Shown: positions 1 through 64,000 of the stretch, one piece after another | How the letters are laid out: the number at the start of each line of letters is the position of its first letter | Position numbering within the stretch: position 1 is the stretch's first letter | Source: Escherichia coli | GTDB lineage: Bacteria; Pseudomonadota; Gammaproteobacteria; Enterobacterales; Enterobacteriaceae | DNA length: 64,000 nucleotides | Direction: 5' to 3' (one strand) | Assembly: GCA_023061495.1 (NCBI GenBank) | Contig: GCA_023061495.1_3643.1 | Program-made: the position numbers and the translations under genes | The notes under the pieces: generated by a model | Database searches by the model: none | Seen by the model: the letters and a program-made list of their open reading frames with translations, nothing else | What the model was told of the DNA's origin: nothing

Positions 1-197
1 TTAGCCTTGGCAATAACTTCTTTTCCAGAATTGTCAAAAATGAACGCCATAACTTCCTGATGATCATTTTCAACTTTTACACTAACACGTGCATAGTTGG
101 CAGATGGGTGCAAACGCTCCAGCTTAGACATTTTGTGGGAAATGAAAGACACCATACCTTCAGTGATTTCTACGTTGCCAGTGATTTCAATTTGCAT
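1..197 (-). CDS. hypothetical protein, 3' end runs off the window (MQIEITGNVEITEG...)
   Basis: ATG at 197, frame open to window edge; promoter-like TTGACA-N17-TATTAT just upstream at 250-278 on minus strand; not in ORF track because no stop inside window. Confidence 0.35.
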   Translation of the reverse strand, partial: MQIEITGNVEITEGMVSFISHKMSKLERLHPSANYARVSVKVENDHQEVMAFIFDNSGKEVIAKA

Positions 198-249
198 AAC
201 GTGCTCCTTTTAAGGAAGAGAGAATAACAACCATCTCTCTTTGAAAACA

Positions 250-278
250 ATAATACTATAGCTGAAGCGTTGTGTCAA
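250..278 (-). promoter_or_regulatory. sigma70-like promoter (TTGACA-N17-TATTAT)
   Basis: minus-strand -35 TTGACA at 278..273, 17-nt spacer, -10 TATTAT at 255..250. Confidence 0.45.
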
Positions 279-284
279 CAGTTT

Positions 285-575
285 TTACAGCTTATTATCG
301 ATAGTATCTAAAATATCTACAGCAAGATCTGCCATTTTTCTAACATACTCTGCAAACTCAACAGGATCCTTGATCAAAGAATTCACAGGGTCGTACCCTA
401 GAGCGTTCAAAATGGCTGCAGCATCTACAACCTTCTCATCATTTGCGGAGATCTCACCGTCAAACTTGTGGGTCCATTTTGAGTCAATCTTGGCATGGCA
501 GAATTGGTCCATGCTTATTACACCATCTTTTTTAAACGATTCGGTGTTATCAGTATCCAAAACTAAATCCATCAT
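285..575 (-). CDS. hypothetical early protein
   Basis: 96-aa ORF co-oriented with the minus-strand early block; no recognisable motif. Confidence 0.45.
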   Translation of the reverse strand: MMDLVLDTDNTESFKKDGVISMDQFCHAKIDSKWTHKFDGEISANDEKVVDAAAILNALGYDPVNSLIKDPVEFAEYVRKMADLAVDILDTIDNKL

Positions 576-592
576 AGTGGCACCTCACTGTT

Positions 593-991
593 TCAGTCTA
601 GCTTTTCTTCAACAACCCCGTAGCTCGGGGCAGAGTCAAGAGCTTTTTGGTTTAAAAGTGGTGTAGCAGAATCTGCAAACGGTGTCCAAGTTTTTGTTCT
701 GGCATTCCAGTAATGCTTCACTCTGGAATCTGGATGCACTATAACAAAAACTTTTTCACTTGTCAACACATTAATTTCTTCCACACCCTTGCTGACAATT
801 TCTCCGTCATAGCCCCCAGTCTGGTACCCTTCGTACCAGGTTCTTGCATAGGCATAGCCAGCCTGCCAGCATGCAGCCTCCTCCGAGGTGGAGACTACGT
901 AGAAGTCTTTCTCAAATTCTGGGATACGTCCTTGCTTTACGCTCCAAGCTCCGCGAATTTTCATTGTTACTTTGAAAAGCTTGTTCTTCAT
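593..991 (-). CDS. hypothetical early protein
   Basis: 132-aa ORF, co-oriented, tight spacing to neighbours. Confidence 0.5.
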   Translation of the reverse strand: MKNKLFKVTMKIRGAWSVKQGRIPEFEKDFYVVSTSEEAACWQAGYAYARTWYEGYQTGGYDGEIVSKGVEEINVLTSEKVFVIVHPDSRVKHYWNARTKTWTPFADSATPLLNQKALDSAPSYGVVEEKLD

Positions 992-992
992 A

Positions 993-1247
993 CTACCGCT
1001 CTACAATCTCTACGTCTGTTCCTACACCGAAGGCATAGTAATGTTCTTCCCCAAAGTAATACTTGGGGACACCAGCTTTGATCAGGTCTAACCCGCGAAT
1101 AAATACCACACCGTGTGATACAGTGGAATGCTTCTGACGCACAGGATCGTTGTCAGGCAACCATTCAAAGTACACCGCAGGTACAACCTTCCCTTTAAGA
1201 AAGGATTGCCCCAAGTAGACGTTAGAATCAAGAATTTTGACCTTCAT
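993..1247 (-). CDS. hypothetical protein, MKVKxLDSN paralog family member 1
   Basis: 84 aa; shares N-terminal MKVK[IVF]LDSN.Y.GQ...GKV and C-terminal G.DVEIVE with ORFs 1228..1461 and 4851..5084. Confidence 0.55.
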   Translation of the reverse strand: MKVKILDSNVYLGQSFLKGKVVPAVYFEWLPDNDPVRQKHSTVSHGVVFIRGLDLIKAGVPKYYFGEEHYYAFGVGTDVEIVER

Positions 1248-1461
1248 GATCGTCCTCCACTATCTCCACATCCTCCCCTAGGGCAAAGTTGTAGGCCCAC
1301 TGACTGTCAAAGCATTCCTGAGACGCGCCAGCGGCAATAAGATCTGCCCCTTTTATTTTTAAAAGGTCAGGATAATCTTCGTTAGGGATAGCGGTAAACA
1401 CTTTTCCAACTAAAGGCTCTTGACCAATATAGAAGTTTGAATCTAAAACTTTCACTTTCAT
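1228..1461 (-). CDS. hypothetical protein, MKVKxLDSN paralog family member 2
   Basis: 77 aa; paralog of 993..1247 (MKVKVLDSNFYIGQ...EDVEIVE); overlaps upstream neighbour by a few codons. Confidence 0.55.
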   Translation of the reverse strand: MKVKVLDSNFYIGQEPLVGKVFTAIPNEDYPDLLKIKGADLIAAGASQECFDSQWAYNFALGEDVEIVEDDHEGQNS

Positions 1462-1745
1462 CAGAGGTCTCCATCGGGCGGTTGTGGAACGTAAACACTG
1501 TTACGAATCTCGTCAGCAGTGTAGTAACAAGTTTTTCCCTCTCTGTCCCTGGCAGCAATGTATTCAGCTATACCAATAAGTGCCATAGCCTTGGTGGCGT
1601 ATCTCTTAAGCTCGTTAGCTCCCCAGCAAAATCTCTGCCAAAACGGTATGAAACCGAATAGGTACACCTTCTGTTTCACTATCCAATAAGTTCCTTTACA
1701 GATCACTTTAAACTCTGCAGCACTGTTACTGACACCATTGCTCAT
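1461..1745 (-). CDS. hypothetical early protein
   Basis: 94-aa ORF, start/stop overlap with neighbours. Confidence 0.45.
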   Translation of the reverse strand: MSNGVSNSAAEFKVICKGTYWIVKQKVYLFGFIPFWQRFCWGANELKRYATKAMALIGIAEYIAARDREGKTCYYTADEIRNSVYVPQPPDGDL

Positions 1746-1757
1746 TATCTTCTCCTT

Positions 1758-2042
1758 TTATTTTTCTGGGTTTGGCAGATATTGCACATTGGCGGGAGGA
1801 ACACCGGATAGCTCCCAAACAACCATAGTGCTGTACCCTGGCACACTTCTAACATTTAAAAGAGTAGGAGCACCAACACATTTAAACTTCCTTTTCCCGA
1901 ATCCGTTCTCCATCATAACCCAGTATCCGGTATCCTGATCACCTGGAATTTGTGTTCCATCATCGTCCACCCAGCGGACGGTCCATTTCGATACAGCAAC
2001 GGCTCGGTATTTAAACTTTTTAAACCACTCAAACAGTTTCAT
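1758..2042 (-). CDS. hypothetical early protein
   Basis: 94-aa ORF co-oriented. Confidence 0.45.
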   Translation of the reverse strand: MKLFEWFKKFKYRAVAVSKWTVRWVDDDGTQIPGDQDTGYWVMMENGFGKRKFKCVGAPTLLNVRSVPGYSTMVVWELSGVPPANVQYLPNPEK

Positions 2043-2137
2043 AATTCAGCCTCGCATAGCCATAATAACTATAAACAGACAAATAATGAATCCGAATGCC
2101 ACGCCACCCATAAACGTTAATATTGATGCGACCATAA

Positions 2138-2323
2138 TCAATCATCCTCGTTTGGCAGCTCTTCCATTTTGACATACCGGAAAGTGTTGCCGTAATAGTT
2201 GATCCATGACATCAACTCGTTTTCTTGCTCTTCCTCTGGGATTGACTCTCGGATGCTGACAAGTTTTAAGAAAATCCAATCACAATCTACACCCATCCTA
2301 CCGGACAGGCAATAGTGCTTCAT
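2138..2323 (-). CDS. hypothetical small protein
   Basis: 61-aa ORF co-oriented. Confidence 0.35.
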   Translation of the reverse strand: MKHYCLSGRMGVDCDWIFLKLVSIRESIPEEEQENELMSWINYYGNTFRYVKMEELPNEDD

Positions 2324-2341
2324 AGAACCCTCCCGACTGGT

Positions 2342-2536
2342 TTAAAATATTGCTTCTTCCATTGCACCTGAGAGCAACAAAGAGGTAATATGGCTAACAT
2401 TCATCTCAGACTCTACTTCCTCCCCTTTGAAAGGTTCGCGGCAGAATAGAACTGTTTCAGGACTTTTACTTCGAACAATATAATACAAATCATTCAAGGT
2501 GTTGTAGTAATAAGTGTTAAAACGTAAGTTTTTCAT
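2342..2536 (-). CDS. hypothetical small protein
   Basis: 64-aa ORF, stop overlaps start of 2533..2820 neighbour. Confidence 0.35.
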   Translation of the reverse strand: MKNLRFNTYYYNTLNDLYYIVRSKSPETVLFCREPFKGEEVESEMNVSHITSLLLSGAMEEAIF

Positions 2537-2820
2537 TTTCTAGTCCCCTTCTTAGATTTTTGTGCAGAAACGCTTTCTGCAATACGAGACAGGCGTTCTT
2601 CTGAAGCTTTACCTACCCCAGGTTTCTTGAGCGGGTTATCTTTATGACCGCAATCCAATTGGATGCTAGATACCTCCCCAACCTTGTAAGTCAATTCTAA
2701 CAAAAGGTTGTCGTCCTTGTCAAATGTTTTTACGATAAATTTTTTATCGTCCTCCTGAACTTCATACCTAGTACCTGCAGTATACAGCATGGTGCCATCA
2801 GTGTAGGATATCCAAATCAT
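2533..2820 (-). CDS. hypothetical early protein
   Basis: 95-aa ORF with ATGA-type overlap to both neighbours. Confidence 0.45.
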   Translation of the reverse strand: MIWISYTDGTMLYTAGTRYEVQEDDKKFIVKTFDKDDNLLLELTYKVGEVSSIQLDCGHKDNPLKKPGVGKASEERLSRIAESVSAQKSKKGTRK

Positions 2821-3164
2821 TGCACCTCCTTCTGCTGCAACAGCATTAACTCTTTGTTGGAAATCTTTACTGCTGTCTTTATTGTTCCATCTTCACGGAA
2901 CCACGACCAGAATTCTACAGTGTCGCCACTATCAAGCAAGGCATGACCGTGGTAAAAATCCTTGTCCTTAGACAGTTTCTCATCTATATCTGCATCGACA
3001 CATTCGTGATCCATAGCATTTTGCCTGAATGCATCGGTTATGCCAAGGCATGCCTTGCTCTCAAGACTGGTATATCCGATATCTTTTAATTCAGTTTCCC
3101 AAGTCCAGTAGCCTACAAAAGCCACAACAGCTGCCCACATCAATATCGACTTAATCTTTGGCAT
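2817..3164 (-). CDS. hypothetical membrane-anchored protein
   Basis: N-terminal hydrophobic segment (ILMWAAVVAFVGYWTW) then soluble domain. Confidence 0.5.
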   Translation of the reverse strand: MPKIKSILMWAAVVAFVGYWTWETELKDIGYTSLESKACLGITDAFRQNAMDHECVDADIDEKLSKDKDFYHGHALLDSGDTVEFWSWFREDGTIKTAVKISNKELMLLQQKEVQ

Positions 3165-3224
3165 TCTCTCTACCTCTTTCTTAGTTTATTTAATTATGGC
3201 ACATCCTTTGTGCCTTGTTGCACA

Positions 3225-3686
3225 CTACTTGAACAACAGTTCAAGATAGTGCAAAATTAACAGAAGTTGAATTACGCCTAGCACAACGGCGAGTATATTA
3301 ATCTTAGAATCAAAAAACTTCTTAACTTTTACCCAAAAAGGCTCCTTAATGTCCTTCACGATCCTATTTATAGATGATTTCATATCTCTGATTACCATCC
3401 TAAACATTAGAGACGGATCTTCCTTCTCTGTAACAGAATCGAAAACATACTCTCTTCGATCACAAGGACCTCCAGATCTGCGTATTAACCTCTCCACAGA
3501 GACCTCGTACGACACACCTGTAACGTAATCATCTATGACAAGTAGTGACGGGTCTTTATCATCCAAAGGTATCAGAGTTATCTTTCCAGATTTTGTTAAA
3601 ATTTCTCCTTTTTCAAGCAAGGTGTACCAATGCTCTCTACCAAGATTGTTGAGGCACGTTTTTACATATTTAACAAACATCGTCAC
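3225..3686 (-). CDS. hypothetical protein (C-terminal hydrophobic tail)
   Basis: 153-aa ORF; C-terminus ILAVVLGVIQLLLILHYL looks like a membrane anchor. Confidence 0.5.
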   Translation of the reverse strand: MTMFVKYVKTCLNNLGREHWYTLLEKGEILTKSGKITLIPLDDKDPSLLVIDDYVTGVSYEVSVERLIRRSGGPCDRREYVFDSVTEKEDPSLMFRMVIRDMKSSINRIVKDIKEPFWVKVKKFFDSKINILAVVLGVIQLLLILHYLELLFK

Positions 3687-3886
3687 CCCTCATCGCACGT
3701 CTGATATAACCATTCTATAAAATCTTGATACCACTCTCCCTCTGAACGCTCCGTAGGCCAATAATCTTCCCCATCTCTTGCATTAAAATCCGAGTATTCA
3801 ACTTTCCACTCCTTTACCAGCTCGTGGAGAAGGTTTTCAGCCTGTTCTAAGGATTTATTTTTTGTCATCACTGTCCCCTTTTTCAA
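3683..3886 (-). CDS. hypothetical small protein
   Basis: 67 aa, start overlaps stop of upstream small ORF. Confidence 0.4.
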   Translation of the reverse strand: MKKGTVMTKNKSLEQAENLLHELVKEWKVEYSDFNARDGEDYWPTERSEGEWYQDFIEWLYQTCDEG

Positions 3887-3974
3887 GATAATTATACATC
3901 AGTGCCGCGCCACCCAAAATGGCTACCAGCAGTAATACTCCAGAGAGCATTTCAATAAACATGGCTTGAAACAT
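3855..3974 (-). CDS. putative 39-aa single-pass membrane peptide (MFQAMFIEMLSGVLLLVAILGGAALMYNYLEKGDSDDKK)
   Basis: found by hand, below ORF-track size cutoff; hydrophobic core; TAATG overlap with upstream ORF. Confidence 0.3.
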   Translation of the reverse strand: MFQAMFIEMLSGVLLLVAILGGAALMYNYLEKGDSDDKK

Positions 3975-4105
3975 TAGAAGGCCCCCTCTAATTTCACGCA
4001 CCATTTTAAATACACACTCTTTTCCCATGAAGATGCTGAACTAAGTTCTGCATAGAATGCAATCTCCCTAAGAATAGTATAAACAGTTTCAGGCACTGTT
4101 ACCAT
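3974..4105 (-). CDS. putative 43-aa peptide
   Basis: found by hand; stop overlaps downstream ATG as TAATG, start overlaps 3' end of 4089..4325. Confidence 0.25.
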   Translation of the reverse strand: MVTVPETVYTILREIAFYAELSSASSWEKSVYLKWCVKLEGAF

Positions 4106-4325
4106 TCTTATCTACCTCCTTCATTTTCCTGACGGTTTTACAGTGATCTACCAAGCACATAACAACAATGAAGAGAACGACAGGCCAAAAAGGTGCGGCA
4201 GTGATTATAGTTATAAAGTCGTCAAACTTAATTTTTCTACAAGATATGATGCAAAGAGTTGCTAAAACAACCATTGTCAGAAAGGTCAATGCGCAATACC
4301 AAACCAGCACAGTGTCTATAGTCAT
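4089..4325 (-). CDS. hypothetical membrane protein
   Basis: two hydrophobic stretches (LVWYCALTFLTMVVLATLCII; ITAAPFWPVVLFIVVMCLV). Confidence 0.45.
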   Translation of the reverse strand: MTIDTVLVWYCALTFLTMVVLATLCIISCRKIKFDDFITIITAAPFWPVVLFIVVMCLVDHCKTVRKMKEVDKNGNSA

Positions 4326-4326
4326 A

Positions 4327-4854
4327 CTACATCTCCTGGTTCAAACTGTTAAGAAAGGATACCCTGTCTTCGCTATTTTTCTCTGTGATATACCCTCCAA
4401 ACATGGAAAGAATCACATGCTTCAAGTAATCTTTTTCTGGATCGCTTAGATGATTGCGTGGCTTTATTTCCACATCATGATAGTCGTACAATCCACAATC
4501 ATGATACCCCCAGTATCGACACACCTCAATACTGATCGGGAGTTTTTTGTCACACGAAACTTTCCAACGGGTTACGTTGTTACCAGGGGATAAATCCTCG
4601 CCCACCTTCACGAATGACAGATCGTAACTCATAAACTTTTCGTACAGTTTAAGCACAAAACTCTCGACCTGTGGAGAAACACCAGCCACTAGCTGAGCGT
4701 ATCTATACTTACTTTCGATAATTTTTCGGCGCTTTGCTGTAAGGTTTATTGCAGCAATTTGACTTTCTGAGTATCTCCAAGGCTTATATATAAATGCTTT
4801 CGGGTCTTTGTCGCCATAAAAATCTTTCCAATCAACTAGCAGCATACCTGTCAC
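4327..4854 (-). CDS. hypothetical early protein
   Basis: 175-aa ORF co-oriented. Confidence 0.5.
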   Translation of the reverse strand: MTGMLLVDWKDFYGDKDPKAFIYKPWRYSESQIAAINLTAKRRKIIESKYRYAQLVAGVSPQVESFVLKLYEKFMSYDLSFVKVGEDLSPGNNVTRWKVSCDKKLPISIEVCRYWGYHDCGLYDYHDVEIKPRNHLSDPEKDYLKHVILSMFGGYITEKNSEDRVSFLNSLNQEM

Positions 4855-5084
4855 TCCTCCACAACTTCAAGGCCTTTGCCGCCTCGTTCTGGTAGATTAC
4901 TTAAAGACAGGTAATACGTATAGTAAGGAGAGATCCTGCCAGACTCTGCACCTGCAGATAGTAAATCTTTTCCCTTAACCATGACAACATTATCGTTTGC
5001 AGATAGTCGTTTTGCTTCCACAATTTTACCAACGCAGTCAACCAAGGAAGGGTACCCTAAATCTGTAAGAAATTTAACTTTCAT
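4851..5084 (-). CDS. hypothetical protein, MKVKxLDSN paralog family member 3
   Basis: 77 aa, MKVKFLTDLGYP...GKIV...KGKDLLSAGA...LEVVEE; divergent paralog of 993..1247 and 1228..1461. Confidence 0.5.
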   Translation of the reverse strand: MKVKFLTDLGYPSLVDCVGKIVEAKRLSANDNVVMVKGKDLLSAGAESGRISPYYTYYLSLSNLPERGGKGLEVVEE

Positions 5085-5123
5085 GCTACCTCCTACTTCT
5101 ACCGTCCCTGGTAAGATAAATTA

Positions 5124-5522
5124 TTACTGAACAGAGCGCGGAGCTGGGAAGGATAACTCTTCTAAAGAGAAGATTTCATTTCCCACAATCCATGTTGCCG
5201 GATCATCTGGGTTGACCGGATAGATAATCATCACCTCGTCCGTGTTACATACCCGCTTTTTACCTGTGGAGTCATCAGCAACCAGCATACGCGGTTCTTC
5301 AGAAATGCACAGGTAGCCTCCTCGGCCCACTGTTCCTTCCACAGGGTCTTGTCCTTTGATCACGATGATTATCTTCTCCCCTGAGGCGATATTACCTTGC
5401 ACACTCACCGTTTGACCAACCTTGGATGTGCCAATCTTAGTGACTTCGAACATTACATCCCGAATTACCGTTGCATAATCGCCAGACACTTTCTTACCTT
5501 CTTTAGTGATCTCAATCTTCAT
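5124..5522 (-). CDS. hypothetical early protein
   Basis: 132-aa ORF. Confidence 0.5.
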   Translation of the reverse strand: MKIEITKEGKKVSGDYATVIRDVMFEVTKIGTSKVGQTVSVQGNIASGEKIIIVIKGQDPVEGTVGRGGYLCISEEPRMLVADDSTGKKRVCNTDEVMIIYPVNPDDPATWIVGNEIFSLEELSFPAPRSVQ

Positions 5523-5758
5523 ACACTGTGCTCCTTAAATGAATCTATGTAATCAATTAAATCCCAAGCATCCCTATGACCTGTCAGAGGGTATACTTCT
5601 CCAAGAGGGATCATAGCAGTAAGTCTATCAAAAACCCAATCCGGACGCAACATCTTATGGTGATATTCCCACTCACCTTCTACAGACTTTTTCTGAGTGA
5701 TCAGAATCTCTGTGTAGTGTTTTGCCTGTCTTGAGTAAATTGAAAATGACTTATACAT
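5519..5758 (-). CDS. hypothetical early protein
   Basis: 79-aa ORF, start overlaps neighbour. Confidence 0.45.
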   Translation of the reverse strand: MYKSFSIYSRQAKHYTEILITQKKSVEGEWEYHHKMLRPDWVFDRLTAMIPLGEVYPLTGHRDAWDLIDYIDSFKEHSV

Positions 5759-5795
5759 AGATGACCCTCCCTCTTGTTGAAAACAAAATACACTA

Positions 5796-6080
5796 CTACC
5801 AAGTCACTGTCAAGTAGGCAACCGTGTTATTTTTCTCCGGAGAGATGCCAACAACATCCACCTGCAGACCTCCTGCCCTCAAATCTCCAACGATGTGTGG
5901 AAAGTAGTCTGAGAGGTGTGATGGGAGATTTATCGAAAATCCACATCCCAGAAAGCCTGCTAACGCTTTATTTTGTATCTCCCCTACAATCGCATCATAA
6001 ATAGAGTTAAGCTCGTCAGGAAGCGTTACAGGACGTTTTAGAGCTAACTGGTGCAACTTGTCCTTAGCACTCATTTTCAT
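5796..6080 (-). CDS. hypothetical protein
   Basis: start moved to ATG at 6080 (MKMSAKDK...), which forms an ATGA overlap with the methyltransferase stop; ORF track begins further upstream at 6149. Confidence 0.45.
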   Translation of the reverse strand: MKMSAKDKLHQLALKRPVTLPDELNSIYDAIVGEIQNKALAGFLGCGFSINLPSHLSDYFPHIVGDLRAGGLQVDVVGISPEKNNTVAYLTVTW

Positions 6081-6610
6081 TTCAAGTCTGCCTCTGGTGG
6101 TGCCAACCACATAAATGGCGGCAAGTCTAGACGGTTTTTCTTGTCCCATACAAAATATGCATATGCCTGCCCATCCGTTCTACCATTGGATTGGAATGAC
6201 GGACGCTTAGATATTGTGATCACGGTGGTAGGTGCATTATCAAGCCACCATTCAAATCTGGCCTTGCTTTCCAGAAAATTAAGACGCAAAAGCATAATAA
6301 CTACGTCAGCATCTTTCAACGCCTTGTCTACAAACTCACGAGCCAGGCTGTACGGTGGGTTGGTGATAATACAGTCAACATGGTTGTATTCTGTATTCAG
6401 ATAGTCAACACCTTCTTGGATTTCTCCCCATGCAGATCCTAACGGCATACGGGAGTAGAACACACCTGAGGCACTATTCCTGCAAGGCTCTAAGTAAGTC
6501 CAGTCTTCTGGGAACGGAATAAGGTCATACAGCCCTTCTGCACACCACTCCGGTGTCACATACTCATCGTAAGCGTTACGTTGTTCATCAGGTTTTCTAG
6601 CACAAGTCAT
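6077..6610 (-). CDS. DNA N6-adenine methyltransferase (Dam-like)
   Basis: catalytic motif IV NPPY in IITNPPYSLAREFV; size typical of small phage Dam-like enzymes. Confidence 0.7.
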   Translation of the reverse strand: MTCARKPDEQRNAYDEYVTPEWCAEGLYDLIPFPEDWTYLEPCRNSASGVFYSRMPLGSAWGEIQEGVDYLNTEYNHVDCIITNPPYSLAREFVDKALKDADVVIMLLRLNFLESKARFEWWLDNAPTTVITISKRPSFQSNGRTDGQAYAYFVWDKKNRLDLPPFMWLAPPEADLK

Positions 6611-6621
6611 GCAAATCTCCA

Positions 6622-6650
6622 GATCATAAAAGCCCTCCGAAGAGGGCTTT
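6622..6650 (-). terminator. rho-independent terminator hairpin (AGCCCTC-CGAA-GAGGGCT) after protease gene
   Basis: perfect 7-bp stem, CGAA tetraloop, U-rich run on minus strand. Confidence 0.5.
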
Positions 6651-6661
6651 AGAATTAATGT

Positions 6662-7711
6662 TTAAGCTTCTTCGACAATTCCTGCGCCCAGGATTTTTTC
6701 ATTGAGCTCTTTTGCTGTTTTAATAATATTGTCCACCAGACGCTTACGGGTCTTATCTTTCACCTGAACTTCTTCGCCGCCGTTCAGGGTGGTTTTCAAT
6801 TGGGACAAAATGTCCTGAAGCTCTACCACAGAGAATCGCTGCAGATCTTCCGAGGTAATCTCCCCCAGTGCAATCTTAACGGTCTCACCACTCTCCATCT
6901 GCAGATTCAGGAACACAGTGTGAACATCACCTTTCATACCATTTTCTTTTGCAGACTCAACAGCATGAACCAGCTCGTCCAAAGATGTGCATTGGTGAAT
7001 CTCTGGCAGGCCTGCTTCGCCTAGCACACCTTCTTCATCACTTTTTGCCAAAAGCTTTTTCGGTTTCTGTCCATTCTGAATGCGCTGAATGTTTTCATCG
7101 TCCAGAATGATAGCACCAGTTCTAGATGCCAGCTCTTCTCCATCTAACCACACTTCACCGCCAGCTGTGATGGATGCGATCTCATCTTCTGTTAACACCC
7201 CACCGTAGTATTTTTCGATCAGGCGTTCAAAACGTTTCTTCCAGTAGTTGATCTGGGTATTCATGTTCACACCGTTACCATAGGTGCCACCTTGATAGTA
7301 GTGGAACATAAATTCTGTGTCCGGAGCCACAGTTCGTTCTTTGCAACCCAGCCATAAGATTGTTCCTGCCGAGCAGCACATCCCTTCAGCGTGTACAACA
7401 ACGCTTGCCTGAGACTCGCGGAATGCCTGCAAATACGCCATAGCAATGTGAACGCAACCACCAGGACTGTTAATGATTACACGGATACTTTCTTCTGGCT
7501 GAGCCATACGGATCGTCTGTAGACGAGACATGTGATCTTGTAGGTCGTCCAAATCGTCGATATAAAGAACGTGGTCAACAACAGGTGTTGGGTAGCTGTA
7601 TGTTTCCATAATACCACCAGGCATACCGAACATTTTGTTACTCATAGGTTCGAAACCGTTCTGTTTTTCTTTCATGCCGTGTACCATGGTGCTGCGAGGT
7701 GTTAAATTCAT
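6662..7711 (-). CDS. ClpP-like serine protease with C-terminal extension
   Basis: ClpP-like motifs INSPGGCVHIAMA, GMCCSAG (Ser) and MFHYYQGG (His); about 150 extra C-terminal residues. Confidence 0.7.
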   Translation of the reverse strand: MNLTPRSTMVHGMKEKQNGFEPMSNKMFGMPGGIMETYSYPTPVVDHVLYIDDLDDLQDHMSRLQTIRMAQPEESIRVIINSPGGCVHIAMAYLQAFRESQASVVVHAEGMCCSAGTILWLGCKERTVAPDTEFMFHYYQGGTYGNGVNMNTQINYWKKRFERLIEKYYGGVLTEDEIASITAGGEVWLDGEELASRTGAIILDDENIQRIQNGQKPKKLLAKSDEEGVLGEAGLPEIHQCTSLDELVHAVESAKENGMKGDVHTVFLNLQMESGETVKIALGEITSEDLQRFSVVELQDILSQLKTTLNGGEEVQVKDKTRKRLVDNIIKTAKELNEKILGAGIVEEA

Positions 7712-7771
7712 GAGAAATCCTTAATATTGGAAGTTGAAAGCTATTTATTTAAACCTGATTCACATTTACCT

Positions 7772-8083
7772 TTATTTAGCAATCACTATAGAATACTTAC
7801 GATTGTCAGAAGCATCACAGCTCAACGATTGCCAGTCTACCACATACCACGTATCATTGTCAACAATTACTTTGTCGCCTGTTCTGTAGCAGGTGCTGCT
7901 TTCAATAATTCGAGACTCGATAAAGAATCTGTGTCTGCGCTCACGTAACAACGCTAAGTTGATTATATTACCACCGCTGTCCTTGGTCCACACATTCTTG
8001 GATCCCTTATTTGCCAAAATTGTCTCACCGTTATAGACAAATAGGCAGTATATTTTATTCAGTCTCTCTTGTATTGTAGCCAT
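7772..8083 (-). CDS. hypothetical protein
   Basis: 103-aa ORF downstream of promoter 8113..8141. Confidence 0.45.
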   Translation of the reverse strand: MATIQERLNKIYCLFVYNGETILANKGSKNVWTKDSGGNIINLALLRERRHRFFIESRIIESSTCYRTGDKVIVDNDTWYVVDWQSLSCDASDNRKYSIVIAK

Positions 8084-8112
8084 ACTGTGCCCTTCTCCTT
8101 GTTTTGTCCAAT

Positions 8113-8141
8113 AATAATATCTAAAGCTTACCTGTTTGTCA
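8113..8141 (-). promoter_or_regulatory. sigma70-like promoter (TTGACA-N17-TATTAT)
   Basis: minus-strand -35 at 8141..8136, 17-nt spacer, -10 at 8118..8113. Confidence 0.55.
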
Positions 8142-8186
8142 ACAACTGTTTTAGATATTTAAGGGTGGAATAACCACCCTTCTGTA

Positions 8187-8975
8187 TTACTCGGAAACAG
8201 GAGTCCAAATATGATTTGCACGATCCTCAATAAGATTAAGTGCAATCTGACGGCCCAACCCGGAACGAACAACATCGTCCGGGCTATCAAAGCTAATCAT
8301 TCCAACCTCAGGATCTGGATGACGCGTAAAGAAATCTGTCACCCATGCAAGGCCAGACTTACCGGGGATGTCACGTTGGCTGTTATCACCCATAATTACA
8401 AGGGTGGCCTGATCAGAGATCCTTGTGATAATTGACAACATTTCTTCAGGGTTAGTTTGCTGTGCCTCGTCAATCAGGACAAAGCATCGCTCATCGAAAC
8501 TACGACCACGAATGCTTTCAACTTCACAAATCTCTATACGGCTGTTCTGACCGTCTCCCAGCATTGCGGCAAAAGCACCTTTGCCAACACGACGACAAAT
8601 CGTGTCCATCATACTACGAAGGTAAGGCCAAAGCTTCTGCATTGACGTTCCCGGTTTGTATCCGCTTGATTTCCCGGTCTGTACATAAGGACGTGCAACA
8701 ATGATCTTATCAATCTCATTCTTACGCAGAAGATCACCTGCATATGCAGATGCCAGGAATGTCTTACCAGATCCAAACACACCGTTTACAATAATAATCT
8801 TACGTGACCCTAGATAATCAAGATACTTTTGCTGCTTTTTATTCATTGGTCGGAGAGCTGGAGCGGTGTGCTCTCGTTCGTCAGCAAATTTCTCAGCAGC
8901 CTTACGCAGGCGATCAGATTTGCGAGCCTCTCTAGCTTCATCACGCATGCGTTTTGTTTCTTTAGCTCGACCCAT
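8187..8975 (-). CDS. phoH: PhoH-like ATPase
   Basis: Walker A GVFGSGKTFLA; overall PhoH-like length and layout. Confidence 0.8.
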   Translation of the reverse strand: MGRAKETKRMRDEAREARKSDRLRKAAEKFADEREHTAPALRPMNKKQQKYLDYLGSRKIIIVNGVFGSGKTFLASAYAGDLLRKNEIDKIIVARPYVQTGKSSGYKPGTSMQKLWPYLRSMMDTICRRVGKGAFAAMLGDGQNSRIEICEVESIRGRSFDERCFVLIDEAQQTNPEEMLSIITRISDQATLVIMGDNSQRDIPGKSGLAWVTDFFTRHPDPEVGMISFDSPDDVVRSGLGRQIALNLIEDRANHIWTPVSE

Positions 8976-9013
8976 GTTGGGACTCCTTTCAGATTGAGAT
9001 GTGCCAAGTACTT

Positions 9014-9364
9014 TTACTGCAACAGTTTTTCAATAGCCGCTTCCATGCTGCTTGCAACAGCCTGAACTCGGATATTCATCTCTTCTTGGTGGATCAGCTC
9101 CTTAAGCTCTTTAATGGTAAATTCTTTAGAGAAACCTTCCACCATAATCTTGTGCAAGGCTTCTTGCGTGTCCACTTGCAAGAACTTTTCCAGTTTGTTG
9201 GCAGAGGCTTCTAAATCAGCCCGAATACGAGGGTCATCTGTGCGATTCAGCATCAGGCGTAAGCCATCAAGATTAGTAGAAATAGCGTCTGCATGTTGAG
9301 TAACTAACCGTGGCAAAATGAGATCTACAAACTTATTAGCCAAATCGATACGTTCTTGTGTCAC
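9014..9364 (-). CDS. hypothetical protein
   Basis: 116-aa helical-looking ORF; GTG start overlaps stop of small upstream ORF. Confidence 0.45.
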   Translation of the reverse strand: MTQERIDLANKFVDLILPRLVTQHADAISTNLDGLRLMLNRTDDPRIRADLEASANKLEKFLQVDTQEALHKIMVEGFSKEFTIKELKELIHQEEMNIRVQAVASSMEAAIEKLLQ

Positions 9365-9474
9365 TGTTGCACCCCCTCTTCATCCTCATGATGTTTCTTT
9401 TCACGCTTGTGTTTTTTCTTAAGCTCAAGCGCAATCTCTTTTTTGTACGCCTTCTTCAAGGCCTTTTTAGCCAT
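9361..9474 (-). CDS. putative 37-aa lysine-rich peptide (MAKKALKKAYKKEIALELKKKHKREKKHHEDEEGVQQ)
   Basis: found by hand; GGAGG RBS 5-6 nt upstream; preceded by promoter 9504..9533. Confidence 0.3.
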   Translation of the reverse strand: MAKKALKKAYKKEIALELKKKHKREKKHHEDEEGVQQ

Positions 9475-9503
9475 TTGGCACCTCCTCTGCTTTCATTACG
9501 CTA

Positions 9504-9533
9504 ATTATAACCAACTTAACAAGACTTTGTCAA
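9504..9533 (-). promoter_or_regulatory. sigma70-like promoter (TTGACA-N18-TATAAT)
   Basis: minus-strand -35 at 9533..9528, -10 TATAAT at 9509..9504. Confidence 0.55.
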
Positions 9534-9536
9534 CAA

Positions 9537-10028
9537 TTAGTCAACCTGAACCCAACCTCCTGCTACCTTTTTAAACATTCTTTGGTTATCGCTGCCTCGG
9601 AATGGTTTCTTGGTTGGTAAATCTTTTACATACTTTCCATCAATGACGATATCAGCCAGTTTAAGAACATCACTAGAGATATGCTCAAATGTGAACCCAG
9701 TATACACAAGAATAGTTTTCTTGTCACCAAACTTTTCCTTAATTCTCCTCATAAGGTCAATAATACCTGGCTCATTATAAGTAGCCAAAGGCTCTCCACC
9801 TAGTAAAGAAATACCGCATACAGAGTCATTGTCTAAATCCGACAAAATTTTCTGCAAATCTTCTTCGGTGAACTCTCTTCCTTTATCTTTTGACCAAAAT
9901 GCTTGATTAAAGCAACCAGGACAAGCATGTGGGCACCCAGATACCCACAAAGCTATCCTAATACCTGGTCCCTCGGTGTAAGATATCTCTGTATACCCGG
10001 CAATATTCATACATACTCCGCGTCGCAT
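9537..10028 (-). CDS. nrdG: anaerobic ribonucleotide reductase activating protein (radical SAM)
   Basis: CxxxCxxC cluster CPHACPGC near N-terminus; small size; adjacent to nrdD. Confidence 0.8.
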   Translation of the reverse strand: MRRGVCMNIAGYTEISYTEGPGIRIALWVSGCPHACPGCFNQAFWSKDKGREFTEEDLQKILSDLDNDSVCGISLLGGEPLATYNEPGIIDLMRRIKEKFGDKKTILVYTGFTFEHISSDVLKLADIVIDGKYVKDLPTKKPFRGSDNQRMFKKVAGGWVQVD

Positions 10029-10186
10029 TTAGGACAATGCCAAATAAAATCGTCCAGTGCCTTACACCAACGAAGATTGCAATGACAACCACACTTGCAA
10101 ATTTTATAAATACCTGATGACATACTGCACCTCCTAGCTCACTGTGTGTCAATAATATGCCACATCCTTGTGGCTTTTGTCAAGAA

Positions 10187-11446
10187 TCAGCAACCACAAC
10201 TTCCGTAGTGCTTAACTCGCTCGATAACTTCCGCTTGCTTACCTTTATTGTAAGGACGGGAGTTAGGGCTGGAAAGGTATCCAGACACACGTCGAATTAC
10301 ACTGATCGTTCCCTCTTCATGGTTTCCACACCCTGGGCATACAAAGCCTTTAGCTGTTGCACTGAACTCACCAGAGAAACCGCACTTGAGACATTTATCT
10401 ACAGGTTGGTTAATACCAAAATACATAATGTGTTTATATCCGAAATCAACAAGAGCTTCCAAAGCATCTAAGTTGTTTTTCAGATTTGGTGTCTCTATGT
10501 ACCCAATGTTGCCACCAGAGGAGATCATAGCAAAACCTTCCTCATACTTCCACTTATCAAAAGGCGAGCTATTGATCCATACTGGCTGATGGAAACTGTT
10601 GGTGAGGTATTCATGCTCGTGCTTCAACACTTCTGGGTATTCACGATCCAGACAGGTTGCAGCTTTATAGCATAAACTCTCAGAAGGTGTGCCGTACAAG
10701 CTAAATGCTAGTCCACTTTCCTTCTTGTATCGCTCACAAGCATCTTTCATGTGCTGAAGGATTCCAAGAGCTAAAGCCTTGTCACCCTCTCTGCCCAAAA
10801 TCTGACAGGTTTCATACACACCAATATACCCAATACTGATGGAAGCGTACCCGTCATAGAAGAGTTTATCGATACTCTCTTCAGGATCCAGGCGAGCAAG
10901 AGCTCCTTCACACCACATGATAGGGTTCTGCCCTGCCTTTGTTCCTTTTAGACGGTTAACCCTTACAAGGTGAGCCTCGTATGCAAGATCCAAGTATTCG
11001 TCAAGAACTGCAAAGAAATCAATACCTTCCGTCTTAGCTTTTGCCGCAATCATTGGTAGGTTAAGGCTAACAACACCCAAGTTGAATCTGCCAAGGTATT
11101 TTTCATCACCCTCCGGTGTAACATATTTGCCAAGGAACGACCTACATCCCATGCTTGTTACTTTGCCGTCTGTTGAACCTGTCACTTTACGATTTAGCGG
11201 AACAGAAACAAAGTCAGGATAAATCCGCTCTGCAGAGCATTCTAGGGCTAATCGTTTCAAATCGTAGTTAGGATCCCCAGGGTTCATGTTGACACCCTCC
11301 TCTAAGAAGAACAGCACTTTAGGGAACACAGGTGTGATCCGTTCTTCACCAAGACCCATTTTGTGAACTTTCAAGTAGTTTTTGGTAATCATTCTACCAA
11401 AGACCGAAGTATCCAGCCCTAAACTTAATGTGATGAATGGAGTCTG
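10187..11446 (-). CDS. nrdD: anaerobic ribonucleoside-triphosphate reductase, exon 2
   Basis: glycyl-radical motif RRVSGYL near C-terminus and Zn ribbon CLKCGF...CPGCG; 5' boundary inferred from intron splice logic (ORF track extends to a GTG at 11470). Confidence 0.75.
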   Translation of the reverse strand, partial: QTPFITLSLGLDTSVFGRMITKNYLKVHKMGLGEERITPVFPKVLFFLEEGVNMNPGDPNYDLKRLALECSAERIYPDFVSVPLNRKVTGSTDGKVTSMGCRSFLGKYVTPEGDEKYLGRFNLGVVSLNLPMIAAKAKTEGIDFFAVLDEYLDLAYEAHLVRVNRLKGTKAGQNPIMWCEGALARLDPEESIDKLFYDGYASISIGYIGVYETCQILGREGDKALALGILQHMKDACERYKKESGLAFSLYGTPSESLCYKAATCLDREYPEVLKHEHEYLTNSFHQPVWINSSPFDKWKYEEGFAMISSGGNIGYIETPNLKNNLDALEALVDFGYKHIMYFGINQPVDKCLKCGFSGEFSATAKGFVCPGCGNHEEGTISVIRRVSGYLSSPNSRPYNKGKQAEVIERVKHYGSCGC

Positions 11447-12244
11447 CTGTCTCCACCCCTGTGTTTCCACAGGGCCAGACTATCTCTTACTCTACTTCAA
11501 TAAGATAATAACCCTTTATTGTGAGATGCTTACCTTCGGCATTTCCTTCGATAGCCCTGTGGACGTTTCCTACGTTCAAATTTAAGGCTTTTGCACAGGC
11601 ATAGAGTGAAGGATATTCACCCACCAAGGTTTTCCCTTGGTATGCCTGCACTTTCCTGTAGCACTTGCCTGGACAAAGCCCTGTTCGGAAAGCATGTCTC
11701 TTATTATCTTCCGGCAAAACCCACTCTAGGTTAGACGGATGATCATTCAATGTATTGCCATCTTTATGATTCACTTCCCAGTTTTCAGGGTCTTCTGGGA
11801 CATCTGGCAAACAATACAAGGCAACAACCCTTGAAGTTTGGATTCGAATCTTTTTACCTTTGTGGTTGAAAGAATACATATAGCGGCGTTTAACATGCTT
11901 GTTACCTTTTCCATAACCTCCCCACAATATGGGGTGCAGCATTCCACGTTTTCCGTATACGTTTCCCACCTCATCAATCACATAGTTTGATTCTTCACCA
12001 TTAAGAATGATCTTTTTCATAGAGTCTCTCCCTTTCGAAGTTAGTATTTCAACTAACCCCTACACTACTCGGTTCAGAAATGTTTGTCAAGCATCTCTGC
12101 CTTTCGTTAGTCGTTACAACCGTTCCAACTCCTGTAAGAACTAGTCACGGGATTGGCATAGCTTTCGCCTTAGCGTTCCCCGTTAGCCGGATTCACCGAC
12201 CCCTCTTATGAGGTTAGGAGAGTTTTACAACGGCCAGTTTGTTA
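11447..12244 (-). mobile_element. group I intron interrupting nrdD, carrying an HNH homing endonuclease ORF
   Basis: nrdD frame stops at TAA 12244..12242 immediately after exon end CAACGGT; intron-internal GCCGTTG (12234..12228) can pair with exon CAACGGU to form P1 with a U-G pair at the splice site; about 220 nt non-coding 5' of the HNH ORF; 3' boundary approximate. Confidence 0.6.
11487..12020 (-). CDS. HNH homing endonuclease (intron-encoded)
   Basis: HNH motif WEVNHKDGNTLNDHPSNLEWVLPEDNKRH; sits between the two nrdD halves. Confidence 0.8.
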   Translation of the reverse strand: MKKIILNGEESNYVIDEVGNVYGKRGMLHPILWGGYGKGNKHVKRRYMYSFNHKGKKIRIQTSRVVALYCLPDVPEDPENWEVNHKDGNTLNDHPSNLEWVLPEDNKRHAFRTGLCPGKCYRKVQAYQGKTLVGEYPSLYACAKALNLNVGNVHRAIEGNAEGKHLTIKGYYLIEVE

Positions 12245-13105
12245 ACCGTTGACAGAAGTTAACGTATTGATTTGGTAGAGCAAAGTTTGCATACTATCAA
12301 ACACGTCTTTATCTGTCATTTGCATTGCAACAGTCTCAGCATCTGGCAACCAATGTTCCTGACAAAATTTAAGGTTCTTCTCATAGGTTGCTTCAGCATA
12401 CTGTGCCAGATAATGATCAATATGGCTCATGGTCTGACCACCATATTGAGCACTAGCTACTGCACTAGAGATTTGGCTAAGGATTGTTGTTGCAACCCCT
12501 ATTGACTTCGGCTTACTGACATGGGCGTTACCAATGTTGAATCCGTTTTCCAGCATATCAGGATAATTTACCAAACAACAGTTTGTTAACGGACTGATCA
12601 GGTAGTCAAGATCATGCACATGGATGAAGCCTTTGTTGTGCTCTTCGGAGACACGGTCTGGCAGGATCTGTGTTGATGCAAGATGTTTGCTAAGGATGCC
12701 TGCAAGCAGGTCACGATGAGTATGAACATGATTAGTAGGCTTATTTGCGTTTTCTTTTGTAAATTCATCACAAGTGCGATCCAAGAAGCCGCTAATATCT
12801 GCAAGCAGTTTTCCACCTGCCTCTCTGTTATTATCTCTTGTCTGTCTATACTGGATGTATTCTCTGGCTGCACATTTTAAACCCATATCCATAAGAGCAT
12901 CTTCAACAAGGATATGGATATTTTTTACAGAGATCGTGCACTGGTCGGTTGGCAGATTGTTGGCAACAACTTCATTAACCGCGCAGGCAATCCGGTAAGC
13001 TTCTTCTTCAGTATGTCCAGACTCAAGTAAGGCGGACTCTGCCGCCTTGATCACCTTAATTCCGTTATAAAACTCTTCTCTACCGTCCCGTTTTACAACT
13101 TTCAC
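12245..13105 (-). CDS. nrdD: anaerobic ribonucleoside-triphosphate reductase, exon 1
   Basis: N-terminal cone-like region and NrdD-like motif FIHVHDLD; ends at the intron 5' splice site. Confidence 0.8.
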
Positions 13106-13380
13106 TTTTTCTCTCCAAAACCATTCTTAACAAAAGAGATAAAATCGTCAGCACCACCTATGTGGATACTGTCAAGGTTGCTTTCCAAGAAGATCTGAGG
13201 CAACGTTCTGGGAACAAATGGGCTACACTTCTCGATAAGCTCTTCTTTTGTGTATCCTTCACCTAGCGTCTTGTATACGAAAGGTATGCCTTTGCTGACT
13301 GCAAATTCTTTTGCTCTTACACAATGTGGGCAGTTATCCTTACCGTAAATGATGATGAAAAAAGATTTTTCGCAGCTCAT
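13102..13380 (-). CDS. glutaredoxin/thioredoxin-like protein (NrdC/NrdH-like)
   Basis: redox motif CPHC in YGKDNCPHCVRAKEF; sits between nrdB and nrdD. Confidence 0.7.
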   Translation of the reverse strand: MSCEKSFFIIIYGKDNCPHCVRAKEFAVSKGIPFVYKTLGEGYTKEELIEKCSPFVPRTLPQIFLESNLDSIHIGGADDFISFVKNGFGEKK

Positions 13381-13383
13381 ATA

Positions 13384-14472
13384 TTAAAACTCCCAAATTT
13401 CTTCTTCAGCGTCGTTAACAGTTGTGTTGACGCGGTAGTCAGTGTTCGACATTTCTTGGTTCGCCGTCTGTTGCAATGAAGGTTTCATCCACACCTGCAT
13501 AAACGGTAGCGGGTCCTTTGTTGGCGGCACAAAGTCTTTGTCGATGTCGTAATAATCATAAATCGGTGAGCAGTTATAGTCAACCCATTCTTTAAGCAAC
13601 GGTGAATTAAGACCTATAATCGCTCTTCCTTCGCTGAAAATATAGTCACTCCAACCGTACTCCTTGGTCCGCACTTCGTCAAGAATTTCTTTTAACTCAC
13701 CCTTAATCTCAAGAAAGCTTTGCTCCCATGCAGGATCATCAAGCAGGATATCGATGATAGCAAAATCACCTTTCGAATGCAGCATTTCATCAAGCATAAT
13801 TTTTTGAACAAGTTGTGCCACTTGAACAAAAATACCTTGCTCAGCTACTGCGAACGTACATGCAAAACTTGCAATAAACTCAATACTTTCTAGGGCTAAA
13901 AGTGCAAAAAGTGCTCTAAGGATACATTTCCGTACAACATCTTCTTCAACACTGGAAGGATCCAGTCGGTATTTTGCACCAATAACCTCAAGCTCTTGCA
14001 TATATTTGACAATAACTCCAGATCTGCTCAGCACGTTCTGGTTTTCCTGAATCTCTTCTATAATCTCGCGAGCATTAGGAAGGCATTGTCTAACAATCTC
14101 TGAGTAAGTTAGTGCATGAAGAACCTCAATCTCAGACTGCTTCATCAACAAGGTGAAAAGTTCACTGTTGGTGATAAATGGTGAAAACAGACAAATGATA
14201 GACCTTGCTGCAACACTGTCTGCCTCCCATTGCCACATCAGTGTCTGCACCATCACATCGTAAGTTGACTTTGAGCATGTTACGAAATCAGAAATAGACT
14301 GTGACAAATCTACTTCGTCCTCTGCCCAATCTTGTTCTTTTTGTTTTTTGTATAGTTCAAACAGCTGTGGGTACTTTTTGTTAATAGAGTCGTACATCCC
14401 CATCTGCTGTCCTAAAAACAGCGGATAATCACCAGTTTTATGAGCAGTGTTCTCAGTATTAAATACAGCCAT
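13384..14472 (-). CDS. nrdB: ribonucleotide reductase class I beta subunit
   Basis: size and position directly downstream of nrdA; conserved acidic C-terminal tail (EEEIWEF). Confidence 0.8.
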   Translation of the reverse strand: MAVFNTENTAHKTGDYPLFLGQQMGMYDSINKKYPQLFELYKKQKEQDWAEDEVDLSQSISDFVTCSKSTYDVMVQTLMWQWEADSVAARSIICLFSPFITNSELFTLLMKQSEIEVLHALTYSEIVRQCLPNAREIIEEIQENQNVLSRSGVIVKYMQELEVIGAKYRLDPSSVEEDVVRKCILRALFALLALESIEFIASFACTFAVAEQGIFVQVAQLVQKIMLDEMLHSKGDFAIIDILLDDPAWEQSFLEIKGELKEILDEVRTKEYGWSDYIFSEGRAIIGLNSPLLKEWVDYNCSPIYDYYDIDKDFVPPTKDPLPFMQVWMKPSLQQTANQEMSNTDYRVNTTVNDAEEEIWEF

Positions 14473-14485
14473 TATTCTACCTCTA

Positions 14486-14507
14486 AAATGGGGCCGAAGC
14501 CCCTTTT
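14486..14507. terminator. intercistronic hairpin GGGGC-CGAA-GCCCC between nrdA and nrdB
   Basis: 5-6 bp GC stem with CGAA tetraloop flanked by A-run and T-run; could act as attenuator or processing site. Confidence 0.35.
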
Positions 14508-14510
14508 AAA

Positions 14511-16826
14511 TTACAGTGCACAACTTTCGCAATACGGATCTTCAACTGAACTATCTGCAATCAAAGGATAGTTCTTTCTGGTTTCATCTTCAGCCTGTTT
14601 CTTCGCGTGAAGCTCCTCTGTCAAAGAGTCACCAGCACCAACCCGAGAGTTTAAGTAATACCATGTCTTCATCCCGAATTTAGTAGCACGGATAAGATAC
14701 CCAAGCTGCTCCTTCATTGAAATTTTACCATCTTTCAACTTGGTGTAATCAATATATAGGTCAGCACTGATTGCCTGTCCTGTGAATTTTTGAATCACAG
14801 CATACATATCAATCATGTCGTTAGTATCAACGTCCCAAGCCGAGGTATAATACTCTTTCAGTTCATCATATTCAGGAACGATAAACAGCACCTGCCCTTG
14901 TGGCGACTTTTTAAAGATAATGTGCTCACGGACAGGATAAACCCCGTTAGTTGTGTTTGTTGCCAACGAGGAGCTTTCATTAGGCATATATGCTTCAAGA
15001 ACGCTATTACGTAGTCCACCGTTTTCAATAATTTCTTTACGTAACCCTTCCCAATCCTGCTTAAGAGAAGGATCTTTCACCACACTATCGACCTCTTTGT
15101 TATAAGTGTCGATTGGTAACCAACCCTCTGGGTATTTTGTTTTATGCATCCACTCGCAGACACCACGCTCTTTTGCCAATCGTAAACTTGCCTTATGCAA
15201 GCTGTAGCTGTGAAGCTCTGCAAGATCGTGAACAAGCTGTTTACTTTCAGGAGACCCGTAAGCAACCTTGTGGCTGGCAATAAAATGTGCAATATTGGTA
15301 AGGCCAACCCCGATGGATCTGCGTTTTTTAACAGTGCTCTCCATATTTTCATACGGATATGTCATGATTTCCATAACATTGTCAATCATAAGCACAGTGT
15401 AGTATGCAACATCCTCATACTCCTCTGGGGTAACCCTTCCAGCTACAAGGGATGATAGGAAGCACAATGCAACCTCACCATCATCAGCATCGTACTTGAA
15501 GATATTACGCATATCTGAATAGCCTTTTGTCGGAAGGGCTATCTCTGCACACAGATTACTTGAATAGATTACATCTTTAAAAGGTGTATGCCTATTCATC
15601 TCATCTGTCCAGTACACATACAGCCTGCCTACCTCGGTACGCTGCGTGATCAGTTCAACAGCAAGGTCTCTAGCACGGATCCATGTTTTAGGAATGCTGT
15701 CATCTTTAGCGATACGATCAACCTCTGCATCAAACTCCTCCATAGACATGGTGAAGATACCCTCGTGCAGTTGAGGTGCGTGCTTATAAGAAACAAGCAT
15801 CCAATCTAAATTCTTAGCCACACGGTTGATAAATGATCTATTAATACCTATAGAGTAGTCCATAGTGTTGATTCTTTTTGAAGCAACAGTCATAGGGTTT
15901 CTCAAACGGATCAGTTCATCAATCTGTGGATCTAGCGCAAGGAATGATACCGTTGCCGAACCTCCGCGTGATTGTTGTCTATTCTCCTTAACCCCAGCAT
16001 CAATGCCTCGATAATATGGAAGCTTACCCATATGTTTAATAGTGTTACCACGAACACCATCACCTGCAGATCTTGATGATAGATAGTAGCCAATACCTGC
16101 TTGGTTAACCGTCATTGTGTACGCAACTTCACGTGCCACACCAATAGATTTTGCTGTATCGTCCGCTCTTATTACGCAACAAGATGCATACCCTGTCTTA
16201 CCTGTGCGTAGACCGTTTAAGTACGGTGTCGGGGCATTAATCTTCAAGTCCGACAGATAAGTGTATAATTTTACAACATCGTTGATACGACGTTCTTTCG
16301 GCATATTCTTCATGACAGCCATTGCTATCCCCATAAACATCATCTGGGGAGATTCAAACAGGGTGTCTTTAAGAGTATCCTTGATCCCGTATTTGTCGCG
16401 AAACTGTTTAAGGACTGCATAGCCATAACCGAGATCTTTACTGTGATCAATAACAGCGTCTAAAGTGTTTAACTCGGTAAAGCTATAACCCATATCCTCC
16501 CAATACCCTTTATCAACCATGGTATTGTAAAATGAGGGTAAGGAAGGGATCTTTGTAAATCCTCCAAAAGCCTCTTTATAAATCTGACCGATAAGAACAC
16601 GACCAGCCATACGAGAATGGGCTTCGTCTTTACGGCTAACACAGGAGTCTATGATAGCTTGGTTAACTTCTTTGGTTGTACACCCATCATACAGCCGTTT
16701 GTATGCATCAAGTGCAATATGTGACCAATTGCCGTTACCGTCGTCACCGAAAATAGCTGCCTTATTTAAACGTTCTGGATCGAATGCCGCTTCACATCCG
16801 TTGCTTTTAATTACCTTGGTGATCAA
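14511..16826 (-). CDS. nrdA: ribonucleotide reductase class I alpha subunit
   Basis: 771 aa; active-site motif NLCAEIALP; C-terminal cysteine pair CESCAL. Confidence 0.9.
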   Translation of the reverse strand: MITKVIKSNGCEAAFDPERLNKAAIFGDDGNGNWSHIALDAYKRLYDGCTTKEVNQAIIDSCVSRKDEAHSRMAGRVLIGQIYKEAFGGFTKIPSLPSFYNTMVDKGYWEDMGYSFTELNTLDAVIDHSKDLGYGYAVLKQFRDKYGIKDTLKDTLFESPQMMFMGIAMAVMKNMPKERRINDVVKLYTYLSDLKINAPTPYLNGLRTGKTGYASCCVIRADDTAKSIGVAREVAYTMTVNQAGIGYYLSSRSAGDGVRGNTIKHMGKLPYYRGIDAGVKENRQQSRGGSATVSFLALDPQIDELIRLRNPMTVASKRINTMDYSIGINRSFINRVAKNLDWMLVSYKHAPQLHEGIFTMSMEEFDAEVDRIAKDDSIPKTWIRARDLAVELITQRTEVGRLYVYWTDEMNRHTPFKDVIYSSNLCAEIALPTKGYSDMRNIFKYDADDGEVALCFLSSLVAGRVTPEEYEDVAYYTVLMIDNVMEIMTYPYENMESTVKKRRSIGVGLTNIAHFIASHKVAYGSPESKQLVHDLAELHSYSLHKASLRLAKERGVCEWMHKTKYPEGWLPIDTYNKEVDSVVKDPSLKQDWEGLRKEIIENGGLRNSVLEAYMPNESSSLATNTTNGVYPVREHIIFKKSPQGQVLFIVPEYDELKEYYTSAWDVDTNDMIDMYAVIQKFTGQAISADLYIDYTKLKDGKISMKEQLGYLIRATKFGMKTWYYLNSRVGAGDSLTEELHAKKQAEDETRKNYPLIADSSVEDPYCESCAL

Positions 16827-17131
16827 TTTGCTTCCTCCACTTCATCAACGTATTTATCAAGGCAGGTATCAGTGTCTTGTTGGATAAAAGTATCCTCTTC
16901 TACAGAGATATTTATAATTTTACCTGTATATTCATCATAATAAACATCATCATACATTTTAATATCGTTTGTCAGACCGTTGAACCAAAGCCAACCAACA
17001 TACTCTGCCCGACTTGCAAAACCAAGATCCTTCCACTTGGAGTTATGACTCATCTTCACCACCTTAGCTTTCAATACCGAATAATTTTTCCAGGCGATGC
17101 AGATCTTCAAAATTGAAAGGTTCATCAACAA
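16823..17131 (-). CDS. hypothetical protein
   Basis: 102-aa ORF with start overlap to nrdA. Confidence 0.45.
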   Translation of the reverse strand: MLMNLSILKICIAWKNYSVLKAKVVKMSHNSKWKDLGFASRAEYVGWLWFNGLTNDIKMYDDVYYDEYTGKIINISVEEDTFIQQDTDTCLDKYVDEVEEAN

Positions 17132-17564
17132 TATGAATATCTTCAGCCTTTTCAGATTGTTTTGTATACTTTCTCACATTAACACGATCTTCTACGGGGA
17201 TATCATACGGAAGATCTTGAACAAGCATTGCCTCACCGGGTGCTTTATCTACATCTAAAATATCTACACCGTTATACATCTGCGGGTATCTAAAGTCTGC
17301 ACGCATGACACCAGCAAATACATCTGCCTTTCGATAATGGGTTGGCTTATTTTTGCATCGAACGTTTTTTCCACGAAGAACATCAATATTTTTTAAATCA
17401 AACCCTACAGCAAAGAGTGCAGCTCGGAGACCGTTTCGTGTGCGAACGTTAAATCCGGGAACAGTAGATAGGAAGTCTAAAGTAACTGAAATAAATGTCT
17501 TTTTAGGAATCATAACATTACTCATATCTGTCTCCATTTCTGGCTCACCAACAAAGTGAGCCAT
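17064..17564 (-). CDS. hypothetical protein
   Basis: 166-aa ORF downstream of consensus promoter 17566..17594; no confident motif. Confidence 0.45.
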   Translation of the reverse strand: MAHFVGEPEMETDMSNVMIPKKTFISVTLDFLSTVPGFNVRTRNGLRAALFAVGFDLKNIDVLRGKNVRCKNKPTHYRKADVFAGVMRADFRYPQMYNGVDILDVDKAPGEAMLVQDLPYDIPVEDRVNVRKYTKQSEKAEDIHIVDEPFNFEDLHRLEKLFGIES

Positions 17565-17565
17565 T

Positions 17566-17594
17566 ATTATAGACTATCTAATACTATTAGTCAA
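17566..17594 (-). promoter_or_regulatory. sigma70-like promoter (TTGACT-N17-TATAAT)
   Basis: minus-strand -35 at 17594..17589, -10 at 17571..17566; preceded by palindrome CCTATC-N-GATAGG. Confidence 0.55.
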
Positions 17595-17623
17595 CACAAA
17601 AGTTACCTATCGCTGTGATAGGA

Positions 17624-18607
17624 TTAACCTTTCATGAAGTGGTTATTAAGCAGCTGTCTGTGCTGAACCCACCCACAAAAGTTGGCAGACCAGAATTTAC
17701 CATCACGGTCTTGATGGGTTACACCTTCCTGCCAAACACAGCTGTCCTGTGTGATTTCACATGAAGACAGGTAGTAGTTTAAACGTTCCATCGCGTTATC
17801 GTGATCCATAGGTGTTGCCTGGTGCTCGTAAGGGCTTGCATGAATACGATCCCCACCAATCAATTTTTTAGCCACACTGTCTGCCTTTTCAAACGTGCTG
17901 TCAATATTTCGATAAGATACTTGTGCACAGCAACTAGCACTAATAGACAGAGCTTCTTTAGTATCGAGAATGCAGAGCTTTCCTTCTGTGTCACGTACAG
18001 CGTAGTTAAACTCTCCGTCCAAATAAACATGCTCTACATATGGGGTGTGCCATTGACCCGGTTTAAGGATTTCAGGAGTGCTATTCATAATAGCATCCTG
18101 CATGCAATTAGCCAACATCTGAATCGTAGGATCCGCATCGTGCCAGCAACGCAGGTGGAAAAAATTATTCCACTCGGTGCTTGTTACAACTGTTTTCATG
18201 CGCTGAAACGGCTCTACTAAGCGGTTACATACTTGCTTATGGTAACCAGCAAGGGCGAACTTCTCTGCATGCCAAGCGGCGTTTTTTGCAGCTTCTTTCC
18301 AAAACTCTTCAGGGGTCATCTCCATGTCAGTGTATTCTACACGGATCTTTTGATCGTGTTCCCCTCCATCTTCCATTCCTCGCTTATTTACACCGAAGCG
18401 AACTGGCATTGCCGGATTCTCCACAATTTGCTGCAGCATCTTGCTGACAGGTACTGCACGAGAAGACATAGCGTTTCGGCTGAACATTCGATGTGTCATA
18501 AGCTCTGAGTGAATAATTCGAGGATATTCTAGCTCAAAAGTAGTGATACGCTTACCTTTCTCGGAAATGCTGTCGGCAATAATCTTTGCAGTGCACAGTT
18601 TTAGCAT
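17624..18607 (-). CDS. thyX: flavin-dependent thymidylate synthase (ThyX-like)
   Basis: ThyX-type signature HRMFSRNAMSSR (RHR-x7-S-x-R pattern). Confidence 0.65.
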   Translation of the reverse strand: MLKLCTAKIIADSISEKGKRITTFELEYPRIIHSELMTHRMFSRNAMSSRAVPVSKMLQQIVENPAMPVRFGVNKRGMEDGGEHDQKIRVEYTDMEMTPEEFWKEAAKNAAWHAEKFALAGYHKQVCNRLVEPFQRMKTVVTSTEWNNFFHLRCWHDADPTIQMLANCMQDAIMNSTPEILKPGQWHTPYVEHVYLDGEFNYAVRDTEGKLCILDTKEALSISASCCAQVSYRNIDSTFEKADSVAKKLIGGDRIHASPYEHQATPMDHDNAMERLNYYLSSCEITQDSCVWQEGVTHQDRDGKFWSANFCGWVQHRQLLNNHFMKG

Positions 18608-18807
18608 TATTTAGCTCTCCTTGTTTTAATTTTGGAAATTTCGTCTGGGTTTATGTTGGCCTTAAATGCAAGGTATCTGTTAAACATATCGGAGCACATA
18701 TCTTGGGTGATCCTAGAGGCGTACACCAGCTTACCACCCAGATCATACACCTCTAGCCAGTCACCGTATCTGACTACAGGATCGCCACCTTTAGAACATC
18801 TGCCCAT
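18607..18807 (-). CDS. hypothetical small protein
   Basis: 66-aa ORF, ATGA-type coupling to neighbours. Confidence 0.4.
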   Translation of the reverse strand: MGRCSKGGDPVVRYGDWLEVYDLGGKLVYASRITQDMCSDMFNRYLAFKANINPDEISKIKTRRAK

Positions 18808-18808
18808 T

Positions 18809-19402
18809 TCAAATACCTTCTAAAAACTTCCCTATTTTATACCAGCTGTTAGCGGTATAGTCAACACTAACCTTCAACTCCTCGAATTGTTCATAAGGAG
18901 TGTCTTTTAAGATTTTAATAACTTCAGGGCGTGAAGCGAATTGGTTCAGGTATTCATGCCTGTCGTCAATTATAACATCTACAGCCACATTACCTTTGAA
19001 ATGTGTGGCGTAGAAGCCGTGACCCTGGGTGTGATCGTCAAGATCCATAAAATCGCTGGTCCAACGCTTTAAGAACCTTGATTTAGATGCAAGGTGACCT
19101 TTCTTGCATACAGAGATAAACGCAAGCTTGTGACCACGAGCCACCAAATCTTTCATAACCTCAATAGCCCCCTCTTCAGGCTTAAGAAAGTCGTAGAGGA
19201 ACGGGTCACTCCAGAAATCAAAAGGCCCTATGATGTTTTCTTTGGGGCGATCAGGCCAATACTTTGACAGATCGTAATACATCAGTCCGTTAGAAGGTTT
19301 AGCGACTGTCTTGCTGGCTGGACCATATAAACGCTCTAGCCACTCCCACCATGCTGTTCCTGAGTCTACCAGTGTTAAATCTACATCAATTCCGATCAGC
19401 AT
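18809..19402 (-). CDS. HAD-family 5'(3')-deoxyribonucleotidase-like phosphatase
   Basis: HAD motif I DVDLT at N-terminus (MLIGIDVDLTLVD). Confidence 0.6.
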   Translation of the reverse strand: MLIGIDVDLTLVDSGTAWWEWLERLYGPASKTVAKPSNGLMYYDLSKYWPDRPKENIIGPFDFWSDPFLYDFLKPEEGAIEVMKDLVARGHKLAFISVCKKGHLASKSRFLKRWTSDFMDLDDHTQGHGFYATHFKGNVAVDVIIDDRHEYLNQFASRPEVIKILKDTPYEQFEELKVSVDYTANSWYKIGKFLEGI

Positions 19403-19407
19403 TGTTC

Positions 19408-20010
19408 TCAGCCCTCTTTAGCATCAATATACTTGCACACAATCTCAGATGCGCACTCCCAAGGAGCTCCCTCGGGGTTAACAACATCAAACTCAATACC
19501 TTTTATCCCGTTCTTCTCTAGGCTAAGGTAAGTTCTGGAATCATTTCCCCAATCATATCCTGCACGGTGGATACGGAACAGTAGAAGATCGCCACCTGTG
19601 ATGGATGCGTACTCGCCAAGGCATGCCAGCTCCTCTTTGAAGCCACCATCGGAGTAAACAACAACCCCTTTACCTTCAGGGAAATCTTTCTTCAAGGATG
19701 CGACTGCGGCCTTACCGAAAGCATCTTCACCAAAGATAGGTTTGATCAGATTTTCACTACAATGGATCATCCATTCTCGCGGAGAAACATGCTTGCCGTC
19801 TATCATTAAGAACGGGCACGGTTCTTCTTTGTAGCGGCGATCATAGAGTGCATTCCACAACTGTGGTGAAATACCAGCTGCCTTAATTGCCACACTGAAT
19901 AGCATTTCCTTTACCTCGCGGTGATGCGAGTTTGGAATGGCTTCCAACAAAAGATCTGCGATATGGTCTTTTCCAGAACTTGGTGGAGCATTAAGAACAA
20001 TAATATCCAT
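19408..20010 (-). CDS. P-loop nucleotide kinase (dNMP kinase-like)
   Basis: N-terminal P-loop LNAPPSSGKD; small kinase size; nucleotide-metabolism neighbourhood. Confidence 0.5.
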   Translation of the reverse strand: MDIIVLNAPPSSGKDHIADLLLEAIPNSHHREVKEMLFSVAIKAAGISPQLWNALYDRRYKEEPCPFLMIDGKHVSPREWMIHCSENLIKPIFGEDAFGKAAVASLKKDFPEGKGVVVYSDGGFKEELACLGEYASITGGDLLLFRIHRAGYDWGNDSRTYLSLEKNGIKGIEFDVVNPEGAPWECASEIVCKYIDAKEG

Positions 20011-20213
20011 TAAAAACCTCCGTGGTATTCTTCAACTGCATCAATAATACTTTTACACTTATCTACCAGTTCGTTAGCTACTACGGCATCGTCTTCCCAA
20101 ACAGCCTCCTCAATCTGATCAAGCAATGATCGCATCTTATTCATCATTTCTGGGATAAAGCTTTCTGAAAAGCTGTCTGGAATTGTTAACTCTGGTGTCA
20201 TTGCGGTCTCCAA
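20010..20213 (-). CDS. hypothetical small acidic protein
   Basis: 67-aa ORF. Confidence 0.4.
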   Translation of the reverse strand: METAMTPELTIPDSFSESFIPEMMNKMRSLLDQIEEAVWEDDAVVANELVDKCKSIIDAVEEYHGGF

Positions 20214-20228
20214 TCATACTGCACGTTA

Positions 20229-20687
20229 TTAGAAGTTTGTTTTTACACGTCCCTTTTCATCTACTTCGTTGTTAGCTAAAAGCGTTACAAAGTCTGTAAA
20301 ACGAACATGAAGAACTCTTTTCTTATCCAGGTATCCCAAAGCCACGCCTGAGAAATTTAGCATCAAAGGGGCCAAAGAAGCTCTAGCACTGAGATGCTGC
20401 TGCTCCACTCTTCCAACACCCTTAGTATAAGAAGGGTTGAGATTGTAAGTTCTGAATCCAAGTTTTGTTGGAGCTTTAGAATTAAAAACAACTTTATAAC
20501 GTTTCTTACTCAGCTTATGTTCCAGAATAAGCATTCCCTTTTCGCCCCGGATAAGCTGAAAATCTGTAAAATGCTCTTTTAAGACAAAAGGTAGTGCCAG
20601 CCCCATAGCCTGCCCCCTTTGCACGGCTGTCTCACCAAAAGCTTTTGCATCAGTAAGCTCTTTAGTCAAGTCTATACTTTTGATCAT
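20229..20687 (-). CDS. hypothetical protein
   Basis: 152-aa ORF. Confidence 0.45.
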   Translation of the reverse strand: MIKSIDLTKELTDAKAFGETAVQRGQAMGLALPFVLKEHFTDFQLIRGEKGMLILEHKLSKKRYKVVFNSKAPTKLGFRTYNLNPSYTKGVGRVEQQHLSARASLAPLMLNFSGVALGYLDKKRVLHVRFTDFVTLLANNEVDEKGRVKTNF

Positions 20688-21468
20688 ACCTAGTCTCCAA
20701 AATGTATTGTAGTTCTTTCTTGCCTATACTCTTCATTCCAGCAGTCTTACCTGCTTCTTCTTGAAAAGAAGAATAGCATTCAGCAAACACTCTGTCAACA
20801 CCATCAACTAAAGATTTTATGAAATATGTTGATTCTTCAGATTTTGGGTCATCATCTCCCAATACTTTTCCAGCATTATATCCAACACGTCTTATGCAGA
20901 AGTCGTAGTCATCCGGTGTGCTAAAAGAAAATAGCTTATTCTCTCCAATCTCTACAGGATCCCTATTGCACACCTTTTTCTCCCAAATTTGGAAAACACA
21001 TGGCACGTCATAAGGTTTGTCGTTAAGTAAAAACGAGTTCTTGGGGCACCTTTCGCTGTAGATAAGGTGCATTGACATGTCCAGCTTGTTTGCAAAAAAT
21101 ATTTTTTCAAATGTCCGTGGCAAGATGAAGGCTATAGCCCCGCCAGGCTCTAGCAATGATGCACAGTGGTTAAAGAACTTGCAAGCTAAAGACGAATTTT
21201 TGCCGAATGGAGGATTACCTATGAAGACATCAGCCTTAGGGTACACCTCTAAGAAGTTTGCCTTAATACACGGTGTTGGGCCTTCAAACTCAGGATCTGG
21301 TACCAAATCGTACGACAGTATCTCTGAAAATAGTTTTGAAAAAGAACCTTTTCCAGCAGAAGGCTCAACGTATGCACAATTCCCATACCTACCTTTTACT
21401 TTACCAACAAGATATTCTGCATACTCAGGGTCTGTGTAATATTTGTCGTTGGACTCTTTCTTGCTCAA
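20662..21468 (-). CDS. DNA N6-adenine methyltransferase
   Basis: motif I VEPSAGKGSF and motif IV NPPF (FIGNPPFGKN); start moved to TTG at 21468 with GGAGG RBS, because the ORF-track start lies inside a terminator hairpin. Confidence 0.6.
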   Translation of the reverse strand: MSKKESNDKYYTDPEYAEYLVGKVKGRYGNCAYVEPSAGKGSFSKLFSEILSYDLVPDPEFEGPTPCIKANFLEVYPKADVFIGNPPFGKNSSLACKFFNHCASLLEPGGAIAFILPRTFEKIFFANKLDMSMHLIYSERCPKNSFLLNDKPYDVPCVFQIWEKKVCNRDPVEIGENKLFSFSTPDDYDFCIRRVGYNAGKVLGDDDPKSEESTYFIKSLVDGVDRVFAECYSSFQEEAGKTAGMKSIGKKELQYILETRYDQKYRLD

Positions 21469-21479
21469 AGTGCCTCCAA

Positions 21480-21506
21480 AATGAAAAGGGAGGCGCAAGC
21501 CTCCCT
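21480..21506 (-). terminator. rho-independent terminator (GGGAGGC-GCAA-GCCTCCC)
   Basis: 7-bp GC-rich stem, GNRA-type loop, U-tract on minus strand; directly after exonuclease gene. Confidence 0.5.
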
Positions 21507-21513
21507 CTACTTG

Positions 21514-22497
21514 TCAGATTATCTGAATCAGGGTGTTTTTCATCTCTTCTCGGGTACGGATGTTGTTACGATCACGAACAACAGATCCACAACCTTCGCA
21601 GCGGTAGGTTTTAAATGCACTCAGCTGAGTATACGCCAAAGCCTCTTCCTCGTGAAGGTGTTCTCCACCACAACGTGGGCAACGAACTTTTGACTCCTCA
21701 TCTTGGTAGTACAACGACATGTTGGGGTGCTGCTTAGCAAACGGACGCGCCAGCAAATATAGGCCTTCCAGAGACAAGATGTCCCCAACATTATACTCCC
21801 GCATCTGTTTAAACGCCTCAAGATCACCATGAACACACTTGATCCACATTTCAAATGTGTGGTCAATTAGTTTCTGTCGGGCCAGTTGGAAGTATTTACA
21901 TGCATACTCTAACGTGTTTGCATTCAAACGGAATGCCTTTTTAATCATCTTGAGGGTGTCAACCTCTTTGTATGGGCTTGTTGGCGGCAAACCGTGAAAT
22001 GCAAATCGTTGGTTGGCCCACCCACAGTCAAAACCAGAGTTGTGTGCTACTGCTACATCACATTTATCCAGATAATACCACAAATCTTGAATCAGCTCAA
22101 GATCGTTGTGGATATCCTCGCCCCACATTTTGTAATCAGGAAGAGCACAGTCAACCACACTGGGGCTGTCTAACCATTTACCTGCGAAAGTTAGCATATA
22201 GGGCATAATTTCAATACCGCAGGTTTGAATGTTGGTCTTATAATGCCCAAAGAACCAGCCGTTTGTTGGGGATGTCTCTGTATCATACACCCAAACTTTA
22301 GCACCTTTGTGTTCTTCAAGGAAGCGCTCCGTTGCCTCTCCTACAATCTCTGACATATTCTCTTGTGCACGTTTAAGCTGTAGCCGGATCCAGCTCTCAC
22401 GTGACTCACGACCTAGAAATTCACGAGCAATTTGTCTATTGGTGTATCCCTGTTGCTTTAGTGTTAAAATTTGCTCAAGAGTTAACTTTGTCATCAT
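21514..22497 (-). CDS. DnaQ-like 3'-5' exonuclease
   Basis: DEDD-type motifs VYDTETS, HNSGFDCGW, YNVGD; C-terminal Zn ribbon CPRCG...CEGCG. Confidence 0.65.
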   Translation of the reverse strand: MMTKLTLEQILTLKQQGYTNRQIAREFLGRESRESWIRLQLKRAQENMSEIVGEATERFLEEHKGAKVWVYDTETSPTNGWFFGHYKTNIQTCGIEIMPYMLTFAGKWLDSPSVVDCALPDYKMWGEDIHNDLELIQDLWYYLDKCDVAVAHNSGFDCGWANQRFAFHGLPPTSPYKEVDTLKMIKKAFRLNANTLEYACKYFQLARQKLIDHTFEMWIKCVHGDLEAFKQMREYNVGDILSLEGLYLLARPFAKQHPNMSLYYQDEESKVRCPRCGGEHLHEEEALAYTQLSAFKTYRCEGCGSVVRDRNNIRTREEMKNTLIQII

Positions 22498-22509
22498 CGT
22501 TAAGATTCC

Positions 22510-22731
22510 TTAGTAAAACTGAAGAATGTCTTTTAAAGCGAAGTCACGATATTCGCCCTTGTCTACATCAAATGCATGCATCAACCACTGATCTTCTTTA
22601 TGATAATCTGTAGAGCCAAACCATAAACTAGGCTCAGTAACGCAGCGATCTGCAACAACACCTTTCCAGTTACGGTATTTCATCCTGATCAGAACTGAAT
22701 CACAAGGATTGAATACCTTTTTCGTCTCCAT
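22510..22731 (-). CDS. hypothetical small protein
   Basis: 73-aa ORF. Confidence 0.4.
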   Translation of the reverse strand: METKKVFNPCDSVLIRMKYRNWKGVVADRCVTEPSLWFGSTDYHKEDQWLMHAFDVDKGEYRDFALKDILQFY

Positions 22732-23275
22732 AGAAATCTCTCTCCTCAGTTTTCTTTATAAACTCCTGCATGTAGGCCTCAATAGCCTCATGCTTGGTGT
22801 ACTCTGAATTAATGACAAGATCGAGATCCGATTCTGCCCGTGCAATAATCGTAGCTTTAGAGCATCTCCTCAAGAACTTTGTCATATCGTCCCTGTAGTT
22901 TTTGTGGAGCGGGAAGTCGCTGTAGTCTTTCTCCAGATAGTCAGCCATCCGGCGCAACGCCTCTGATAAACTGCAATCTGTGTACTCGTTACAGTATTTC
23001 ATCCAGTATTTAAGCACATACCCCTCGAAGGTATTAGTGCATTGGGACAAAACACCCCTGCAACGACCAGTTAGATGATCATGATCTAAACAAGGCTTAC
23101 GAAGTGGTTCACACAAGATCGGATCAAGACCATCCTGCTCTTCTGACAATTCTTTTCGAAAGTTGGCTATGTCCTTAGAATCTTTTAGCCACCCGCTATG
23201 AACGGGGGCCTTGACAGCTTTCTTTCTTATTTTACGCTTTGCGATAATCCCTCCAGATGCGCCCTGCCTATCCAA
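22700..23275 (-). CDS. endonuclease VII-like junction-resolving enzyme
   Basis: CLDHDHLTGRCRGVLSQCTNTFEG closely matches the recalled T4 endonuclease VII (gp49) core ...HLDHDH...GKVRGLLCNLCNAAEG. Confidence 0.65.
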   Translation of the reverse strand: MDRQGASGGIIAKRKIRKKAVKAPVHSGWLKDSKDIANFRKELSEEQDGLDPILCEPLRKPCLDHDHLTGRCRGVLSQCTNTFEGYVLKYWMKYCNEYTDCSLSEALRRMADYLEKDYSDFPLHKNYRDDMTKFLRRCSKATIIARAESDLDLVINSEYTKHEAIEAYMQEFIKKTEERDFYGDEKGIQSL

Positions 23276-23856
23276 TAAGCATCTGCGAGATCGGCCTTAC
23301 CTTGTACCAAATTGATCCCATCTAGGAACCCAGGTTCAGATACTTCGCAGGCCTTAACCATCAACTTTTTATCCATTGTAACAGGTTTCTTCACAGCATG
23401 CTCTTTACCTGTCTTTTTGTCAAGCTTTTTCTTCTCCTCGAAAGCAAGTTCCTCAGGAAGATGACTACGAGCAAACTTTTTGGCAGTTGTTGGTGTCACT
23501 GTGTGGACCTTAAACAGGCCGTCATTTTCACAATCAGCTAAGGCATCCCAAAGCATAACTTCAAGACCGTAAAACAACCCAGCCAGTTCACGTGTGGCAT
23601 CACCGCGTGATCCAAAGGAAAGCCCTTCCATAACTACGGTGTCAACGCCGTGCGTGTGGATATAATATCTGACCTGTTTGCAGATCCAGTCAATACGCTC
23701 AGCAGCTGTTGCAAAAGAAACCGTCCCTGGTTTCTTCTCTTTTGCAGATGAGCTTTGAGTTCGTAACACAACCTTATGAACAGGCTTTCCATCGTCCCAT
23801 ACAACGCAAGCTGTGTGTGTCAACGACTGGTCTATGGATAATAGACGCTCTCTCAT
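23227..23856 (-). CDS. RuvC-like nuclease (possible resolvase)
   Basis: N-terminal LSIDQSLTHTACVV (Asp), later VMEGLSFG (Glu) and DLADAYWIG (Asp) in RuvC-like order. Confidence 0.45.
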   Translation of the reverse strand: MRERLLSIDQSLTHTACVVWDDGKPVHKVVLRTQSSSAKEKKPGTVSFATAAERIDWICKQVRYYIHTHGVDTVVMEGLSFGSRGDATRELAGLFYGLEVMLWDALADCENDGLFKVHTVTPTTAKKFARSHLPEELAFEEKKKLDKKTGKEHAVKKPVTMDKKLMVKACEVSEPGFLDGINLVQGKADLADAYWIGRAHLEGLSQSVK

Positions 23857-24188
23857 GCTTCCTCATCCTCCTCTCCTTCATCAGGAGCATAAGCCTTATC
23901 TTTGAACAAGACGAGAGAGCAAAGCTTAACATCTGTTTCCACACTGGTGAACATGCATAACCGCTCGCCCTCAATCAGCTCACAATCCTCTTTTAAAACA
24001 GCAGACCATACACGGTCATCTGCGTAATCATCCGTGTACAGGATGTATGAAATGGTGTCATCTTCATACAACCGCCACATACCTGTGGCAACAACGAATG
24101 TGTTTTTTGTTTTAAGTGTCCCTGTTGTATGATCATCCTCAAAAACAGCTTCCATAATTGCGTTATCTACAGCATTTTTAGTCATCAA
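23853..24188 (-). CDS. hypothetical protein
   Basis: 111-aa ORF with acidic C-terminus. Confidence 0.45.
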   Translation of the reverse strand: MMTKNAVDNAIMEAVFEDDHTTGTLKTKNTFVVATGMWRLYEDDTISYILYTDDYADDRVWSAVLKEDCELIEGERLCMFTSVETDVKLCSLVLFKDKAYAPDEGEEDEEA

Positions 24189-25324
24189 ATTGCTCCAACA
24201 TTTCTAAGAACGTTAACAAGTTTTGTTTGATCATTGAATGTTCGCTTCATATACAAACAGTCAAAAATTATACTCATCCATTGACCTACGGAAATTCTGC
24301 GATCAATACCATTGAAGTCAGTATACTTAACAACACCTTTCGGGAACCACTTCTTGTACTGATCAATAATAGCCACCCACATCTCCTTTGGAGTGCTGCA
24401 CTGAGACAGTAGGTAGAATGCTGAGGCATCCCCGAACTTACCCTTACCGATAAGTCCTTGATACGGCTTGATATTGTCAGCAGAGTCACCACACAGCATT
24501 TGGTATCCGAAGAACAGCATCCCGTAACCACCAACCTCTCCATTAGGCTTCATGAAGATGTTCCCCATACCGTTATCGATCAGCATAGGGGTTTCCCTTA
24601 CAAAATCTCCCTTATCGTTTCGCATGGGATCGAACACAAGCCCCGGTAGTGTTCTTTGGTCCTTATCAATAGAGATAATAAACTTGTTGAACTTACCTGT
24701 TTTTTGGTAGTGGTTCCAACCTTCAAATTGCTGGATAGCTAACCAGTCGTCAGCCTCGATACCGTTGATCACTTGAGCATTATACTGCTTTTGGAGATAC
24801 TGTCTTGCATCTCCAAGCAGCAGTGGTCGAAGAGTATTGTTACGGTTGGCTTTATATCTTTCCGGCATGGGAAGATCTAGTCTGAAATTACCTGTTCCTC
24901 CAAGCACTCCTACGCACCGATCTTCAGGAATACCAAGATAGTTAAGGACTGCATTAGCTTTACACTTAATTGTGTGCAAGCAGTTCTCTACAGGATCAGG
25001 GGTTTGGATATCCAAGACATCGAAATCTTCGCGTGTCCACGGAATAAACTCCTTGCCAGCTTTTTTACATGCAGCTTCACGGTTGGTGTTCTCAGCCTTT
25101 AACCAACCGCCAACTGCGTTCTTCTGCCTCCCCCAAAACTCTGTTCGTGTTTTGAACACCTTCTTACGTCCGGAGGCTTTATGTGTTACCTCAATTGTCC
25201 TTTTTTCACAACTTGCTGCAGCTTGATATGCAACCTGATCGAAGTCATAATAGACTATAGCGTCAGGTTCAAGAAGATCGGCAAGACAATCTATGGACTC
25301 AATAAGTGGATATTCTCTACTCAA
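24185..25324 (-). CDS. 5'-3' exonuclease / flap endonuclease
   Basis: 5'-nuclease motifs IEADDWLA and GDSADNIKP (H3TH-type). Confidence 0.7.
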   Translation of the reverse strand: MSREYPLIESIDCLADLLEPDAIVYYDFDQVAYQAAASCEKRTIEVTHKASGRKKVFKTRTEFWGRQKNAVGGWLKAENTNREAACKKAGKEFIPWTREDFDVLDIQTPDPVENCLHTIKCKANAVLNYLGIPEDRCVGVLGGTGNFRLDLPMPERYKANRNNTLRPLLLGDARQYLQKQYNAQVINGIEADDWLAIQQFEGWNHYQKTGKFNKFIISIDKDQRTLPGLVFDPMRNDKGDFVRETPMLIDNGMGNIFMKPNGEVGGYGMLFFGYQMLCGDSADNIKPYQGLIGKGKFGDASAFYLLSQCSTPKEMWVAIIDQYKKWFPKGVVKYTDFNGIDRRISVGQWMSIIFDCLYMKRTFNDQTKLVNVLRNVGAI

Positions 25325-25625
25325 AGACCCTCCTGTTAGTTATTCTGCAAGATGGTTGGATGCTGTAATGGAATGCATCCTCACTTTCTGCAATAAGTGA
25401 CTCAACATCCCAATACTTTTCAAAAAGGAACGGATTGGAACCCCAATGATGAGTTATTTTCATCAAGGAGTCTGGTATCAGATAACCAGAGATCTTAATT
25501 ACATCGCCAGGTTGAATTGTGTTTTCATGAAGGTTGCTTGCCTTCTTCAGGATCATACCTTTATGATTCTCGTTTGCATACAACTGGACAATATCTTTAT
25601 CTTCAACAATAAAAATTTTAAGCAT
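25317..25625 (-). CDS. hypothetical protein
   Basis: 102-aa ORF. Confidence 0.4.
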   Translation of the reverse strand: MLKIFIVEDKDIVQLYANENHKGMILKKASNLHENTIQPGDVIKISGYLIPDSLMKITHHWGSNPFLFEKYWDVESLIAESEDAFHYSIQPSCRITNRRVFE

Positions 25626-25684
25626 ATCTAGTTCTCCTAGTTTATAAATACCTGAACGATAATATCAGATTAATAACACTTTTG

Positions 25685-25978
25685 TCAAGACTTTTTAGTC
25701 TTCCTTGGGGAGCTTTTTGTTGATTTTTTCCTTTTGTGGTAGATTCCAAGTGCAGCGTTTTCTTGGGCGCACGTTTTAACAGTTCTCAGACAAGAACTTT
25801 CAGCTTTAGGCAGGTTTAACTCCCACCAACCAAGCCAGTAAAGTTCTGATTCAGACAACTGCTCAGATTCAGCCTTCCGATACAATGATTGCATACCCCT
25901 AATAATATCGTCCAGAGGTGTATCGAATACAAAAGCTGTCTTATCAAATTTCTCTTTTACAGGTTTCTTAGCCATCAA
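25685..25978 (-). CDS. hypothetical basic protein
   Basis: 97-aa ORF, Lys-rich C-terminus. Confidence 0.4.
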   Translation of the reverse strand: MMAKKPVKEKFDKTAFVFDTPLDDIIRGMQSLYRKAESEQLSESELYWLGWWELNLPKAESSCLRTVKTCAQENAALGIYHKRKKSTKSSPRKTKKS

Positions 25979-26432
25979 GGTAACCCTCTATCCACGAAAA
26001 GTCGGTCTTCCATTCCGGAACTTTACTAAGCTCCCGCCACTCTGCAAAGCAGTCTCGGTAATAAGCTTCAGCCATGCCCTTAGTGATCTTATTTACCTTA
26101 GCCAACTGATTAACTGCCTGAGCATATTTCCCACGGATATTTGCTAACCCAGGATGCACCGATGTGTGACAATCTGGGCACAGGGCTATCAGTCCGACAA
26201 GCCGGATCACCCCCTCTTCGAAGGTGTAAAGTTCATGACACTCCACAGGGTGTTTGCTACCTTTGCCACCACACACCTCGCAAGTGTAGTTGGCTTCTCT
26301 GTAGCACTTCTTACGGATCTTATCCCACTCACTCTTCTTCACAGCGTTTCGGAGGTTATTATACCAAGCTGTTTCTGGGATCAGTTGCACAATAAGCCTG
26401 CGTTCAGACTTCATTAAACGTCCGTCTTCCAC
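25968..26432 (-). CDS. HNH-like zinc-finger nuclease (possible homing endonuclease)
   Basis: CEVCGG...HPVECHEL...CPDCH arrangement typical of His-Me finger/HNH proteins. Confidence 0.45.
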   Translation of the reverse strand: MEDGRLMKSERRLIVQLIPETAWYNNLRNAVKKSEWDKIRKKCYREANYTCEVCGGKGSKHPVECHELYTFEEGVIRLVGLIALCPDCHTSVHPGLANIRGKYAQAVNQLAKVNKITKGMAEAYYRDCFAEWRELSKVPEWKTDFSWIEGYLDG

Positions 26433-26441
26433 GTATCCTCC

Positions 26442-26648
26442 TCATTCAAAGAAATGGGTGCGAGGGCAGGAACCTGCCTCACCTTGTTTCACAAGCTCAT
26501 ATAGCTCACCTTGGCTTGTCTCATAAAGGCAAATACGTTTACCATTGTCCCGATATACATCTACAAGGTACGCTGTCTCACCTGCAAACACGACACCACA
26601 GACAAGGCATGCTGCCATGAACAAAATTGCCAACAGAAAATCTTTCAT
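26442..26648 (-). CDS. small secreted or membrane-anchored protein
   Basis: N-terminal signal-like segment LLAILFMAACLVCGVVFA; adjacent to endolysin. Confidence 0.4.
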   Translation of the reverse strand: MKDFLLAILFMAACLVCGVVFAGETAYLVDVYRDNGKRICLYETSQGELYELVKQGEAGSCPRTHFFE

Positions 26649-26679
26649 GGTTAAACCCTACCAAACATTTTATGAGGTG

Positions 26680-26708
26680 ACAATACCACGTCCGTGTGGT
26701 TATGTCAA
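26680..26708 (-). promoter_or_regulatory. possible promoter (TTGACA-N17-TATTGT)
   Basis: minus-strand -35 at 26708..26703; weaker -10 at 26685..26680. Confidence 0.35.
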
Positions 26709-26711
26709 CCA

Positions 26712-27191
26712 TTAATCCAGTACTGTGCCTCCGGCTTTTCGGAAGACGTCCAGCATCTTCTCTATGTTTTCTACACGCTGATCATACAGTTTACCAGCCC
26801 CCGGTGGTGGTGGGAAACTTGCCCAACGGCTACGGCATTTATAGATAGCTGAACGGATCCTTCCTTCATAAATGTCATCAAGGGCTTTACATTCGCGGAT
26901 CAACTGTTTTGCTATGGCATCCTGACTTGCCGGACCAAAATCTCTTAAGCCAAGCTGCTTCATGTAATGCTTAGCGTATTTCTCCAGAATTTGGTATCTG
27001 CCAAATGCTGAAGAGGTAAGGCCCGGTCTTAATTTGACATAAATACCGGGATGCCTGCTGAGATCCTCTATGTATTTTCCACCAACAAGGATGTGGTACG
27101 AAGCATCTTCGCCACCATACCTGTCAGTACCTTCTGAGTGTGAAATCATCGAAAAAAATGCTCTCAATTGTACATTTTTATCTAGCTTCAT
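26712..27191 (-). CDS. endolysin, lambda R-like lytic transglycosylase
   Basis: strong resemblance to recalled lambda R: F.MISHSEGTD, GRYQ, KQLGLRDF, RW/IWASFP.PGAG, AGGTV at C-terminus. Confidence 0.8.
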   Translation of the reverse strand: MKLDKNVQLRAFFSMISHSEGTDRYGGEDASYHILVGGKYIEDLSRHPGIYVKLRPGLTSSAFGRYQILEKYAKHYMKQLGLRDFGPASQDAIAKQLIRECKALDDIYEGRIRSAIYKCRSRWASFPPPPGAGKLYDQRVENIEKMLDVFRKAGGTVLD

Positions 27192-27904
27192 TTAAACCTC
27201 CGATTAAACCACTCTTCCAACGAATCATCATGTTTTGCATATTCTGCGGATTTTCTGACGCATACAGCATCCCACCACTCCGTGTATTGCCCCAAATGAT
27301 ACCTTTTGCTGTTTTCAGCAATCTGAACTTGCCACTTGTCAGTATCGTGTCTCCATTTAACACCTGTACACCCAGATGTGTTATTAAGTTTTAGTATTTT
27401 GCCTTTATAAGTACCTGAAACTAGCTGTTTTCTTGCCTCTACAGCCTCATCTTTGGTCTTAAAGTACCCAGCAAACCTATCTCCTTCGAGGGTGTTATAT
27501 ACTGCATACCATAAACCACATTTCTTATAAACTCCTAAGTTACCGTGCGGGTTATTTTTCGGGAGTAAATTATTTCTTATACGGTCCTTGTTGTTATCAC
27601 TGTAGGTGCCCATAGAAAGATTTTCTATATTATCCTGGCCTTTTATATCATTTAAATGCCTGACAAGAAAGTTTTTTGTTAAAGAGTTATAAAACATGTC
27701 GTAAATAATTCTATGACGCTTCTTATCACCACCTTTATGAGAGTTGATTATAACATACCCTTGTGCATCATTACAACCAGCTTTTGTGCCAGCTTTTATG
27801 AAGAGTTGATTTTTACCTCGGCCTCTATAATGATTCTTTGTCCAAACTAGCTCCCCATCTTTGTACCAAAATGCAAAATTATCATTGAAGAAGAAATTAA
27901 TCAT
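27188..27904 (-). CDS. HNH homing endonuclease with AP2-like DNA-binding domain
   Basis: HNH core GYVIINSHKG...HRIIY...VRHLND; C-terminal AP2-like GVKWRHDTDKWQVQI; N-terminus abuts assembly gap so start may be incomplete. Confidence 0.65.
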   Translation of the reverse strand: MINFFFNDNFAFWYKDGELVWTKNHYRGRGKNQLFIKAGTKAGCNDAQGYVIINSHKGGDKKRHRIIYDMFYNSLTKNFLVRHLNDIKGQDNIENLSMGTYSDNNKDRIRNNLLPKNNPHGNLGVYKKCGLWYAVYNTLEGDRFAGYFKTKDEAVEARKQLVSGTYKGKILKLNNTSGCTGVKWRHDTDKWQVQIAENSKRYHLGQYTEWWDAVCVRKSAEYAKHDDSLEEWFNRRFK

Positions 27905-27914
27905 TTTTTTTTTA

Positions 27915-28011
27915 NNNNNNNNNNNNNNNNNNNNNNNNNNNNNNNNNNNNNNNNNNNNNNNNNNNNNNNNNNNNNNNNNNNNNNNNNNNNNNNNNNNNNN
28001 NNNNNNNNNNN
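27915..28011. other. assembly gap (97 N) flanked by homopolymer T runs
   Basis: literal N run in sequence. Confidence 0.95.
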
Positions 28012-28167
28012 TATTTTTTTTTTACTCTCCAATCTACTTATAGCATATCCGATCAACAACACTGTACAGCATGGTTATATTGCACAGTGCGAATATCAGG
28101 GCATATGCAGGTGCCAATTGAAAACACTCATTCAATTGGCTACCGTTATCTACTAAACATACCTAAA

Positions 28168-29451
28168 TTATTCCAGCACCTCCCAAGTGTCTGGGTTAAC
28201 ATTTCGGACGCAGATACCGACAGGGAATTGGTAGTTGTTGTCTTCTGTCCTTGCTTGATATTTGAAGGTGACAAACTTGCCGATCATTTCCTGCATCCTG
28301 TCATAGCTACGCTCCTCGTGCGTACCTTTCATCTTCATTTTAACAACAATACCTTCCTTGTCAACACAGATAAGAACACCTTCATCATTCTTATCTTTCT
28401 CAACGTCAATAACTTTCACCTCAGCATCGTTGAACTTTTTCCATTTCAATGCTTCAGATGTTCGCTGACCGTATTCGTATTTACCACAGAAGTTACGCAT
28501 GATAGTACCTTCATACCCTTCGGACATGAATACACCGACAGATTCTTCGCAATGATCAACTGTGTACGCAAGCTCTGCGTCAACAACCTTGATATGGTCA
28601 AGCATCAGAGTGGTAATGGTATCTTCTACATCCATAAGATCCTTGCAGCGTCCAGATTCTGTTTCTGGATCCCACCACACCTTGTCACTAGGAATATCAA
28701 AAATGTGATACTCTAGATCGTAGCTACAGTACCCACCGTAACGCAAATCATCACGAACAGGCTCAACATCAACAGGAATATCTACCTTGTTGAAGTTTTT
28801 GTATGTTGATAAGCCTGCCTTAATTGCGGCATGACGTCGTTTTTTATCTGCCTCGTAGTCTTTATCGATCTCGGCCTGAATCTCTTCCTGTGTGCGCCAC
28901 CGTTTAGCAAGAGACACTATTTTCTGCAGAGGCAGACCATGAATATAGATCTCTCCGTCGAGCTGTTTAATCCCGGTGGTGAAGTGGAAAGAACGAAGTT
29001 GCTCCAGAAGCTTTCCTTGAATAGGGTAGGACTTATTACCACGGGAAATAAATTTAGGCTCACCATTTTGGAAAACAACAAGTAGACGAAGGCCATCTAA
29101 CTTACGCAAGATCCAGCAAGGTAATTTAAGTGCCTTTCCACGCTTCAGGTAGTCATGCACCAGCATGGGTAAAAGGTCAACACCCTGCTCGCAATCTTCC
29201 ATATTTTCAACATACCCCAGACGGACTTGTTTTTCCCACTTACTGATCGCTTCCAGCTCAGCCTGTTGCTCAGCTGTAGTTTCATTGGCACGACCCACAT
29301 TCTTAGGTGTGCAGATCGTCTCTTTGTATTGCAGTTTACCATCAAGCTTGCCAAACTCTACGATAACCTTATCACCATCCGTGAATACTTTCCACTGTTG
29401 GTAGCTGCCATCTTTGTTCAGTGCGTACAGTGTTGTTTTGATCTGATGCAT
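28168..29451 (-). CDS. ATP-dependent DNA ligase
   Basis: adenylation motif I KLDG (WILRKLDGLRLLVVF), ligase-like size. Confidence 0.8.
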   Translation of the reverse strand: MHQIKTTLYALNKDGSYQQWKVFTDGDKVIVEFGKLDGKLQYKETICTPKNVGRANETTAEQQAELEAISKWEKQVRLGYVENMEDCEQGVDLLPMLVHDYLKRGKALKLPCWILRKLDGLRLLVVFQNGEPKFISRGNKSYPIQGKLLEQLRSFHFTTGIKQLDGEIYIHGLPLQKIVSLAKRWRTQEEIQAEIDKDYEADKKRRHAAIKAGLSTYKNFNKVDIPVDVEPVRDDLRYGGYCSYDLEYHIFDIPSDKVWWDPETESGRCKDLMDVEDTITTLMLDHIKVVDAELAYTVDHCEESVGVFMSEGYEGTIMRNFCGKYEYGQRTSEALKWKKFNDAEVKVIDVEKDKNDEGVLICVDKEGIVVKMKMKGTHEERSYDRMQEMIGKFVTFKYQARTEDNNYQFPVGICVRNVNPDTWEVLE

Positions 29452-29720
29452 TACTCAGCCTCTTCCTTAAAAATTTTAAACATCTCTTCTTTGCTCATTA
29501 CCAACCAGTCTCCCATAAAGTCAACTAACCAATCCCCTTGGTACAAGACCAGGTTACCAAACGGCTCGACAAGCTCACACATGCGAAGAATATCTCTGGT
29601 TCGAACAGGTGACGATGTAAACACACCTGTATCAATCCACCGTTGCAGATCAGATACTGATGAAGAGCTTCCGTCAAACTGGTGTGCTTCTACAGGTTTA
29701 GCAAGATTAAATAACGGCAT
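29451..29720 (-). CDS. hypothetical protein
   Basis: 89-aa ORF, start/stop overlap. Confidence 0.45.
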   Translation of the reverse strand: MPLFNLAKPVEAHQFDGSSSSVSDLQRWIDTGVFTSSPVRTRDILRMCELVEPFGNLVLYQGDWLVDFMGDWLVMSKEEMFKIFKEEAE

Positions 29721-30015
29721 TGCAGTCCTCCTTCTCTAATAGGTCTTTTATCGGGTAAACAAGCAGGTGCGGATCGTAATAACTTATAGTCTTATTCTGC
29801 CACACTATGAACTTAATTACAACTAAATTTACCACATCTTTATCCCCATGTAGTCCAACACACAAATTTGTCCATATTTTGTGGTTGAATACTTTGCTGT
29901 CGATGTAGATCTTAGTGTCAAACTTATCCTCTATCCTACCTATAAGTTTAACCAATTCTTTCATCTGATCACCAAACACAGCATCGTTTTCAAGATCTCT
30001 GGAGTGCTTGTACAT
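29707..30015 (-). CDS. hypothetical protein
   Basis: 102-aa ORF. Confidence 0.45.
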   Translation of the reverse strand: MYKHSRDLENDAVFGDQMKELVKLIGRIEDKFDTKIYIDSKVFNHKIWTNLCVGLHGDKDVVNLVVIKFIVWQNKTISYYDPHLLVYPIKDLLEKEDCNAVI

Positions 30016-30079
30016 AACTTTCTACCTCACTTGCATACTTTCCGAAACAAGTAAAGCCGGGATCGCCCCGGCTATGTTA

Positions 30080-30793
30080 TTAAATATATTCTGTTACATC
30101 CTTGAAGCTTGAAGGCTTCATAATCTTACCTTTACTGTCGAGGAATATGATAACTTTATTTCCGTTGTAGAATTCTTCTTTAGCAACAAAACCTTCATAG
30201 CGACCATCAAAGCGTCGCTCAAGATCTTTAATCTCCAACTCGATGAGTTGTTCAGCAGGCATATCTGCACTGGCACCGTGTGAATACCGCAGATGGTTGA
30301 CGCGTGCAAACTTGCTGTCATTAGATTTTAGAACTTTCCGCATCATCCCGCACACATCACCGCGAAGCTGGAACAGCAAAGCTGTTGACAACTCTGCTAA
30401 GCGGTAAGCAGACGCTCTTTGCTTAGAGGTATTTTTAGCAGCGATCAGTGTATCATAAAATTCACCGATCTTAAACTTAAGACCTCGCGGATTATCAAAC
30501 AGGTTTGACCACTTTTCATGGTTATCGTTAACAAGATAGGCGGCATAACTTGTGACAACGTGAAGATCGCAGGCCTCTTTTAGGAGATGATCCCCACCAT
30601 CACCTTTCTCCAACTCTTCCAAAACTTCATTGAACTCTTCCTCAATGAAACTAAGTTGGAGTTCGAATGGTGTGTATGATTTTTTCACTTTAGCTGCTAC
30701 ACGGTTCCAATTTTCCACCCAGTTGGCAGACCAAAGGTAGTTTTCAGGTTGAGACAGTTTTTCCAGGTTGTCGATCAGTTTAGTATTCAGCAT
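30080..30793 (-). CDS. hypothetical protein (possible MazG-like all-alpha NTP pyrophosphohydrolase domain)
   Basis: acidic helix cluster IEEEFNEVLEELEKGDGGDHLLKEACDL reminiscent of MazG E-x2-E/D metal-binding helices; weak. Confidence 0.35.
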   Translation of the reverse strand: MLNTKLIDNLEKLSQPENYLWSANWVENWNRVAAKVKKSYTPFELQLSFIEEEFNEVLEELEKGDGGDHLLKEACDLHVVTSYAAYLVNDNHEKWSNLFDNPRGLKFKIGEFYDTLIAAKNTSKQRASAYRLAELSTALLFQLRGDVCGMMRKVLKSNDSKFARVNHLRYSHGASADMPAEQLIELEIKDLERRFDGRYEGFVAKEEFYNGNKVIIFLDSKGKIMKPSSFKDVTEYI

Positions 30794-30807
30794 TAGAAGG
30801 CCTCCGC

Positions 30808-31569
30808 TTACAGTTCCATAAAGTTTTCTACGATGTCAATAAATGTTTTATCAGAGAAAGCATCAACCGCCCCGTTAAACCAAACTGGGATGCCGCGATC
30901 CTCGTACTGGTAAATGTCACTACGTGAAATGCCATTCTCCCATAAATGCTGTGAGTCGTATTTGTTAACGATCAGTAGTTTAGTCCCATTATTACAGGCA
31001 GGGAATAGCTCCCAGTTAAAATTGATAACTGTGTTGGAACACCCTACAAGGATAACCATATCATTGCTCGTCAGAGAAGTCAACAGGTCATACATGTCTG
31101 TATATTTTGGAGCTACTTCTCCGAAGAACACTACATTAGGCTTGACCCAAGTATACTCGCTTGCATCTACCTCAGAGTATCCAATGTCTTTAATGACGTC
31201 ACTCCCTTCATCATCCTCATAGACTATTTCTGGCAAATATCCGTGGACATGTAAAATATCTTCATGTTTTACACCAGCACGCTCCAGCAAATCATCTACA
31301 TTGGTGGTCAGGTTGATCACACGACCAGACCAGCGGGAATACCACTCAGCGATCCGGAGATGTGCAAGGTTAGGCTCAACACTCCCCAAAGCTACACGAC
31401 GTGCATTGTAAAAGTCATGCACCTTATAGTAGTTCTTGGTAAAGGTGTGGATGTTACACACCTCATCGATGCTGAAATTCTCCCACATTGCAGTGCCACC
31501 AGATCGGAAAGTGGGGATACCAGATTCAGCGCTCAAACCAGCACCGGAGATAATGATCAGTCGTCGCAT
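30808..31569 (-). CDS. Sir2-family (sirtuin-like) NAD-binding protein, no obvious Zn ribbon
   Basis: Sir2 signature ISGAGLSAESGIPTFRSGG, later TTNVD and HVHG; no CxxC pairs where sirtuin Zn ribbon normally sits. Confidence 0.7.
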   Translation of the reverse strand: MRRLIIISGAGLSAESGIPTFRSGGTAMWENFSIDEVCNIHTFTKNYYKVHDFYNARRVALGSVEPNLAHLRIAEWYSRWSGRVINLTTNVDDLLERAGVKHEDILHVHGYLPEIVYEDDEGSDVIKDIGYSEVDASEYTWVKPNVVFFGEVAPKYTDMYDLLTSLTSNDMVILVGCSNTVINFNWELFPACNNGTKLLIVNKYDSQHLWENGISRSDIYQYEDRGIPVWFNGAVDAFSDKTFIDIVENFMEL

Positions 31570-31577
31570 AAGTGTCC

Positions 31578-31928
31578 TCAGTAGATGTTTTGTTTAATCT
31601 CTATTCCAAACTTTTTAAACGAGTCAGCAGCAAGCATGAATTTACGAGCCGCTGATGGGTTAGAAGTATGCACGAAAATCTTCACGTTGTCAACTACAGG
31701 AGGCTTACCAAATACAAATTTTTCCTCCAGCATGGATAGGCAATCGTACCCTTCAAATACCTCTCCGAGATCGTTGTCCATGTGCCACTCAGAAACGCGC
31801 CTGTAGAGCTTTCCCTTATCGTTAATAAAATCCATAAACTCGGAGGAATTCTTTAGCCAAAGAGCATCTGGGAGCCCATAATTTGACGGATCTCTCAAGT
31901 CATCCAGCCACACAATCAACTTCTTCAT
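31578..31928 (-). CDS. hypothetical protein
   Basis: 116-aa ORF between RNA ligase and Sir2 genes. Confidence 0.45.
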   Translation of the reverse strand: MKKLIVWLDDLRDPSNYGLPDALWLKNSSEFMDFINDKGKLYRRVSEWHMDNDLGEVFEGYDCLSMLEEKFVFGKPPVVDNVKIFVHTSNPSAARKFMLAADSFKKFGIEIKQNIY

Positions 31929-32860
31929 TGCATATAGTCCTCGTTGTAGAAATAGCAGTCAAGTATCTCACGGCGTTCCTGTTCCAGGAGGCAATTCCAC
32001 ACATCTTCTGTGTAGTTTCTACGAATGAAGTTTACCATGCCGTAAAACTCTTCGTCAACACGCTTAAAGATATCATCATCCCAAATCTTCCAAGCTCTCC
32101 CTCTCATCACGGCCTTCCGTGCCAGATAGTATGGAGACTTGATCTTCAGTTGCAGGTCATAAGGGTAGTAAGGTTTACGGATCATATACCCTTCGCCCCT
32201 TGTTTCTGCAGCCAACTCTTTTGCATGGCTGAACGGAATTTCACGCACAGTGTGAGGACGTTTTGCACCAAGGTATTTGGCAATCCAGTCTAAAGCTGCT
32301 TCTGGCAGCATTATTCCAGAATCATTGTATCGGCAACCGATCAAATAGGCACCATGATCTTCCTGAACAATATGCGGATCTGAAGGATGGCAAATTTCAA
32401 ACATAAATGTCATATTTTCATTTCCCATAACCTTCTTGATAAGATCTAAATTACCACATTGATCCTGGATGGTTTCCTTTGCGAGATTACAATATGGGGA
32501 ATCAAGAGATCCGGTTGTTGAGAATAATAGTTCACCTTTATGAGAGGATACCACGCCAAGGAATCCGTTCTTTTTCTCTACCGCCGTCACAAGCTTATTG
32601 TCAGGCAGGTTGGTGGAGTTTTCTCCCAAGTTAAACACTTTTGTGAAGGGCCATGCCACAACATTTCCTTCATTACCGACAACAATGCCACGGCACTCCA
32701 GTAGACGCGGAGACAAATGCCATAGATTGTTGTAGAATACTTTTCTGGCATATTTGTAGATCTTTAATCCAAGATCTGGATAATACCGACTGGTTACAAG
32801 ACCTTTATCCACTAAATCATCTGCATTAAAATACTTCATCATACATTCCTCGTTTGTCAT
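31925..32860 (-). CDS. RNA ligase-like nucleotidyltransferase
   Basis: covalent nucleotidyltransferase motifs: I KxNG (VEKKNGFLGV), IV EGYMI, V LQLKIK; distinct from the DNA ligase at 28168..29451. Confidence 0.6.
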   Translation of the reverse strand: MTNEECMMKYFNADDLVDKGLVTSRYYPDLGLKIYKYARKVFYNNLWHLSPRLLECRGIVVGNEGNVVAWPFTKVFNLGENSTNLPDNKLVTAVEKKNGFLGVVSSHKGELLFSTTGSLDSPYCNLAKETIQDQCGNLDLIKKVMGNENMTFMFEICHPSDPHIVQEDHGAYLIGCRYNDSGIMLPEAALDWIAKYLGAKRPHTVREIPFSHAKELAAETRGEGYMIRKPYYPYDLQLKIKSPYYLARKAVMRGRAWKIWDDDIFKRVDEEFYGMVNFIRRNYTEDVWNCLLEQERREILDCYFYNEDYMQ

Positions 32861-32903
32861 TTTGTCACTCTATCTTGCCACACAAATAAACCCGTGTCAA
32901 CAC

Positions 32904-32932
32904 TTGAAATGAACAAAATAGTTATGTATAGT
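32904..32932 (+). promoter_or_regulatory. sigma70-like promoter (TTGAAA-N17-TATAGT)
   Basis: -35 at 32904..32909, -10 at 32927..32932, followed by GGAGG RBS and ATG at 32966. Confidence 0.5.
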
Positions 32933-32965
32933 ATACTATCATTAAAATTAAAACGGAGGATTGCT

Positions 32966-33376
32966 ATGTCTAAAATGCTATATATCGTGCGTGGTCTACC
33001 AGGTTCTGGCAAATCAACACTGGCAAATGCACTATCTTTAGAAGGGCTGTATCCACATTTTGAGAACGACATGTTCTGGTACGACGACGATGGAAATTAC
33101 AACTGGGATGCAAGTAAAGTAACACTTGCAGCAAAATGGTGCAAAGATAACGTAGAAGATATGATGCATATGGGATACGACCGTATCGTGGTAAGCAACA
33201 CATTCACAAAAGAAAAACATGTGCAAGAGTATGTTGACATGGCTATCCGTCATGGGTATAGTTACACCGTAATCGTGGTTGAAAACAGGCACGGTAACAA
33301 AAGCATCCATAATGTTCCTGATAAGGTTGTGGATCGTATGGAGCGCGAGCTTAAAAACTGCATTAAACTTAAGTGA
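32966..33376 (+). CDS. polynucleotide 5'-kinase (P-loop, Pnk-like)
   Basis: N-terminal P-loop RGLPGSGKSTLA as in T4 Pnk kinase domain; start moved from ORF-track 32894 to RBS-supported ATG at 32966. Confidence 0.65.
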   Translation: MSKMLYIVRGLPGSGKSTLANALSLEGLYPHFENDMFWYDDDGNYNWDASKVTLAAKWCKDNVEDMMHMGYDRIVVSNTFTKEKHVQEYVDMAIRHGYSYTVIVVENRHGNKSIHNVPDKVVDRMERELKNCIKLK

Positions 33377-33383
33377 GGAATGC

Positions 33384-33938
33384 ATGAAATATTTTGTAAC
33401 AAGCGACACACACTTTCTCCACCAGCGGGTTATGGAGTTTGATTCATGTCAAAAGCACCGATCTCAGTATAATAGCAATCTTGACAGTATGAACGAAGGA
33501 ATCATCGCAGAGTGGAACTCTGTTGTATCACCGGAAGACACTGTGTTTCACTTGGGTGATATTGCATGCACTAAGGATAAGAATATCAACAACTTACTTC
33601 CAGATATTCTAAATATGTTGAACGGACATATTATTCTTGTTAGAGGAAACCATGACACAAGGACTACTGTAAGAATTATGAAAGAGTTCGGTCATGATGT
33701 TGTAGATTATTACGAGCTTAGACACAACAAAAATTTGATCTGCATGAGTCATTACCAATTCGCAACATGGAACCGCAAGCCCCACGGATCAGTTCAACTA
33801 TTCGGTCATGCTCACGGAACCACACAACAGTTGTTTGGCAGGCAGTTTGATGTAGGTTGGGATGTGTGGGGGAGACTGTTACCATTAGAAGAGGCATATA
33901 GCATTGCAATGTGTTTTGATATTGACAGCAGGGAGTAA
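33384..33938 (+). CDS. calcineurin-like metallophosphoesterase
   Basis: motifs SDTHF (D-x-H), HLGDIA (GD), RGNHD (GNHD/E); start at RBS-supported ATG 33384. Confidence 0.7.
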   Translation: MKYFVTSDTHFLHQRVMEFDSCQKHRSQYNSNLDSMNEGIIAEWNSVVSPEDTVFHLGDIACTKDKNINNLLPDILNMLNGHIILVRGNHDTRTTVRIMKEFGHDVVDYYELRHNKNLICMSHYQFATWNRKPHGSVQLFGHAHGTTQQLFGRQFDVGWDVWGRLLPLEEAYSIAMCFDIDSRE

Positions 33939-33985
33939 TCCCTGCTATTTTAAAGAAAATTGCCACACAAGGAGAATGAGGAGAT

Positions 33986-34336
33986 ATGAAAGAGGAGGAT
34001 AAGCTGCCATACCTTAAAGTCCCATTTGGAATACTGTCTATGTCAAAAGTTTTGAATGATACAACTGGAGAGGTTGTTGTTCTTGACTTGTATGACAAGA
34101 TCGTATACTGCTACCTGTACAACTGGTATAAGCTTGGAGGAAATTCACGCTTCACACCCAGCACAAGGAAAATTGCAGCAGATATTGGGATAAAGAAAAC
34201 AAAAGCAGCATCGTGCGTTAAAACTTTAGAATGTGCAGGTGTGGTTGAAACATCCACACAAGGGAGAGGTAAAAGATGCACATTTTCCAAAGTTTTGCCG
34301 CCAGAAGAAGTTATTCGAATGGCAACAACTGGTTAG
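33986..34336 (+). CDS. putative HTH DNA-binding protein
   Basis: helix-turn-helix-like segment TRKIAADIGIKKTKAASCVKTLE; directly upstream of palindrome cluster. Confidence 0.45.
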   Translation: MKEEDKLPYLKVPFGILSMSKVLNDTTGEVVVLDLYDKIVYCYLYNWYKLGGNSRFTPSTRKIAADIGIKKTKAASCVKTLECAGVVETSTQGRGKRCTFSKVLPPEEVIRMATTG

Positions 34337-34422
34337 ACCAGTAAAAACTTAAATATCTGTACTATAAAGGTTCGTATGTTTTATGTTCACTTTAGAGCTG
34401 AGATTATTAACTGCCCGTGAGA

Positions 34423-34571
34423 CGGACACTACTGTCCGCCACGCGGACACTAACTGTCCGCAATACGGACACATAAAGAATATAACTAAAATAACTAAAT
34501 AATAAAAATAAAAGATCTAGTACTTATGGTACTAAAGTACATATACTTAACTTATGTAGAATATACTAGAT
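34423..34571. promoter_or_regulatory. palindrome/iteron-rich regulatory region (operator- or origin-like)
   Basis: CGGACA-N4-TGTCCG (34423..34438), CGGACA-N5-TGTCCG (34444..34460), half-site CGGACAC (34466..34472); tandem ATAACTAAA x2 (34482..34499); inverted repeat ATCTAGTA/TACTAGAT (34515..34522 and 34564..34571) in AT-rich DNA. Confidence 0.45.
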
Positions 34572-34609
34572 CCTAAGTACCATGTTTTAAATTTATTACT
34601 TATTATGGG

Positions 34610-34945
34610 TAGTGTCGGCCCTTCATTGGCACTCGCCTACGGGGGGCGAGATGCCGGGCCTCCATAGTGCACACAATAACAGGAGTGCATACATGCAGGA
34701 CGGTTAACATGTGGGGGGAGCGAAGCGATAGCGCAGGCCAAAGGCCGAGCACTAATGTGGACCACCGACGAAAGCTTGCCAGCGCCGTAAGGAGTCGGTT
34801 GAGAGACTCCCGCGTGAGTTTGGTTAAAGTTTATGTGTGGAAACGGACAAGAAGGCTCCTAAATCTTCCCACAGCTGTGTAAACTCTACCAAGTAAGGCA
34901 ATCGCACCAGTTTGATAGAAAAGCTCGTTACAAGGCGATACAGTG
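34610..34945 (+). ncRNA. candidate structured non-coding RNA (GC-rich block A)
   Basis: about 330 nt, markedly more GC-rich than flanks; extended complementary segments (e.g. CGGCCC...GGCACTCGCC...GGCGAGATGCC...GGGCC); only ORF is Arg-rich and non-genic in character; ends at T-run 34939..34944; strand assumed. Confidence 0.3.
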
Positions 34946-34977
34946 AGTTTTTTCTATAACTTGAAGAGGAGGCAGTT

Positions 34978-35556
34978 ATGAGTTCACTCAAAGATGACCG
35001 CGAAAAGATTGCAAAACGTTATCAGAATGAAGAACAGATGGAGAAAACTTTCAAGTGGAAGCCAGGTTTCCAGCGTAATCATTCTAACGCTCGTGATCGT
35101 AAGCATCCGGATAAGTGGCTAACACCGCCAAATGATGGTATGCAGGTTGGTGATGAGAAGGAGCTATCACCTGGAAAAGATGGCAACTACATTCGCACTA
35201 AGGACGCTGGTCCAAAGGATGACAGCTATCTTGTAGATAAGGTTCTTGATGGTATTGATGTAGATGTTGACACCACACGGAACTTTTTTCTTGGGTGGTA
35301 TCGCACAGGTTTTTTCGACATCAAGGCCATTCGTCGTGTTTGTGATATTAAAAAGTCTGCATATGATGACGACTCGTTACATCGCACCCTGAGGCAATAT
35401 TCAGAAAGATATGGTCATCCGGTTATCACTCTTGACGATGTTCACGAAGTGATGTATCATGCAGAGGTTGTTGCAGGCAGATTTGGTGATGCATATCTTG
35501 ATATCCTTTCTGCAAACGATGAGGTAATGTTGAATAAGATTTACTACGAACGTTGA
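34978..35556 (+). CDS. hypothetical protein
   Basis: 192-aa ORF with GAGGAGG RBS. Confidence 0.5.
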   Translation: MSSLKDDREKIAKRYQNEEQMEKTFKWKPGFQRNHSNARDRKHPDKWLTPPNDGMQVGDEKELSPGKDGNYIRTKDAGPKDDSYLVDKVLDGIDVDVDTTRNFFLGWYRTGFFDIKAIRRVCDIKKSAYDDDSLHRTLRQYSERYGHPVITLDDVHEVMYHAEVVAGRFGDAYLDILSANDEVMLNKIYYER

Positions 35557-35566
35557 GGAGAGCTTA

Positions 35567-35755
35567 ATGAACAATCCAGTAGCAAAGAATTGTAATAAGT
35601 TCAACAAGTCTGCAATTCACACTGACAGGAAAAAGAACTGGTCACCGGACATTGACGAGGAGCTTGAGAATTACTTTGAAGATCTAGTTACCAATGCAGG
35701 TGAGGTTGCGATTAAAGAATATGCAGACAGGAGAGATAAGGCCGGAATCTGTTGA
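35567..35755 (+). CDS. hypothetical small protein
   Basis: 62-aa ORF. Confidence 0.4.
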   Translation: MNNPVAKNCNKFNKSAIHTDRKKNWSPDIDEELENYFEDLVTNAGEVAIKEYADRRDKAGIC

Positions 35756-35780
35756 CAAAAATAATGTTACCTGATAAGAT
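35752..35780 (+). promoter_or_regulatory. sigma70-like promoter (TTGACA-N17-TAAGAT)
   Basis: -35 at 35752..35757, -10 at 35775..35780; a second TG-n-TACAAT extended -10 lies 15 nt downstream. Confidence 0.5.
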
Positions 35781-35832
35781 CTGCAATATGATGTGATACA
35801 ATTTTTAACTTACGAGGTCTACAGGTAATGCT

Positions 35833-36075
35833 ATGTTTAAGGTTAAGCTCGTTTTTCGTTCCATGAATGAGGACTATTTAGAAGATGAAGGTGAATTTCG
35901 TGCACTGGATGATGCAATAGATTTTGCCAACGACTTAGCTTGTATGAATACGGGTTATGGGTTGTGTTGTTGGGATGGTGGTGTTCAGATTGGTGATAGC
36001 AAGATCTTCTACTTCTACCCTGAGCCCGATAACAAACAAATTAAGTATGTTTTATTTATTTGTGCTTTACAATGA
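35833..36075 (+). CDS. hypothetical small protein
   Basis: 80-aa ORF. Confidence 0.45.
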   Translation: MFKVKLVFRSMNEDYLEDEGEFRALDDAIDFANDLACMNTGYGLCCWDGGVQIGDSKIFYFYPEPDNKQIKYVLFICALQ

Positions 36076-36079
36076 GGTT

Positions 36080-36363
36080 GTTTTCGTGTATCATGATGAA
36101 TATCCAATTTAAAGATGAATTTGATGGCTTTATCTCCGGATGCTTTGAAACAGGGTTCGGAGAAGGCTGAGTTCCCCTTAGAGGGCTTGATAGTGCACCA
36201 CACTTAAAATGGTAGGGGCAGCCAGCACATGACGATGTGACCCCAGCCAACCTGTAACAAGGTCGAGCCAAAGCGCGGTAATGGGTCTCTGGTAACCCAC
36301 TTGTTGGGTCTTGTTGGTCCAGGACGCTGGGCAAGTCGCAGGGAATACTACCCTGCGGCGAAC
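36080..36363 (+). ncRNA. candidate structured non-coding RNA (GC-rich block B)
   Basis: about 280 nt GC-rich, hairpin-rich (GCAGGG-aatacta-CCCTGC, CACAT-gacg-ATGTG) with no convincing ORF; lies between a small gene and a consensus promoter; strand assumed. Confidence 0.3.
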
Positions 36364-36392
36364 TTGACAATCAGTATTTGCTGTGATAAAAT
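36364..36392 (+). promoter_or_regulatory. sigma70-like promoter (TTGACA-N17-TAAAAT)
   Basis: -35 at 36364..36369, -10 at 36387..36392; followed by GGAGGAAAC RBS and ATG 36421. Confidence 0.55.
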
Positions 36393-36420
36393 CCACCTAT
36401 CACGTGATAATGGAGGAAAC

Positions 36421-36762
36421 ATGGCGGATACAACTAAAAAGCGTCGCCGTAGAGGCAGACCTCTGAAAGAGGAGTCCAACGCCATTCAGCTAGAGAAGAA
36501 CATTCTTGACATGAAGGAATCTTTTATAGCGATGGTTCCAGAAGCTCATAAAGTTTTAAGAGAGCTGATGTTGGATCCGAAAACCAAACAAAATATTCGT
36601 CAAAGCATTGCAGAGTATGTTCTTGATAAGGCAGACCGAATGCAGGAAGAATATGATGAGATGTTTGGTGAAGAGGAAGAAGAGGTGGTAGTGGAAGAGG
36701 CTGAAAAACCAGCACCTTTTATGCCGTTTACCACAGAAATACAACCTGTTGGCAATAGCTAA
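36421..36762 (+). CDS. hypothetical protein with basic N-terminus (KKRRRRGRP) and acidic C-terminus
   Basis: start moved from ORF-track 36301 to RBS-supported ATG 36421; AT-hook-like RGRP. Confidence 0.5.
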   Translation: MADTTKKRRRRGRPLKEESNAIQLEKNILDMKESFIAMVPEAHKVLRELMLDPKTKQNIRQSIAEYVLDKADRMQEEYDEMFGEEEEEVVVEEAEKPAPFMPFTTEIQPVGNS

Positions 36763-36771
36763 AATATTTTC

Positions 36772-36800
36772 TTGACAAACTTTGCTTAACAGTGTAATAT
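36772..36800 (+). promoter_or_regulatory. sigma70-like promoter upstream of tRNA cluster (TTGACA-N17-TAATAT)
   Basis: -35 at 36772..36777, -10 at 36795..36800. Confidence 0.6.
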
Positions 36801-36858
36801 TGTAAACATGGTCTCCCACCTTTTCTGGCGGCTAAGGTGTAAAAGAAAGCCACCCAGT

Positions 36859-36933
36859 GCCCTGTTAGCTTAGTGGATAAAGCAGCGGCCTTCTAAGCCG
36901 TTGACACTGGTTCGAGTCCAGTACGGGGTGCCA
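36859..36933 (+). tRNA. tRNA-Arg (anticodon TCT)
   Basis: hand-folded cloverleaf: acceptor GCCCTGT/ACGGGGT, anticodon loop CTTCTAA, T-arm ACTGG-TTCGAGT-CCAGT, encoded CCA. Confidence 0.75.
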
Positions 36934-36937
36934 AATT

Positions 36938-37024
36938 GGGGAGTTATCCCGTAGAGGTAGCGGTGTAGACTGTAAATCTATTGTCATTGCGACTCGGGTG
37001 GTTCGACTCCACCACTCCCCACCA
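36938..37024 (+). tRNA. tRNA-Tyr (anticodon GTA), long variable arm
   Basis: acceptor GGGGAGT/ACTCCCC perfect, anticodon loop CTGTAAA, long variable arm, T-loop TTCGACT, encoded CCA. Confidence 0.75.
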
Positions 37025-37138
37025 AATTTATAGTTTTAAATGCATAAATCATACAGATAATGGCATTTATATTTATCGTCGTTTATACTAGTCACTAACT
37101 GCTCGAAAATCAGTGTCATTATCAGTGTTGTTTATAAA

Positions 37139-37229
37139 TGAGGGTAGGGAGCAATGGTGCTCAAGCGGTCTTGAAAACCGTCCCGTTGAGGATGACTCGA
37201 TGATGGTTCGATTCCATTACCCTCAGCCA
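37139..37229 (+). tRNA. tRNA-Ser (anticodon TGA), long variable arm
   Basis: acceptor TGAGGGT/ACCCTCA perfect, anticodon loop CTTGAAA, about 20-nt variable arm, T-arm GATGG-TTCGATT-CCATT, encoded CCA. Confidence 0.7.
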
Positions 37230-37327
37230 TATTGTTGACCTTGTAATTAAGCGAAAGCCGGAAGCAGAACCGGATTATCAAATGTTACAGTCGTCATCGC
37301 CGACTAGCAACATGGTCAACATGCTGA

Positions 37328-37424
37328 GCTGGGTAAGCCCTTTGGCAAGGGCGAGGATTTTTAATCCTGAAAATAGACGAGGTAGTCGTTGAATACATAG
37401 GTGGTTCGATTCCATCACCTAGCA
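37328..37424 (+). tRNA. atypical tRNA-like gene; anticodon loop reads UUUUUAA (UUU, Lys-like) but about 30 nt lie between anticodon arm and T-arm
   Basis: acceptor GCTGGGT/ACCTAGC (one G-U), D-arm GCCC/GGGC, canonical T-arm GGTGG-TTCGATT-CCATC; fold not fully resolved by hand; no encoded CCA. Confidence 0.4.
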
Positions 37425-37432
37425 CCTTTTTT

Positions 37433-37508
37433 GCTGATGTAGCACAATTGGTAGTGCAATTGATTTGTAATCAATAGGTTGCAGGTTCAAGTCCTGCCAT
37501 CAGCACCA
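37433..37508 (+). tRNA. tRNA-Thr (anticodon TGT)
   Basis: acceptor GCTGATG/CATCAGC perfect, anticodon stem ATTGA/TCAAT with loop TTTGTAA, T-loop TTCAAGT, encoded CCA. Confidence 0.75.
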
Positions 37509-37509
37509 T

Positions 37510-37584
37510 GGCCCTGTAGCTGGAAGGTTCAAGCAAGCGACTCATAATCGCCAGATGGTGGTTCAATTCCACCCAGGGCCACCA
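37510..37584 (+). tRNA. tRNA-Met (anticodon CAT; could be initiator, elongator or Ile2-type)
   Basis: acceptor GGCCCTG/CAGGGCC perfect, anticodon loop CTCATAA, T-loop TTCAATT, encoded CCA. Confidence 0.7.
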
Positions 37585-37595
37585 AATAATAAATA

Positions 37596-37672
37596 CTCCG
37601 CGTAGCTCAGCTTGGTAGAGCGCCTGATTTGGGATCAGGAGGTCGAGTGTTCGAATCACTCCGTGGAGACCA
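37596..37672 (+). tRNA. tRNA-Pro (anticodon TGG)
   Basis: acceptor CTCCGCG/CGTGGAG, D-arm AGCTCAGCTTGGTAGAGC, anticodon stem CCTGA/TCAGG with loop TTTGGGA, T-loop TTCGAAT, encoded CCA. Confidence 0.8.
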
Positions 37673-37718
37673 CTTTCAGTTATACTTTAAACATATACAA
37701 ACAAAAGGAACCTTTAAA

Positions 37719-37988
37719 ATGTATACACTTAAAATTGTAGAGCGTGTAAATCCAACCCATACCGTAGATTTTCGTGACGATTTCAATCCTCTGGCTGTAA
37801 ATCTTCGAGAGTCATATCATGAACTCAGCTGCGATGCAGTGGTGGTCTTTTTTGAAGACAACTCTGAAGGGGCAGTAGCTTGTGTTGTTGATAGTGAGCA
37901 GAAGTTTTATATTTACAGAGATGTAGATGCATACTTGATGAATGAAAATGCAGTTACTGTTAGAATCATCCACCGAGTGCCTCGATAA
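37719..37988 (+). CDS. hypothetical protein
   Basis: start set to ATG 37719 (AAAGGAA RBS), since ORF-track start 37629 lies inside tRNA-Pro; followed by terminator. Confidence 0.45.
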   Translation: MYTLKIVERVNPTHTVDFRDDFNPLAVNLRESYHELSCDAVVVFFEDNSEGAVACVVDSEQKFYIYRDVDAYLMNENAVTVRIIHRVPR

Positions 37989-38042
37989 GTATCAGTCTCC
38001 TTTTAGTTAGTTTCGATCTATTTAGGTTACTCAATTTTAACC

Positions 38043-38077
38043 CGCCCCGTTAGCTGTATAGCTGCGGGGTTTTTTCG
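38043..38077 (+). terminator. rho-independent terminator
   Basis: GC-rich hairpin (CCCCG...CGGGG) followed by TTTTTT. Confidence 0.5.
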
Positions 38078-38093
38078 TTTCTGGAGCCTTAAA

Positions 38094-38492
38094 ATGATTT
38101 CAGGTTTAACATGGCTGAGCAGGTATAGAGGGGTCATAAAAGGTTTAGTTTTTGCAGCGGCGATAGGTACAGCTTATCTTGGGGCCGTGTATTGGTTTAA
38201 CTCTAAGCTTAATGATGCCTACCAGGAAGGCGTGTCAGCAACAGAGTTAAAGTGGGAACGGATCCTTGATCAGCAACAAAAGCAGGCCGACAAAATTAAA
38301 ATGGGCCACGCAGAGGAGGTTAAAAACCTTGAAAAATCTCTTTCTGACCTACAGGATAAATTAAATATGGCTGAGAAGGCAGGTAAAGAAAAGCAGATCA
38401 TCTACCTCCAATCACCTGAAGGTAAGAAGTCAACACTCCCTGATCAGCTTATAGATATTTATAATGAGAGTATCAATCAGGAGGGTCGATGA
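38094..38492 (+). CDS. putative i-spanin (Rz-like)
   Basis: N-terminal TM anchor (GLVFAAAIGTAYLGAVYWF) then coiled-coil-like domain; immediately followed by lipoprotein gene with ATGA overlap. Confidence 0.5.
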   Translation: MISGLTWLSRYRGVIKGLVFAAAIGTAYLGAVYWFNSKLNDAYQEGVSATELKWERILDQQQKQADKIKMGHAEEVKNLEKSLSDLQDKLNMAEKAGKEKQIIYLQSPEGKKSTLPDQLIDIYNESINQEGR

Positions 38493-38776
38493 GAGTTGCT
38501 ACACTGTTTATTGTGTGCTTGTTATTATGTGGGTGTGCAACAAGCGTTGAGAGAGAATACAAGATTGACCCTCCGGATGTAGGAAGGTTGATTGTTAAAC
38601 CCCCGGAAGGTGCCATGAAACCACCTGCTAAATCTATGCCTTTGAAGAAAGGTGCGCCAGATGCAGTGAATTCTGGCATTATGAGGGATAATAATCTGTC
38701 TTGTAGCAATGATAGAGCTAAATTGATCATTTTGCAAGACTATATTAGAACACTGTTTCCAAAGGAGAGAGGTTAA
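38489..38776 (+). CDS. putative o-spanin (Rz1-like outer-membrane lipoprotein)
   Basis: signal peptide with lipobox-like LLCGC, proline-rich mature region; stop overlaps terminase start (TAATG). Confidence 0.55.
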   Translation: MRVATLFIVCLLLCGCATSVEREYKIDPPDVGRLIVKPPEGAMKPPAKSMPLKKGAPDAVNSGIMRDNNLSCSNDRAKLIILQDYIRTLFPKERG

Positions 38777-40323
38777 TGTCTAAGATTTACGGACCGTGTT
38801 CTGAAAAGCAGAAGATGATCCTAGAAAACGATGCGGATATTTTGGTAATCGGCGGTGCCGCAGGGTCTGGCAAGTCGTTCCTCCTGCAGTTGATGCCGCT
38901 TAAAATTATTGATGACCCCCACAGCTCTGTGGTTATGTTCCGAAGAACAACCCCACAGTTGGAAGGTGAGGGTGGGCTATGGCCTAAAGCAGTAGCTATT
39001 TATAGTGATCTGCCTGAAAACATTAAGCCAAAGTTCAGAGAGAAGGATCATAAGTTTATTTTCCCACGGTTTGATCCGAGCACTGGCAAGTGGGATAGAA
39101 GCAAAAAGGGAGCTGTTGTAAAATACTGCCACATGGAGTATGTACAGGATAAGCTTAACCATCAAGGTCTTGAGTACACCATGGTTTGCTTCGACGAGGG
39201 CACGCAGTTCGAATGGGAGCAGATAGACTATCTGATGTCTCGTCTGCGATCTCAGTCAAAGTATCCATCAAGAATGGTTATTAGCTGTAACCCCGATTCA
39301 GAACACATGCTTGCCAAACTGGTTAGATGGTGGTTGGACGATGAAGGATATCCAGATCCGGAGAAATGCGGTAAGAAAAGATATTTTATCCGACGCGACG
39401 GTGAATTTATCTGGGGAGACTCTAAAGAAGAGTTGATAGAGAAATACACCACGGTTAACGGACTGGGTGTGGAGATCAAGCCAAGACCGTTGTCATTCTC
39501 ATTTATAGGCGCAACAATATTCGATAATCCTGTCTGCTTAAGAGACAACCCCGAATACCTTGCTTTCCTTGAAGGTCTGCCGGAACTGGAAAAAGCTCAG
39601 CTTCTTCATGGTAACTGGTTTGCAAAGCCTGAGGGTGCAAACTATTTTCAAAGATCTTTCCTTCGTGATGCCGATAGAGTACCCCTTGGATCAGTATCTT
39701 GTAGGGCATGGGATAAGGCAGGAACCGAGAGAACTTCCGGTAATAAATTTCCTGACTTTACCGCCAGTGTTAAGGTAAGTAAGGATAGCGACGGCTTTTA
39801 TTACCTGTCCGGTGATTATTGTCCTGAGAACGTGGATGACGGGAGATATTCCACAGGTCTGGAAGGTAAGTTCTGTAAAAAGGCTGGTGAACGAGATGTG
39901 ATCATCAGGAAACAGGCGCAGTTTGATGGTGATGATTGTATAATCGTATTCTCTGTGGACCCAGGTCAGGCAGGTAAGAGTGAGTTCTTAACCTCCTCCA
40001 GATCCTTACTCGCCGAAGGGTTTAGGGTTGAAGAAGACCCAATGCCTTCCAACAAATCTAAACTAACAAGGTTCTCCCCTTTTGCCAATCTTGCCCAACA
40101 AGGGATGGTGAGGATTGTAAAATCCAGTTTCCATCCTGACACTCTGGAAGCATTTCTGACTGAACTTGAAAAGTTCAACGGGGAAAGATCAACATTTAAC
40201 AGAAAAGACGACTGGGCCGACTGTGTGGCTTCTGCGATTAATTTCCTGGAGAAAGAGGAGGTAGCACTTCCTTGTGTGATTCCATCAATCTCATCACCTT
40301 CTATGTTCAAGCGTTTTATCTAA
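38776..40323 (+). CDS. terminase large subunit
   Basis: N-terminal Walker A VIGGAAGSGKSFLL; 515 aa; immediately upstream of portal-sized gene. Confidence 0.8.
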   Translation: MSKIYGPCSEKQKMILENDADILVIGGAAGSGKSFLLQLMPLKIIDDPHSSVVMFRRTTPQLEGEGGLWPKAVAIYSDLPENIKPKFREKDHKFIFPRFDPSTGKWDRSKKGAVVKYCHMEYVQDKLNHQGLEYTMVCFDEGTQFEWEQIDYLMSRLRSQSKYPSRMVISCNPDSEHMLAKLVRWWLDDEGYPDPEKCGKKRYFIRRDGEFIWGDSKEELIEKYTTVNGLGVEIKPRPLSFSFIGATIFDNPVCLRDNPEYLAFLEGLPELEKAQLLHGNWFAKPEGANYFQRSFLRDADRVPLGSVSCRAWDKAGTERTSGNKFPDFTASVKVSKDSDGFYYLSGDYCPENVDDGRYSTGLEGKFCKKAGERDVIIRKQAQFDGDDCIIVFSVDPGQAGKSEFLTSSRSLLAEGFRVEEDPMPSNKSKLTRFSPFANLAQQGMVRIVKSSFHPDTLEAFLTELEKFNGERSTFNRKDDWADCVASAINFLEKEEVALPCVIPSISSPSMFKRFI

Positions 40324-40425
40324 GTGTTGCCAATCTTAATTAGATGTGGTAGAATAGAGTAATCGGAGATACTAGCCCTCTAACACGAGGGCTATTTTGT
40401 TATACTGTTTTGAGGGGTAAAGCTT

Positions 40426-41982
40426 GTGTCCAAAAAGAACCGCAGGAAACACAACGCCACAGCCAAAACTGTGAATAAATCTGGGAACGCAGGCGCACCA
40501 ACTCATAATGTTCGTATGAGTGAGATCGGTTCTGGCGCACTTTCCCAAATTATGGCAGAATCGCAATCTATGATGGTTGAGGAATTGCGTTGGCCTCAGC
40601 TGATTGCCACCGTGGAGACTATGAAATGTGATTCCACAGTTGCCACTGCCTTAGATACAAAATATGTTTTCATCACGAAAGCATTCAATGATTTTAAGAT
40701 CCTTTATAATGTTAAAAGTGAAGACTCTAAGAAAGCTGCCGAGCTTATAGAGTATTCTTTGCGTAATTTGGCAAACCAACAAACTCTTCGAGATATTGCA
40801 AGAAGCGCAGCTACCTTTAACGAGTATGGTTTTTCACTGTTTGAGAAAGTATACCGCAGAGAGAAAGAAGGTAAATATGCCGGGATGCTTCTTATTGATA
40901 AAATTGCATTCCGACCGCAGGCCAGTCTGTCCAGATCAGAGCCGTTTGTCTTTGACAAGAACAGTAGAACACTGACAGGTATTTATCAGTCACCTAATGC
41001 ATTTCTAAACACTCAGAATGCACGCTGGGCTGGACCTCTTGCTGCAATGCCTCCAAAAGGCTTTAATGAGCCTGAAATTTTCATCCCTGCTAAAAAGCTT
41101 ATGCTCATGACCCTGTCAGGAACAGAATCTAACCCTGCAGGTGTGTCACCAATGATAGGTTGCTACAGATCTTTCCGTGAGAAAGTTCTGATTGAAAACC
41201 TTGAGGTTGTTGGCTGCTCCAAAGACCTTGGTGGTGTGCTTGAGCTGAAAATTCCTTCCAATATTTTGAACAAGGCCAGCATTGACCCGAATTCGATGGA
41301 AGGGAGAATGGTTGCAGATCTTATGTTGGACGCAGCAAACGCCCATAGTGGTGAGCAAAGTTTCTTTATACTTCCGTCTGATAGAGATAAGTCTGGTAAA
41401 GAGCTTTACTCCATGACCCTGAAGGGGGTTGACGGTATGGGTAAGCAGTATTCCACTAAAGATTTGATTGATGCCCGTAAGAAGGCGATTCTTGACCGTT
41501 TCGGTGCTGGATTTATTAACCTCGGTAACGATAACGTTGGATCCTTCTCTCTGTCTGAGTCAAAACAGTCTATCCATGGTCATTTTGTTCAGCGTGATAT
41601 AGATATTATCACTGAGGCCTTCAATAAAGATCTTATCCCACAGCTTCTGGCATTGAATGGTATCATCCTTGAAGATGATGATATGCCTAAACTGAAACCT
41701 GGTCTGATTGAAGAAGTGGACATGGAGAGCTTCTCCAAGTTTGTCCAGAGGATCGGTGCTGTAGGTTACTTGCCAAAAACTCCTGCAGTAATTAATAAGA
41801 TTCTTGAAGTAGGTGGGTTTGATGAAAGATTTGACGAGGACATGGATCAGGAAGAGCTGATGAAGCTCTTGGGCCAGGATATCAGTAGGGCTGGTGATGG
41901 AATGGCTGCAGGATCCACTGGTAACGGCACTTCTAAGATGTCATCAACCAGAGATAATTCCATATCCAACATGGAAAATTAA
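40426..41982 (+). CDS. portal protein
   Basis: 518 aa directly after terminase and before scaffold/decoration/capsid genes; GTG start with GAGGGG RBS; call rests on position and size. Confidence 0.65.
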   Translation: MSKKNRRKHNATAKTVNKSGNAGAPTHNVRMSEIGSGALSQIMAESQSMMVEELRWPQLIATVETMKCDSTVATALDTKYVFITKAFNDFKILYNVKSEDSKKAAELIEYSLRNLANQQTLRDIARSAATFNEYGFSLFEKVYRREKEGKYAGMLLIDKIAFRPQASLSRSEPFVFDKNSRTLTGIYQSPNAFLNTQNARWAGPLAAMPPKGFNEPEIFIPAKKLMLMTLSGTESNPAGVSPMIGCYRSFREKVLIENLEVVGCSKDLGGVLELKIPSNILNKASIDPNSMEGRMVADLMLDAANAHSGEQSFFILPSDRDKSGKELYSMTLKGVDGMGKQYSTKDLIDARKKAILDRFGAGFINLGNDNVGSFSLSESKQSIHGHFVQRDIDIITEAFNKDLIPQLLALNGIILEDDDMPKLKPGLIEEVDMESFSKFVQRIGAVGYLPKTPAVINKILEVGGFDERFDEDMDQEELMKLLGQDISRAGDGMAAGSTGNGTSKMSSTRDNSISNMEN

Positions 41983-42049
41983 AAATTATCAACACAGGGG
42001 GTTGCAAAACCTCCTTTGGCGTGATAAAATAATCCACATGGGGAATAAG

Positions 42050-42469
42050 ATGCCACAGGAAGAAATGATTTCCTACGAAATCATCTACGAACCTGACACT
42101 AAAGATGCTCACGGTGAGTGGATGAGTAAAGACACCATCAAAAAGGCTAAAGATAACTGGGACGCAGCATACGCCGCAGGCCTAGTTTCTGAGAACCTTT
42201 TCCACTTGACCTCTACAGATGCTTTCACCATTGAAAAGACGTGGATTCAAGAAGAGTTTGATGTTGTAGTGATTGGCACTGAGCAGGTCATCAAGGCTGG
42301 CTCTTGGGTTGCTAAAGTTAAATACAATAATCCTGAACTATGGGAAGCTAAGAAGGCTGGCATTGTTGGTGGCCTAAGCATTCAGGCAACAGGTAATGTT
42401 GATGAAGAAACTGGTGAAATTACCAACGTAAACTTCGGGATCAGTGTTGTAGAAGAGGGCAATGAATAA
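42050..42469 (+). CDS. hypothetical head-module protein
   Basis: start set to ATG 42050 after portal stop (ORF-track start overlaps portal); sits where a prohead protease is usually found but has no protease motifs. Confidence 0.4.
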   Translation: MPQEEMISYEIIYEPDTKDAHGEWMSKDTIKKAKDNWDAAYAAGLVSENLFHLTSTDAFTIEKTWIQEEFDVVVIGTEQVIKAGSWVAKVKYNNPELWEAKKAGIVGGLSIQATGNVDEETGEITNVNFGISVVEEGNE

Positions 42470-43446
42470 TGTCTGAAAAAACGATTACTATTAAAGAGAA
42501 GGGGATTGCCCTGTGCCATAAGGCGCAAGGCTATAGCGCTAACAACAGACCTGTATCTCTTTTGATGAAGAGTGATCTTAAGCCTGAGCAGTTAACAGAC
42601 GATATTGTTAAGGCACTTCGCCAAGTTACTGTGGAGCTTAGTTTTGAAGAATACCTGCGTCGTTTCTTCGATATGTGGTATGATGATGCTAAAGCACTTG
42701 CACACATGCTTGGTTTTGAGATTGAAGAGGAGGCTTGGGCTAAAGAGCATCCTGATTGGGAATGGGCGCAAGCTGACGCAGAGTCTTGTATTGCATGGCT
42801 GGAAGAGCGTTGTGATAACGTGACCATTCATAAAGCTGCAAAAGAAGGTAAGCAGCTTAGTGTGGTAGATCAGTACAGCCTGTTAAAAACACAACAGATT
42901 TTTGAACAAGTAACCGCTGATCTCTTCGATAAAGAAGGGAACCTGATCAAGGCGGTACAGGAACCTGCTGAGGTAGATAAAACTACCGAGGTGGATGATG
43001 TTGCAAAATCCGCAAATACCGAGGAGAATCCGGTGGACGTAACCAAAACTAAAGAGTATCTGGATCTGCTGAAGCAAGTAGAAGAGCTGAAAGCAACCCA
43101 GAGTAAAGCTGAAGAAATCATCAAGGCCCAGGTTGAAGTTGAAAAAGCTAAAATGCTGACTAAAGCTCAAGCTTTAAGCTTTGTTGGTGAAGAAGATCAT
43201 GCAACCCTGGTTGACTTCATGCTGGAAAAAGCTAACGAACCTATTGTAGCTATGCTGGAGAAAGCTCAAGCCAAAATTGAAGAGCTGGAAGCAGAGGTGC
43301 ATAAAACCAAAGAAGAGTTTGCCACCACTGAACATGGTAATGATGGCGAACCTGTTGTGGATGATATTGCAAAATCCGCAGAAGAAATTCTTGCTGAAAA
43401 CGTTGCAAAAGCACTTGCTCGTGCACGTGCAGAATCTACTAAATAA
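42469..43446 (+). CDS. putative scaffolding protein
   Basis: acidic, helix-rich 325-aa protein with coiled-coil-like repeats between portal and capsid genes. Confidence 0.45.
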   Translation: MSEKTITIKEKGIALCHKAQGYSANNRPVSLLMKSDLKPEQLTDDIVKALRQVTVELSFEEYLRRFFDMWYDDAKALAHMLGFEIEEEAWAKEHPDWEWAQADAESCIAWLEERCDNVTIHKAAKEGKQLSVVDQYSLLKTQQIFEQVTADLFDKEGNLIKAVQEPAEVDKTTEVDDVAKSANTEENPVDVTKTKEYLDLLKQVEELKATQSKAEEIIKAQVEVEKAKMLTKAQALSFVGEEDHATLVDFMLEKANEPIVAMLEKAQAKIEELEAEVHKTKEEFATTEHGNDGEPVVDDIAKSAEEILAENVAKALARARAESTK

Positions 43447-43466
43447 GACATTAACGGGGGAAATAA

Positions 43467-43853
43467 ATGATTACCGCTCAATATTCTGATATCGTGCTCG
43501 GCAAAGTTGATTCTAGCGATGCTGGCTACAATTTTAAAGAGATCAAGGTAACACTGACAGAGCATCACCACGCTGGTACTGTTGTAACAAAAACCGGGAC
43601 TATCGCTAACGCAGACGGTTCTGATGTGTACGGCGTTCTTGTTGACCGTGCTCTTGTCAAAGATGCTGGTACGGTTCATCTTGCAAAACCATTAGAAGTG
43701 GGTCAGTCCTATAACCTGGTTGTTGCCGTTCACGGTGTTACCTTTGCAAAAGATATGCTGTTAGGTGCAGACGGAGCTAAAGCAGACCAAAGAATTCTGG
43801 ATAAGTTGGAAGCTTTAGGTAACAAAGTTCACGTCCAGACTATTGGTGAATAA
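43467..43853 (+). CDS. putative head decoration protein (lambda gpD-like)
   Basis: 128 aa directly upstream of capsid gene; Gly/Val/Ala-rich beta-type composition; host-optimal codons. Confidence 0.45.
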   Translation: MITAQYSDIVLGKVDSSDAGYNFKEIKVTLTEHHHAGTVVTKTGTIANADGSDVYGVLVDRALVKDAGTVHLAKPLEVGQSYNLVVAVHGVTFAKDMLLGADGAKADQRILDKLEALGNKVHVQTIGE

Positions 43854-43903
43854 TAAGCCCTAAATTGTTCGGGAAATATTTAAGTTTTACTTTGGAGAAA
43901 TAA

Positions 43904-44914
43904 ATGATTACTCGTAAAGATGAATTTGGCATTGTTGATTTAGGTGCTACTCTGGACCTTGTTCCGCGCCAATTCCGACTGATCACTGGTATGGATCTGT
44001 TCGAAACCCGTCTCGGCACCTCAACAATTGCTCAGATCGAGCGTGTTGATGAAGTTGTAACCGACATTCCGGCACGCCGTCGTGGCGGTGAGCGTAACTA
44101 CGTTGGTAGTGAACGTGCTCAGGTTAAAAACCTGAACATCCCGTTCTTCCCTCTGGACAAAGGCATCACTGCCGCAGATGTTCAGAACTTCCGTCGTTAC
44201 TTCACCCCTGATGCTCCGAAAACTGTTCAGGATGTAGTAACCCGCGTTGTTCGCCGTATCCGTGTTTCTCATGAAGCACTGCGTGAGAAAGCGCTGTTCC
44301 AGGCTATTCTGGGTAAATCCTATGCACCTGGTGACGCTACCTGTCAGTATGATTACTACACTCTGTGGGATGTGTCTCAGAAGTCTGTTGAGATTGACCC
44401 TGCAAAAGCAGATCAGGATCCTATGGAGGTTCTGGAAGAAGCTCGTCTGCACATCGCACTGCAAGCTGGCGATAACGCAGCTGGCTATCGTATTGTAGCT
44501 CTGTGCTCACCAGAGTTCTTCAGCGCTATTACCCATCACCCGCTGGTAGAACTGGCATACACCTATTACGGCTCTGCTCAGGAACCTCTGCGTCGCCGTC
44601 TGGGTGCTGGCGGTCAAGACAGCGTATACCGTGTGTTTGAACATAAAGGTATCACCTTTATCGAAGATATCTCTGGCAATATTCCTAAGAAAGAGGCTCG
44701 CATTCTGCCGATGGGTATTGATCAGATGTTCCAGCTGCACTTTGCTCCGGCAGACGATGTTAACGAAGCAAACACTCCAGCACAGGAACTGTACATGTGG
44801 TACAAACACTCTGCATACCTGCGTGAAGAGAAGATTGAATCTGAAACTTCTATGCTGGCAGTTAACACCCGTCCAGAGTTGGTTGTTAAAGTAACTCTGA
44901 AAAACGGTGGCTAA
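43904..44914 (+). CDS. major capsid protein (lambda gpE-like)
   Basis: 336 aa after scaffold and decoration genes; strongly host-optimal codons (CTG, CGT, GGT, AAA); strong terminator immediately downstream. Confidence 0.65.
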   Translation: MITRKDEFGIVDLGATLDLVPRQFRLITGMDLFETRLGTSTIAQIERVDEVVTDIPARRRGGERNYVGSERAQVKNLNIPFFPLDKGITAADVQNFRRYFTPDAPKTVQDVVTRVVRRIRVSHEALREKALFQAILGKSYAPGDATCQYDYYTLWDVSQKSVEIDPAKADQDPMEVLEEARLHIALQAGDNAAGYRIVALCSPEFFSAITHHPLVELAYTYYGSAQEPLRRRLGAGGQDSVYRVFEHKGITFIEDISGNIPKKEARILPMGIDQMFQLHFAPADDVNEANTPAQELYMWYKHSAYLREEKIESETSMLAVNTRPELVVKVTLKNGG

Positions 44915-44938
44915 TCACTAAGGTGATTCATCCCATAT

Positions 44939-44968
44939 GGGGAGGGGGTTCTCCCCTCCCCTTTTTTT
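44939..44968 (+). terminator. strong rho-independent terminator
   Basis: GGGGAGGGGG-ttct-CCCCTCCCC followed by TTTTTTT. Confidence 0.75.
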
Positions 44969-44996
44969 ATTTATTAGGGTTTAACAGGAGTGTCCC

Positions 44997-45842
44997 GTGA
45001 AGAGAGCCGTATATCCAGTTGAGTATGATCCTCTATTAAGAGTTTTCAACAATCAGTTAAGTTTCTATCAATTTTTAGCACAATATAACCCAGAAATCAA
45101 TGTTGGTTTATCAGCCTTGCTACCACCAACAGAATTCGTTATTGGCAGTGTTCACTATCCATGCAGAACTATTGTAGACTTCTTCGAGAAGATTGCAAAA
45201 CATACAGGCCTGCCAATTGATACTGGTATTTCAACCATCCGTATGGGTGTTATTCTTCTGTTCTTCACAGAGAACCTTGATGAAAGCACTTTAACACTGC
45301 AAAGCGGAGATGTCAATATCACACTCACCCCGTCAGTGTTTAAAGAGGTAGATGCTGCTTTCAAAGTTTCCGTGGCAGAGGGACATCTGTGGGACCCTGT
45401 AGGGATGCCTAAAAAAGTGACCATAAACGATGAGCAATGCAGCATTGTTTATGAAGAAGATACCCAAACTTTCACCATCGAATGGCCTAAGAAACGCTCT
45501 CAGGTTGTAAATCTTGGGCTGACCTCTACGATAGCTCCACCGCCTCAACCAGAGCCGGAGCCGCCTGTAGGTCCTACTGAACCTGGTGGTGGTGAAGAAT
45601 CCCAAGGTCCGACTGTACCTGAGGGAGGCACTGAGCAGGATCCTGAACAGACACAAGAATCAAGATCTTCTCGCAGTGATGTTGATGCCCTACTACAGCA
45701 GGCCGCAGCTCTTAACAACGAAGATGACAAAAGTGGTTCAAAAGATGCACTCCAAACCTTCGCCAAAGAGCACGGTGTTACCTTAAGTAAGGCAAAAACT
45801 TTCCAAAATATGATGAAAGATTTTGAGGCTGCACTGGCATAA
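44997..45842 (+). CDS. hypothetical structural protein with Pro/Glu-rich C-terminal region
   Basis: GTG start with AGGAG RBS; low-complexity PPPQPEPEPP segment. Confidence 0.45.
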   Translation: MKRAVYPVEYDPLLRVFNNQLSFYQFLAQYNPEINVGLSALLPPTEFVIGSVHYPCRTIVDFFEKIAKHTGLPIDTGISTIRMGVILLFFTENLDESTLTLQSGDVNITLTPSVFKEVDAAFKVSVAEGHLWDPVGMPKKVTINDEQCSIVYEEDTQTFTIEWPKKRSQVVNLGLTSTIAPPPQPEPEPPVGPTEPGGGEESQGPTVPEGGTEQDPEQTQESRSSRSDVDALLQQAAALNNEDDKSGSKDALQTFAKEHGVTLSKAKTFQNMMKDFEAALA

Positions 45843-45851
45843 TTTTGTTAA

Positions 45852-45886
45852 GGCCCCTTCCAAATTAGGAATGGGGCTTTATTTTT
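45852..45886 (+). terminator. possible terminator
   Basis: GGCCCC...GGGGC stem with long loop followed by TTTATTTTT. Confidence 0.4.
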
Positions 45887-45901
45887 ACGAGGTATTTTCA
45901 A

Positions 45902-46522
45902 ATGGCATGGTATGAAGATGAAGAGATTATCCCGTCCCCGCCTAACCATGATGGTGCAGTAGATACCCCAGAAGAACCACCAAAAGAAGATCCTGTACCT
46001 CCGGAACCTGATCCAGACCAACCTCTTATTAATATTATGAGGTTGTTGCTTGGCAATGTTGATGAGGAAACCCTCCCTGACGAGGTAATTAAAACATTCC
46101 TTGACATGGAGAAGTTGAAACTAAATTATCCGGCAGATCCTGATAAGCTGCCTCTGCTTAAGTACAATGTGCTTGTGCAGCTTGTGCGGTGGCTGATGAT
46201 GCAGGAAGTGTCCAGCGGTAATGCAAGTATAACTTCCCGTCTGGAAAAAATAGGTGATGAGACCATAGAGATTCGTGGTGGATCTTCCTACGCCCAATGG
46301 AAAGATTTCCTTGATTGGCTGCTGGCACACCCAGACTATGTAGATTCTGAGTTAGATGCTTACAGCAGAATGATTATCATTGGTGGTGTTCGTGTAGACG
46401 AAGGAATTCGGGTTAAATTTAATGAAAACAGCAACGGACCGTTCGATGTCCAGGGGATTACACCTATCAGTGGTCTAAATAACCAACCTCCTCGCCACCC
46501 AAGACGCAAACGCAGTTTTTAA
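45902..46522 (+). CDS. hypothetical structural protein
   Basis: 206 aa, Pro/acidic N-terminus. Confidence 0.45.
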   Translation: MAWYEDEEIIPSPPNHDGAVDTPEEPPKEDPVPPEPDPDQPLINIMRLLLGNVDEETLPDEVIKTFLDMEKLKLNYPADPDKLPLLKYNVLVQLVRWLMMQEVSSGNASITSRLEKIGDETIEIRGGSSYAQWKDFLDWLLAHPDYVDSELDAYSRMIIIGGVRVDEGIRVKFNENSNGPFDVQGITPISGLNNQPPRHPRRKRSF

Positions 46523-46575
46523 AAATTGTTGCTTTTGATGTATCTTTGTGGTAAAATACATTAGTGAGGGATATA

Positions 46576-47034
46576 ATGCTAAAGGTTAAATGTCAAACAA
46601 GGTTCAACCTAAAGCGTTTAGATCGCTTCTACAAAGAACTTGTGAGACTTGAAAGTAAAACAATAACCTACGGCTTTTATGACGAACCTCACCCGTCAGG
46701 CTTAAATATGGCAACATTGGCAGCCATTCACAACTTCGGTTGGAACGGGCTGCCTGTTCGCAATTTCATGGAGACAGCCTTTGCATTTCACAGCACTCAA
46801 CTACAGACCTTGACAGAAAAATTGTTGAGAGCTATGGCTAGAGGATCAAGTGCAGAGGCTATTCTTAAGCAGATGGGGGACACAGGGGCCAAAGCTATCC
46901 AGTTTGTTATTGAGGCTGGGCAGTTTAGTAATCCTACTGTTAGCGAGCAGTGGGCACAAGAGAAAGGCTTCAACGAGGCTATGCGGCATTACGATGTGCT
47001 GCTTGAATCTGCAACCTTTAAAATCGGACAGTAA
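46576..47034 (+). CDS. hypothetical head-tail joining protein
   Basis: start set to RBS-supported ATG 46576; position between head and tail genes. Confidence 0.4.
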   Translation: MLKVKCQTRFNLKRLDRFYKELVRLESKTITYGFYDEPHPSGLNMATLAAIHNFGWNGLPVRNFMETAFAFHSTQLQTLTEKLLRAMARGSSAEAILKQMGDTGAKAIQFVIEAGQFSNPTVSEQWAQEKGFNEAMRHYDVLLESATFKIGQ

Positions 47035-47049
47035 AAATAAGGGGGTTGA

Positions 47050-47475
47050 GTGGCAGCAGGTTATAAGCTGATAGGAAAGAACAGACTAATACCTCGTAAA
47101 ACATTCAAAGGTCGCCACAGAGTGTATAACAAAACAGTTGGTGGCCCTTTTGCCAACGAGGGGTTAGAACTTGAGTATGAAGAGTTTGATGTCTTAGAGT
47201 GTGTTGTGCAACCGTTGACAGGAAGGGCAGCTAAAGATTACTCCTCTCAAATAAATCCTGAAGGTGACAGACAGTACGAGGCTTTTACAGTTTACTCCTC
47301 AACCAAGTTGTGCAGTCCAGATGAAGGAACATATGCAATGGCTGATCAAATTCAGCTGCCTGACATCCGTGGTGACTTGAAATGGTTTACCGTTTTAAAA
47401 TGCGATGCATATGTCACATCTGGCGGTGGAAGATATAGATTTTTTGTGGTGGAAGAGCCTGAAGGAGAAAACTAA
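47050..47475 (+). CDS. hypothetical head-tail joining protein
   Basis: GTG start with AAGGGGG RBS; ATGA-type overlap with next gene. Confidence 0.4.
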   Translation: MAAGYKLIGKNRLIPRKTFKGRHRVYNKTVGGPFANEGLELEYEEFDVLECVVQPLTGRAAKDYSSQINPEGDRQYEAFTVYSSTKLCSPDEGTYAMADQIQLPDIRGDLKWFTVLKCDAYVTSGGGRYRFFVVEEPEGEN

Positions 47476-48026
47476 TGGAAGCTTTCGAAAAAGTTTTTTC
47501 TGATCTTGAAACAACCATTGCTAAGCTTGTCAAGGTTGCCACAGGAAGAACTGTAGTTCTGGCAGAAAGCTCTACCATACCGAAGCCGGAAGGTGAGTTT
47601 GTACTTTTACAAACCTTGGCGATCAATCCCACCACTTGGGAAGATAATGAGTTTCAAGATGCGGAGGGTAATGCTTACGTAACACACAGTTACACTGTTA
47701 CCTATCTGTTAACAGCTTATCGTGGCAGGGCACATGCTGCACTTGGCAGAGTATTGCAAGCAATAAACCTTCCAATGTTTTATGACAAGTATTTCCCTCT
47801 GGGATCGTGCTTTGCCTACTCTAACAATTCAACAATCTCACCTCAAAGAGTGCCGTTGAATAAGCAGGCGTATGAAAATAGGGCCACGGTAATGCTGACA
47901 TTTAACGTAAGGTTTGTTGAGACAGACATTGGGGCTTTTGAGGATCTTCAGGGAATTAAGGCTGAAATAACCACACACTTCCCTCCACCCAATTCTGATA
48001 AATCGGTTACAGACAGTGGTCAGTAA
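47475..48026 (+). CDS. hypothetical tail-completion protein
   Basis: 183-aa ORF immediately upstream of sheath-sized gene. Confidence 0.4.
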   Translation: MEAFEKVFSDLETTIAKLVKVATGRTVVLAESSTIPKPEGEFVLLQTLAINPTTWEDNEFQDAEGNAYVTHSYTVTYLLTAYRGRAHAALGRVLQAINLPMFYDKYFPLGSCFAYSNNSTISPQRVPLNKQAYENRATVMLTFNVRFVETDIGAFEDLQGIKAEITTHFPPPNSDKSVTDSGQ

Positions 48027-48098
48027 TCGTTATAATTGTGTAGTGTAATGATTACACTGCGTGTTTGATATCCGTGCACAGATATTAAGAGGAAACAA

Positions 48099-49475
48099 AT
48101 GCCATATTTAGATAAAGTGGTAGATGTTACAGTTAACCTCGGAACCCAACCTATTGACACTGTAGGTTTCGAAACTCCGCTGTTCATCGCTATCCACAAC
48201 AACTTTACTGAGCGAGCTCGTGTATATGCTGAGCTGGATCAGATGGTGGAAGACGGTTTCGCACAAGGCTCTGCAGCGTATGAGTTTGCAGCAAAAGCTT
48301 TCGGCGGTGTATTCCCTCCACAGTATGTTATGATCGGCAGACAAGCCAAAGAAAAAACCACTGTAGATTTTAAAGGTATTGCTGCCGCAGCTGATACCGA
48401 TGTCGTAATGACCATTGCAAAAGGTGGCTACAATACTTCTTTGATAGTCCCTATCTCTGGTGGAACAGGTGCAACTCAGATTGCAGAGGCAATGAAGACT
48501 AAAATCGAAGCCGATGATAACTTGGACGATATCACTGTAGAGGCTGCTGAAGGTGTTATCACCATCACTGGTAACTGCACTGTTGGTTATCATACTGGTA
48601 ACTATACAATCAAAAATATCGCCAATGCTGAAAAACCTTCTACAGTAGTTGATAAGATCAATGCTGAGCGGGACAATTGGTACTTCCTGTGCCATGAAGA
48701 CCACACCGACATTGAAGCATGTGCTAAGTGGGCTCAGGCTAACTACAAGCTGCATGTCTACTCTACTGCAGAAGATGTGACTGGCAAAGAAAGTAACATC
48801 GCCACCAAACTGATGGCTGCACAATATGATAGTGTCGGCATGTACGATCCTCGTGCGGATAAAGATTTTCCGGAGGGTGGTATCATAGGTGCTATGGCAT
48901 CCAACGACCCGTCTTACGGTGACAGTTTGCACTTAAAACAGATGCCTGGTGTGATTGCACCATCTCTGACTTTGACTCAGCGTATGGCGATTTGGGAAAA
49001 CCACGTTAACTTCTACAGAATGATTAACGGTGTTGGCGCTTTCTGGGAAGGTAAGTGTGCTTCAGGTCAGTATGCAGACGCTATTCGTTTTGCACACTGG
49101 ATCAAGTTCAGATCTGAAGAATCCATGTTCGGGTACATGCATCGCCGCTCCAATATGGGTTTAAGCATGAAGATGTCTGATGATGATCTTCCGGTTATCA
49201 AGTCTGTTCTGATGAACAACCCGATCAATACTGGCATTAAGAATGGCGCGATCCTGACAGGTTTTGACGAAGACAACAATGTGTTCTACGACCCGATCAT
49301 CACAGTTCCTAAACGTGCAGAAATCCCAACCAATCAGTTGGCTGCTCGTGTTCTGGAAGGTGTGAAAGTAGAACTGGTGTATAACAACGCCTTGCACTTC
49401 GTTCGTATCCGGATCAACGTCCTCCTGGACAAAGTTGGTTCTAAATCCACCAATGCTGTTGCAATGACTGAATAA
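48099..49475 (+). CDS. putative tail sheath protein
   Basis: 458 aa, host-optimal codons, immediately followed by a 157-aa tube-sized gene and then chaperone/tape-measure genes; call rests on order and size. Confidence 0.5.
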   Translation: MPYLDKVVDVTVNLGTQPIDTVGFETPLFIAIHNNFTERARVYAELDQMVEDGFAQGSAAYEFAAKAFGGVFPPQYVMIGRQAKEKTTVDFKGIAAAADTDVVMTIAKGGYNTSLIVPISGGTGATQIAEAMKTKIEADDNLDDITVEAAEGVITITGNCTVGYHTGNYTIKNIANAEKPSTVVDKINAERDNWYFLCHEDHTDIEACAKWAQANYKLHVYSTAEDVTGKESNIATKLMAAQYDSVGMYDPRADKDFPEGGIIGAMASNDPSYGDSLHLKQMPGVIAPSLTLTQRMAIWENHVNFYRMINGVGAFWEGKCASGQYADAIRFAHWIKFRSEESMFGYMHRRSNMGLSMKMSDDDLPVIKSVLMNNPINTGIKNGAILTGFDEDNNVFYDPIITVPKRAEIPTNQLAARVLEGVKVELVYNNALHFVRIRINVLLDKVGSKSTNAVAMTE

Positions 49476-49485
49476 GGAAGACTAG

Positions 49486-49959
49486 ATGGAAACTCAAATT
49501 TTAACTCCTTATGCGTATGACCCTAAAAAGGTCAAACTGTATCTGATGCAGCAGCGTGTCACTGGCTTCGCTGCTGACACCAAGATCGTTGTTTCAAGAA
49601 ACGAAGACAACATCTACCCTCACGTTGGTGTGGATGGTGAAATGTCTGCGGCACTGTCTCGTAACCAATCTGGTGTTATGACTGTATCCTTACAGAACAC
49701 TTCTGTATGGAACGCTTACCTTTCTGACTGGCAGAAACAGGCATCGATTACTGGTCTGGTATTCTTCCCGGTTCTGCTGGAAGGTAGCCAGGGTCCAGGC
49801 ATTGCTACAATCGGTTGGATCCAGAAACAGCCTGACCTGACTTACGGAACCGAAGTAGGTCAACTGGACTGGGATATCGGTATTCTGGATGCATGGCTCA
49901 ACCGTGACAACATCACTGGTGCTCTCACTGGCCTCGCAGGTCTTGCAGGTATTATCTAA
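49486..49959 (+). CDS. putative tail tube protein
   Basis: 157 aa after sheath candidate, followed by terminator. Confidence 0.45.
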   Translation: METQILTPYAYDPKKVKLYLMQQRVTGFAADTKIVVSRNEDNIYPHVGVDGEMSAALSRNQSGVMTVSLQNTSVWNAYLSDWQKQASITGLVFFPVLLEGSQGPGIATIGWIQKQPDLTYGTEVGQLDWDIGILDAWLNRDNITGALTGLAGLAGII

Positions 49960-49976
49960 GAGCACACTCTAGCATA

Positions 49977-50003
49977 GGCCTCACCTTTGGGTGGGGCTTT
50001 TTG
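49977..50003 (+). terminator. rho-independent terminator
   Basis: GGCCTCACC-tttg-GGTGGGGC followed by TTTTT. Confidence 0.55.
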
Positions 50004-50064
50004 CTTTTAGGGTTTTGACATATTTGTTTGTTTTTAGTATCCTATAATAAAGGAGGAGACAGTC

Positions 50065-51690
50065 ATGGCTAAATTGAGTGCAGAAAGGTTTATCGAAAAA
50101 GCTCGTAGGGTTCACGGAGATAAGTACGACTATTCTCTTATAGAATACAAAACATGCAAAGATAAGATAGAAATAGTCTGCAATACCTGTGGTAACCACT
50201 TCAACCAGACACCGGATAACCATATAAATCTAAAAAGAGGATGCCCTGTTTGTGGAGCTGAGAGATCTGCAAAATCAAGAAAGGGTAAGAAATTCCCCCA
50301 TGAGCGTGGTAACAGGTGCACTACAGAAGAGTGGATCAAGAAGGTACTAAAAAGATATCCTGAAAATGCTGAAAAGTATGATTATAGTCATGTAGTGTAC
50401 AAGACCTCTGGAGATAAGGTTGAGATTCATTGCAAAATGTGCGGAAGAATAATGCACCAGAAACCTAGCAAGCATTTGTCAGGGCAAGGATGCAAGACTT
50501 GCGCAGCAAGATCTGTTTCTGCGAAAAAAGTTCCTAGCTTCCAAGAAATAGTTGAGAGATGTGTAGAAGTACATGGTAGTGATTATGAGTATTTTGAAGA
50601 CTCTTATGTGAACACCTCAACACCTATGATGATGCGCCACAAAGAGTGTGGGAATATCTTCATGCAGCGTCCTGAATTCCATTACGGGAAAGGACAAGGA
50701 TGCCCTCGTTGCTGTCGAAATCAGTCTAATGGTGAGAAAGAGATCCTGACGTTCATTAAAAGTGTGTATAGCGGCGATATTGAAGAGAACGTGCGTATTC
50801 TGGGCAACTTTAAGGATCCTTCCAAGAAAAAGATGGAGCTGGACATTTATGTTCCGGAGCTTAAGCTTGCTGTGGAATATAATGGTGCCTACTGGCACTC
50901 TGTAGACAGTAAGGGGAAATGGTACCACATCCTGAAAAGGAAGGCCTGTGAAAAACAAGGTATTCGCATGTTGTCTATCTGGGATTGTGATTGGCAGGAT
51001 GCTCGGAAAAGACCTATCATTGAGAGATATCTCAAGAATGCTTTAGGAGTCAAAGACGAGAAGACCGTCTATGCCAGAAAGTGCACAGTTAAAGATGTGG
51101 ACAATAAAACTTACCGTGACTTTATGGAGAAAAACCACATTCAAGGGTATGCCCCCGCCAAGGAAGTGAAGAAGGGTCTGTTTACATCTGACGGCGAGCT
51201 GGTAGCTTGTATGAGTTTTAAAATACTGAAAAACAGAGATCAAAAGGTAACCCCTTTCGTTATGTGGGACATGGTAAGGTATGCAACAAGCTGTAACGTT
51301 CCTGGTGGGCGTAGTAAGCTGTTTAAGCATATCCGAGAAGAGTTTAAGATGGATCATGTTCAATCCTTCCTTGACAGAGATTACTTCACAGGCGTGTCCT
51401 ATAAGGAGGAGGATGGCTGGATTTTGGCAGAGGACGATCAGGTGTCTACGAGCTTCTGGAGCTACCGTGGTGGCAGAATGCCAAGGCAGGCGTGGTGGAA
51501 GTCAAACATCCCAGAGACACTGAAGCATCTCGGGTTGGACGAGTCCTTATACGATCCTGAGAAAACACAAGAGTGGAATGCCAAAAATGCAGGCTGCTAT
51601 ATCCTTGAAAACAGTGGCAACTCTCGCTTTGAATGGCACAGTGATGAAGGTAAAAATGATCCTGCATACTTGGATTGGTTGAAAGGTTAA
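50065..51690 (+). CDS. putative free-standing homing endonuclease (zinc-ribbon repeats plus nuclease-like domain)
   Basis: three repeats of a CxxC...CxxC module (CNTCGNHF..CPVCG; CKMCGRIM..CKTCA; ECGNIF..CPRCC); central ELDIYVPELKLAVEYNGAYWH resembles a PD-(D/E)xK/Vsr-like core; AT-rich codon usage unlike flanking tail genes. Confidence 0.5.
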   Translation: MAKLSAERFIEKARRVHGDKYDYSLIEYKTCKDKIEIVCNTCGNHFNQTPDNHINLKRGCPVCGAERSAKSRKGKKFPHERGNRCTTEEWIKKVLKRYPENAEKYDYSHVVYKTSGDKVEIHCKMCGRIMHQKPSKHLSGQGCKTCAARSVSAKKVPSFQEIVERCVEVHGSDYEYFEDSYVNTSTPMMMRHKECGNIFMQRPEFHYGKGQGCPRCCRNQSNGEKEILTFIKSVYSGDIEENVRILGNFKDPSKKKMELDIYVPELKLAVEYNGAYWHSVDSKGKWYHILKRKACEKQGIRMLSIWDCDWQDARKRPIIERYLKNALGVKDEKTVYARKCTVKDVDNKTYRDFMEKNHIQGYAPAKEVKKGLFTSDGELVACMSFKILKNRDQKVTPFVMWDMVRYATSCNVPGGRSKLFKHIREEFKMDHVQSFLDRDYFTGVSYKEEDGWILAEDDQVSTSFWSYRGGRMPRQAWWKSNIPETLKHLGLDESLYDPEKTQEWNAKNAGCYILENSGNSRFEWHSDEGKNDPAYLDWLKG

Positions 51691-51763
51691 ATTGACAATG
51701 CACTATAATCATGGTAAAATACACAAATATGGTGCACAACATGACTAATAAGGATGCTATAAA

Positions 51764-52237
51764 ATGGCTATAAACTTTAGACCTACAACAGAGATTGATT
51801 TAGCAGGGCACAACTTTGTGATCACCCACTGGGGACCGATGAAAGCAATGAAAAACATGCCTAAAATCGGTAAGATTGTAGCTGTCCCGCTAGGTGCTAT
51901 CGGTGGATCTATTCTCTCAGGCGGTCAGAATATGGCAGAGGTCCTTCCTACAGCCCTGGCTTACCTGTTCCAAGAACTTGATGATAACTCTATCGAAGAG
52001 TTATTTAAAATCTTGTTTGAAGATATTACCGTGGATGGTGTGGATAAGCTTAACCCTGATGTTGTGTTTGCAGGGCATCTGCTGGAGATGATTAAGCTGG
52101 CAGGTAAGGTTCTGGAGGTTAACTACGGCTGTTTTTTCACACAAGACGGTTTAGGAAGCCTTCTGGAGATGTTACAGCAGATGGGTATGATTCAGCAGGT
52201 GAACAATCTGGATCAGACTCCGGAAGAGCAGGAATAA
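51764..52237 (+). CDS. tail assembly chaperone (gpG-like)
   Basis: 157-aa acidic protein between tube and tape-measure genes; contains slippery heptamer near 3' end. Confidence 0.55.
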   Translation: MAINFRPTTEIDLAGHNFVITHWGPMKAMKNMPKIGKIVAVPLGAIGGSILSGGQNMAEVLPTALAYLFQELDDNSIEELFKILFEDITVDGVDKLNPDVVFAGHLLEMIKLAGKVLEVNYGCFFTQDGLGSLLEMLQQMGMIQQVNNLDQTPEEQE

Positions 52238-52497
52238 GCAAGGTTGTTGTGAGGGCCAGTGAGTGGGCAGCCAAGAACAGTTCACTCAACTGGTTCGACT
52301 TTCTTTGGTGCAGGGTGCTTAAGAATTTCAAAGGGGAAAATTTTGAATCGCTAAATCTTGCAGATATGGCGTATTTCCTGAAGCTCTGTGAGTATCTTGA
52401 TATCGAAGAATTCCTAGATACCGTCCAAAACAGGGAAATGGAGCGGGAGCAGAAGGCTGCCGCAGCTGCTGCGAAAGCTAAGCGCAGGAGAGGATAA
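52123..52497 (+). CDS. frameshift extension of tail assembly chaperone (gpGT-like C-terminal part)
   Basis: -1 frame relative to chaperone, open across the overlap; ORF-track piece 52249..52497 is its distal part. Confidence 0.45.
   Translation, partial: LRLFFHTRRFRKPSGDVTADGYDSAGEQSGSDSGRAGISKVVVRASEWAAKNSSLNWFDFLWCRVLKNFKGENFESLNLADMAYFLKLCEYLDIEEFLDTVQNREMEREQKAAAAAAKAKRRRG
52132..52138 (+). other. candidate programmed -1 ribosomal frameshift site T_TTT_TTC
   Basis: X_XXY_YYZ heptamer in zero frame of chaperone gene; the -1 frame is open from 52123 to stop at 52497. Confidence 0.5.
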
Positions 52498-52502
52498 TCT
52501 AA

Positions 52503-52538
52503 GGGCCGGATTCCTTTTCTGGGATCTGGCCCTTTTTA
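52503..52538 (+). terminator. rho-independent terminator
   Basis: GGGCCGGAT...ATCTGGCCC stem followed by TTTTT. Confidence 0.5.
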
Positions 52539-52551
52539 TTATGAGGAAAGC

Positions 52552-54891
52552 ATGGCTACAAACAAAATAGTTGCCACAACAGTCAACAAGATTGGCTTTG
52601 AGATAGAGAACTCCTCCTACAAAAAAGCTGTAGAGAAAATTCGCAGTATTGGGAGGGAGTTCAGGAAACTGGGCGAGGATTTTAACTCAGCCAACCCAAT
52701 GAGTAGATGGCAGGCAGTGGCTGTTAAAACCCAGCAAACAATGCAGCGGGTTGCCAGACAGCAATCTCAGGCAAATGCTAAACTGCACAGGGAGAGCGTA
52801 GCACAAGCCAAGAAAGAGGCTGCAGTAAGGGCTGCAATAGAACGTAGGGAGAACGCAAGACGTAAACAAGCTGTGGGTAATCTTACCGCTAAAAATCCAG
52901 AAATGGCTAGGATGCGTAAGTTCTACCAGCAGCAAGCTAAAGAGGCCAAAAAGGCTGCCAAATCTGCACCAGTGTCTTACGGCGGTTATAAGGCACCCAA
53001 GGCAAGAGTTTTGGCTAATGCCAAATCTTTCAAGTATATCCCTGGTAACCCTAATATGGGTGGTGTGGCTTCCGACCCTAACCTTGTGAAAGCTCAGACA
53101 GCTGCTATGAATCGTTATCATAGACAGCTAAGAAGAGACAGTAAAGCTGGTATGGATAATAAGCTTATGTCTGATCGTGAGGCAAGGAGAACCCACCTAT
53201 ACAACTCTGCGATAAGACTTTCTGCCAAGTATGGGGCCGGATTCCGTGGAAGCTTGCCAGGATACTCAGAGTTAGAGTCTAGGTTTGCTCGCGGTGAGAT
53301 GAAAAAGTCAACCTTTAACGCCCACCTGTCAGCTCTGCAGTCTGGATTTAAAAGCGCCACCAGCCAAACGCTTACACTGGGTGATGCCATGAGAGACTTA
53401 CGTAGGTCTGTTATTAATGCAACAGCTGCGTATACAGCTTTCTCTGGATTTGCTGCGGTTAACAGATCCGGTCACATGATGGAGGGGGCAAGTGCTGCTC
53501 TTACTGCTGTTACTGGAGATCCAAACAAAGCCAACAGCGAGGTTGCGTTTGTCCAGCAAGAGGCTATGCGTCTTGGTTTTGATCTCAAATCTGGTCTTCA
53601 AGGTTACGCCCAGATGTCGGTAAACGCCAAAAACCAGATGACAAATCAGGAAGTGCATGAGCTGTTTTCTGCATACTCACAGTATGCTGCTGCTTACGGT
53701 GCCGATGAGGTAAAATACCAGCGTGGTATTATGGCAATCCAGCAAATGCTCGGTAAAGGGCAAGTAATGTCCGAAGAACTGAAGCAACAACTTGCTGAAG
53801 CATTGCCTGGTGCATACGAACCTTTTATCAAGGCCACCAAAGAGGCTTTTGGTCTTTCTGAACTCTCCATGGATCAGTTCATGGACATGATGAAGAAAGG
53901 CGAGGTTAAAACAGCCAAGATCATGAAGTATGTGGCTAAGTACATGAACGAGGCATCTGCAGCTGGTTATGAAAGAATGCAGAAGTCTAACGTACTGGCA
54001 GAAAACAGACTGAAAACCTTCATTGAACTGTCTCGTCAGAAACTATTCACCCGTTGGGCTGATGAACTAACAGAGTTCTATTATACACTGATTCGCACTG
54101 GTGAGACTTTGCAATTTGTGTGGGATGCCTCTGGTGATTTTGTTAGTGGTTTTGTGAGAGGTCTCAACTGGGTAGTTGGTGAACTAAACAATACCATAGT
54201 CAAGATCCGCATGTTTTTCCTTGAATGGGGGATTAAATGGGGACTCATAACAGCTAAGACGAAGGAATATTCTGAAGAGCTTAATGACACCTTTAGCTAT
54301 GCTAAATGGGCAGGGTTTGCTGCTGCCATTATGCTGGTAGTGAACGCCCTGACAAAAGGTTTTGTCATGGCATCTATGCTTGTAAAAACCTTCAAATTCC
54401 TTAGTTCTATAAGAGGTGCAGCTGGAGCAGCAGGTGCAGGTGCAGCTACCACAGAAGGATCTGGTGGTGGTGCGGCAGGAAAAGGGGGAGGTGGCCTCAA
54501 GACACCTGGTGGTAAAGTTGGCCTGCTTGGTAAGCTTGGTATTATCGGTACAATATTAAGCGCCGTGGAGTTATTTAATGACCGTTTCAACCCACTGAGT
54601 GAGAGAAATCAGCAACTGGATACTGTCAGCGATATGATTCGCAAAGATATCATATCTGGAGGTAACGGGTTTGTTGATCCTTTGGACACCTTACCGGGAG
54701 GGACTCTTCCGTTGCCAGGTGGCCCTGGTTTTGCTTCTCAATTAAGAACTATGGAAATGCTCCCTTTAGAGATTAGTGATGGTAAAATCACGATTTCAAT
54801 AGATGAGGGGGAGTTTAGCAAAATACTTGATGCAAAACTTGAGTGGGAGAACAACAAGGATATTAACTTTATGTCAACAGATCTTTGGTAA
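52552..54891 (+). CDS. tail tape measure protein
   Basis: 779 aa, helix/coiled-coil-rich with Gly-rich hydrophobic segment (GAAGAAGAGAATTEGSGGGAAGKGGGG); canonical position after chaperone frameshift pair. Confidence 0.8.
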   Translation: MATNKIVATTVNKIGFEIENSSYKKAVEKIRSIGREFRKLGEDFNSANPMSRWQAVAVKTQQTMQRVARQQSQANAKLHRESVAQAKKEAAVRAAIERRENARRKQAVGNLTAKNPEMARMRKFYQQQAKEAKKAAKSAPVSYGGYKAPKARVLANAKSFKYIPGNPNMGGVASDPNLVKAQTAAMNRYHRQLRRDSKAGMDNKLMSDREARRTHLYNSAIRLSAKYGAGFRGSLPGYSELESRFARGEMKKSTFNAHLSALQSGFKSATSQTLTLGDAMRDLRRSVINATAAYTAFSGFAAVNRSGHMMEGASAALTAVTGDPNKANSEVAFVQQEAMRLGFDLKSGLQGYAQMSVNAKNQMTNQEVHELFSAYSQYAAAYGADEVKYQRGIMAIQQMLGKGQVMSEELKQQLAEALPGAYEPFIKATKEAFGLSELSMDQFMDMMKKGEVKTAKIMKYVAKYMNEASAAGYERMQKSNVLAENRLKTFIELSRQKLFTRWADELTEFYYTLIRTGETLQFVWDASGDFVSGFVRGLNWVVGELNNTIVKIRMFFLEWGIKWGLITAKTKEYSEELNDTFSYAKWAGFAAAIMLVVNALTKGFVMASMLVKTFKFLSSIRGAAGAAGAGAATTEGSGGGAAGKGGGGLKTPGGKVGLLGKLGIIGTILSAVELFNDRFNPLSERNQQLDTVSDMIRKDIISGGNGFVDPLDTLPGGTLPLPGGPGFASQLRTMEMLPLEISDGKITISIDEGEFSKILDAKLEWENNKDINFMSTDLW

Positions 54892-54904
54892 TAAACAGCA
54901 CACA

Positions 54905-54929
54905 GGGGGCTCCGGCCCCCTTTATTTTA
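54905..54929 (+). terminator. rho-independent terminator
   Basis: GGGGGC-tccg-GCCCCC followed by TTTATTTT. Confidence 0.6.
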
Positions 54930-54997
54930 TCGGTGTTGTAAAAACGGCTATTTTATGATACAATATTTAGATGGTATCGGAGTGTCCTGGAGAGGTT

Positions 54998-55882
54998 ATG
55001 CCAAGTAATATAGTTGATGAAAAAGACCTGTACAAGCCTCAAGAGGTTAAATCTCCAAAGGCTGAAAAGGCAGAGCAACAAACTGAAAGCGATGTAAAGT
55101 ACACTATGTTTGTCAGCGGTCTTAACCATGGTGGTCGCAATACGGAGATGAAGGGCAAAAACTTTACTAACGATCTTGCAATCATCTTCGATCAGATTGA
55201 GAATTACTCTTTCAAACATTCTGTTGATAAGACTGATTTTGCGGTGGAAGATAAATCTACCCTGTCAGACCACGCTGTAATTAAAGATGGTGTATTTTCT
55301 TTTACTGGTAGGGTAAATACATCACCACATATAATCTATGAGCAAAACTACATTGACAGGAATACTGACTCTAAAAACCCTGCAGCATCTATGCGACCAG
55401 GCGCTGCACTGGAGGCTTTGACTGAGATCATTAATAAGCGCCAGTTGGTTTCTTTGGTTACCGAGGAGAGGCTCCTTGAGAACTACATCATAACCAGTCT
55501 TTCTGCCAACAAGTCTGTTGGTGAAGGTGCTGCGATGGTGTTTGATGTAGAACTTACAGAGTTCCGCACATTCTACTTGAACAAGGTTGTTAATGCAACT
55601 GTATACAGCAACCCTAAGAAAGTAGGCAAGACCCAGCAAAAAGGTGCTGTCAACGATTGTAAGAATGGCAGTAACGTAGGTAACAAGAGGGACACAGGGG
55701 CATTTGCAGACACTGCATCCACAAATGCTGCAGAAGAGTGGCAGCCATACAAATCTATGATGTGGACAGATGAAAACGGTGTTACCCAATCTGCTGCGGA
55801 TTGGTATTACCAGGAATATGGAAGACCTTCTACCATAGTCCCATCTGAGCAGGGAAACTACAACAAAGTTAACGGAAAATAA
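54998..55882 (+). CDS. hypothetical tail/baseplate protein
   Basis: start set to RBS-supported ATG 54998 (GGAGAGG); 295 aa. Confidence 0.45.
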   Translation: MPSNIVDEKDLYKPQEVKSPKAEKAEQQTESDVKYTMFVSGLNHGGRNTEMKGKNFTNDLAIIFDQIENYSFKHSVDKTDFAVEDKSTLSDHAVIKDGVFSFTGRVNTSPHIIYEQNYIDRNTDSKNPAASMRPGAALEALTEIINKRQLVSLVTEERLLENYIITSLSANKSVGEGAAMVFDVELTEFRTFYLNKVVNATVYSNPKKVGKTQQKGAVNDCKNGSNVGNKRDTGAFADTASTNAAEEWQPYKSMMWTDENGVTQSAADWYYQEYGRPSTIVPSEQGNYNKVNGK

Positions 55883-55894
55883 GGGGAGCGTGTA

Positions 55895-56275
55895 ATGGAG
55901 CTTAAAGATTGGTGCATAATCACCTTTGTGTGGGACATTGACGGCTTTCCTGATCAAACCATGCGTGTTGTTTTAGACAATGAGACGTATGAAATGCGTA
56001 TGCAATGGAATGAGAGGGATGAGTCCTGGTGGCTATCTCTTGGTCCGGTAGGTGACAGCCCTTTAGTAACCAGAAAAGTAACAGCTTGTCAAGATATTCT
56101 AGACGGACTGCATTACAGAGACGATTTACCGAAAGGTAGATTGATGGTGCTGTCGTTTAAAGACGATCAATATTGGGGACGGGTTGGAAGATACAACCTT
56201 GGAGCAAGATCTGAGCTGCAACTTGTATACGGTACCCCAGTTGATCTTTACAAGGAACAGCAAGGGTTAGAATAA
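55895..56275 (+). CDS. hypothetical baseplate protein
   Basis: 126 aa with GGGGAG RBS. Confidence 0.45.
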   Translation: MELKDWCIITFVWDIDGFPDQTMRVVLDNETYEMRMQWNERDESWWLSLGPVGDSPLVTRKVTACQDILDGLHYRDDLPKGRLMVLSFKDDQYWGRVGRYNLGARSELQLVYGTPVDLYKEQQGLE

Positions 56276-57273
56276 TGGCAGAGTACAGACGTAGAACATG
56301 GCGACTGTTGTTTGGTCGTCCTGTAGAGCATGGCGGTAAATCAAAAACCAATATCCCAAAATCTGTTGAAAAGAAAGGAGAGAGTGATTCCGGAGTTTAT
56401 GAGATTAGCTCGGACACTGGTGCTGCCAATATAGAGTTTGACATACAAAAGGACAATACTAAAGAGCCAAACAAAGGCTATGTGACAGTTTACAACTTGT
56501 CTGACGATACAGTTAACTATCTAGATATGCATCAAGCTGATGCTCTTGCAGTTATGTTTGAGGCTGGCTATGATAATGAGAACCAGTTGATATTCTCCGG
56601 AACTGTAGAGTTTGTTGAGGACAGATGGGAAGGCCCGACCAGAAAAACTAAGTTCATCTTTGGTGATGGCACTGAGAACATCATTAAGTGCCAAAGCACA
56701 AGATCTTATCAGAAAGGTACACCTCTGAACTCTGTGCTTAATGACCTGCTGAAGGATATGAACTTGCCAAAAGGTAGGGTTGTTGGTTTTGGAAACCAGA
56801 CTCTGCAATACTCCATGGCTTTCTCTGGAAACACTGCAGAGAACCTCCGCAGGTTTGCAAGGCTGACAAACTCAACATTCAGCGTTCAGGACGGTGCTTT
56901 ATATTGGACCAAGGTTGGAAAAAGGTTCAAGGACTCTGTGTTTGAAATAAGTGCAGAGTCTGGGATGCACGGATCACCTACCCCTAAAAACCCAGAACCT
57001 GCTAAAAAACGAAAAGCTAAAGCTGCTGCGAAAGGTGGCACAAGTAAGAAAAAGAAAAACCCGAGAGAGGATGTTGGTCTTACTGTAACAACATGCCTTA
57101 ACGGAGCTATCCTCCCAGAGTCCACCATTTATCTTAAAAGTAGGCAATACACAGGCTTCTATAAGGTGATCACGGTGCACCATAAGGGCACCATAGAGGG
57201 CGGTGATTACACTACAGAGCTTGGCCTTGGGGAAACAATAGGTGGAGTTGTTGACAAAACTGAGGAGGTATAA
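56275..57273 (+). CDS. hypothetical baseplate protein
   Basis: 332 aa; ATGG/TAATG coupling with neighbours. Confidence 0.45.
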   Translation: MAEYRRRTWRLLFGRPVEHGGKSKTNIPKSVEKKGESDSGVYEISSDTGAANIEFDIQKDNTKEPNKGYVTVYNLSDDTVNYLDMHQADALAVMFEAGYDNENQLIFSGTVEFVEDRWEGPTRKTKFIFGDGTENIIKCQSTRSYQKGTPLNSVLNDLLKDMNLPKGRVVGFGNQTLQYSMAFSGNTAENLRRFARLTNSTFSVQDGALYWTKVGKRFKDSVFEISAESGMHGSPTPKNPEPAKKRKAKAAAKGGTSKKKKNPREDVGLTVTTCLNGAILPESTIYLKSRQYTGFYKVITVHHKGTIEGGDYTTELGLGETIGGVVDKTEEV

Positions 57274-57950
57274 TGGCAATAAATAGGAAAGATGCTGCCG
57301 TAAGATCCTTTATAGAAAAAATAATGAGGGACTACCACACCAGTATCAGGGCTAGAGTTGTCAGCGTAGATTACAGTATCCCTTCCGCAGCCGTGCAGCC
57401 AATAGCTGAAACCACGTTTGATGACGGAGATGTTGAGAGATACCCTCTTATCTATGATGTGCCAATCCAGGTGATGTCTGCAAACAGTGGGAAGGCAAGG
57501 TTAACACTCCCTATTAAGGCTGGAGATGTTGTAGGATTGCAGTTTTCAGAGAGAAATGAAAACAACAACGATGATCAACAAACTCACGGCCTGTTTCCGG
57601 GGTGGGCAATAACCTCTGTTCATTCAGACTCTAACGCTCTGCAGATCGATCCTGATAATGTAGAGTTATGGAATGATAAGGTTTATTTTAAGCTGACACC
57701 TTCTGGTGATTTTGAGCTTCAAACACCTGGTGGGACATTACGGTGCGACAGTAGCGGGGAGTTTTCTTTCACCAACGGAGCTGCCAATTTACGAGCTGCT
57801 GTGGATGGAAATATTAGAATGAATGGTGCCACAATAGACCCATCTGGTAGAATCATAACTGCTGCTGGTGTGGATTTGGACTCATTCTATGCAGAATATA
57901 AAGGTCATACCCACTCTTGCCCTGATGGTGAGACAAGTGGACCGCACTAA
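57273..57950 (+). CDS. putative baseplate spike/central spike protein (gpV-like)
   Basis: position in baseplate block; C-terminal His cluster KGHTHSCPDGETSGPH consistent with metal-binding spike apex. Confidence 0.5.
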   Translation: MAINRKDAAVRSFIEKIMRDYHTSIRARVVSVDYSIPSAAVQPIAETTFDDGDVERYPLIYDVPIQVMSANSGKARLTLPIKAGDVVGLQFSERNENNNDDQQTHGLFPGWAITSVHSDSNALQIDPDNVELWNDKVYFKLTPSGDFELQTPGGTLRCDSSGEFSFTNGAANLRAAVDGNIRMNGATIDPSGRIITAAGVDLDSFYAEYKGHTHSCPDGETSGPH

Positions 57951-57962
57951 TAGAGGGCTTGC

Positions 57963-58778
57963 ATGGCTACGCTTTATAGTGATATATTGATGGACCCACA
58001 GACAGGCGATTTGGCGATAGACAAAGGTCTTGAGTTGATAGACTCAAACCAAGTAAGTCTGCGCCAGCGCCTGTGGATGAGGTTTAATACCTGGAAAGGG
58101 AGCTGGTACTTTGACGAGTTGTTTGGCTTCCCTTATATGGACTTTCTCAGTAAGAAGGTCATGAAGACTGTTCTTGATAACAAGATTATGGAAGTGGCAA
58201 GACAAGAGCCGGATGTGCTAAACATCATAAACTTCCAATCTACTATGGATCGAAGATCGAGAACATATCAAGCGTTCTTTGAGGTTGTTACCAAGGAGAA
58301 CGAGATTGTAAGACTTGCTTTCGTAGGTCTTGATCAGTTTACCTATCCACAGCCTGATGCTGGGACAACCTCTCTCTGTGATGATGAAGGTTGGATTAAG
58401 TGGGCTAATAAACTGTACTACCTGATCAACTTTAGATTGCCTAGAACCGGGGATGCCACATGGTGGAACCAGTATGCCGGTCCTGAGATGGAAAACCCGA
58501 TCCCTGTAGGCTCTCTGTTGACTCAGGATAAAGATCTGCTGATGACTGAGGCAGAACAAACCATTAACCGCAATACCTGGACGCTTGCTCCAGATGAGCG
58601 CGAATATTCTGGTGTTATTGCTACATCTAATGATGAGGCTATTGCCAACCAGTCTGACGTNNNNNNNNNNNNNNNNNNNNNNNNNNNNNNNNNNNNNNNN
58701 NNNNNNNNNNNNNNNNNNNNNNNNNNNNNNNNNNNNNNNNNNNNNNNNNNNNNNGGTCGTGCTATTGATGTTAACTAA
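57963..58778 (+). CDS. hypothetical baseplate protein, interrupted by assembly gap
   Basis: ORF spans the N run 58661..58754, so true length and frame are unverified. Confidence 0.35.
   Translation: MATLYSDILMDPQTGDLAIDKGLELIDSNQVSLRQRLWMRFNTWKGSWYFDELFGFPYMDFLSKKVMKTVLDNKIMEVARQEPDVLNIINFQSTMDRRSRTYQAFFEVVTKENEIVRLAFVGLDQFTYPQPDAGTTSLCDDEGWIKWANKLYYLINFRLPRTGDATWWNQYAGPEMENPIPVGSLLTQDKDLLMTEAEQTINRNTWTLAPDEREYSGVIATSNDEAIANQSDXXXXXXXXXXXXXXXXXXXXXXXXXXXXXXXXGRAIDVN
58661..58754. other. assembly gap (94 N)
   Basis: literal N run. Confidence 0.95.
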
Positions 58779-58787
58779 GGGGAAATC

Positions 58788-59456
58788 ATGGCTGTAGCTT
58801 ATCCTACAATACCAATTCCAGATCTTGAAGATGCAGAAACAGTCCTGAGTGATGACTTCTTGGTTGTCAATCAGACTGATGGGACAAGAAAGGCTAAGAT
58901 TGACGATGTTGTCAACGATCTCAGCATTACTAAAATAGTCTATTTCACAGAGGGCGGCTATCTTAAGAGCAAGAAGGACTTTGCTTATGACCCAGAGACC
59001 AAGCGCTACTACACGTGGAACGGGGATTATCCTAAAATAATCCTCCCAGACTCTACTGTAGATGGTGCTGGGGGTGTGTCTGCAAAAGCCTGGTCTGTTT
59101 TTGGAGAGCTTGCTGCAACTTCTTCTGGTAGAATAGTTGATTACGGGTCTATTGGTGGTCAGCTTGATATGGACCTTGAAGTTGCTGACACTTTTAAAGT
59201 TCGACTAACTTCAAATACCACGATCTCTTTTGAGAATCAAACAGAAGGTCTTGAAGGGGTGGCGAGAACTATAACCGTATGCATTACTCAGACATCTGGC
59301 GGCAACAAAGTCTATTGGCCTGATAATGTTAAATGGGCATACGGAAGAGATCCTATCCTAACATTTACAGCTGGTGCAACAGATATTTTCAAGTTAGAAA
59401 CCTACGACAACGGGTTAACTTGGTACGGGGCACTGATTATCGCAGGAGCTATCTAA
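58788..59456 (+). CDS. hypothetical tail protein
   Basis: 222-aa ORF. Confidence 0.45.
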   Translation: MAVAYPTIPIPDLEDAETVLSDDFLVVNQTDGTRKAKIDDVVNDLSITKIVYFTEGGYLKSKKDFAYDPETKRYYTWNGDYPKIILPDSTVDGAGGVSAKAWSVFGELAATSSGRIVDYGSIGGQLDMDLEVADTFKVRLTSNTTISFENQTEGLEGVARTITVCITQTSGGNKVYWPDNVKWAYGRDPILTFTAGATDIFKLETYDNGLTWYGALIIAGAI

Positions 59457-59457
59457 G

Positions 59458-62055
59458 ATGCGTATTCAACACAACATTGATAACGTATTTCAGATGATTG
59501 AGGGGCACAGGAAGTGCCTCGATAATAACACAGGTATTACCAATCTCCCCACGCAGAACAAACTGGTAAACCAGGATGGGCTTATAGCGTCAGGTTGGTC
59601 AGGGAGCAAGATAAATAATGATTGGGCAATGCATGAGTCCCAAGCTGTGTTGATTCTGGGATACATTGAAGCATACAGGGCATCGAAAAGCGATTTCTAC
59701 TTGGATAGGGCAAAAGCTGCTTGGGAAGCTTACAATAGTCATCTTCTAGGTGCATATGCAGTAGAAAGTAAAATGCAAAGATTGTCCCACTACCCATTAT
59801 CCACAGATGGGGTTCCATCGCATGGCGGGTTTAAAGATGTAGTGGTGTCTTTTACCAATGGTAGAGGAAAAATCCCAGCTGGATCTCCGACATGGGGTGA
59901 ATACCTAGACAAGGCATTCCAAGCGTATAACGGTGTGCTAGGAAGAAACACTGTAGACTCTGATGTTTACGGCGGCACGGATGCTAACCCAAATTGGACA
60001 ACATCTGGATTAAGTTGGTGGGTTGAGTGGTATATAGCATGGGATGGTAACCGCTATTGGGCCAACGGTAGCATAGCCGACAGTGGTCATACGTCTGCAG
60101 AGTTCGGCACAATCCAACTGCAGGATAAGGGTGTTACAGGCAGCCACAAGGTAACCTACTGTGTGAGATTGCCACAAGAGCAGGGTGGATCGGTGATATC
60201 TGCTGGATCCCCTGTAATTGTAAACCCTATAAATGTGGTTGCAGACAATCAAGCCCCAGAGTTGGACGGGGAAGAAATGTGGTGTGACGCTTGTTATCAA
60301 CTCTACACTTTGACAGACGAGGAAAAGTATTACACCGCGTTTAAACAGTCTTACAACAAGTTGCTTAATTTCAGTGATATAAATGCCTACGACAAGTTGT
60401 TTAGAAAGACCACGTTGATTAAGGCACCGTTCACAGATGGTACTTGTCTCGTTGCAGGAACAGTTCCTGTCATGAGTAGGGACAGCGACGGGTATATCAA
60501 TTTTAGAATGAACGCACGCCAGCCTTGCGAAATAATCCAAAAAGGGACTACATACAAGATAGGCAGAGATGCTGAAATTGTTATGAATTTCGGAGGAGAG
60601 GGGGTTCTGTTCCAGCCACATTTCATCCTTAATGATGGCAACAATAACAAAAAACAGTATAGGATAGGGGTCCCTTTTGGAGGGTCAGAGGTAACAGAGA
60701 CAGTTGCCAAGGTTACTGATTTCGTAGAGGTGGTTGGTAAAGACGGTAACCCGTATCTTCTGCCAAAAGAGGAAAACATTGCCGTAAGCGGTGGCGCTAG
60801 TGTTAGTATGCAATATGATACCGACATTTACAACCACTCCGACAACTTCACCCGTTGCAACATAGTAAGAGGCAAAGTAACTTTAAATTTTGGAAGGGAG
60901 ATTTCTTTAAACTCAGTAACTTATCGATCAGATGATGAGATGGTAAGGGTCAAATTTCTTGACAAAGACCGTTGGTTATGGTATGCTGATCTATATGCCA
61001 CTAACGGACAATGGATAACAGAAACTCTTACCCTAGGTGATTTTAAACTAGATCCAACACAACTTCATCACACAGAAGATGAGATTAAACCTTTCTTTGC
61101 CAACCCTAAAGGAATTACCTCTGTAGATTTCAGTCTGAGCGACAGGCAGATAGGCAATGGCTTGTTCGATCTGTATTGCGTCAACACTCTGCCGCAATTT
61201 TATGTTGCAGATAGGGATGCTTATCTGATCTGGTTTAGTGTATGGATGGCAAGCAAGACAGAATCAACCGCTAAGGTTGGTGATTGCTATGTCAGAAACT
61301 ACAAGCAAGGTGCCTACAGGCACACCCCAGGTGTGTTCCCTGCCGGAAAGGTGATAGACAAGGAAAATTATCTCTTAGAGGAAAGGCCAAATTGGCCCTA
61401 TCCCGGAATGCAATATCCGGTAGTCTACTGTATGGGTGCGGAAAACATAGATCGTCAAAGATTGGCAAATACAATTGGATTTATGTACGACTCCCAAGTT
61501 TGGTATAATAACACATTTAAAACAGAAGGACCAGTTGCATCCCGCTACGTATGGCAGCGAGGTAATGAGGGGTTGACTGGTTGGTGGGAGATGGTAGATA
61601 ACTCTAAACTCCAATCAAGAGCCTTTGTTGCTGCGTGCCGCACACTATATGAGCTTAAGAAACATAAAGAACCTGTTGATGAAAGACTGTTCCTGTTCTG
61701 CCAGAAATGGGCATGGTTCCTCAACAGATTCCAGTCATCTCATTCCGGAAATCTACCTACAGACTTTAACACCTCTGGTGGATATTCTTATCAAGACAGA
61801 GGGGACAGGATGTGGGTGGTAGGTGAATGGCTTGCAGGTTGCTGCTGGCTAGGTCTGTGCGGGTATTCAGAGACAATACCTCAAATAGATATTGTTGTAG
61901 AAGCCTGTGTGAAGTTACTGCAAAAGCACCACTTCATTAACGGGGATAATGTTTTAAACGGCTGCTGGGCAGTTTCTGATCCGGTAGGCTATCACTCTGG
62001 CGAAATCCTTCGCGGTCTGGGACTTTATGCCCAATACCGTGGATTGTACCTTTAA
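59458..62055 (+). CDS. putative tail fibre/tailspike protein
   Basis: 865 aa, Trp/Tyr/Gly/Asn-rich composition typical of receptor-binding proteins; distal tail position. Confidence 0.5.
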   Translation: MRIQHNIDNVFQMIEGHRKCLDNNTGITNLPTQNKLVNQDGLIASGWSGSKINNDWAMHESQAVLILGYIEAYRASKSDFYLDRAKAAWEAYNSHLLGAYAVESKMQRLSHYPLSTDGVPSHGGFKDVVVSFTNGRGKIPAGSPTWGEYLDKAFQAYNGVLGRNTVDSDVYGGTDANPNWTTSGLSWWVEWYIAWDGNRYWANGSIADSGHTSAEFGTIQLQDKGVTGSHKVTYCVRLPQEQGGSVISAGSPVIVNPINVVADNQAPELDGEEMWCDACYQLYTLTDEEKYYTAFKQSYNKLLNFSDINAYDKLFRKTTLIKAPFTDGTCLVAGTVPVMSRDSDGYINFRMNARQPCEIIQKGTTYKIGRDAEIVMNFGGEGVLFQPHFILNDGNNNKKQYRIGVPFGGSEVTETVAKVTDFVEVVGKDGNPYLLPKEENIAVSGGASVSMQYDTDIYNHSDNFTRCNIVRGKVTLNFGREISLNSVTYRSDDEMVRVKFLDKDRWLWYADLYATNGQWITETLTLGDFKLDPTQLHHTEDEIKPFFANPKGITSVDFSLSDRQIGNGLFDLYCVNTLPQFYVADRDAYLIWFSVWMASKTESTAKVGDCYVRNYKQGAYRHTPGVFPAGKVIDKENYLLEERPNWPYPGMQYPVVYCMGAENIDRQRLANTIGFMYDSQVWYNNTFKTEGPVASRYVWQRGNEGLTGWWEMVDNSKLQSRAFVAACRTLYELKKHKEPVDERLFLFCQKWAWFLNRFQSSHSGNLPTDFNTSGGYSYQDRGDRMWVVGEWLAGCCWLGLCGYSETIPQIDIVVEACVKLLQKHHFINGDNVLNGCWAVSDPVGYHSGEILRGLGLYAQYRGLYL

Positions 62056-62058
62056 CAT

Positions 62059-62080
62059 AGGGGGCTGTTTGCCCCCTTTC
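62059..62080 (+). terminator. possible terminator or attenuator
   Basis: GGGGGC-tgttt-GCCCCC followed by short T tract. Confidence 0.35.
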
Positions 62081-62090
62081 AGGAGAAAGA

Positions 62091-64000
62091 ATGGCTGATA
62101 TTAAAGTTGTCAGAATTGAATCTCTTCCTGCCACTACCGCAGTGACAGAGGATGATTACCTGGTTGTTCAACAACCAGACCTGACCCGTCGTGTAAAAAT
62201 TGGCGATGTTGTCCATGTGGATGGGACTGTTTCTCATGTAATCTCCTTTAAGGAAGGTGGTAAGTTAAACGGCCCAATGGATTTTGCCTACTTCGAAGAG
62301 GAAGACCTCTACCTGCGTTGGAAAGGCGAATTTCCGCACACTGTTCCTGCACTGTCTTCACCTTACGCTGATGGTGGGATTACCGATGCTGCATGGATGG
62401 TATATACAGATCCGTCCTTAAGGGAGGAGCTGGAATCTACCATTGGTGCATCTATGATCATGACAGCCGAAGGGCAGTCTGTCCAGGATGTAATGGATGT
62501 TACGGTTCAGACAGCCAACGATGCTAAAGCGCTTGCACAGCGGGTAGATTTTGGTACAGTGCATACTGTAGGCGATGTCATTCACCTTGTCAACTTTGTT
62601 GGTCCTGCAGTTATTGAAGAGGGAAGAACCACTAACTACCCTTCTGAAGCAGCTGGTGAAAAATTTCTGAACGGTGTGGTATCTCGTCGTGATACTACAA
62701 CTGTTGATGGTATTTTCCGTGGCGCTACCTCAGGAGCCATGTATACCATTGCAGTAACCAACGGTGTAGCAACAACAAAAAGAATAGCACTTCGTGATGA
62801 ATTTAAACGCCTGGAGGCAAACAATCCAACAAGAACAGTTATCCGTGCTGGAGATGATTTAAACACAGCAGGGTACTTGCAGCTTGATGCAACAGGCCGT
62901 TGGGGTATGTGGAACCAGCAAACAGCCTCGTGGCAACCTCTTGCTATAGAGCAAGGCGGTACAGGAGCCAGAGATGCCGCTGGAGTCCGTATCAATATCG
63001 GTGCTTTCTATAAGCAACGTGCAGCCCTTGAGGCAAATTTTAATATCAATAACTTGACTGGTAATCAGGACGGCATATACTATCAGCCGATGACTGCTAA
63101 TGCAACTGAGGCAAATGGTTACCCTGCAGGTTCTGGTGCTGGTCACTTGATTGTTTGGCAGAACAATGCTAACGGCGGTACAGGTTGTCGTCAGGAATAC
63201 TATCCATTCTCTAACGTGGATGTTTGGTATTTGAGAACCTATCAGGCTAACACAAACCAGTGGACTGCATGGCAGCCGATGGTCAGACCTCGGAATGATG
63301 ACACCTTCAGATCTCATATCGGCCTTGGTAAAAACAACTCTCCTGCTTTCGGGCACCTTTACTTAGCGCAATACTCAGGAGATGTTAAATCTGCTTCAGG
63401 TATTCTCCATGGAGATAAATATAACACTGATGGTGTTCTAGAGCATGGCTATAGGATCTACTCCGAGGTAAGAAACGACAATAAGGCGTGGTTAACAATC
63501 CACCTGCACAAAGGCGCAAAAGGATCTGAAACTCATAGATATTTAGGCTTCCGTGAGGATGGGGTCTTAGATTGTCCTAAATATATGCAGGTTGGTGATC
63601 TGAACGGTCAGCTGGCAAACTGGGGACTTGGAGAATGGATTCGTAGTTCAGGGGCAGAAAGAGGATTCTGGGGTTCCAAGAAAGCCGCCAAGATGGTAGT
63701 CTGGGATGGAGGGATGGACGAGTCCGGTAATGGTACTCTGGAATGGGGTGTTTATAACAACCGGAAGGCCAAGTGGGAACCTTTACCTCAGGCCGCAGGT
63801 GGCACTGGAGCTACAACTTTAGCAGATGCTCAGAATCTGTTCAAAGTTCCTGTAGCGGCAGGCGTAAAAGATTTCTTAACACTGCCAAGAACTGCAGGAA
63901 TGGAAGATGGGAAATACTACCCAATCATCGTTAGAACAGATCCATACTATGCGCCCACAACTGGTACTGATATTACTATAGTTACCAGATCGTCATCTGG
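62091..64000 (+). CDS. tail fibre protein, 3' end runs off window
   Basis: hand translation from ATG 62091 (AGGAG RBS) stays open to window end; repeated GGTGA motifs (IEQGGTGARDAAGVRINIG; QAAGGTGATTLADAQ) typical of phage fibre proteins. Confidence 0.6.
   Translation, partial: MADIKVVRIESLPATTAVTEDDYLVVQQPDLTRRVKIGDVVHVDGTVSHVISFKEGGKLNGPMDFAYFEEEDLYLRWKGEFPHTVPALSSPYADGGITDAAWMVYTDPSLREELESTIGASMIMTAEGQSVQDVMDVTVQTANDAKALAQRVDFGTVHTVGDVIHLVNFVGPAVIEEGRTTNYPSEAAGEKFLNGVVSRRDTTTVDGIFRGATSGAMYTIAVTNGVATTKRIALRDEFKRLEANNPTRTVIRAGDDLNTAGYLQLDATGRWGMWNQQTASWQPLAIEQGGTGARDAAGVRINIGAFYKQRAALEANFNINNLTGNQDGIYYQPMTANATEANGYPAGSGAGHLIVWQNNANGGTGCRQEYYPFSNVDVWYLRTYQANTNQWTAWQPMVRPRNDDTFRSHIGLGKNNSPAFGHLYLAQYSGDVKSASGILHGDKYNTDGVLEHGYRIYSEVRNDNKAWLTIHLHKGAKGSETHRYLGFREDGVLDCPKYMQVGDLNGQLANWGLGEWIRSSGAERGFWGSKKAAKMVVWDGGMDESGNGTLEWGVYNNRKAKWEPLPQAAGGTGATTLADAQNLFKVPVAAGVKDFLTLPRTAGMEDGKYYPIIVRTDPYYAPTTGTDITIVTRSSS

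Follow-up and report, generated by a model that had tools for sequence, protein, structure and literature searches.

Two GC-rich blocks in a Vequintavirus genome are, as judged from sequence comparison, conserved, folded, non-coding elements, and the second of them (block B, 36171-36363) specifies an RNA homologous to SroH, a small RNA of enterobacteria. In the explanation that we consider probable, both blocks would function through the fold of a plus-strand transcript, block B as the SroH homologue and block A (34612-34958) as a structured leader. The non-coding status, conservation and covariation of the blocks and the homology of the block B core follow directly from the alignments and models described below, whereas we infer the transcription, processing, binding partner and biological role.

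Base composition and non-coding status of the two blocks

The window, that is, the whole stretch of 64,000 nt that was analysed, belongs to an rV5/FV3-like phage of the genus Vequintavirus, with 97% identity to Escherichia phage FV3. Its GC content was 43.1% (mean 0.431 and sd 0.042 in 200-nt windows). The highest 200-nt value of all 64 kb (0.59) lay inside block A, in which GC amounted to 58.4% over positions 34612-34830. It was 56% in the non-coding part of block B and 19% in the stretch directly 5' of block A (34476-34605). The two blocks are the GC-richest stretches of the window, as a preceding sequence-only reading had supposed in calling them more GC-rich than their flanks. That reading had also placed the end of block A at a T-run and the end of block B at a consensus promoter, and both were found: six T at 34946-34951, and a near-consensus sigma-70 promoter of the next gene (plus strand, 36364-36392; TTGACA-N17-TAAAAT, 11/12 with TG), detected by the promoter scan, which marks the 3' limit of block B. 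The bounds themselves were revised. Block A is better set as 34612-34958, and the non-coding part of block B comprises only 36171-36363, because its 5' quarter (36093-36170) is probably coding.

The open reading frames named by the sequence-only reading within the blocks had been considered non-genic, and they had no match in Pfam or PHROG. Variable columns showed no codon phase (22/27/29 by codon position in block A and 9/13/9 in the RNA part of block B, compared with 4/1/24 and 33/19/86 in the flanking genes), and 1-nt indels occurred among relatives in both blocks, so that the non-genic view was upheld. Some database records annotate spurious ORFs in the blocks. Block A and the RNA part of block B failed the protein-coding test, and the sole exception that passed was 36093-36170. 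This segment, formerly counted in block B and absent from the earlier list of frames, is probably a 25-aa micro-ORF on the plus strand (MMNIQFKDEFDGFISGCFETGFGEG), since seven of its eight substitutions across relatives were synonymous third-position changes. Its GC content was 38.5%, and an overlapping 36-aa reading in the same frame (36060-36167) matched phrog_6828 (E = 3.5e-9). The micro-ORF was cut to eight codons in the distant contig L027.

The blocks had further been described as hairpin-dense. By folding energy alone this did not stand: the plus strand of block A gave z = -0.36 (37 of 100 shuffles folded at least as well) and that of block B z = -1.90 (10 of 200). It did stand by comparison with relatives, in which the base pairs of both blocks were kept through compensatory changes. 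Conservation without codon phase, compensated pairs and G-U pairs that form on the plus strand only together support block A and 36171-36363 as structured non-coding RNA, as had been proposed; the probable 25-aa gene at 36093-36170 had been overlooked. That the blocks might be decayed genes or inert spacer from a GC-richer source appears very improbable: their GC content is foreign to the phage and spurious ORFs are annotated there, but the covariation in both blocks already contradicts this explanation, conservation is higher in block B than in the genes on either side (also in the divergent contig L006, where the neighbouring protein has only 82% identity), and the core of block B has been kept by the host and by unrelated families of phages.

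At the gathering threshold, Rfam identified only tRNAs in the whole window. At E values of up to 10, with the whole window and with each block separately, the only relevant hit in the blocks was a weak pointer to sroH in block B. The covariance-model scan, which the sequence-only reading had suggested, yielded no tmRNA, RNase P, group I/II intron or riboswitch match in either block, and ARAGORN called no tmRNA or tRNA in either. In the earlier reading neither block could be matched by eye to a known RNA family; this holds for block A and not for block B, which is related to the host sRNA SroH at a score below the Rfam threshold.

Structure and setting of block A

Block A (34612-34958, plus strand), recognised by its GC peak, lack of codon phase, conservation and lack of an Rfam match, was kept in all Vequintavirus relatives, L006 included. 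Elsewhere it was present only in a rare family of phage-like E. coli plasmids of 13 kb (the NZ_CP020521 family), in their non-coding region. Block A was sought by blastn among phages and among the genomes and plasmids of E. coli, and by pattern scans in collections of viral, genomic and metagenomic sequences; beyond the genus and this plasmid family, these searches gave only chance matches in GC-rich coding DNA. The neighbouring 192-aa protein, tried as a bridge to other Vequintavirinae genera, was genus-restricted. With covariation drawn from two lineages only (phage and plasmid), 21 pairs of block A were 100% paired and 5 were compensated between the lineages.

The 5' domain (domain 1, 34617-34660) is a 15-bp bulged hairpin (GGCCC/GGCA/CUCGCC...GGCGAG-A-UGCC/GGGCC) in which every cell was paired and two pairs changed from G-C to U-A in the plasmid lineage. 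Stem S1 (34763-34798; ACCGAC/GUCGGU) closes an invariant 24-nt loop, GAAAGCUUGCCAGCGCCGUAAGGA; three of its six pairs were compensated in the plasmids (GCUGCC/GGCAGC), and one A-U pair became G-U in contigs L006 and L009, a change that pairs on the plus strand only. By eye, GGAG in the S1 region could possibly form a pseudoknot with CUCC at 34806-34809. A long imperfect hairpin is tentatively placed in the variable region (34818-34894) from the RNAalifold consensus; it carried many one-sided transitions, with pairing retained via G-U. The terminal hairpin (34915-34957), composed of an A-tract and a U-tract with the T-run, was nearly invariant in all relatives and lies approximately 20 nt 5' of the RBS and ATG of the gene at 34978. 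Its U-run is itself paired to the A-tract within a 15-bp AU-rich stem. The 3' end did not qualify as an intrinsic terminator, in which a GC-rich stem runs straight into a U-tract, and the terminator scan made no call there; the hairpin is possibly a weak terminator or attenuator. The promoter scan found no promoter-like site on the plus strand between 33951 and 35340. Since block A lacks a sigma-70-type promoter and stops approximately 20 nt short of the RBS of the next gene, it is best read as a structured leader or intergenic RNA.

Upstream of block A, sequence features of three kinds recall a replication origin: an initiator gene (33986-34336, matching HTH_36 and PHROG 12838, 'replication initiation protein'), repeated binding sites (three 22-nt repeats at 34408-34472, each a TGTCCG-N5-CGGACA palindrome) and the AT-rich stretch of 19% GC that immediately precedes the block. 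Because block A adjoins this module, it might act at the DNA level and belong to an operator or a replication origin, either through single-stranded hairpins at which priming or the loading of a helicase takes place or as a site that the 13-kb plasmids have copied to use the phage machinery. The sole other carriers of the block are indeed small phage-like plasmids without a typed replicon, and compensatory changes would preserve single-stranded DNA hairpins too. Iteron-type origins with a GC-rich flank include RK2 oriV and the lambda ori, and the order of initiator gene, repeated sites, AT-rich stretch and GC-rich block is alike; here, however, the GC-rich part is 350 nt long with compensated hairpins, is conserved independently of the repeats and is common to plasmids in another context. 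In L006, the repeats and the AT-rich part are almost wholly different whereas block A is kept. The plasmid copies do not stand beside an AT-rich stretch, and the plasmid region is a shuffled array of differing hairpin modules, unlike an origin. Of the two strands, the one favoured by the A-U to G-U change in S1 agrees with the direction of transcription. We regard a role in replication as rather unlikely, and prefer the leader: most likely, block A would form a long, structured part, either leader or intergenic, of the transcript entering the genes at 34978-35755, and it may be processed to a stable fragment or attenuate read-through at the terminal U-tract hairpin.

Layout and fold of the block B RNA

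The RNA part of block B begins with an invariant segment (36171-36214; …AGAGGGCUUGAUAGUGCACCACACUUAAAAUGGUA), nearly identical even in L027. It is followed by the SroH-like core (36215-36286), of which the window holds one copy, consisting of a hairpin, P0 (36215-36218 with 36241-36244, inner hairpin 36226-36239), and a three-way junction of P1 (36246-36248/36284-36286), P2 (36250-36253/36260-36263) and P3 (36267-36269/36273-36276). Downstream lie a hairpin, ACCCA-CUUGU-UGGGU, followed by CUUGUUGG (36295-36318), which the scan found terminator-like but which lacks a clean U-tract (hairpin at 36295-36309), and two RNAalifold hairpins that abut the next promoter (36319-36357). The first of these, CCAG-GACG-CUGG, covaries with L027; the second, CGCAGGG-AAUACUA-CCCUGCG, is missing from that contig.

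Over 30 sequences, 95.8% of the cells of the 15 core pairs were paired, compared with 80.7% in shuffles and 15-45% when the partner was slid, where the score of P0 is inflated because the position of its 5' strand was chosen partly by complementarity. Nine pairs showed compensatory changes, and 70 cells showed double changes. The middle pair of P3 flipped from C-G to G-C in L006 and in sroH, and P1 contained 11 G-U pairs, which on the opposite strand would read C-A. The junction and loop bases AA, UCRA, GGUAAUG, GUARNA and MAA were invariant. Two other pairings were discarded: an early P1 register, CCCA/UGGG, overlaps P0 and fits the lineages less well than GCC/GGU, and the RNAalifold pairing of GGCUUG with CGAGCC is missing from T4-like phages and is at odds with the compensation in P3. 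Targets for base-pairing with the block B RNA were sought in the window, and nothing beyond chance 11-mers emerged.

Homology of the block B core to SroH

The core is homologous to the middle of E. coli SroH (Rfam RF00372). A covariance model built from phage sequences only (R2) found the chromosomal sroH with 45.6 bits (E ~3e-13), with all 10 pairs kept when the longer P2 of sroH was taken as an insertion. In the reverse direction, the Rfam sroH model matched the window at 36258-36300 with 8.2 bits (E = 2.5), below its gathering score of 80; E. coli sroH itself reached 201 bits; its locus is the one matched by the L006 copy, in 3740 of 5426 genomes. The alignment was colinear from P0 through the terminator hairpin (ACCCACC-UUAA-GGUGGGUUUUGUU in SroH), and the homology covers only part of the 161-nt SroH. 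The junction reads UCAAGGCAAAGUCCGGUAAUGG in sroH and UCGAGCCAAAGCGCGGUAAUGG in the window, and that of L006 differs from sroH at a single base; the two RNAs share the hairpin and three-way junction, their order up to the terminal ACCCAC… hairpin, and the host range. They differ in the 5' 30 nt, in the P2 of SroH, which is 4 bp longer, and in an additional hairpin of SroH, which precedes a proper U-tract terminator. The copy in the phage lies between small early genes upstream of tRNAs, whereas SroH lies between thiH and yjaZ. The phage-type core pattern had no matches in 185,579 bacterial genomes, the host version differing in P2 length and P3. A second SroH-like motif in block A (GCCAGCGCCGUAAGG, resembling GCCAAAGCGCGGUAAUGG) was rejected, as it gave no model match in block A or in the plasmids. 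A literature search on SroH with phage, on RNA elements at T4 denV/vs.8 and on the core sequence returned nothing relevant.

The SroH-like core was found in approximately 900 phage records, including T4-like phages, the N4-like Pylas and others, often beside tRNA genes; a 31-nt core pattern was present in T4-likes, Pylas, EcoPhCCP1, contigs of ~46 kb and L027. In T4, the sole match to either block is a 44-nt core between denV and vs.8; there, as in hundreds of other virulent phages of enterobacteria, the core is unannotated. Since phages as different as T4, the rV5-likes and the N4-like phage keep only the core, the core appears to be the functional unit.

The blocks had earlier been likened to species 1/2 (rnaC/rnaD) of T4, phage RNAs of unknown function that are tied to its tRNA region (PMC9697503), and would on that account be stable RNAs co-transcribed and processed with the tRNA cluster. 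A tRNA-Arg does follow block B on the same strand, 500 nt downstream, and SroH-like copies occur 250-400 nt upstream of tRNA genes in five contigs (L021, L025, L031, L034 and L027) and beside the tRNA array of Pylas. The analogy was nevertheless not supported: when both blocks were compared by blastn with 50,697 phage records, T4 among them, no match fell in the T4 tRNA region, and the T4 core is several kb away from the tRNA cluster. Between block B and the tRNAs lie a protein gene and two consensus promoters, and block A is 1.9 kb off, three genes further away. Species 1/2 are late and inside the cluster, whereas the blocks lie outside it, among sigma-70-type promoters, which leaves an origin as such RNAs quite improbable. 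GOLLD and ROOL, structured non-coding RNAs of phages and prophages whose function is not known, are likewise often adjacent to phage tRNA genes. Their structures have been reported (10.1101/2024.12.08.627333). They differ from the blocks in being Rfam families of 500-800 nt from other hosts and with other architectures, and neither block has such an Rfam match.

Possible roles of the SroH-like RNA

The sequences suggest two settings for expression. The window has a candidate promoter, a 10/12 site at 36066-36094 that would exclude the start of the micro-ORF, and L027 has a TTGACA-17-TATACT promoter (11/12) directly 5' of the RNA. The block B RNA would be transcribed early by the host RNA polymerase, in the window together with the upstream small genes and in L027 from its own promoter.

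The core could instead be a cis element, a riboswitch-like aptamer or protein operator that controls the downstream gene or stabilises its own mRNA. Aptamers typically have such a compact three-way junction, in which the stems covary and the junction bases do not change, and the window has no strong promoter directly 5' of the core. In T4-like phages, the core directly follows denV and precedes the reading frame of vs.8 by 25-90 nt, within a polycistronic mRNA and without a terminator of its own; at that site, a cis role would fit at least as well as a trans role. By generic riboswitch criteria, the junction is aptamer-like in the fold model, but no expression platform (alternative terminator or anti-SD pairing) was evident, and the downstream genes are wholly different by lineage, being vs.8, tRNAs, a 113-aa protein or nothing. 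Both the window and L027 moreover have a strong promoter between the RNA and the next gene, and E. coli SroH is a stand-alone primary transcript that faces a convergent gene (PMC5389530). A cis function is an unlikely alternative to a trans-acting SroH homologue.

For the latter, the junction would serve as a binding platform for a putative host partner, a protein or ligand that also recognises SroH, and the phage RNA would mimic or out-compete the host RNA. Among phage-borne regulators, AgvB and AsxR of EHEC prophages are anti-sRNAs or sRNA mimics. Phage ΦTE carries a pseudo-ToxI, which is related to a defence RNA and interferes by mimicry (PMC3475682). As in block B, a phage-borne RNA is related to a host or defence RNA, with which it interferes there and may interfere here; those RNAs act by sRNA base-pairing or by mimicry of a repeat antitoxin, whereas the part shared with SroH is a folded junction, not a seed or tandem repeat. 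The function of SroH is not known; cells that lack it are sensitive to stress of the envelope, and PNPase binds the RNA, which is polyadenylated (PMC5389530, PMC13572404). Since SroH thus has no known mechanism, 'mimic' is our inference (PMC5389530, PMC13572404).

Significance

More tentatively, the SroH-type junction might be a dedicated recognition module for one host factor, captured and kept by virulent phages of at least three families, T4 included, to titrate or sense that factor, and/or block A might be common to rV5-like phages and plasmids as a satellite link. The factor may be an RNA-decay or RNA-modifying protein, an RNA-sensing component of a defence system or a small molecule, and block A may be a cis element common to the phages and the capsid- and tail-encoding 13-kb plasmids because these plasmids are phage satellites. 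If true, the reading of the junction would explain for the first time how the orphan SroH works, and the best-studied phage would prove to carry an RNA device for host takeover or anti-defence.

For SroH, an orphan since 2003, the approximately 900 independently evolving phage copies define the part that matters, a 70-nt hairpin and junction. They supply covariation for a structure model of SroH and a testable setting, infection, including that by T4 with its easy genetics. They also show that conserved RNA elements lie hidden beneath mis-called ORFs even in phages with good annotation, for example at the start of T4 vs.8. Block A is a structured element of no known class that connects tiny phage-like plasmids with a lytic myovirus, and this link may point to a helper-satellite or replication relationship between them.

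Genomic context of the two GC-rich blocks

Window positions 34300–36900 showed 97% identity to Escherichia phage FV3; over 100 further rV5-like phages (genus Vequintavirus) reached 94–96%. The local gene order, drawn from annotated relatives and family scans, starts with an RnlA-like RNA ligase (named in relatives, opposite strand), followed by a P-loop polynucleotide kinase-like protein (AAA_33/Zeta-toxin-like kinase; 32963–33373), a metallophosphoesterase (33381–33935), a 116-aa HTH_36 protein (33986–34336; PHROG ‘replication initiation protein’), three 22-nt palindromic repeats (34408–34472), a 19% GC stretch (34476–34605), block A (34612–34958, + strand), genes of 192, 62, and 80 aa, block B, a 113-aa gene, and seven tRNA genes from 36859. 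The ligase (minus strand), kinase, and metallophosphoesterase constitute an RNA-repair set at approximately 32300–33940, just upstream; this set and the tRNA island point to a neighbourhood for counter-defence against tRNA damage. An odd tRNA-like gene at 37328–37426 (+), of undetermined type in ARAGORN with a 4-base anticodon (atcc), scored 33.7 bits as an Rfam tRNA. Its extra arm is long and its anticodon loop rich in U, so a suppressor-type or a degenerate tRNA is conceivable. Eighteen MG0656xx records, labelled ‘Campylobacter phage’ with the host Campylobacter jejuni, showed 92–95% identity to this rV5-like region and are likely contaminated or mislabelled deposits.

Composition and coding status

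The sequence-only reading had described both blocks as GC-rich, hairpin-dense, and non-coding. Of all 200-nt windows in the 64 kb, the one richest in GC indeed lies in block A (0.59; mean 0.431, sd 0.042), and the non-coding part of block B has 56% GC; the next-highest 200-nt windows, at about 44420–44640 and 45500–45720, reach approximately 55%. The T-run of block A (34946–34951) and the consensus promoter after block B (36364–36392) were likewise present. The term ‘hairpin-dense’ cannot be claimed from this single sequence, since the minimum free energies were not exceptional (block A strands, z = −0.36 and −1.82; block B strands, z = −1.90 and −1.37).

The coding question was settled by the codon position of variable columns between the window and eight relatives. 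Flanking genes showed a strong third-position bias (4/1/24, 33/19/86, and 4/2/24), the corresponding counts were 22/27/29 in block A and 9/13/9 at 36171–36363, and 1-nt indels occurred in both. The ORFs that had been considered non-genic had no match in Pfam or PHROG. The blocks are thus non-coding, except for 36093–36170 (+), a 25-aa ORF (MMNIQFKDEFDGFISGCFETGFGEG) with only 38.5% GC, where seven of eight substitutions among relatives fell at third positions and were synonymous. A 36-aa reading that overlaps it in the same frame (36060–36167) matches phrog_6828, and in the distant contig L027 the ORF is cut to 8 codons, with a promoter in place of its 3′ half. Because 36093–36170 is probably a real micro-gene encoding a 25-aa protein, non-coding block B, originally drawn from about 36080, was restricted to 36171–36363; the blocks themselves are real.

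Neither block matched tmRNA, RNase P RNA, introns, riboswitches, or other Rfam families at threshold, and neither resembles the stable RNAs of the T4 tRNA region to which they had been likened. Compensated pairs among relatives were found in both, and the interpretation as non-coding structured RNA is strongly supported for block B and moderately for block A. The sequence-only reading could match neither block to a known RNA family by eye; block A indeed matches none, and block B proved to be related to the E. coli small RNA SroH, below the Rfam threshold.

Block A and its plasmid relatives

Apart from Vequintavirus (119 records, 88–97% identity), only rare circular 13–14-kb E. coli ‘plasmids’ (7 of 5426 genomes) were found to carry block A, in their non-coding region. 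Scans for its pattern in viral, genome, and metagenome collections yielded no further lineage, and block A is without a known relative among RNA families. Two domains are common to the phages and plasmids: a bulged 15-bp hairpin (34617–34660) and stem S1, closing an invariant 24-nt loop (34763–34798). In each of five distinct sequences, 21/21 pairs of these domains were standard; five pairs differed in both bases between phages and plasmids, and one A-U became G-U in the divergent rV5-like contig L006 and in the comparison record L009. Slid controls gave zero compensated pairs. For the rest of block A, the RNAalifold model contained many one-sided, pairing-preserving transitions and little true covariation, and an 18-nt hairpin is missing by deletion in some relatives.

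Since no sigma-70-like promoter occurs on the + strand at 33951–35340, block A is probably part of a transcript that would run into the gene directly downstream (34978), its terminal A-tract/U-tract hairpin ending about 20 nt upstream of the RBS. That block A is instead a DNA element of a replication origin is a serious alternative, because an initiator-like gene, palindromic repeats, and an AT-rich stretch lie immediately upstream; however, L006 keeps block A but not these initiator-side parts. At 34408–34605, three direct repeats (four in most relatives) of 21–22 nt, each a TGTCCG-N5-CGGACA palindrome, are located directly 3′ of the HTH_36 gene and 5′ of the 130-nt 19% GC stretch, which contains long AT-rich inverted repeats; the arrangement looks like an origin or operator array. 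The CGGACA half-site recurs within block A (34840–34849).

The plasmids sharing the putative RNA domains (NZ_CP020521.1, a whole plasmid of 13,689 bp, and four further records, L005 and L057–L059) are non-mobilizable, one being a 39.6-kb trimer, and encode major capsid, tape measure, and baseplate proteins and HTH regulators; they may be phage satellites. Their non-coding region (>2 kb) is a shuffled array of differing small hairpin modules spaced by UGUGUGGG-like words, with further compensations between plasmids (e.g., GUGCC-UAC-GGCAC vs GUGCU-UAC-AGCAC). AUGUGG words recur in block A as well.

Distribution and expression of block B

Among Vequintavirus relatives, block B was more conserved than the neighbouring genes, even in L006, where the 192-aa protein encoded next to it shows only 82% identity. 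Sensitive blastn against 50,697 phage records matched 898, including 119 rV5-like phages with full coverage; the remainder share just ~40–48 nt (36239–36286) at 85–93% identity. In T4 and many Tevenvirinae, this core lies between vs.8 and either denV or an internal-protein gene. The N4-like Klebsiella phage Pylas carries it in 1 kb of unannotated DNA 3′ of its tRNA array, and the 44-kb phage EcoPhCCP1 3′ of the endolysin gene. A pattern scan of IMG/VR added ~46-kb contigs with the core 250–400 nt upstream of tRNA genes, as well as L027 (117 kb), in which a diverged syntenic homologue of the entire RNA precedes the same 113-aa gene and tRNA-Arg/Tyr. Stop codons close the T4 reading frame in the window copy, and core conservation is therefore not protein-coding. 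The window holds a single copy; a weak second model match at 28577–28624 (+; 14.3 bits, E ~0.06, several pairs broken) is probably due to chance.

In T4 (NC_000866, about 64,790–64,912, minus strand; 2491–2612 of our T4 record L001), the annotated vs.8 start (ATGAGGG…) falls within the P0 hairpin of the element. At this position, T4 relatives preserve the RNA structure, some having the gene annotated from a later ATGA(G/A)A…; the annotation of T4 vs.8 is probably wrong for its first ~40 codons. T4-like phages have a further conserved hairpin, GCCA-MGGAA-UGGC, 3′ of the element. In Pylas (L013, 1272–2290), the element lies inside a longer GUUGUGAC…GUCACAAC stem, and the same stretch has a tRNA-like unit missed by prediction, AAGAGCA … GCGGTTCGATTCCGC … TGCTCTT, with repeated CCGTTGTGG words on either side.

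In L027, a promoter (TTGACA-17-TATACT, 11/12, with TG) ends 7 nt upstream of the conserved RNA and a second follows it, which argues for an independent RNA of ~170 nt. The only nearby candidate in the window (TTTACA-17-TATCAT, 36066–36094) would start transcription after the micro-ORF ATG; co-transcription from the promoter at 35752, with ending or processing near the terminator-like hairpin at 36295–36318, is thus more likely.

Structure of the core and its relationship to SroH

Alignment of distinct copies gave a P0 stem of 5 bp enclosing a variable insert, usually starting with CA, and a three-way junction consisting of P1 (3–5 bp), J12 (AA or UA), P2 (ACCU/AGGU, loop GUARNA), J23 (UCRA), P3 (GCC-MAA-G-Y-GC), and J31 (GGUAAUG). 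Across 30 distinct sequences, 95.8% of 450 pair cells were standard (shuffles, 80.7%; slid partner, 15–45%) and 9/15 pairs showed two-sided changes (70 cells). These counts leave out the variable insert and use a P0 5′ strand whose position was chosen in part for its complementarity. P0 occurs as GGGG/CCCC, GGAAC/GUUCC, GGGAA/UUCCC, GGGAG/CUCCC, AAAGG/CCUUU, AAAGC/GCUUU, GAGUG/CACUC, GAAUG/CAUUC, and GAGGG/CCCUC, and P1 as GCC/GGU, GCC/GGC, ACC/GGU, ACU/AGU, GGC/GCU, GCG/CGU, and CUGG/CCAG. Because the outer P1 pair is G-U in 11 sequences and would give C-A mismatches on the opposite strand, the + strand, that of all flanking genes, is by its pairing the functional one.

When 76 nt spanning the core were scanned permissively against Rfam, sroH emerged as a weak match (8.2 bits, E = 2.5; gathering score, 80). 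The L006 copy, GGTCAAGGCGAAGTCCGGTAATGG, is nearly identical to the sroH consensus. Of 5426 complete E. coli genomes, 3740 contain a chromosomal match to it, at a site flanked by thiH and a convergent gene for a hypothetical protein (yjaZ in K-12 nomenclature); as sroH, this site scores 201 bits. Trained on the 25 phage sequences alone, a covariance model found E. coli sroH at 45.6 bits (rough E 3e-13), retaining all ten pairs and handling the 4-bp-longer P2 as a loop insertion. SroH also has P0 (GGAUG/CAUCC around CAGCAGA and a GAAA-loop hairpin), its P1 is CGC/GCG, and it shares a C-G to G-C flip in P3 with L006. The four-way alignment was colinear from P0 through the terminal hairpin (ACCCACC-UUAA-GGUGGGUUUUGUU in SroH vs ACCCA-CUUGU-UGGGUCUUGUU in the window). 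None of 185,579 bacterial species genomes contained the phage-type core pattern; given the different P2 and P3 of the host version, this is expected. With the same core and overall order as SroH, but a score below the Rfam gathering score and differences at both ends, block B fits best as a phage variant within the SroH family.

Published accounts describe SroH as a primary transcript, polyadenylated and PNPase-bound, whose function is unknown and whose deletion confers sensitivity to envelope stress (PMC5389530, PMC13572404, PMC6172242). No connection between SroH and phages was found in the searchable literature. The core of this host sRNA is carried by virulent enterobacterial phages, T4 included, which is new; any function of the two blocks is something that we infer.

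Follow-up and report, generated by a model that had tools for sequence, protein, structure and literature searches.

The tRNA cluster of rV5-like phages contains a gene that is shaped like a tRNA and has a loop in which the lysine anticodon UUU can be read. Is this gene a tRNA-Lys, a decayed tRNA or an RNA of another kind? The stretch of DNA analysed here, which is 64,000 nucleotides long and is referred to as the window, belongs to an rV5-like Vequintavirus and shows 99% identity to the phages slur16 and ime. The gene is flanked by tRNA-Ser(tga) and tRNA-Thr(tgt), as an initial annotation of the sequence had proposed and ARAGORN confirmed, and forms a cluster of seven RNA genes together with six neighbouring tRNAs. 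A promoter-like site of the early type, recognizable by its consensus match only, lies upstream of this cluster, and transcription of the odd RNA probably begins there. The RNA-repair cassette to which the annotation had drawn attention is of the T4 type; its Pfam domains were found 3.4 to 5.8 kb upstream of the gene, and the phage lineage is thus evidently pressed by tRNA-cleaving defence. The features are as follows.

31578-31928, minus strand: cyclic-phosphate-processing cREC domain (Pfam)
31925-32860, minus strand: T4 Rnl1-type RNA ligase (Pfam)
32894-33376, plus strand: P-loop kinase-like protein (Pfam)
33279-33938, plus strand: metallophosphoesterase (Pfam)
36772..36800, plus strand: sigma-70-type promoter-like site, TTGACA-17 nt-TAATAT (consensus match only, 10 of 12 positions)
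37328..37426, plus strand: tRNA-shaped RNA gene (ARAGORN; Rfam tRNA, 33.7 bits; family model R1, 106.3 bits, E = 1.5e-23)
37328..37334, plus strand: 5' strand of the acceptor stem, GCTGGGT, pairing with ACCTAGC at 37417-37423 (one G-U pair)
37335..37352, plus strand: A8-A9 linker and D arm (GCCC at 37337-37340, TTTGGCAA, GGGC at 37349-37352)
37353..37369, plus strand: hairpin 1 ('anticodon arm'), AGGAT at 37354-37358 and ATCCT at 37364-37368, loop TTTTA
37369..37375, plus strand: linker 1, GAAAATA, single-stranded (alignments)
37376..37390, plus strand: hairpin 2 (extra or variable arm), GACGA-GGTAG-TCGTT, 15 nt in the rV5 clade
37391..37399, plus strand: linker 2, GAATACATA, single-stranded (alignments)
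37400..37416, plus strand: T arm, GGTGG-TTCGATT-CCATC, with a canonical T loop (sequence)
37417..37424, plus strand: 3' strand of the acceptor stem, ACCTAGC, and discriminator A73 (sequence)
37427..37432, plus strand: stretch of six T that separates the RNA from tRNA-Thr (rV5 clade only)

Architecture and predictor calls

The acceptor stem, the D arm and the canonical T arm are all present, and the sequence also bears out the UUUUUAA loop at 37358-37364, the G-G juxtaposition at 37353/37369 and the oversized region between the anticodon arm and the T stem, which measures 30 nt (37370-37399). Gene positions 1 to 97 end at the discriminator A37424, which is followed by an encoded CC at 37425-37426; since the third base is a T, the CCA end is incomplete, as had been noticed, and all six neighbouring tRNAs encode CCA. 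With ACC-T encoded, trimming would need to be followed by the addition of the last A. Combined with the T arm and the acceptor helix, the following run of T residues resembles a terminator; other clades have TCCAAA... instead.

The acceptor stem of the window element contains the pair G4-U69, which is A4-U69 in most rV5-type copies, and the U8 and A14 of usual tRNAs are replaced by A8 and U14. Only a single G separates the D stem from hairpin 1, and there is no separate nucleotide 26. As in tRNA-Sec, a D stem of 6 bp that closes a 4-nt loop is possible, and this form is the one found in the minimum-free-energy fold, with pairing probabilities of 0.97 for U14-A21 and 0.70 for U15-A20; as these two pairs never vary, covariation cannot test them. 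In its minimum-free-energy structure, the sequence adopts the complete cloverleaf (z = -2.8). The 5-bp stem of hairpin 1 is flanked by the invariant G37353 and G37369, and the U-A pair closing its loop has a pairing probability of 0.96 in the window, with a predicted loop of 3 to 5 nt. In the alternative 7-nt loop (TTTTTAA, 37358-37364), the anticodon TTT is located at 37360-37362.

ARAGORN placed a 'tRNA-???' at 37328-37426 and assigned it an anticodon of four bases (atcc). The stem ATTTT/AAAAT with an 8-nt loop that underlies this call was rejected: only 52.5% of the family cells are paired, which is no improvement on the slid controls, and its probability is 0.005. The Rfam tRNA model RF00005 matches positions 37328-37424 with 33.7 bits (gathering score 29, E = 8e-5), aligning UUUUUAA as the anticodon loop with a 26-nt insertion in the variable region and position 27 deleted, and the neighbouring tRNAs for which RF00005 is the best match score 60 to 80 bits. 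The same sequence receives five labels from different pipelines (Lys, Stop, OTHER, Pseudo, ???) or is missed: in the BASEL records an identical sequence is annotated as tRNA-Lys (AAA) with the same boundaries, the Hena1 orthologue is annotated as tRNA-sup(tca), and some pipelines label the RNA tRNA-Pseudo or OTHER. The rV5 genome paper lists six tRNAs and leaves the odd RNA out (PMC3606486), and it is also not among the five tRNAs per Vequintavirus genome obtained with tRNAscan-SE (PMC10698182). The literature searched contained no description of the RNA or its relatives, and by this measure the family described below is hitherto undescribed.

Conservation and covariation of the RNA family

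Homologues of the window element amount to 28 distinct sequences from five genera of the Vequintavirinae (Vequintavirus, Avunavirus, Seunavirus, Mydovirus and Henunavirus), from metagenomes and from one N4-like phage, the Schitoviridae phage UTK0002. Their identities of 70 to 90% rule out that they are recent copies of one another. The covariance model R1 gives 87 to 123 bits for the members and at most 31 bits for ordinary tRNAs. Members are defined by a score of about 85 bits or more with R1 and by A8, a TTTG D loop, a G on either side of hairpin 1, GAAAA and AATACATA in the linkers and a T arm of canonical form; the window element scores 106.3 bits and has every one of these motifs. The five genera have kept the RNA, although their tRNA sets are very different in other respects; it is always found inside tRNA clusters, and in most clades it lies 2 to 6 nt from the neighbouring tRNA. 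Phage UTK0002 and the Erwinia phages have only the 114-nt RNA gene in common, which suggests that it functions as a self-contained unit; this copy reached the N4-like phage by itself and is kept intact there. The only protein found travelling with the tRNA clusters both of UTK0002 and of the Seuna-, Mydo- and Henunaviruses is a 203-amino-acid coiled-coil protein (45% identity to that of the Seunaviruses), in which no Pfam domain was found and which is absent from the window. In phage V18, the RNA was lost by a deletion that fused tRNA-Tyr to its 3' part, and it is thus accessory, a trait that counter-defence genes share. Pattern scans of IMG/VR and metagenomes together with covariance-model searches returned no clades beyond the known ones except L101, L107 and L110, which are divergent metagenomic copies with a UCA-type loop. 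Neither an exact-pattern scan covering 185,579 genomes of bacteria and archaea nor blastn against E. coli genomes gave a match.

The helices of the RNA are under evident constraint. Among 24 distinct sequences, 99.8% of 528 helix cells are paired, and 12 of the 22 pairs have changed on both sides; the covariation score is 0.486 compared to 0.184 for shuffled alignments (none of 500 reached 0.486) and at most 0.093 for slid partners. Double compensatory changes occur in four of the seven acceptor pairs, with all cells paired, and in three of the four pairs of the D stem (GCCC/GGGC, GACC/GGTC, GCGG/CCGC, GCAG/CTGC). The second G of the D loop (37345) covaries with the C of the T loop at 37407, the pair being G:C in 16 and U:A in eight sequences; in tRNA numbering, this elbow pair changes from G19:C56 to U19:A56. 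In hairpin 1, in which 99.2% of the cells are paired, the pairs 30:39 and 31:38 (alignment columns) occur in three (U-A/A-U/C-G) and two states (C-G/U-A), respectively, and the loop-closing pair U31-A37 (gene numbering) covaries with C-G in relatives. The T stem is paired throughout and varies between G-U and G-C and between U-A and C-G. A small number of evolutionary events may account for much of the covariation, and the change from G19:C56 to U19:A56 probably happened only once. Taken together, the alignments make it very likely that the element belongs to a real, selected family of structured RNAs. This degree of covariation rules out both alternatives that the initial annotation had left open, a pseudo-tRNA and a tRNA with an insertion; the supposed insertion is not recent but an ancient, conserved region that consists of two nearly invariant linkers and a covarying hairpin.

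The linkers GAAAA and AAUACAUA, which flank the extra hairpin, are the most conserved single-stranded parts of the RNA. GAAAA (linker 1) is present in 27 of the 28 family sequences and is replaced by GTAAA in UTK0002, and AATACATA, located just 5' of the T stem, is invariant in all 28. A decoy function, as considered below, does not account for this invariance. Hairpin 2 has around 20 to 25 nt and quite different sequences in clades other than rV5, its stems including ACGA/TCGT, ACGG/CCGT, CTCTC/GAGAG, CCTCC/GGAGG, GCC/GGC, GTC/GAC and AGCG/CGCT. Folding of the 24 full-length sequences placed it in their minimum-free-energy structures; when the isolated segment of four additional sequences was folded, one of them (L116) paired a different stem. 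Comparison of the linkers and the hairpin 2 loop with rRNA and the rest of the window yielded only 8-nt matches, mostly with G-U pairs, and sites resembling AATACATAGG are not enriched in the window. A kissing interaction between the loops of the two hairpins was considered: it would be possible in Seunaviruses (UCCA/UGGA) and in 4MG (GCCA/UGGC), but the pattern fails in the Mydo, Henuna and rV5 types.

Anticodon-like loops and resemblance to known RNAs

Within each clade, the loop of hairpin 1 is conserved and resembles an anticodon loop (Y32, A37, A38). The rV5 type has UUUUA or, in the longer reading, UUUUUAA, and the Av-05 type has UUAUA (anticodon UAU). Seuna- and Mydoviruses possess the 6-nt loop CAUCCA with the variants CAGCCA, CUUCCA and CCUCCA. 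The Henunaviruses, which infect Erwinia, share an A33-containing loop with UTK0002, L101, L107 and L110, which reads CAUCAAA in the Erwinia phages, UTK0002 and L110 and UAUCAAA in L101 and L107. Thus, the universal U33 is replaced by A33 in two of the four loop types, and the loop comprises 5 to 6 nt in most members, provided that the covarying closing pair forms. Seuna-, Mydo- and Henunaviruses, UTK0002 and the metagenomic copies have the discriminator U73, whereas either U or C occupies this position in the Av-05 type. A73 is found in the rV5 clade and in no relative outside it. Copies outside the rV5 and Av-05 clades encode the discriminator together with CCA.

The window element allows a single 7-nt loop reading, in which the anticodon is UUU, accompanied by U33, A37 and A73; we take these to be the main tRNA-Lys identity elements for the E. 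coli lysyl-tRNA synthetase LysRS. The Seuna/Mydo version, with UCC or GCC, U73, G1:C72 and C2:G71, resembles the tRNA-Gly identity of E. coli. Such a coupling between loop and discriminator may be a sign that the RNA is truly aminoacylated. The Seuna- and Mydoviruses also carry a normal tRNA-Gly(UCC), and a phage with the UCA-type RNA also carries a normal tRNA-Lys(UUU). The initial annotation had read the element as a Lys(UUU)-like tRNA and linked it to the anticodon nuclease PrrC. This reading is borne out in part, by the UUU loop with U33, A37 and A73 in the window, by the tRNA-Lys label in BASEL and by the repair module; it does not hold for the orthologues in the other clades, which lack UUU, and the closing pair of the loop covaries. 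As the anticodon is not conserved among orthologues, the connection to tRNA-Lys and PrrC is only partly supported. The RNA may nevertheless have a Lys-specific role in the rV5 clade, either as a nuclease-resistant tRNA-Lys or as a decoy of tRNA-Lys. The confinement of the lysine anticodon to the rV5 lineage suggests that the RNA is probably a tRNA look-alike rather than an ordinary tRNA-Lys.

The RNA departs from a canonical elongator tRNA-Lys(UUU) in two respects: the 7-nt loop with U33 and UUU is not conserved in orthologues, and the class I architecture, with a variable loop of 4 to 5 nt, U8/A14 and nucleotide 26, is replaced by 30 nt before the T stem, A8/U14 and a single G between the D stem and hairpin 1. 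The long extra arm between the anticodon and T arms is shared with class II tRNAs, tRNA-Sec and allo-tRNAs; the latter, reportedly described by Mukai et al. in 2017, are said to be non-canonical tRNAs with a long variable arm and diverse anticodons. Like allo-tRNAs, the family combines one odd, conserved scaffold with anticodon-like triplets that differ by lineage. It resembles tRNA-Sec in the possible 6-bp D arm with a 4-nt loop and in the missing separate nucleotide 26, and the loop CAUCAAA of the Erwinia phages, UTK0002 and L110 is one base away from the tRNA-Sec loop CUUCAAA. The best Rfam match of the pEp_SNUABM_01 member, the only one scored as tRNA-Sec, is indeed tRNA-Sec, with 37.6 bits against a threshold of 47 for RF01852. 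However, the acceptor and T stems measure 7 and 5 bp in all 28 sequences, compared to 8/5 in tRNA-Sec and 8/4 or 9/3 in allo-tRNAs, and the discriminator is U, A or C instead of the G73 of tRNA-Sec. UUU stands in the window, UCA is restricted to the clade of Henunavirus, UTK0002 and the metagenomic copies, where it is combined with A33, and a 5- to 6-nt loop in most members and the frequent A33 are also unlike tRNA-Sec. The family model gives no more than 9.4 bits for E. coli selC. In contrast to class II tRNAs and tRNA-Sec, the extra hairpin is set off by invariant single strands of 7 to 10 nt.

Among phage RNAs, rnaC and rnaD (species 1 and 2) of T4 are likewise located in a tRNA cluster and are annotated as 'small, stable RNA'. 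In T4 rnaC, a T arm of canonical form (CCGGG-UUCGAAU-CCCGG) is combined with a terminal helix and additional hairpins, which characterize it as a tRNA-like RNA and not a decoding tRNA. It is 139 nt long, lacks a D arm and has other internal hairpins, whereas the Vequintavirinae RNA forms a complete cloverleaf, and a comparison of rnaC and rnaD with the family model revealed no similarity (6.8 bits, E = 1.6). Like the tRNA-Lys(UUU) of phage T5, the RNA has a UUU loop and lies in a phage tRNA cluster, and it sits beside tRNA-Thr(UGU), another target of AriB. The T5 tRNA-Lys neutralises PARIS AriB by restoring translation; it is 76 nt long, has the usual class I form and differs by a few substitutions near the site of cleavage (PMC11464382, PMC12409363). 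The RNA of the window, known here from its sequence, differs by its aberrant body and by a UUU that is lineage-specific. A conceptual precedent only is the pseudo-ToxI RNA of the Pectobacterium phage PhiTE, an rV5-related myovirus, which was reportedly shown by Blower et al. in 2012 to mimic the antitoxin and to defeat ToxIN abortive infection; it is a case of RNA mimicry in counter-defence, but consists of 36-nt ToxI-like repeats and has another target. The RNA also differs from Y RNAs, as its termini form only the 7-bp acceptor stem and no long Ro-binding stem; the only match to the Rfam family YrlA in the window (25.4 bits, threshold 69) lies over tRNA-Met/Pro and not on the element.

Possible functions of the RNA

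The explanation that we tentatively favour is that the element is a functional gene for a tRNA-shaped small RNA of around 100 nt, which belongs to the tRNA clusters of rV5-like phages (Vequintavirinae) and may act as a tRNA mimic or decoy. That it is not an ordinary decoding tRNA is reasonably likely. The RNA would be transcribed together with the neighbouring tRNAs from the early sigma-70-type promoter, released by RNase P and 3' trimming in the way of normal tRNAs and provided with a complete CCA end by the CCA-adding enzyme of the host. Instead of decoding lysine codons as a standard tRNA, it would serve as a mimic: its canonical acceptor, T arm and elbow would allow it to be processed, stabilised and bound as a tRNA, and the clade-specific anticodon-like hairpin and the invariant linkers would enable it to occupy a tRNA-binding factor, thereby diverting or blocking this factor. 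The most plausible target would be a tRNA-directed defence nuclease of the host, which would be tRNA-Lys-specific in the case of the E. coli-infecting rV5 clade.

That the RNA is specifically a decoy or inhibitor of tRNA-targeting defence is conceivable, albeit doubtful. In its most detailed form, which we regard as unlikely, the RNA would be a tRNA decoy bound, by virtue of its canonical body, by host nucleases of the PrrC, RloC, PARIS AriB, PtuAB or Schlafen type, whose hairpin mimics the targeted tRNA of each host genus and whose linkers are uncleavable or trap the enzyme. It would be Lys-like in phages of E. coli, Gly-like in those of Salmonella, Klebsiella and Cronobacter and UCA-type in Erwinia phages, with a shortened, fast-evolving anticodon-like hairpin, and the RNA would act alongside the tRNA repair enzymes of the phage. 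It has been shown that phage tRNAs counter tRNA-cleaving defences, as T5 tRNA-Lys(UUU) does with PARIS AriB, and the authors considered that viral tRNAs might be competitive inhibitors (PMC12409363). Cleavage of tRNAs is a recent major theme in bacterial immunity (PrrC, PARIS, retron-Eco7, Schlafens, OLD), with phage tRNAs as the counter-measure. We know of no example of a tRNA-like decoy that inhibits a defence nuclease, and a decoy or inhibitor would represent a new class of anti-defence molecule. Across the subfamily, which includes therapeutic and model phages (rV5, PVP-SE1, BASEL Bas48-52), the odd RNA is better retained than most single tRNAs of the clusters.

A non-decoding, tRNA-like RNA with another trans-acting role would draw on the same structural evidence as a mimic or decoy, and we consider it rather unlikely. 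It could be an aminoacyl donor in a non-ribosomal transfer reaction, a cofactor or scaffold for a protein of the phage, such as one belonging to the RNA-repair module, or it could regulate host tRNA sensing (RelA and the stringent response, the CCA-adding enzyme or RNase P). The invariant linkers suggest a specific macromolecular partner, the CCA encoded outside the rV5 and Av-05 clades fits a need for the 3' end, and T4 with rnaC and rnaD in its tRNA cluster offers an analogy. However, the sole co-travelling protein, the coiled-coil protein mentioned above, is absent from the window, and the element matches neither the Y-RNA nor the tmRNA families of Rfam.

The main rival to the mimic or decoy is an unusual, nuclease-resistant tRNA-Lys, which is unlikely on balance. 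The RNA would be an aberrant but genuine decoding tRNA, in the rV5 clade a tRNA-Lys(UUU) that is charged by LysRS, reads AAA and AAG and resists PrrC and PARIS AriB owing to an unusual architecture with A8:U14, an extra region of 30 nt and no nucleotide 26, and the same scaffold would be used with UAU, UCC and UCA anticodons in other clades. The RNA indeed scores above the Rfam gathering threshold with a UUU loop, is annotated as tRNA-Lys in BASEL and as tRNA-sup(tca) in the Hena1 orthologue, has U33, A37, A73 and an encoded CC in the rV5 clade, and possesses a fully canonical acceptor, T loop and elbow; the discriminator and CCA encoded outside the rV5 and Av-05 clades suit an aminoacylated tRNA equally well. 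According to ARAGORN, rV5-type phages have no other tRNA-Lys, the nearby repair cassette indicates that the lineage faces tRNA cleavage, and the T5 tRNA-Lys(UUU) is a precedent. Furthermore, several of the six other tRNAs match known nuclease targets: Thr(UGU) is a target of PARIS (PMC12409363), and retron-Eco7 degrades tRNA-Tyr (PMC12673091). Yet the anticodon differs among orthologues, the loop has only 5 to 6 nt if the covarying closing pair forms, A33 replaces U33 in two of the four loop types, the Seuna/Mydo copies would be redundant with the normal tRNA-Gly(UCC), and the published counts of six and five tRNAs leave the RNA out. To our knowledge, the invariant single-stranded linkers of 7 to 10 nt have no counterpart in any known decoding tRNA. 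Class II LysRS approaches the tRNA from the variable-loop side, as in class IIb synthetase-tRNA complexes, and the 30-nt extra region would therefore likely clash. If the RNA were a working tRNA, it would stretch the structural limits accepted by bacterial ribosomes and synthetases, namely with A8:U14, a tRNA-Sec-like D arm, an extra region of 30 to 40 nt with linkers and anticodon switching on one scaffold.

It is very unlikely that the element acts only in cis, as a processing or punctuation signal or as a stabilising or attenuating structure in the polycistronic tRNA transcript. Its constant position within tRNA clusters, mostly 2 to 6 nt from a neighbour, and the terminator-like T run in the rV5 clade would fit such a role, but RNase P and RNase Z sites are already supplied by the neighbouring tRNAs, and a cis element has no need for invariant linkers, an elbow pair, a discriminator with CCA or clade-conserved loops. 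In addition, the gene moved alone to a different phage family and is intact there. A decaying or insertion-disrupted tRNA without function, to which the tRNA-Pseudo and OTHER labels, the missing full CCA in the rV5 clade and the viability of V18 after its loss could point, is effectively refuted by the paired and doubly changed helices, by retention in five genera with differing tRNA sets and by the conservation of the 'insertion' itself.

Least credible of all is a miniature tmRNA-like hybrid of tRNA and mRNA, whose tag would extend from linker 1 to linker 2 and end at the invariant UAG of AAU-ACA-UAG: several Seuna/Mydo copies have a 10-codon frame ending in AAU ACA UAG (in AV124, AUG CCA GAA CUA ACA GCA UGG CUA AAU ACA UAG) and linker 1 (AAAAUAG) presumably resembles the stretch before the tmRNA resume codon, but EspYZU15, the rV5 type and L107 contain an in-frame UAG, the segment of 22, 29, 30 or 31 nt is not kept to multiples of three, start and peptide are not conserved, the alanine identity pair G3:U70 is replaced by U-A, C-G or A-U, and ARAGORN calls no tmRNA.

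A connection of the loop anticodons (UUU, UCC) to the -1 frameshift of the tail chaperone was also considered. The frameshift site GGGAAAG of lambda G/GT uses Gly and Lys tRNAs, and no homology to lambda was found. The chaperone ORF of the window extends from 51764 to 52237 and its -1 frame from 52123 to 52497. The candidate was rejected, as the only classical slippery heptamer of the overlap, T_TTT_TTC at 52132-52138, consists of Phe codons.

A tRNA-like gene in the tRNA cluster of an rV5-like phage

The window derives from an rV5-like myovirus (Vequintavirus) that shares 99% identity with phages slur16 and ime. Its tRNA cluster comprises seven genes (Arg-UCU, Tyr, Ser-UGA, the tRNA-like RNA, Thr-UGU, Met, Pro), with the tRNA-shaped RNA gene at 37328-37424 (+) in fourth place, and a consensus-like sigma-70 promoter site is located upstream of the cluster (36772-36800). 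As described in the initial annotation, the sequence contains a 7-bp acceptor stem (GCTGGGT with ACCTAGC), a D arm (GCCC-TTTGGCAA-GGGC), a canonical T arm (GGTGG-TTCGATT-CCATC), a U-rich loop (TTTTTAA) closed by four Watson-Crick pairs and a G-G juxtaposition, a gap of 30 nt between anticodon arm and T stem, and a 3' end reading ACC-T where the six neighbouring tRNAs carry NCCA. ARAGORN also calls a tRNA between tRNA-Ser(tga) and tRNA-Thr(tgt) (37328-37426), of the type 'tRNA-???' with the anticodon (atcc). The alternative stem underlying this call was dropped, as it is not conserved (52.5% paired across the family). The Rfam tRNA model scores 33.7 bits (threshold 29); in this alignment, UUUUUAA takes the place of the anticodon loop and 26 nt are inserted. 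The minimum-free-energy fold is a cloverleaf with one extra hairpin (-33.9 kcal/mol, z = -2.8). The hairpin in the anticodon-arm position is called hairpin 1, the extra arm hairpin 2 and the single strands flanking the latter linkers.

The gene has already been picked up by annotation pipelines, but its naming is inconsistent: public records give the identical sequence at least five kinds of labels or no annotation at all. These include tRNA-???(atcc), tRNA-OTHER, tRNA-Pseudo, tRNA-Stop(tta) and, in records of the BASEL phage collection, tRNA-Lys 'AAA'. Six tRNAs are given in the genome paper on rV5, where the tRNA-like RNA goes unmentioned (PMC3606486).

The RNA-repair cassette noted previously is present 3.4-5.8 kb upstream. 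This module (30808-33938) looks complete; its kinase and phosphatase are encoded by separate, overlapping ORFs, whereas they are fused in T4 Pnkp.

RNA damage-response module
30808-31569, - strand, Sir2 protein
31578-31928, - strand, cREC cyclic-phosphate-processing receiver domain protein
31925-32860, - strand, T4 Rnl1-type RNA ligase
32894-33376, + strand, P-loop AAA_33 kinase-like protein
33279-33938, + strand, calcineurin-like phosphoesterase (metallophosphoesterase)

Distribution and covariation of the family

Homologues were recovered by BLAST and pattern searches, followed by the covariance model R1 built for the family, which comprises 28 distinct sequences. R1 gives family members 87-123 bits and ordinary tRNAs at most 31 bits.

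Groups with homologues
Vequintavirus: present
Avunavirus: Av-05, TH18
Seunavirus: KE22, PVP-SE1, SSE121, EspYZU15, LNA4, 4MG
Mydovirus: KNP2, Mydo, AV124, VLCpiM5b
Henunavirus: Erwinia phages Hena1, pEp_SNUABM_01
Metagenomic contigs: several
N4-like Salmonella phage UTK0002 (unrelated): one

The only DNA that UTK0002 has in common with the Erwinia phages is the 114-nt gene itself (88% identity); it has therefore moved as a unit. Searches gave no homologue among 5,426 complete E. coli genomes and, by exact-pattern matching, none among 185,579 species genomes. In phage V18 (L005 2451-2547), a deletion has fused tRNA-Tyr, of which the 5' two-thirds are left, with the last third (3') of the tRNA-like RNA (...AATCTATTG|GTCGTTGAATACATAGG...), thereby abolishing tRNA-Tyr, tRNA-Ser and the tRNA-like RNA as functional genes; none of the three is thus needed for propagation on the laboratory host. 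About 18 GenBank records (MG0656xx) titled 'Campylobacter phage', with Campylobacter jejuni given as host, share 98-99% identity with E. coli rV5-like phages over this region and look like mislabelled or contaminant Vequintavirus genomes.

Covariation was tested in 24 distinct sequences over the cloverleaf helices and the elbow pair (22 pairs, 528 cells). Pairing is kept in 99.8% of the cells, and in 12 of the 22 pairs both partners have changed. The observed covariation score of 0.486 compares with 0.184 ± 0.014 for shuffles (0/500 reach 0.486) and at most 0.093 for slid partners. The D stem occurs as GCCC/GGGC, GACC/GGTC, GCGG/CCGC or GCAG/CTGC, and acceptor pair 3:70 as U-A, C-G or A-U. The tertiary pair between D loop and T loop covaries as well: TTTGGCAA is found with TTCGATT (n=16) and TTTGTCAA with TTAGATT (n=8), probably reflecting a single switch from G19:C56 to U19:A56. 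Invariant oddities include A8 with U14 (normally U8/A14), and the D arm allows a 6-bp stem with a 4-nt loop. Since helices and elbow pair covary, the pseudo-tRNA considered initially is ruled out, and comparative sequence analysis shows a fold into the tRNA L-shape. We are highly confident that this is a real functional RNA family.

Anticodon-like hairpin, linkers and 3' end

The 5-bp stem of hairpin 1 is always flanked by two invariant G's, and covariation is seen at its two inner pairs (A-U/U-A/C-G and U-A/C-G). Four loop types occur across the family.

Hairpin-1 loops by clade
rV5: UUUUA (7-nt reading UUUUUAA)
Av-05: UUAUA
Seuna/Mydo: CAUCCA; variants CAGCCA, CUUCCA, CCUCCA
Henunavirus/UTK0002/metagenomes: CAUCAAA or UAUCAAA, A33

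The U33/A37 rule is followed in the rV5 and Av-05 clades only. The loop is lineage-specific, and UUU is therefore not the conserved feature of the family. In the window copy, the closing U-A pair of hairpin 1 has a predicted probability of 0.96, so that a loop of 3-5 nt is predicted for the unmodified RNA. Seuna/Mydo phages additionally carry a normal tRNA-Gly(UCC), and one UCA-type phage a normal tRNA-Lys(UUU).

Further aberrant tRNA-like genes are found in the same clusters of 4MG (L015 2822-2891) and KNP2 (L016 1411-1485; tRNA-Ser in the Mydo annotation). ARAGORN labels them tRNA-??? with 2-base anticodons (gt, ga), i.e., 6-nt anticodon loops, and the tRNA clusters of these phages may have non-canonical anticodon loops more widely. 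Two metagenomic phage contigs encode CUA-anticodon tRNAs (amber suppressor, ARAGORN label 'Pyl'; L110 2791-2865, L101 7862-7934) in the same cluster as a family member with a UCA-type loop, which may point to readthrough or recoding of stop codons in this group of phages.

The position of hairpin 2 is kept, while its sequence and length (15 nt in rV5, ~20-25 nt elsewhere) are not; at least 12 different stems occur, and the Mydo, Henuna and UTK0002 copies have the loop GAACUAACAGUAC in common. The linkers are the most conserved non-helical parts: GAAAA follows hairpin 1 in 27 of the 28 sequences, and AAUACAUA directly 5' of the T stem is invariant (28/28). The extra region is thus integral, contrary to the suggested insertion into a tRNA. 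Such linkers have no counterpart in any known decoding tRNA. U73 and CCA are encoded in copies outside the rV5 and Av-05 clades; the rV5 clade has A73-CC-U and then a T run, Av-05 U/C73-ACA. Some T4 tRNAs have their CCA completed by the host CCA-adding enzyme, and by analogy this enzyme could plausibly complete the 3' end here.

The closest architecture is that of class II and selenocysteine-type tRNAs. tRNA-Sec is the top Rfam match of pEp_SNUABM_01, the sole Henunavirus copy scanned (37.6 bits versus a threshold of 47), and the Hena1 record names its own copy tRNA-sup(tca); the window copy, however, lacks the 8/5 helices, G73 and UCA that define tRNA-Sec. By genomic context, the closest analogue is T4 species 1 RNA, a tRNA-like stable RNA inside a tRNA cluster, which is annotated just as 'small, stable RNA' and has no homology to the family. 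In the searched literature, the family seems to have gone undescribed so far, together with its covariation-supported structure, non-conserved anticodon and invariant linkers.

Possible role and other features of the window

The sequence comparisons thus show a selected, L-shaped, tRNA-like RNA with a clade-specific, non-canonical anticodon-like hairpin and invariant linkers. It would be co-transcribed with the neighbouring tRNAs, processed by tRNA enzymes and then completed with CCA. It is probably not a conventional decoder and may be a tRNA mimic, for which a decoy or inhibitor of tRNA-directed host defence would be the most plausible, if still tentative, role. The early-type promoter site, the nearby tRNA-repair module and the combination of a constant body with a clade-dependent hairpin-1 loop fit this hypothesis, as does the loss in V18, which marks the gene as accessory. 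It was also suggested that viral tRNAs may act as competitive inhibitors of the PARIS nuclease AriB (PMC12409363), which we count towards a decoy. The main rival, in which the rV5 version has become a nuclease-resistant tRNA-Lys(UUU), agrees with the U33-UUU-A37 loop and A73, and also with the way UCC, U73, G1:C72 and C2:G71 in other clades parallel tRNA-Gly identity; we regard this rival as rather unlikely. By membership tests the RNA is probably not a tRNA-Lys. Several further ideas were dropped: a tag as in tmRNA (there are in-frame stops and no G3:U70), a connection with the tail-chaperone frameshift (the slippery site reads Phe codons), pairing to rRNA or phage sequences, homology to T4 rnaC/rnaD or selC, a co-transferred protein partner and a general loop-loop kissing contact (one suggestive covariation, in 4MG). 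The RNA bears on how phages cope with tRNA-targeting immunity, and existing BASEL phages and defence libraries make it easy to test.

A coiled-coil protein of 202-203 aa without Pfam domain adjoins the tRNA cluster in UTK0002 and Seuna/Mydo/Henunaviruses (L114 3685-4293 in UTK0002, L004 600-1211 in KE22, L115 168-779). The UTK0002 and KE22 proteins are 45% identical (E = 1e-55); the protein is absent from the window.

In the spacer between tRNA-Ser and the tRNA-like RNA (37245-37312), a stretch of ~65 nt (AATTAAGCGAA..CCGGAAGCAGAACCGGAT..CAAATG..TACAG.CGTCATCGCCG..AGC) shows 87% identity to the interval between Q and S of phage lambda, ~357 nt past the Q stop, and it likewise matches the tRNA region of P7 (P1-like). 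The stretch contains two hairpins, one of which is T-arm-like (AGTCG-TCATCGC-CGACT), with one compensatory change relative to lambda. RNAalifold on three sequences revealed no covariation and Rfam no match; the stretch may be a relic tRNA or small RNA common to unrelated coliphages. The AT-rich spacer between tRNA-Tyr and tRNA-Ser (37025-37138, 114 nt) folds as a long hairpin with imperfect pairing (-21 kcal/mol, z = -2.5) and contains a weak promoter-like site (37060-37089).

The tail assembly chaperone is probably subject to a programmed -1 frameshift.

Tail assembly region
51764-52237, tail assembly chaperone ORF, overlapped by a -1 frame open at 52123-52497
52132-52138, classical slippery heptamer T_TTT_TTC at the start of the overlap
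52552-54891, tape-measure gene (779 aa), just downstream of the -1 frame

In the window, one ORF of 515 aa (38776-40323) encodes the large terminase. The gene is annotated as two separate CDS (L001 11077-11505 and 11927-12943) in slur16, and as two in V18 as well; an intervening element or differing annotation could be the cause, the phages being ~99% identical otherwise.

Follow-up and report, generated by a model that had tools for sequence, protein, structure and literature searches.

Homing of Hef, the prototype Hef-like endonuclease of the T-even phage U5, has reportedly been demonstrated in crosses between U5 and T4. Hef cleaves nrdB (Edgell et al. 2010), and phage Hef-type endonucleases have been placed in a Vsr-like nuclease family (Taylor et al. 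2011). Their genes are free-standing and sporadic, often lying next to structural genes. I-Bth0305I (PDB 3r3p), the prototype of the related 'EDxHD' family, is intron-encoded and has NUMOD/HTH DNA-binding motifs and no GNAT domain, while E. coli Vsr (1cw0) and DUF559/NGO0050 (3hrl) are stand-alone cellular proteins of repair or unknown function that are not mobile and lack both a zinc array and a GNAT domain. CapR from the PLE satellite of Vibrio and the T5orf172 homing endonucleases of ICP1 have a zinc module for which cysteine-dependent DNA binding was established by experiment; these proteins carry a GIY-YIG-like T5orf172 nuclease or none, and CapR contains just one such module. Phage Mu Mom (PDB 8bv8) is a Gly-tRNA-dependent GNAT enzyme that modifies adenines. 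Fusions of a restriction-endonuclease-fold domain to a Mom-family domain (REase-Mom fusions) have been described in jumbo phages and read as restriction combined with protective momylation (Iyer, Anantharaman, Krishnan, Burroughs and Aravind 2021), an interpretation other than homing. Our literature search found no paper connecting 'Hef-like homing endonucleases' with 'REase-Mom fusions'.

Here we analyze a 541-aa ORF in a 64,000-nucleotide stretch of DNA (the window) from a Vequintavirus, an rV5-like coliphage. The ORF lies between the gene for a tube-like virion protein (49486..49959) and that for the tail assembly chaperone (TAC; 51764..52237), in the surrounding order sheath-tube-TAC-TMP. 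Both its extent and its interruption of a conserved late gene order, as given in the initial annotation, were confirmed, including the ATG start and an upstream Shine-Dalgarno sequence (Table 1). Codon usage had been called AT-rich; this does not hold, as the ORF and the window have the same GC content (0.431) and the GC3 of the ORF (0.459) matches that of the sheath (0.444) and tube (0.462) genes. Since its composition is indistinguishable from that of the phage, we rejected composition as a sign of recent acquisition, and nothing marks the gene as recent. The protein consists of zinc modules, a Vsr-like nuclease and a Mom-like GNAT domain, and its AF2 model has a mean pLDDT of 89.5. It matches phrog_559 (1.3e-110) and phrog_3339 (1.6e-66); an NCBIfam search gave no match, and no paralogue of the ORF was found within the window.

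Table 1. Positions of the ORF, its domains and the flanking signals in the window
Feature	Position	Strand	Details
Rho-independent terminator of the tube gene	49976..50009	+	10-bp stem, 6 GC pairs, T-run
Putative sigma-70-like promoter at the left junction	50015..50043	+	TTGACA-17-TATCCT, 10/12 matches
DNA absent from rV5 and FV3	50021..51668	+	1648 bp in place of 6 bp (CACGTT); pairwise junctions against rV5, FV3 also compared
Shine-Dalgarno sequence AGGAGG	50051-50056	+	8 nt before the ATG, read from the sequence
ORF of the probable Hef-like homing endonuclease	50065..51690	+	541 aa, ATG start
Zinc module 1	50065..50289	+	aa 1-75; C39xxC42...C60xxC63
Zinc module 2	50320..50538	+	aa 86-158; C123xxC126...C143xxC146; Pfam DUF4379 at 101-148, E 0.0027
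Zinc module 3	50539..50724	+	aa 159-220; H192xxC195...C213xxC216, i.e. HxxC...CxxC
Vsr-like PD-(D/E)xK nuclease domain	50725..51054	+	aa 221-330; conserved E224, D260, E271, N273, H278, H288, K291
Mom-like GNAT domain	51055..51687	+	aa 331-541; helical insertion at about aa 474-508
Last 22 nt of the ORF, with stop codon	51669..51690	+	20/22 nt shared with the empty site of gene-less phages
Native chaperone-gene promoter (rV5 'P51')	51692..51720	+	TTGACA-17-TAAAAT, 11/12 matches, TG extension; rV5 annotation

Alignment against rV5 gave sharp insert junctions, the right boundary being fixed to within about 10 nt (51669-51679). In rV5 and FV3 the place of the insert, after the tube-gene terminator and before the chaperone promoter, is taken by roughly 6-16 bp, and the spacing of the anchors on either side is 16-17 nt in six gene-less phages versus 1655-1891 nt in six gene-bearing ones. 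The end of the ORF is largely common to the empty site, and judging from these 22 nt the 'empty' alleles could equally have descended by deletion of the gene. The terminator hairpin (49976..49999 plus the T-run; -21.5 kcal/mol, z -3.67) also occurs in gene-less phages including rV5, and is therefore native to the tube gene; it lies outside the insert and borders the insertion site on the left. The gene had been described as bracketed by a terminator: the hairpin is real, yet it belongs to the tube gene, and none was found downstream of the ORF, where the native chaperone promoter stands intact directly after the stop codon. At the left junction, a putative promoter takes its -35 element TTGACA from the native flank and its -10 element TATCCT, after a 17-nt spacer, from the insert; from its sequence it would be expected to serve the inserted gene, and phages A147 and PDX have a homologous leader with TTGACA-17-TATCAT.

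A transposon or IS origin of the insert was considered and rejected, as terminal inverted repeats, a target-site duplication and a transposase domain are all missing. An imperfect 16-nt inverted repeat (50019-50034 / 51716-51731) was treated as chance because one of its arms is in native sequence. Within 60 nt upstream of the insert, SNPs at 49961, 49969 and 50010 are common only to the three carriers of a three-module allele, and the SNP at 49966 is shared by the four-module carriers, unlike the three-module set; with too few independent lineages, these carrier-marking SNPs define no recognition site.

An internal repeat of about 70 aa occurs three times in the N-terminal part of the protein, and every copy has two pairs of metal ligands. 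The initial annotation had three tandem CxxC...CxxC modules; the three tandem repeats stand, whereas the third begins with HxxC. Across 121 family sequences the modules follow the pattern (C/H)xx(C/H), 16-20 residues, CxxC, the ligands being Cys or His in 116-121 of the 121 sequences, with Cys in all of them at positions 123, 143 and 146. By sequence, the modules are zinc DNA-binding modules of the CapR / DUF723 / DUF4379 type, so that the protein shares the cysteine-dependent module of CapR and the ICP1 enzymes in a tandem array of three, joined to a Vsr-like nuclease. The window protein scores below the Pfam zinc-module threshold (18.3 versus 24.5 bits), and among 44 relatives DUF4379 is found in 41, DUF723 in 36 and CapR in 13. 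Structure elements of the AF2 model are in line with zinc module 1, which, from sequence comparison, seems to combine parts of modules 1 and 2 of four-module alleles. The number of modules varies from 2 to 12 per protein across the family, 29 of the 121 sequences have three, and both module loss and allele chimeras occur naturally.

The PD-(D/E)xK/Vsr-like core that had been proposed was recovered at residues ~220-330, where fold and catalytic residues match I-Bth0305I and Vsr. A profile built from the 44 relatives and searched against all PDB sequences gave a single match, I-Bth0305I (E 3e-6); the family profile was needed, as the window protein alone reached only E 0.42. Residues D260, E271, N273 and H278 align with D196, E206, N208 and H213 of I-Bth0305I. 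Relative to its EDxHD reference motif (E170, D196, N208, H213, D222), four of the five positions are kept: E224 (116/121), D260 (119), N273 (108) and H278 (114), E224 being matched by position because the profile alignment stops short of E170. The fifth residue, Asp222, corresponds to H288, a position that is His in 111 and Asp in 5 of the 121 sequences. The window protein retains every nuclease residue with full or near-full conservation among the 121 relatives. An HNH endonuclease, as phrog_559 is labeled, was rejected: neither the window protein nor the families listed for the 44 relatives include a Pfam HNH match. The only nuclease fold detected is Vsr-like, and the HNH label appears to be a misnomer.

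The domain search also revealed a C-terminal domain that the initial annotation had not mentioned, a Mom-like GNAT domain that makes up 39% of the protein (residues 331-541; about 210 aa). Its best Foldseek match is phage Mu Mom (E 3.3e-5, 212 columns), with a helical insertion at the equivalent place, and hhalign of the domain profile against a 23-sequence Mom-family profile gave a probability of 91.4% (E 9e-7, 122 columns). Identity to Mu Mom is only about 12-15%; the likeness lies in fold and sequence, and unlike Mom, the domain shares a polypeptide with a nuclease and an array of zinc modules. The Mom active-site set comprises H58, Y59, R111, S124, D149, R151 and Y159 (PMC13219725). Five of these seven are kept, as H358, R405, S417, D437 and Y446, while Y59 and the essential R151 align with other residues in the window protein (I359 and D439). 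H358, R405 and Y446 are nearly invariant across the 121 sequences, position 417 is Ser in 77 and position 437 Asp in 83; position 439 is Arg in 21, and R438 is adjacent in the window protein. Mom W181 aligns with W477. A Pfam search of the window protein gave no Mom (PF25680) or GNAT match above threshold, and among the 44 relatives 2 matched Mom at E ≤ 0.01, one of which, P0077, falls below the PF25680 threshold (24.7 versus 27.1 bits). Against A147 and PDX, conservation is highest in the Mom-like domain (93% identity versus 59-83% for the other domains; dN/dS 0.03). A Mom-like fold that is the best conserved domain and keeps most of the catalytic residues is a feature that simple homing leaves unexplained.

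The gene is carried by 5 of 118 related phage records, the other 113 having an intact empty site (95.7-100% identity), and by 5 of 137 in another count; it is thus not conserved in all relatives, and it has no structural-protein homology. Copies in HMD-6 and JEP1 are full length and 99.4-99.8% identical to the window ORF. At the same site, the alleles of A147, A135 and PDX have four modules (611 and 616 aa, with 80-82% amino-acid identity), so that the window allele is one zinc module short of those of A147 and PDX, and more distant vequintavirus-like contigs have alleles at 66% and 62% identity. Allele dS is 1.0-1.9 versus 0.13 for the flanking tube and TAC genes, a roughly tenfold difference, and dN/dS is 0.03-0.06 across the nuclease and Mom-like domains, indicating strong purifying selection. 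This combination is compatible with a functional homing endonuclease gene having invaded the site more than once. On either side of the gene, the window resembles the gene-less FV3, while the flanks differ in other carriers: those of A147 and PDX resemble rV5 and FFH2, and P0261 is a natural chimera of both allele types; on these sequence relationships, the history of the gene is decoupled from that of its flanks, i.e. the gene has moved horizontally.

Matches to the 541-aa protein were found in 1112 phage records. A paralogue at 51% identity adjoins nrdD, and some Campylobacter phages have 9-11 matching places per genome. The UniRef name of the JEP1 orthologue is 'Hef-like homing endonuclease', and the Hef-like protein of Salmonella phage Sasha matches over 96% of the length at 50% identity. 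The depositor-named Hef-like proteins of Campylobacter phage CP220 and Acinetobacter phage KARL-1 have the nuclease plus Mom-like core of about 270-300 residues in common with the window protein (29-34% identity; E 1e-29 and 5e-34), whereas their N-terminal DNA-binding regions have no detectable similarity to its three zinc modules. The family is therefore widespread in phages and already named, and its architecture is common, not uncommon as had been supposed. The reading as a free-standing homing endonuclease gained support from the empty sites, the sharp junctions, the diverged same-site alleles in near-identical backgrounds and the nuclease fold. We consider it probable that the gene, free-standing and sporadic like that of Hef, is a homing endonuclease gene of the Hef-like lineage (Vsr-type, related to the EDxHD family), an assignment that rests on the depositor-named proteins and the UniRef name rather than on the sequence of U5 Hef.

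For such a gene, we infer the following course. Transcription would start from the promoter assembled at the left junction, and the three zinc modules, homologous to the CapR DNA-binding domain, would recognize an extended target, which is most likely the uninterrupted tube-TAC spacer of phages without the gene. The Vsr-like domain would cut this target with Mg2+ through D260, E271, N273 and H278, helped by E224, H288 and K291. During mixed infection, the break would be repaired by recombination with the gene-bearing genome, copying the gene into the empty site. The Mom-like GNAT domain would be an obligatory part of the conserved nuclease core and most likely holds or distorts the DNA, possibly by base flipping, and/or dimerizes the enzyme so that both strands are cut.

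The conservation of the Mom-like domain (93% identity, dN/dS 0.03) also bears on a different reading, in which the protein is a single-chain restriction-plus-modification weapon. The Mom-like domain would then modify the phage's own adenines and the nuclease degrade any DNA lacking the modification, whether from the host or from co-infecting phages, the gene spreading as a by-product of killing competitors rather than by site-specific homing. The five aligned active-site residues, the match of W477 to Mom W181 and the published prediction for the jumbo-phage REase-Mom fusions, which by their description are the same kind of fusion, fit this role. However, diverged alleles recur at exactly one intergenic site and paralogues stand at classic homing targets such as nrdD, a pattern characteristic of homing. 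A restriction-modification system would not be expected at as many as 11 places in one genome, the positions of Mom Y59 and the essential R151 hold other residues, and no Pfam Mom or GNAT threshold is reached, so we regard a weapon as quite improbable.

The reduction from four zinc modules, as in A147 and PDX, to three might instead indicate a former homing endonuclease, now domesticated as a DNA-binding regulator only, for which CapR is a precedent, or an inactive relic being lost; the position directly upstream of a late promoter is also in favor of this reading. It is very unlikely given that the nearly invariant nuclease residues are all intact, that dN/dS stays at 0.03-0.06 across the nuclease and Mom-like domains, that the ORF is full length and almost identical in HMD-6 and JEP1, and that many family members have three modules. 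A tail-assembly or structural accessory protein of the late operon has only the position between tube and chaperone genes in its favor; all three domains have nucleic-acid enzyme or DNA-binding folds, and the 113 relatives that assemble tails without the gene already refute this explanation, to which we give practically no weight.

As a homing endonuclease gene, the ORF is routine, and it adds a documented insertion site, the vequintavirus tube-TAC intergenic spacer. Homing crosses could conveniently be made with these natural phages, since the site offers clean alleles with and without the gene as well as several diverged versions. Variation in the tandem zinc modules suggests that DNA is recognized by a modular array. 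The Hef-like core, which hundreds of phage genomes encode and some of them as many as 11 times, joins a Vsr-type nuclease to a Mom-like GNAT domain; the latter retains most of Mom's catalytic residues and has evolved at a lower rate than the nuclease. It is possible, though we think it unlikely, that this domain is catalytically active and that Hef-like enzymes are homing endonucleases that also modify DNA adenines by a momylation-type aminoacyl transfer. If so, the modification could protect the carrier genome from the nuclease it encodes, or serve to label or deform the target; a modified adenine would be predicted in the DNA of HMD-6-/JEP1-type vequintaviruses and many other phages; and the family would be a hybrid of a homing endonuclease and a one-polypeptide restriction-modification system.

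Over positions 48000-54000, the window shows 97-98% identity to coliphages of the rV5-like group (genus Vequintavirus), with HMD-6 and JEP1 as the top matches. As the initial annotation had proposed, the ORF present there interrupts a conserved late-gene order, since it is flanked by sheath and tube genes on one side and by chaperone, small ORF and tape measure genes on the other. The hairpin that was reported near 49977-50003 is real, but it does not 'bracket' the ORF because it is the tube gene's own terminator, which also occurs in phages without the ORF, and no terminator-like structure was found downstream of the ORF. The codon usage had been described as AT-rich, yet the ORF has the same GC content as the window (0.431), and its GC3 of 0.459 falls between those of the sheath (0.444) and tube (0.462) genes. 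Only the part encoding the zinc modules, a third of the ORF, lies a little below this level, with a GC3 of 0.376, roughly one standard deviation under the mean of 52 long ORFs.

Coordinates of the ORF and its neighboring features in the window
Feature	Coordinates	Details
Tail sheath gene	48099..49475	phrog_205
Tube-type virion protein gene	49486..49959	Pfam KPP10_Orf10, phrog_280
Terminator of tube gene	49976..49999 + T-run	hairpin -21.5 kcal/mol, z -3.67
ORF under study	50065..51690 (+)	541 aa
Promoter P51, intact	51692..51720	11/12 matches + TG extension
Tail assembly chaperone gene	51764..52237	Phage_TAC_15
Small conserved ORF	52249..52497	
Tape measure gene	52552..54891	

In pairwise comparison, rV5 homology ends at window position 50020 and restarts at 51669, with 1648 bp in the window taking the place of 6 bp (CACGTT) of the 163-nt rV5 spacer. 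The anchors on either side are 16-17 nt apart in six gene-less phages and 1655-1891 nt apart in six carriers. The insert lies after the tube terminator and before P51, a sigma-70-type promoter named in the rV5 annotation; this insertion point is 'safe', being non-coding DNA 3' of a terminator and 5' of a promoter. At the left junction, the native flank contributes a TTGACA and, past a 17-nt spacer, the window has TATCCT, for which A147 and PDX have a better -10-type hexamer (TATCAT), and we infer that this promoter-like site works as a promoter. An AGGAGG stands 8 nt ahead of the ATG. The 3'-terminal 22 nt of the ORF, stop codon included, are identical to the empty site at 20 positions, so either the ORF end is target-derived sequence or the 'empty' alleles retain a relic of a lost gene. 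Terminal inverted repeats and a target duplication were looked for at the insert ends and none were found. A 16-nt imperfect inverted repeat (50019-50034 / 51716-51731, 88% complementary), with one arm right where the insert begins and its partner in native DNA just past P51, is probably due to chance.

The same insertion is seen when FV3 is compared with the whole window, where the sole other segment without an FV3 counterpart is at about 26709-28015. This segment holds the ORFs 27188..27904 (-) and 26712..27191 (-), including a 238-aa ORF in which HNH-like and AP2-like motifs were recognized by eye and which adjoins an endolysin-like gene just 75% identical to that of FV3. In FV3 this place is taken by a different 'HNH endonuclease', ORF083, and the segment probably represents a second polymorphic homing endonuclease together with a co-converted neighbor. 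In the tail-gene region, some 98 nt (58657-58754) also fall outside the FV3 alignment, and the flanking alignments join at one FV3 coordinate.

A 140-nt probe spanning the rV5 empty site retrieved 118 phage records, of which 113 have the site uninterrupted (86 at 99% identity or above) and five have it split by the gene (HMD-6, JEP1, A147, A135 and PDX). The alleles of A147 and PDX at this site encode 611 and 616 aa with four zinc modules, and the filled site of A135 has the same length as that of A147. Alleles 66% and 62% identical occur in two vequintavirus-like contigs that are more distant, likewise between tube and chaperone genes; one of these contigs (locus L005) has an additional 108-aa ORF (3578-3904) without a Pfam match between the tube and endonuclease genes. 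Another phage contig, about 141 kb long, has a 51%-identical paralogue next to nrdD (L007/L008, 589-5821), directly 3' of an nrdD called as five fragments (176, 102, 81, 169 and 116 aa), which suggests that this nrdD is riddled with introns or other insertions. Eighteen MG0656xx records labeled as Campylobacter phage (A147, A135, C15, A12a and others; some UNVERIFIED) match this E. coli rV5-like tail-gene region, with 93-97% identity among the matches listed, and their host labels look doubtful.

Between the window and A147, dS is 0.13 for the tube and chaperone genes, whereas in the endonuclease gene it is 1.0 in the Mom-like part, 1.9 in the nuclease part and saturated in the zinc modules, with dN/dS of 0.03-0.06. 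The window flanks resemble those of gene-less FV3, and those of A147 and PDX resemble rV5 and FFH2. The metagenomic relative P0261 (611 aa) is a natural chimera, in which zinc modules one to three (residues 1-215 or so) are of A147 type and the remainder, from about window residue 146 onward, is nearly identical to the window allele, which shows recombination between alleles within the gene. Together, the divergent alleles at one site, low flank dS, flank haplotypes and chimera show that functional alleles far older than their carrier phage backgrounds reached one site repeatedly. This is the signature expected of homing, and vertical descent, a structural role or a decaying relic would hardly account for it.

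An AlphaFold2 model built from an alignment of 44 sequences (mean pLDDT 89.5) divides the protein into three parts. Residues 1-220 form three helix-plus-zinc-knuckle modules (C39xxC42...C60xxC63; C123xxC126...C143xxC146; H192xxC195...C213xxC216), so the three tandem repeats noticed initially are clear, except that the third begins with HxxC rather than CxxC. The window protein has no match above threshold to the Pfam zinc-module families, while its 44 relatives match DUF4379 (41), DUF723 (36) and CapR (13). CapR, a DNA-binding domain domesticated from a homing endonuclease, needs its four cysteines for sequence-specific DNA binding (Netter et al. 2021). Conservation within the protein is lowest in the zinc modules (43-83% identity), whose number varies between 2 and 12 among 121 relatives (mode 4); the window allele seems to be a four-module allele reduced by one through a fusion of modules 1 and 2.

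The proposed PD-(D/E)xK/Vsr-like core proved correct for residues 221-330 or thereabouts. Searched against PDB sequences, the family profile has a single match, the I-Bth0305I catalytic domain (3r3p, E 3e-6), in which D260 and H278 align with two catalytic residues mutated in the crystal, E271 with E206 and N273 with N208. Seven residues (E224, D260, E271, N273, H278, H288 and K291) are kept in 108-121 of the 121 relatives. The fifth EDxHD residue differs, being D222 in I-Bth0305I and His288 here. Phage Hef-type endonucleases are members of the Vsr-like family (Taylor et al. 2011).

Residues 331-541, absent from the initial description, form a GNAT domain. With the whole model as query, Foldseek ranks phage Mu Mom first (8bv8, E 3.3e-5, 212 columns) and ordinary acetyltransferases next, and the domain profile matches a profile of 23 Mom-family proteins (probability 91.4%, E 9e-7). 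Five of the seven Mom active-site residues from structure-guided mutagenesis (H58, Y59, R111, S124, D149, R151 and Y159; PMC13219725) are kept in the aligned H358, I359, R405, S417, D437, D439 and Y446, with H358, R405 and Y446 nearly invariant across the family; W477 aligns with Mom W181 in a low-confidence stretch. No other part of the protein is as well conserved (93% identity to A147, 74% to distant alleles, dN/dS 0.03), and this domain is evidently indispensable. Alone it matches 342 phage records, many annotated as 'Hef-like homing endonuclease' and a few as 'nuclease/acetyltransferase', with up to 11 matching places in some Campylobacter phage genomes. The 'Hef-like' proteins of CP220 and KARL-1 have exactly this nuclease plus Mom-like core in common with the window protein, but lack its zinc modules.

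For REase-Mom fusions, Iyer et al. (2021) proposed restriction combined with protective momylation. We disfavor this reading for the ORF, as the site fidelity of the alleles, the paralogue locations and the copy numbers all oppose it. A homing endonuclease that also modifies DNA through an active Mom-like domain seems rather unlikely. Mom dimerizes tightly and binds double-stranded DNA, with a modeled flipping-out of the target adenine; the conservative reading is that the Mom-like domain would grip or distort DNA and/or dimerize the enzyme. The homing endonuclease identity first suggested for the ORF is supported in its core by site fidelity, old diverged alleles and the Vsr-like nuclease, from which we infer homing itself. 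Based on the anatomy of locus and protein and on knowledge of I-Bth0305I, CapR and Hef, the ORF would be transcribed from the putative junction promoter, the zinc-module array would dock the protein onto an extended target, the Vsr-like domain would then cleave DNA, and recombinational repair using a carrier genome as template would fill the empty spacer with a copy of the gene.

HMD-6 and JEP1 encode annotated 'hypothetical proteins' with 99.4-99.8% identity to the window protein; the one from JEP1 carries the UniRef name 'Hef-like homing endonuclease', and PHROGs places the window protein in phrog_559 ('HNH endonuclease') and phrog_3339 ('homing endonuclease'); it thus belongs to an already known, named kind. 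Neither fold nor Pfam supports the HNH label, which likely propagates as a mis-annotation from phrog_559, as the member analyzed here carries a Vsr-like nuclease and lacks an HNH motif. With matches in 1112 phage records, the architecture is common rather than uncommon as originally thought. In the searched literature, we found no statement that the conserved Hef-like core includes a Mom-like domain that retains most catalytic residues. This domain is worth a bench test, yet it is a property of the family and not of this locus.
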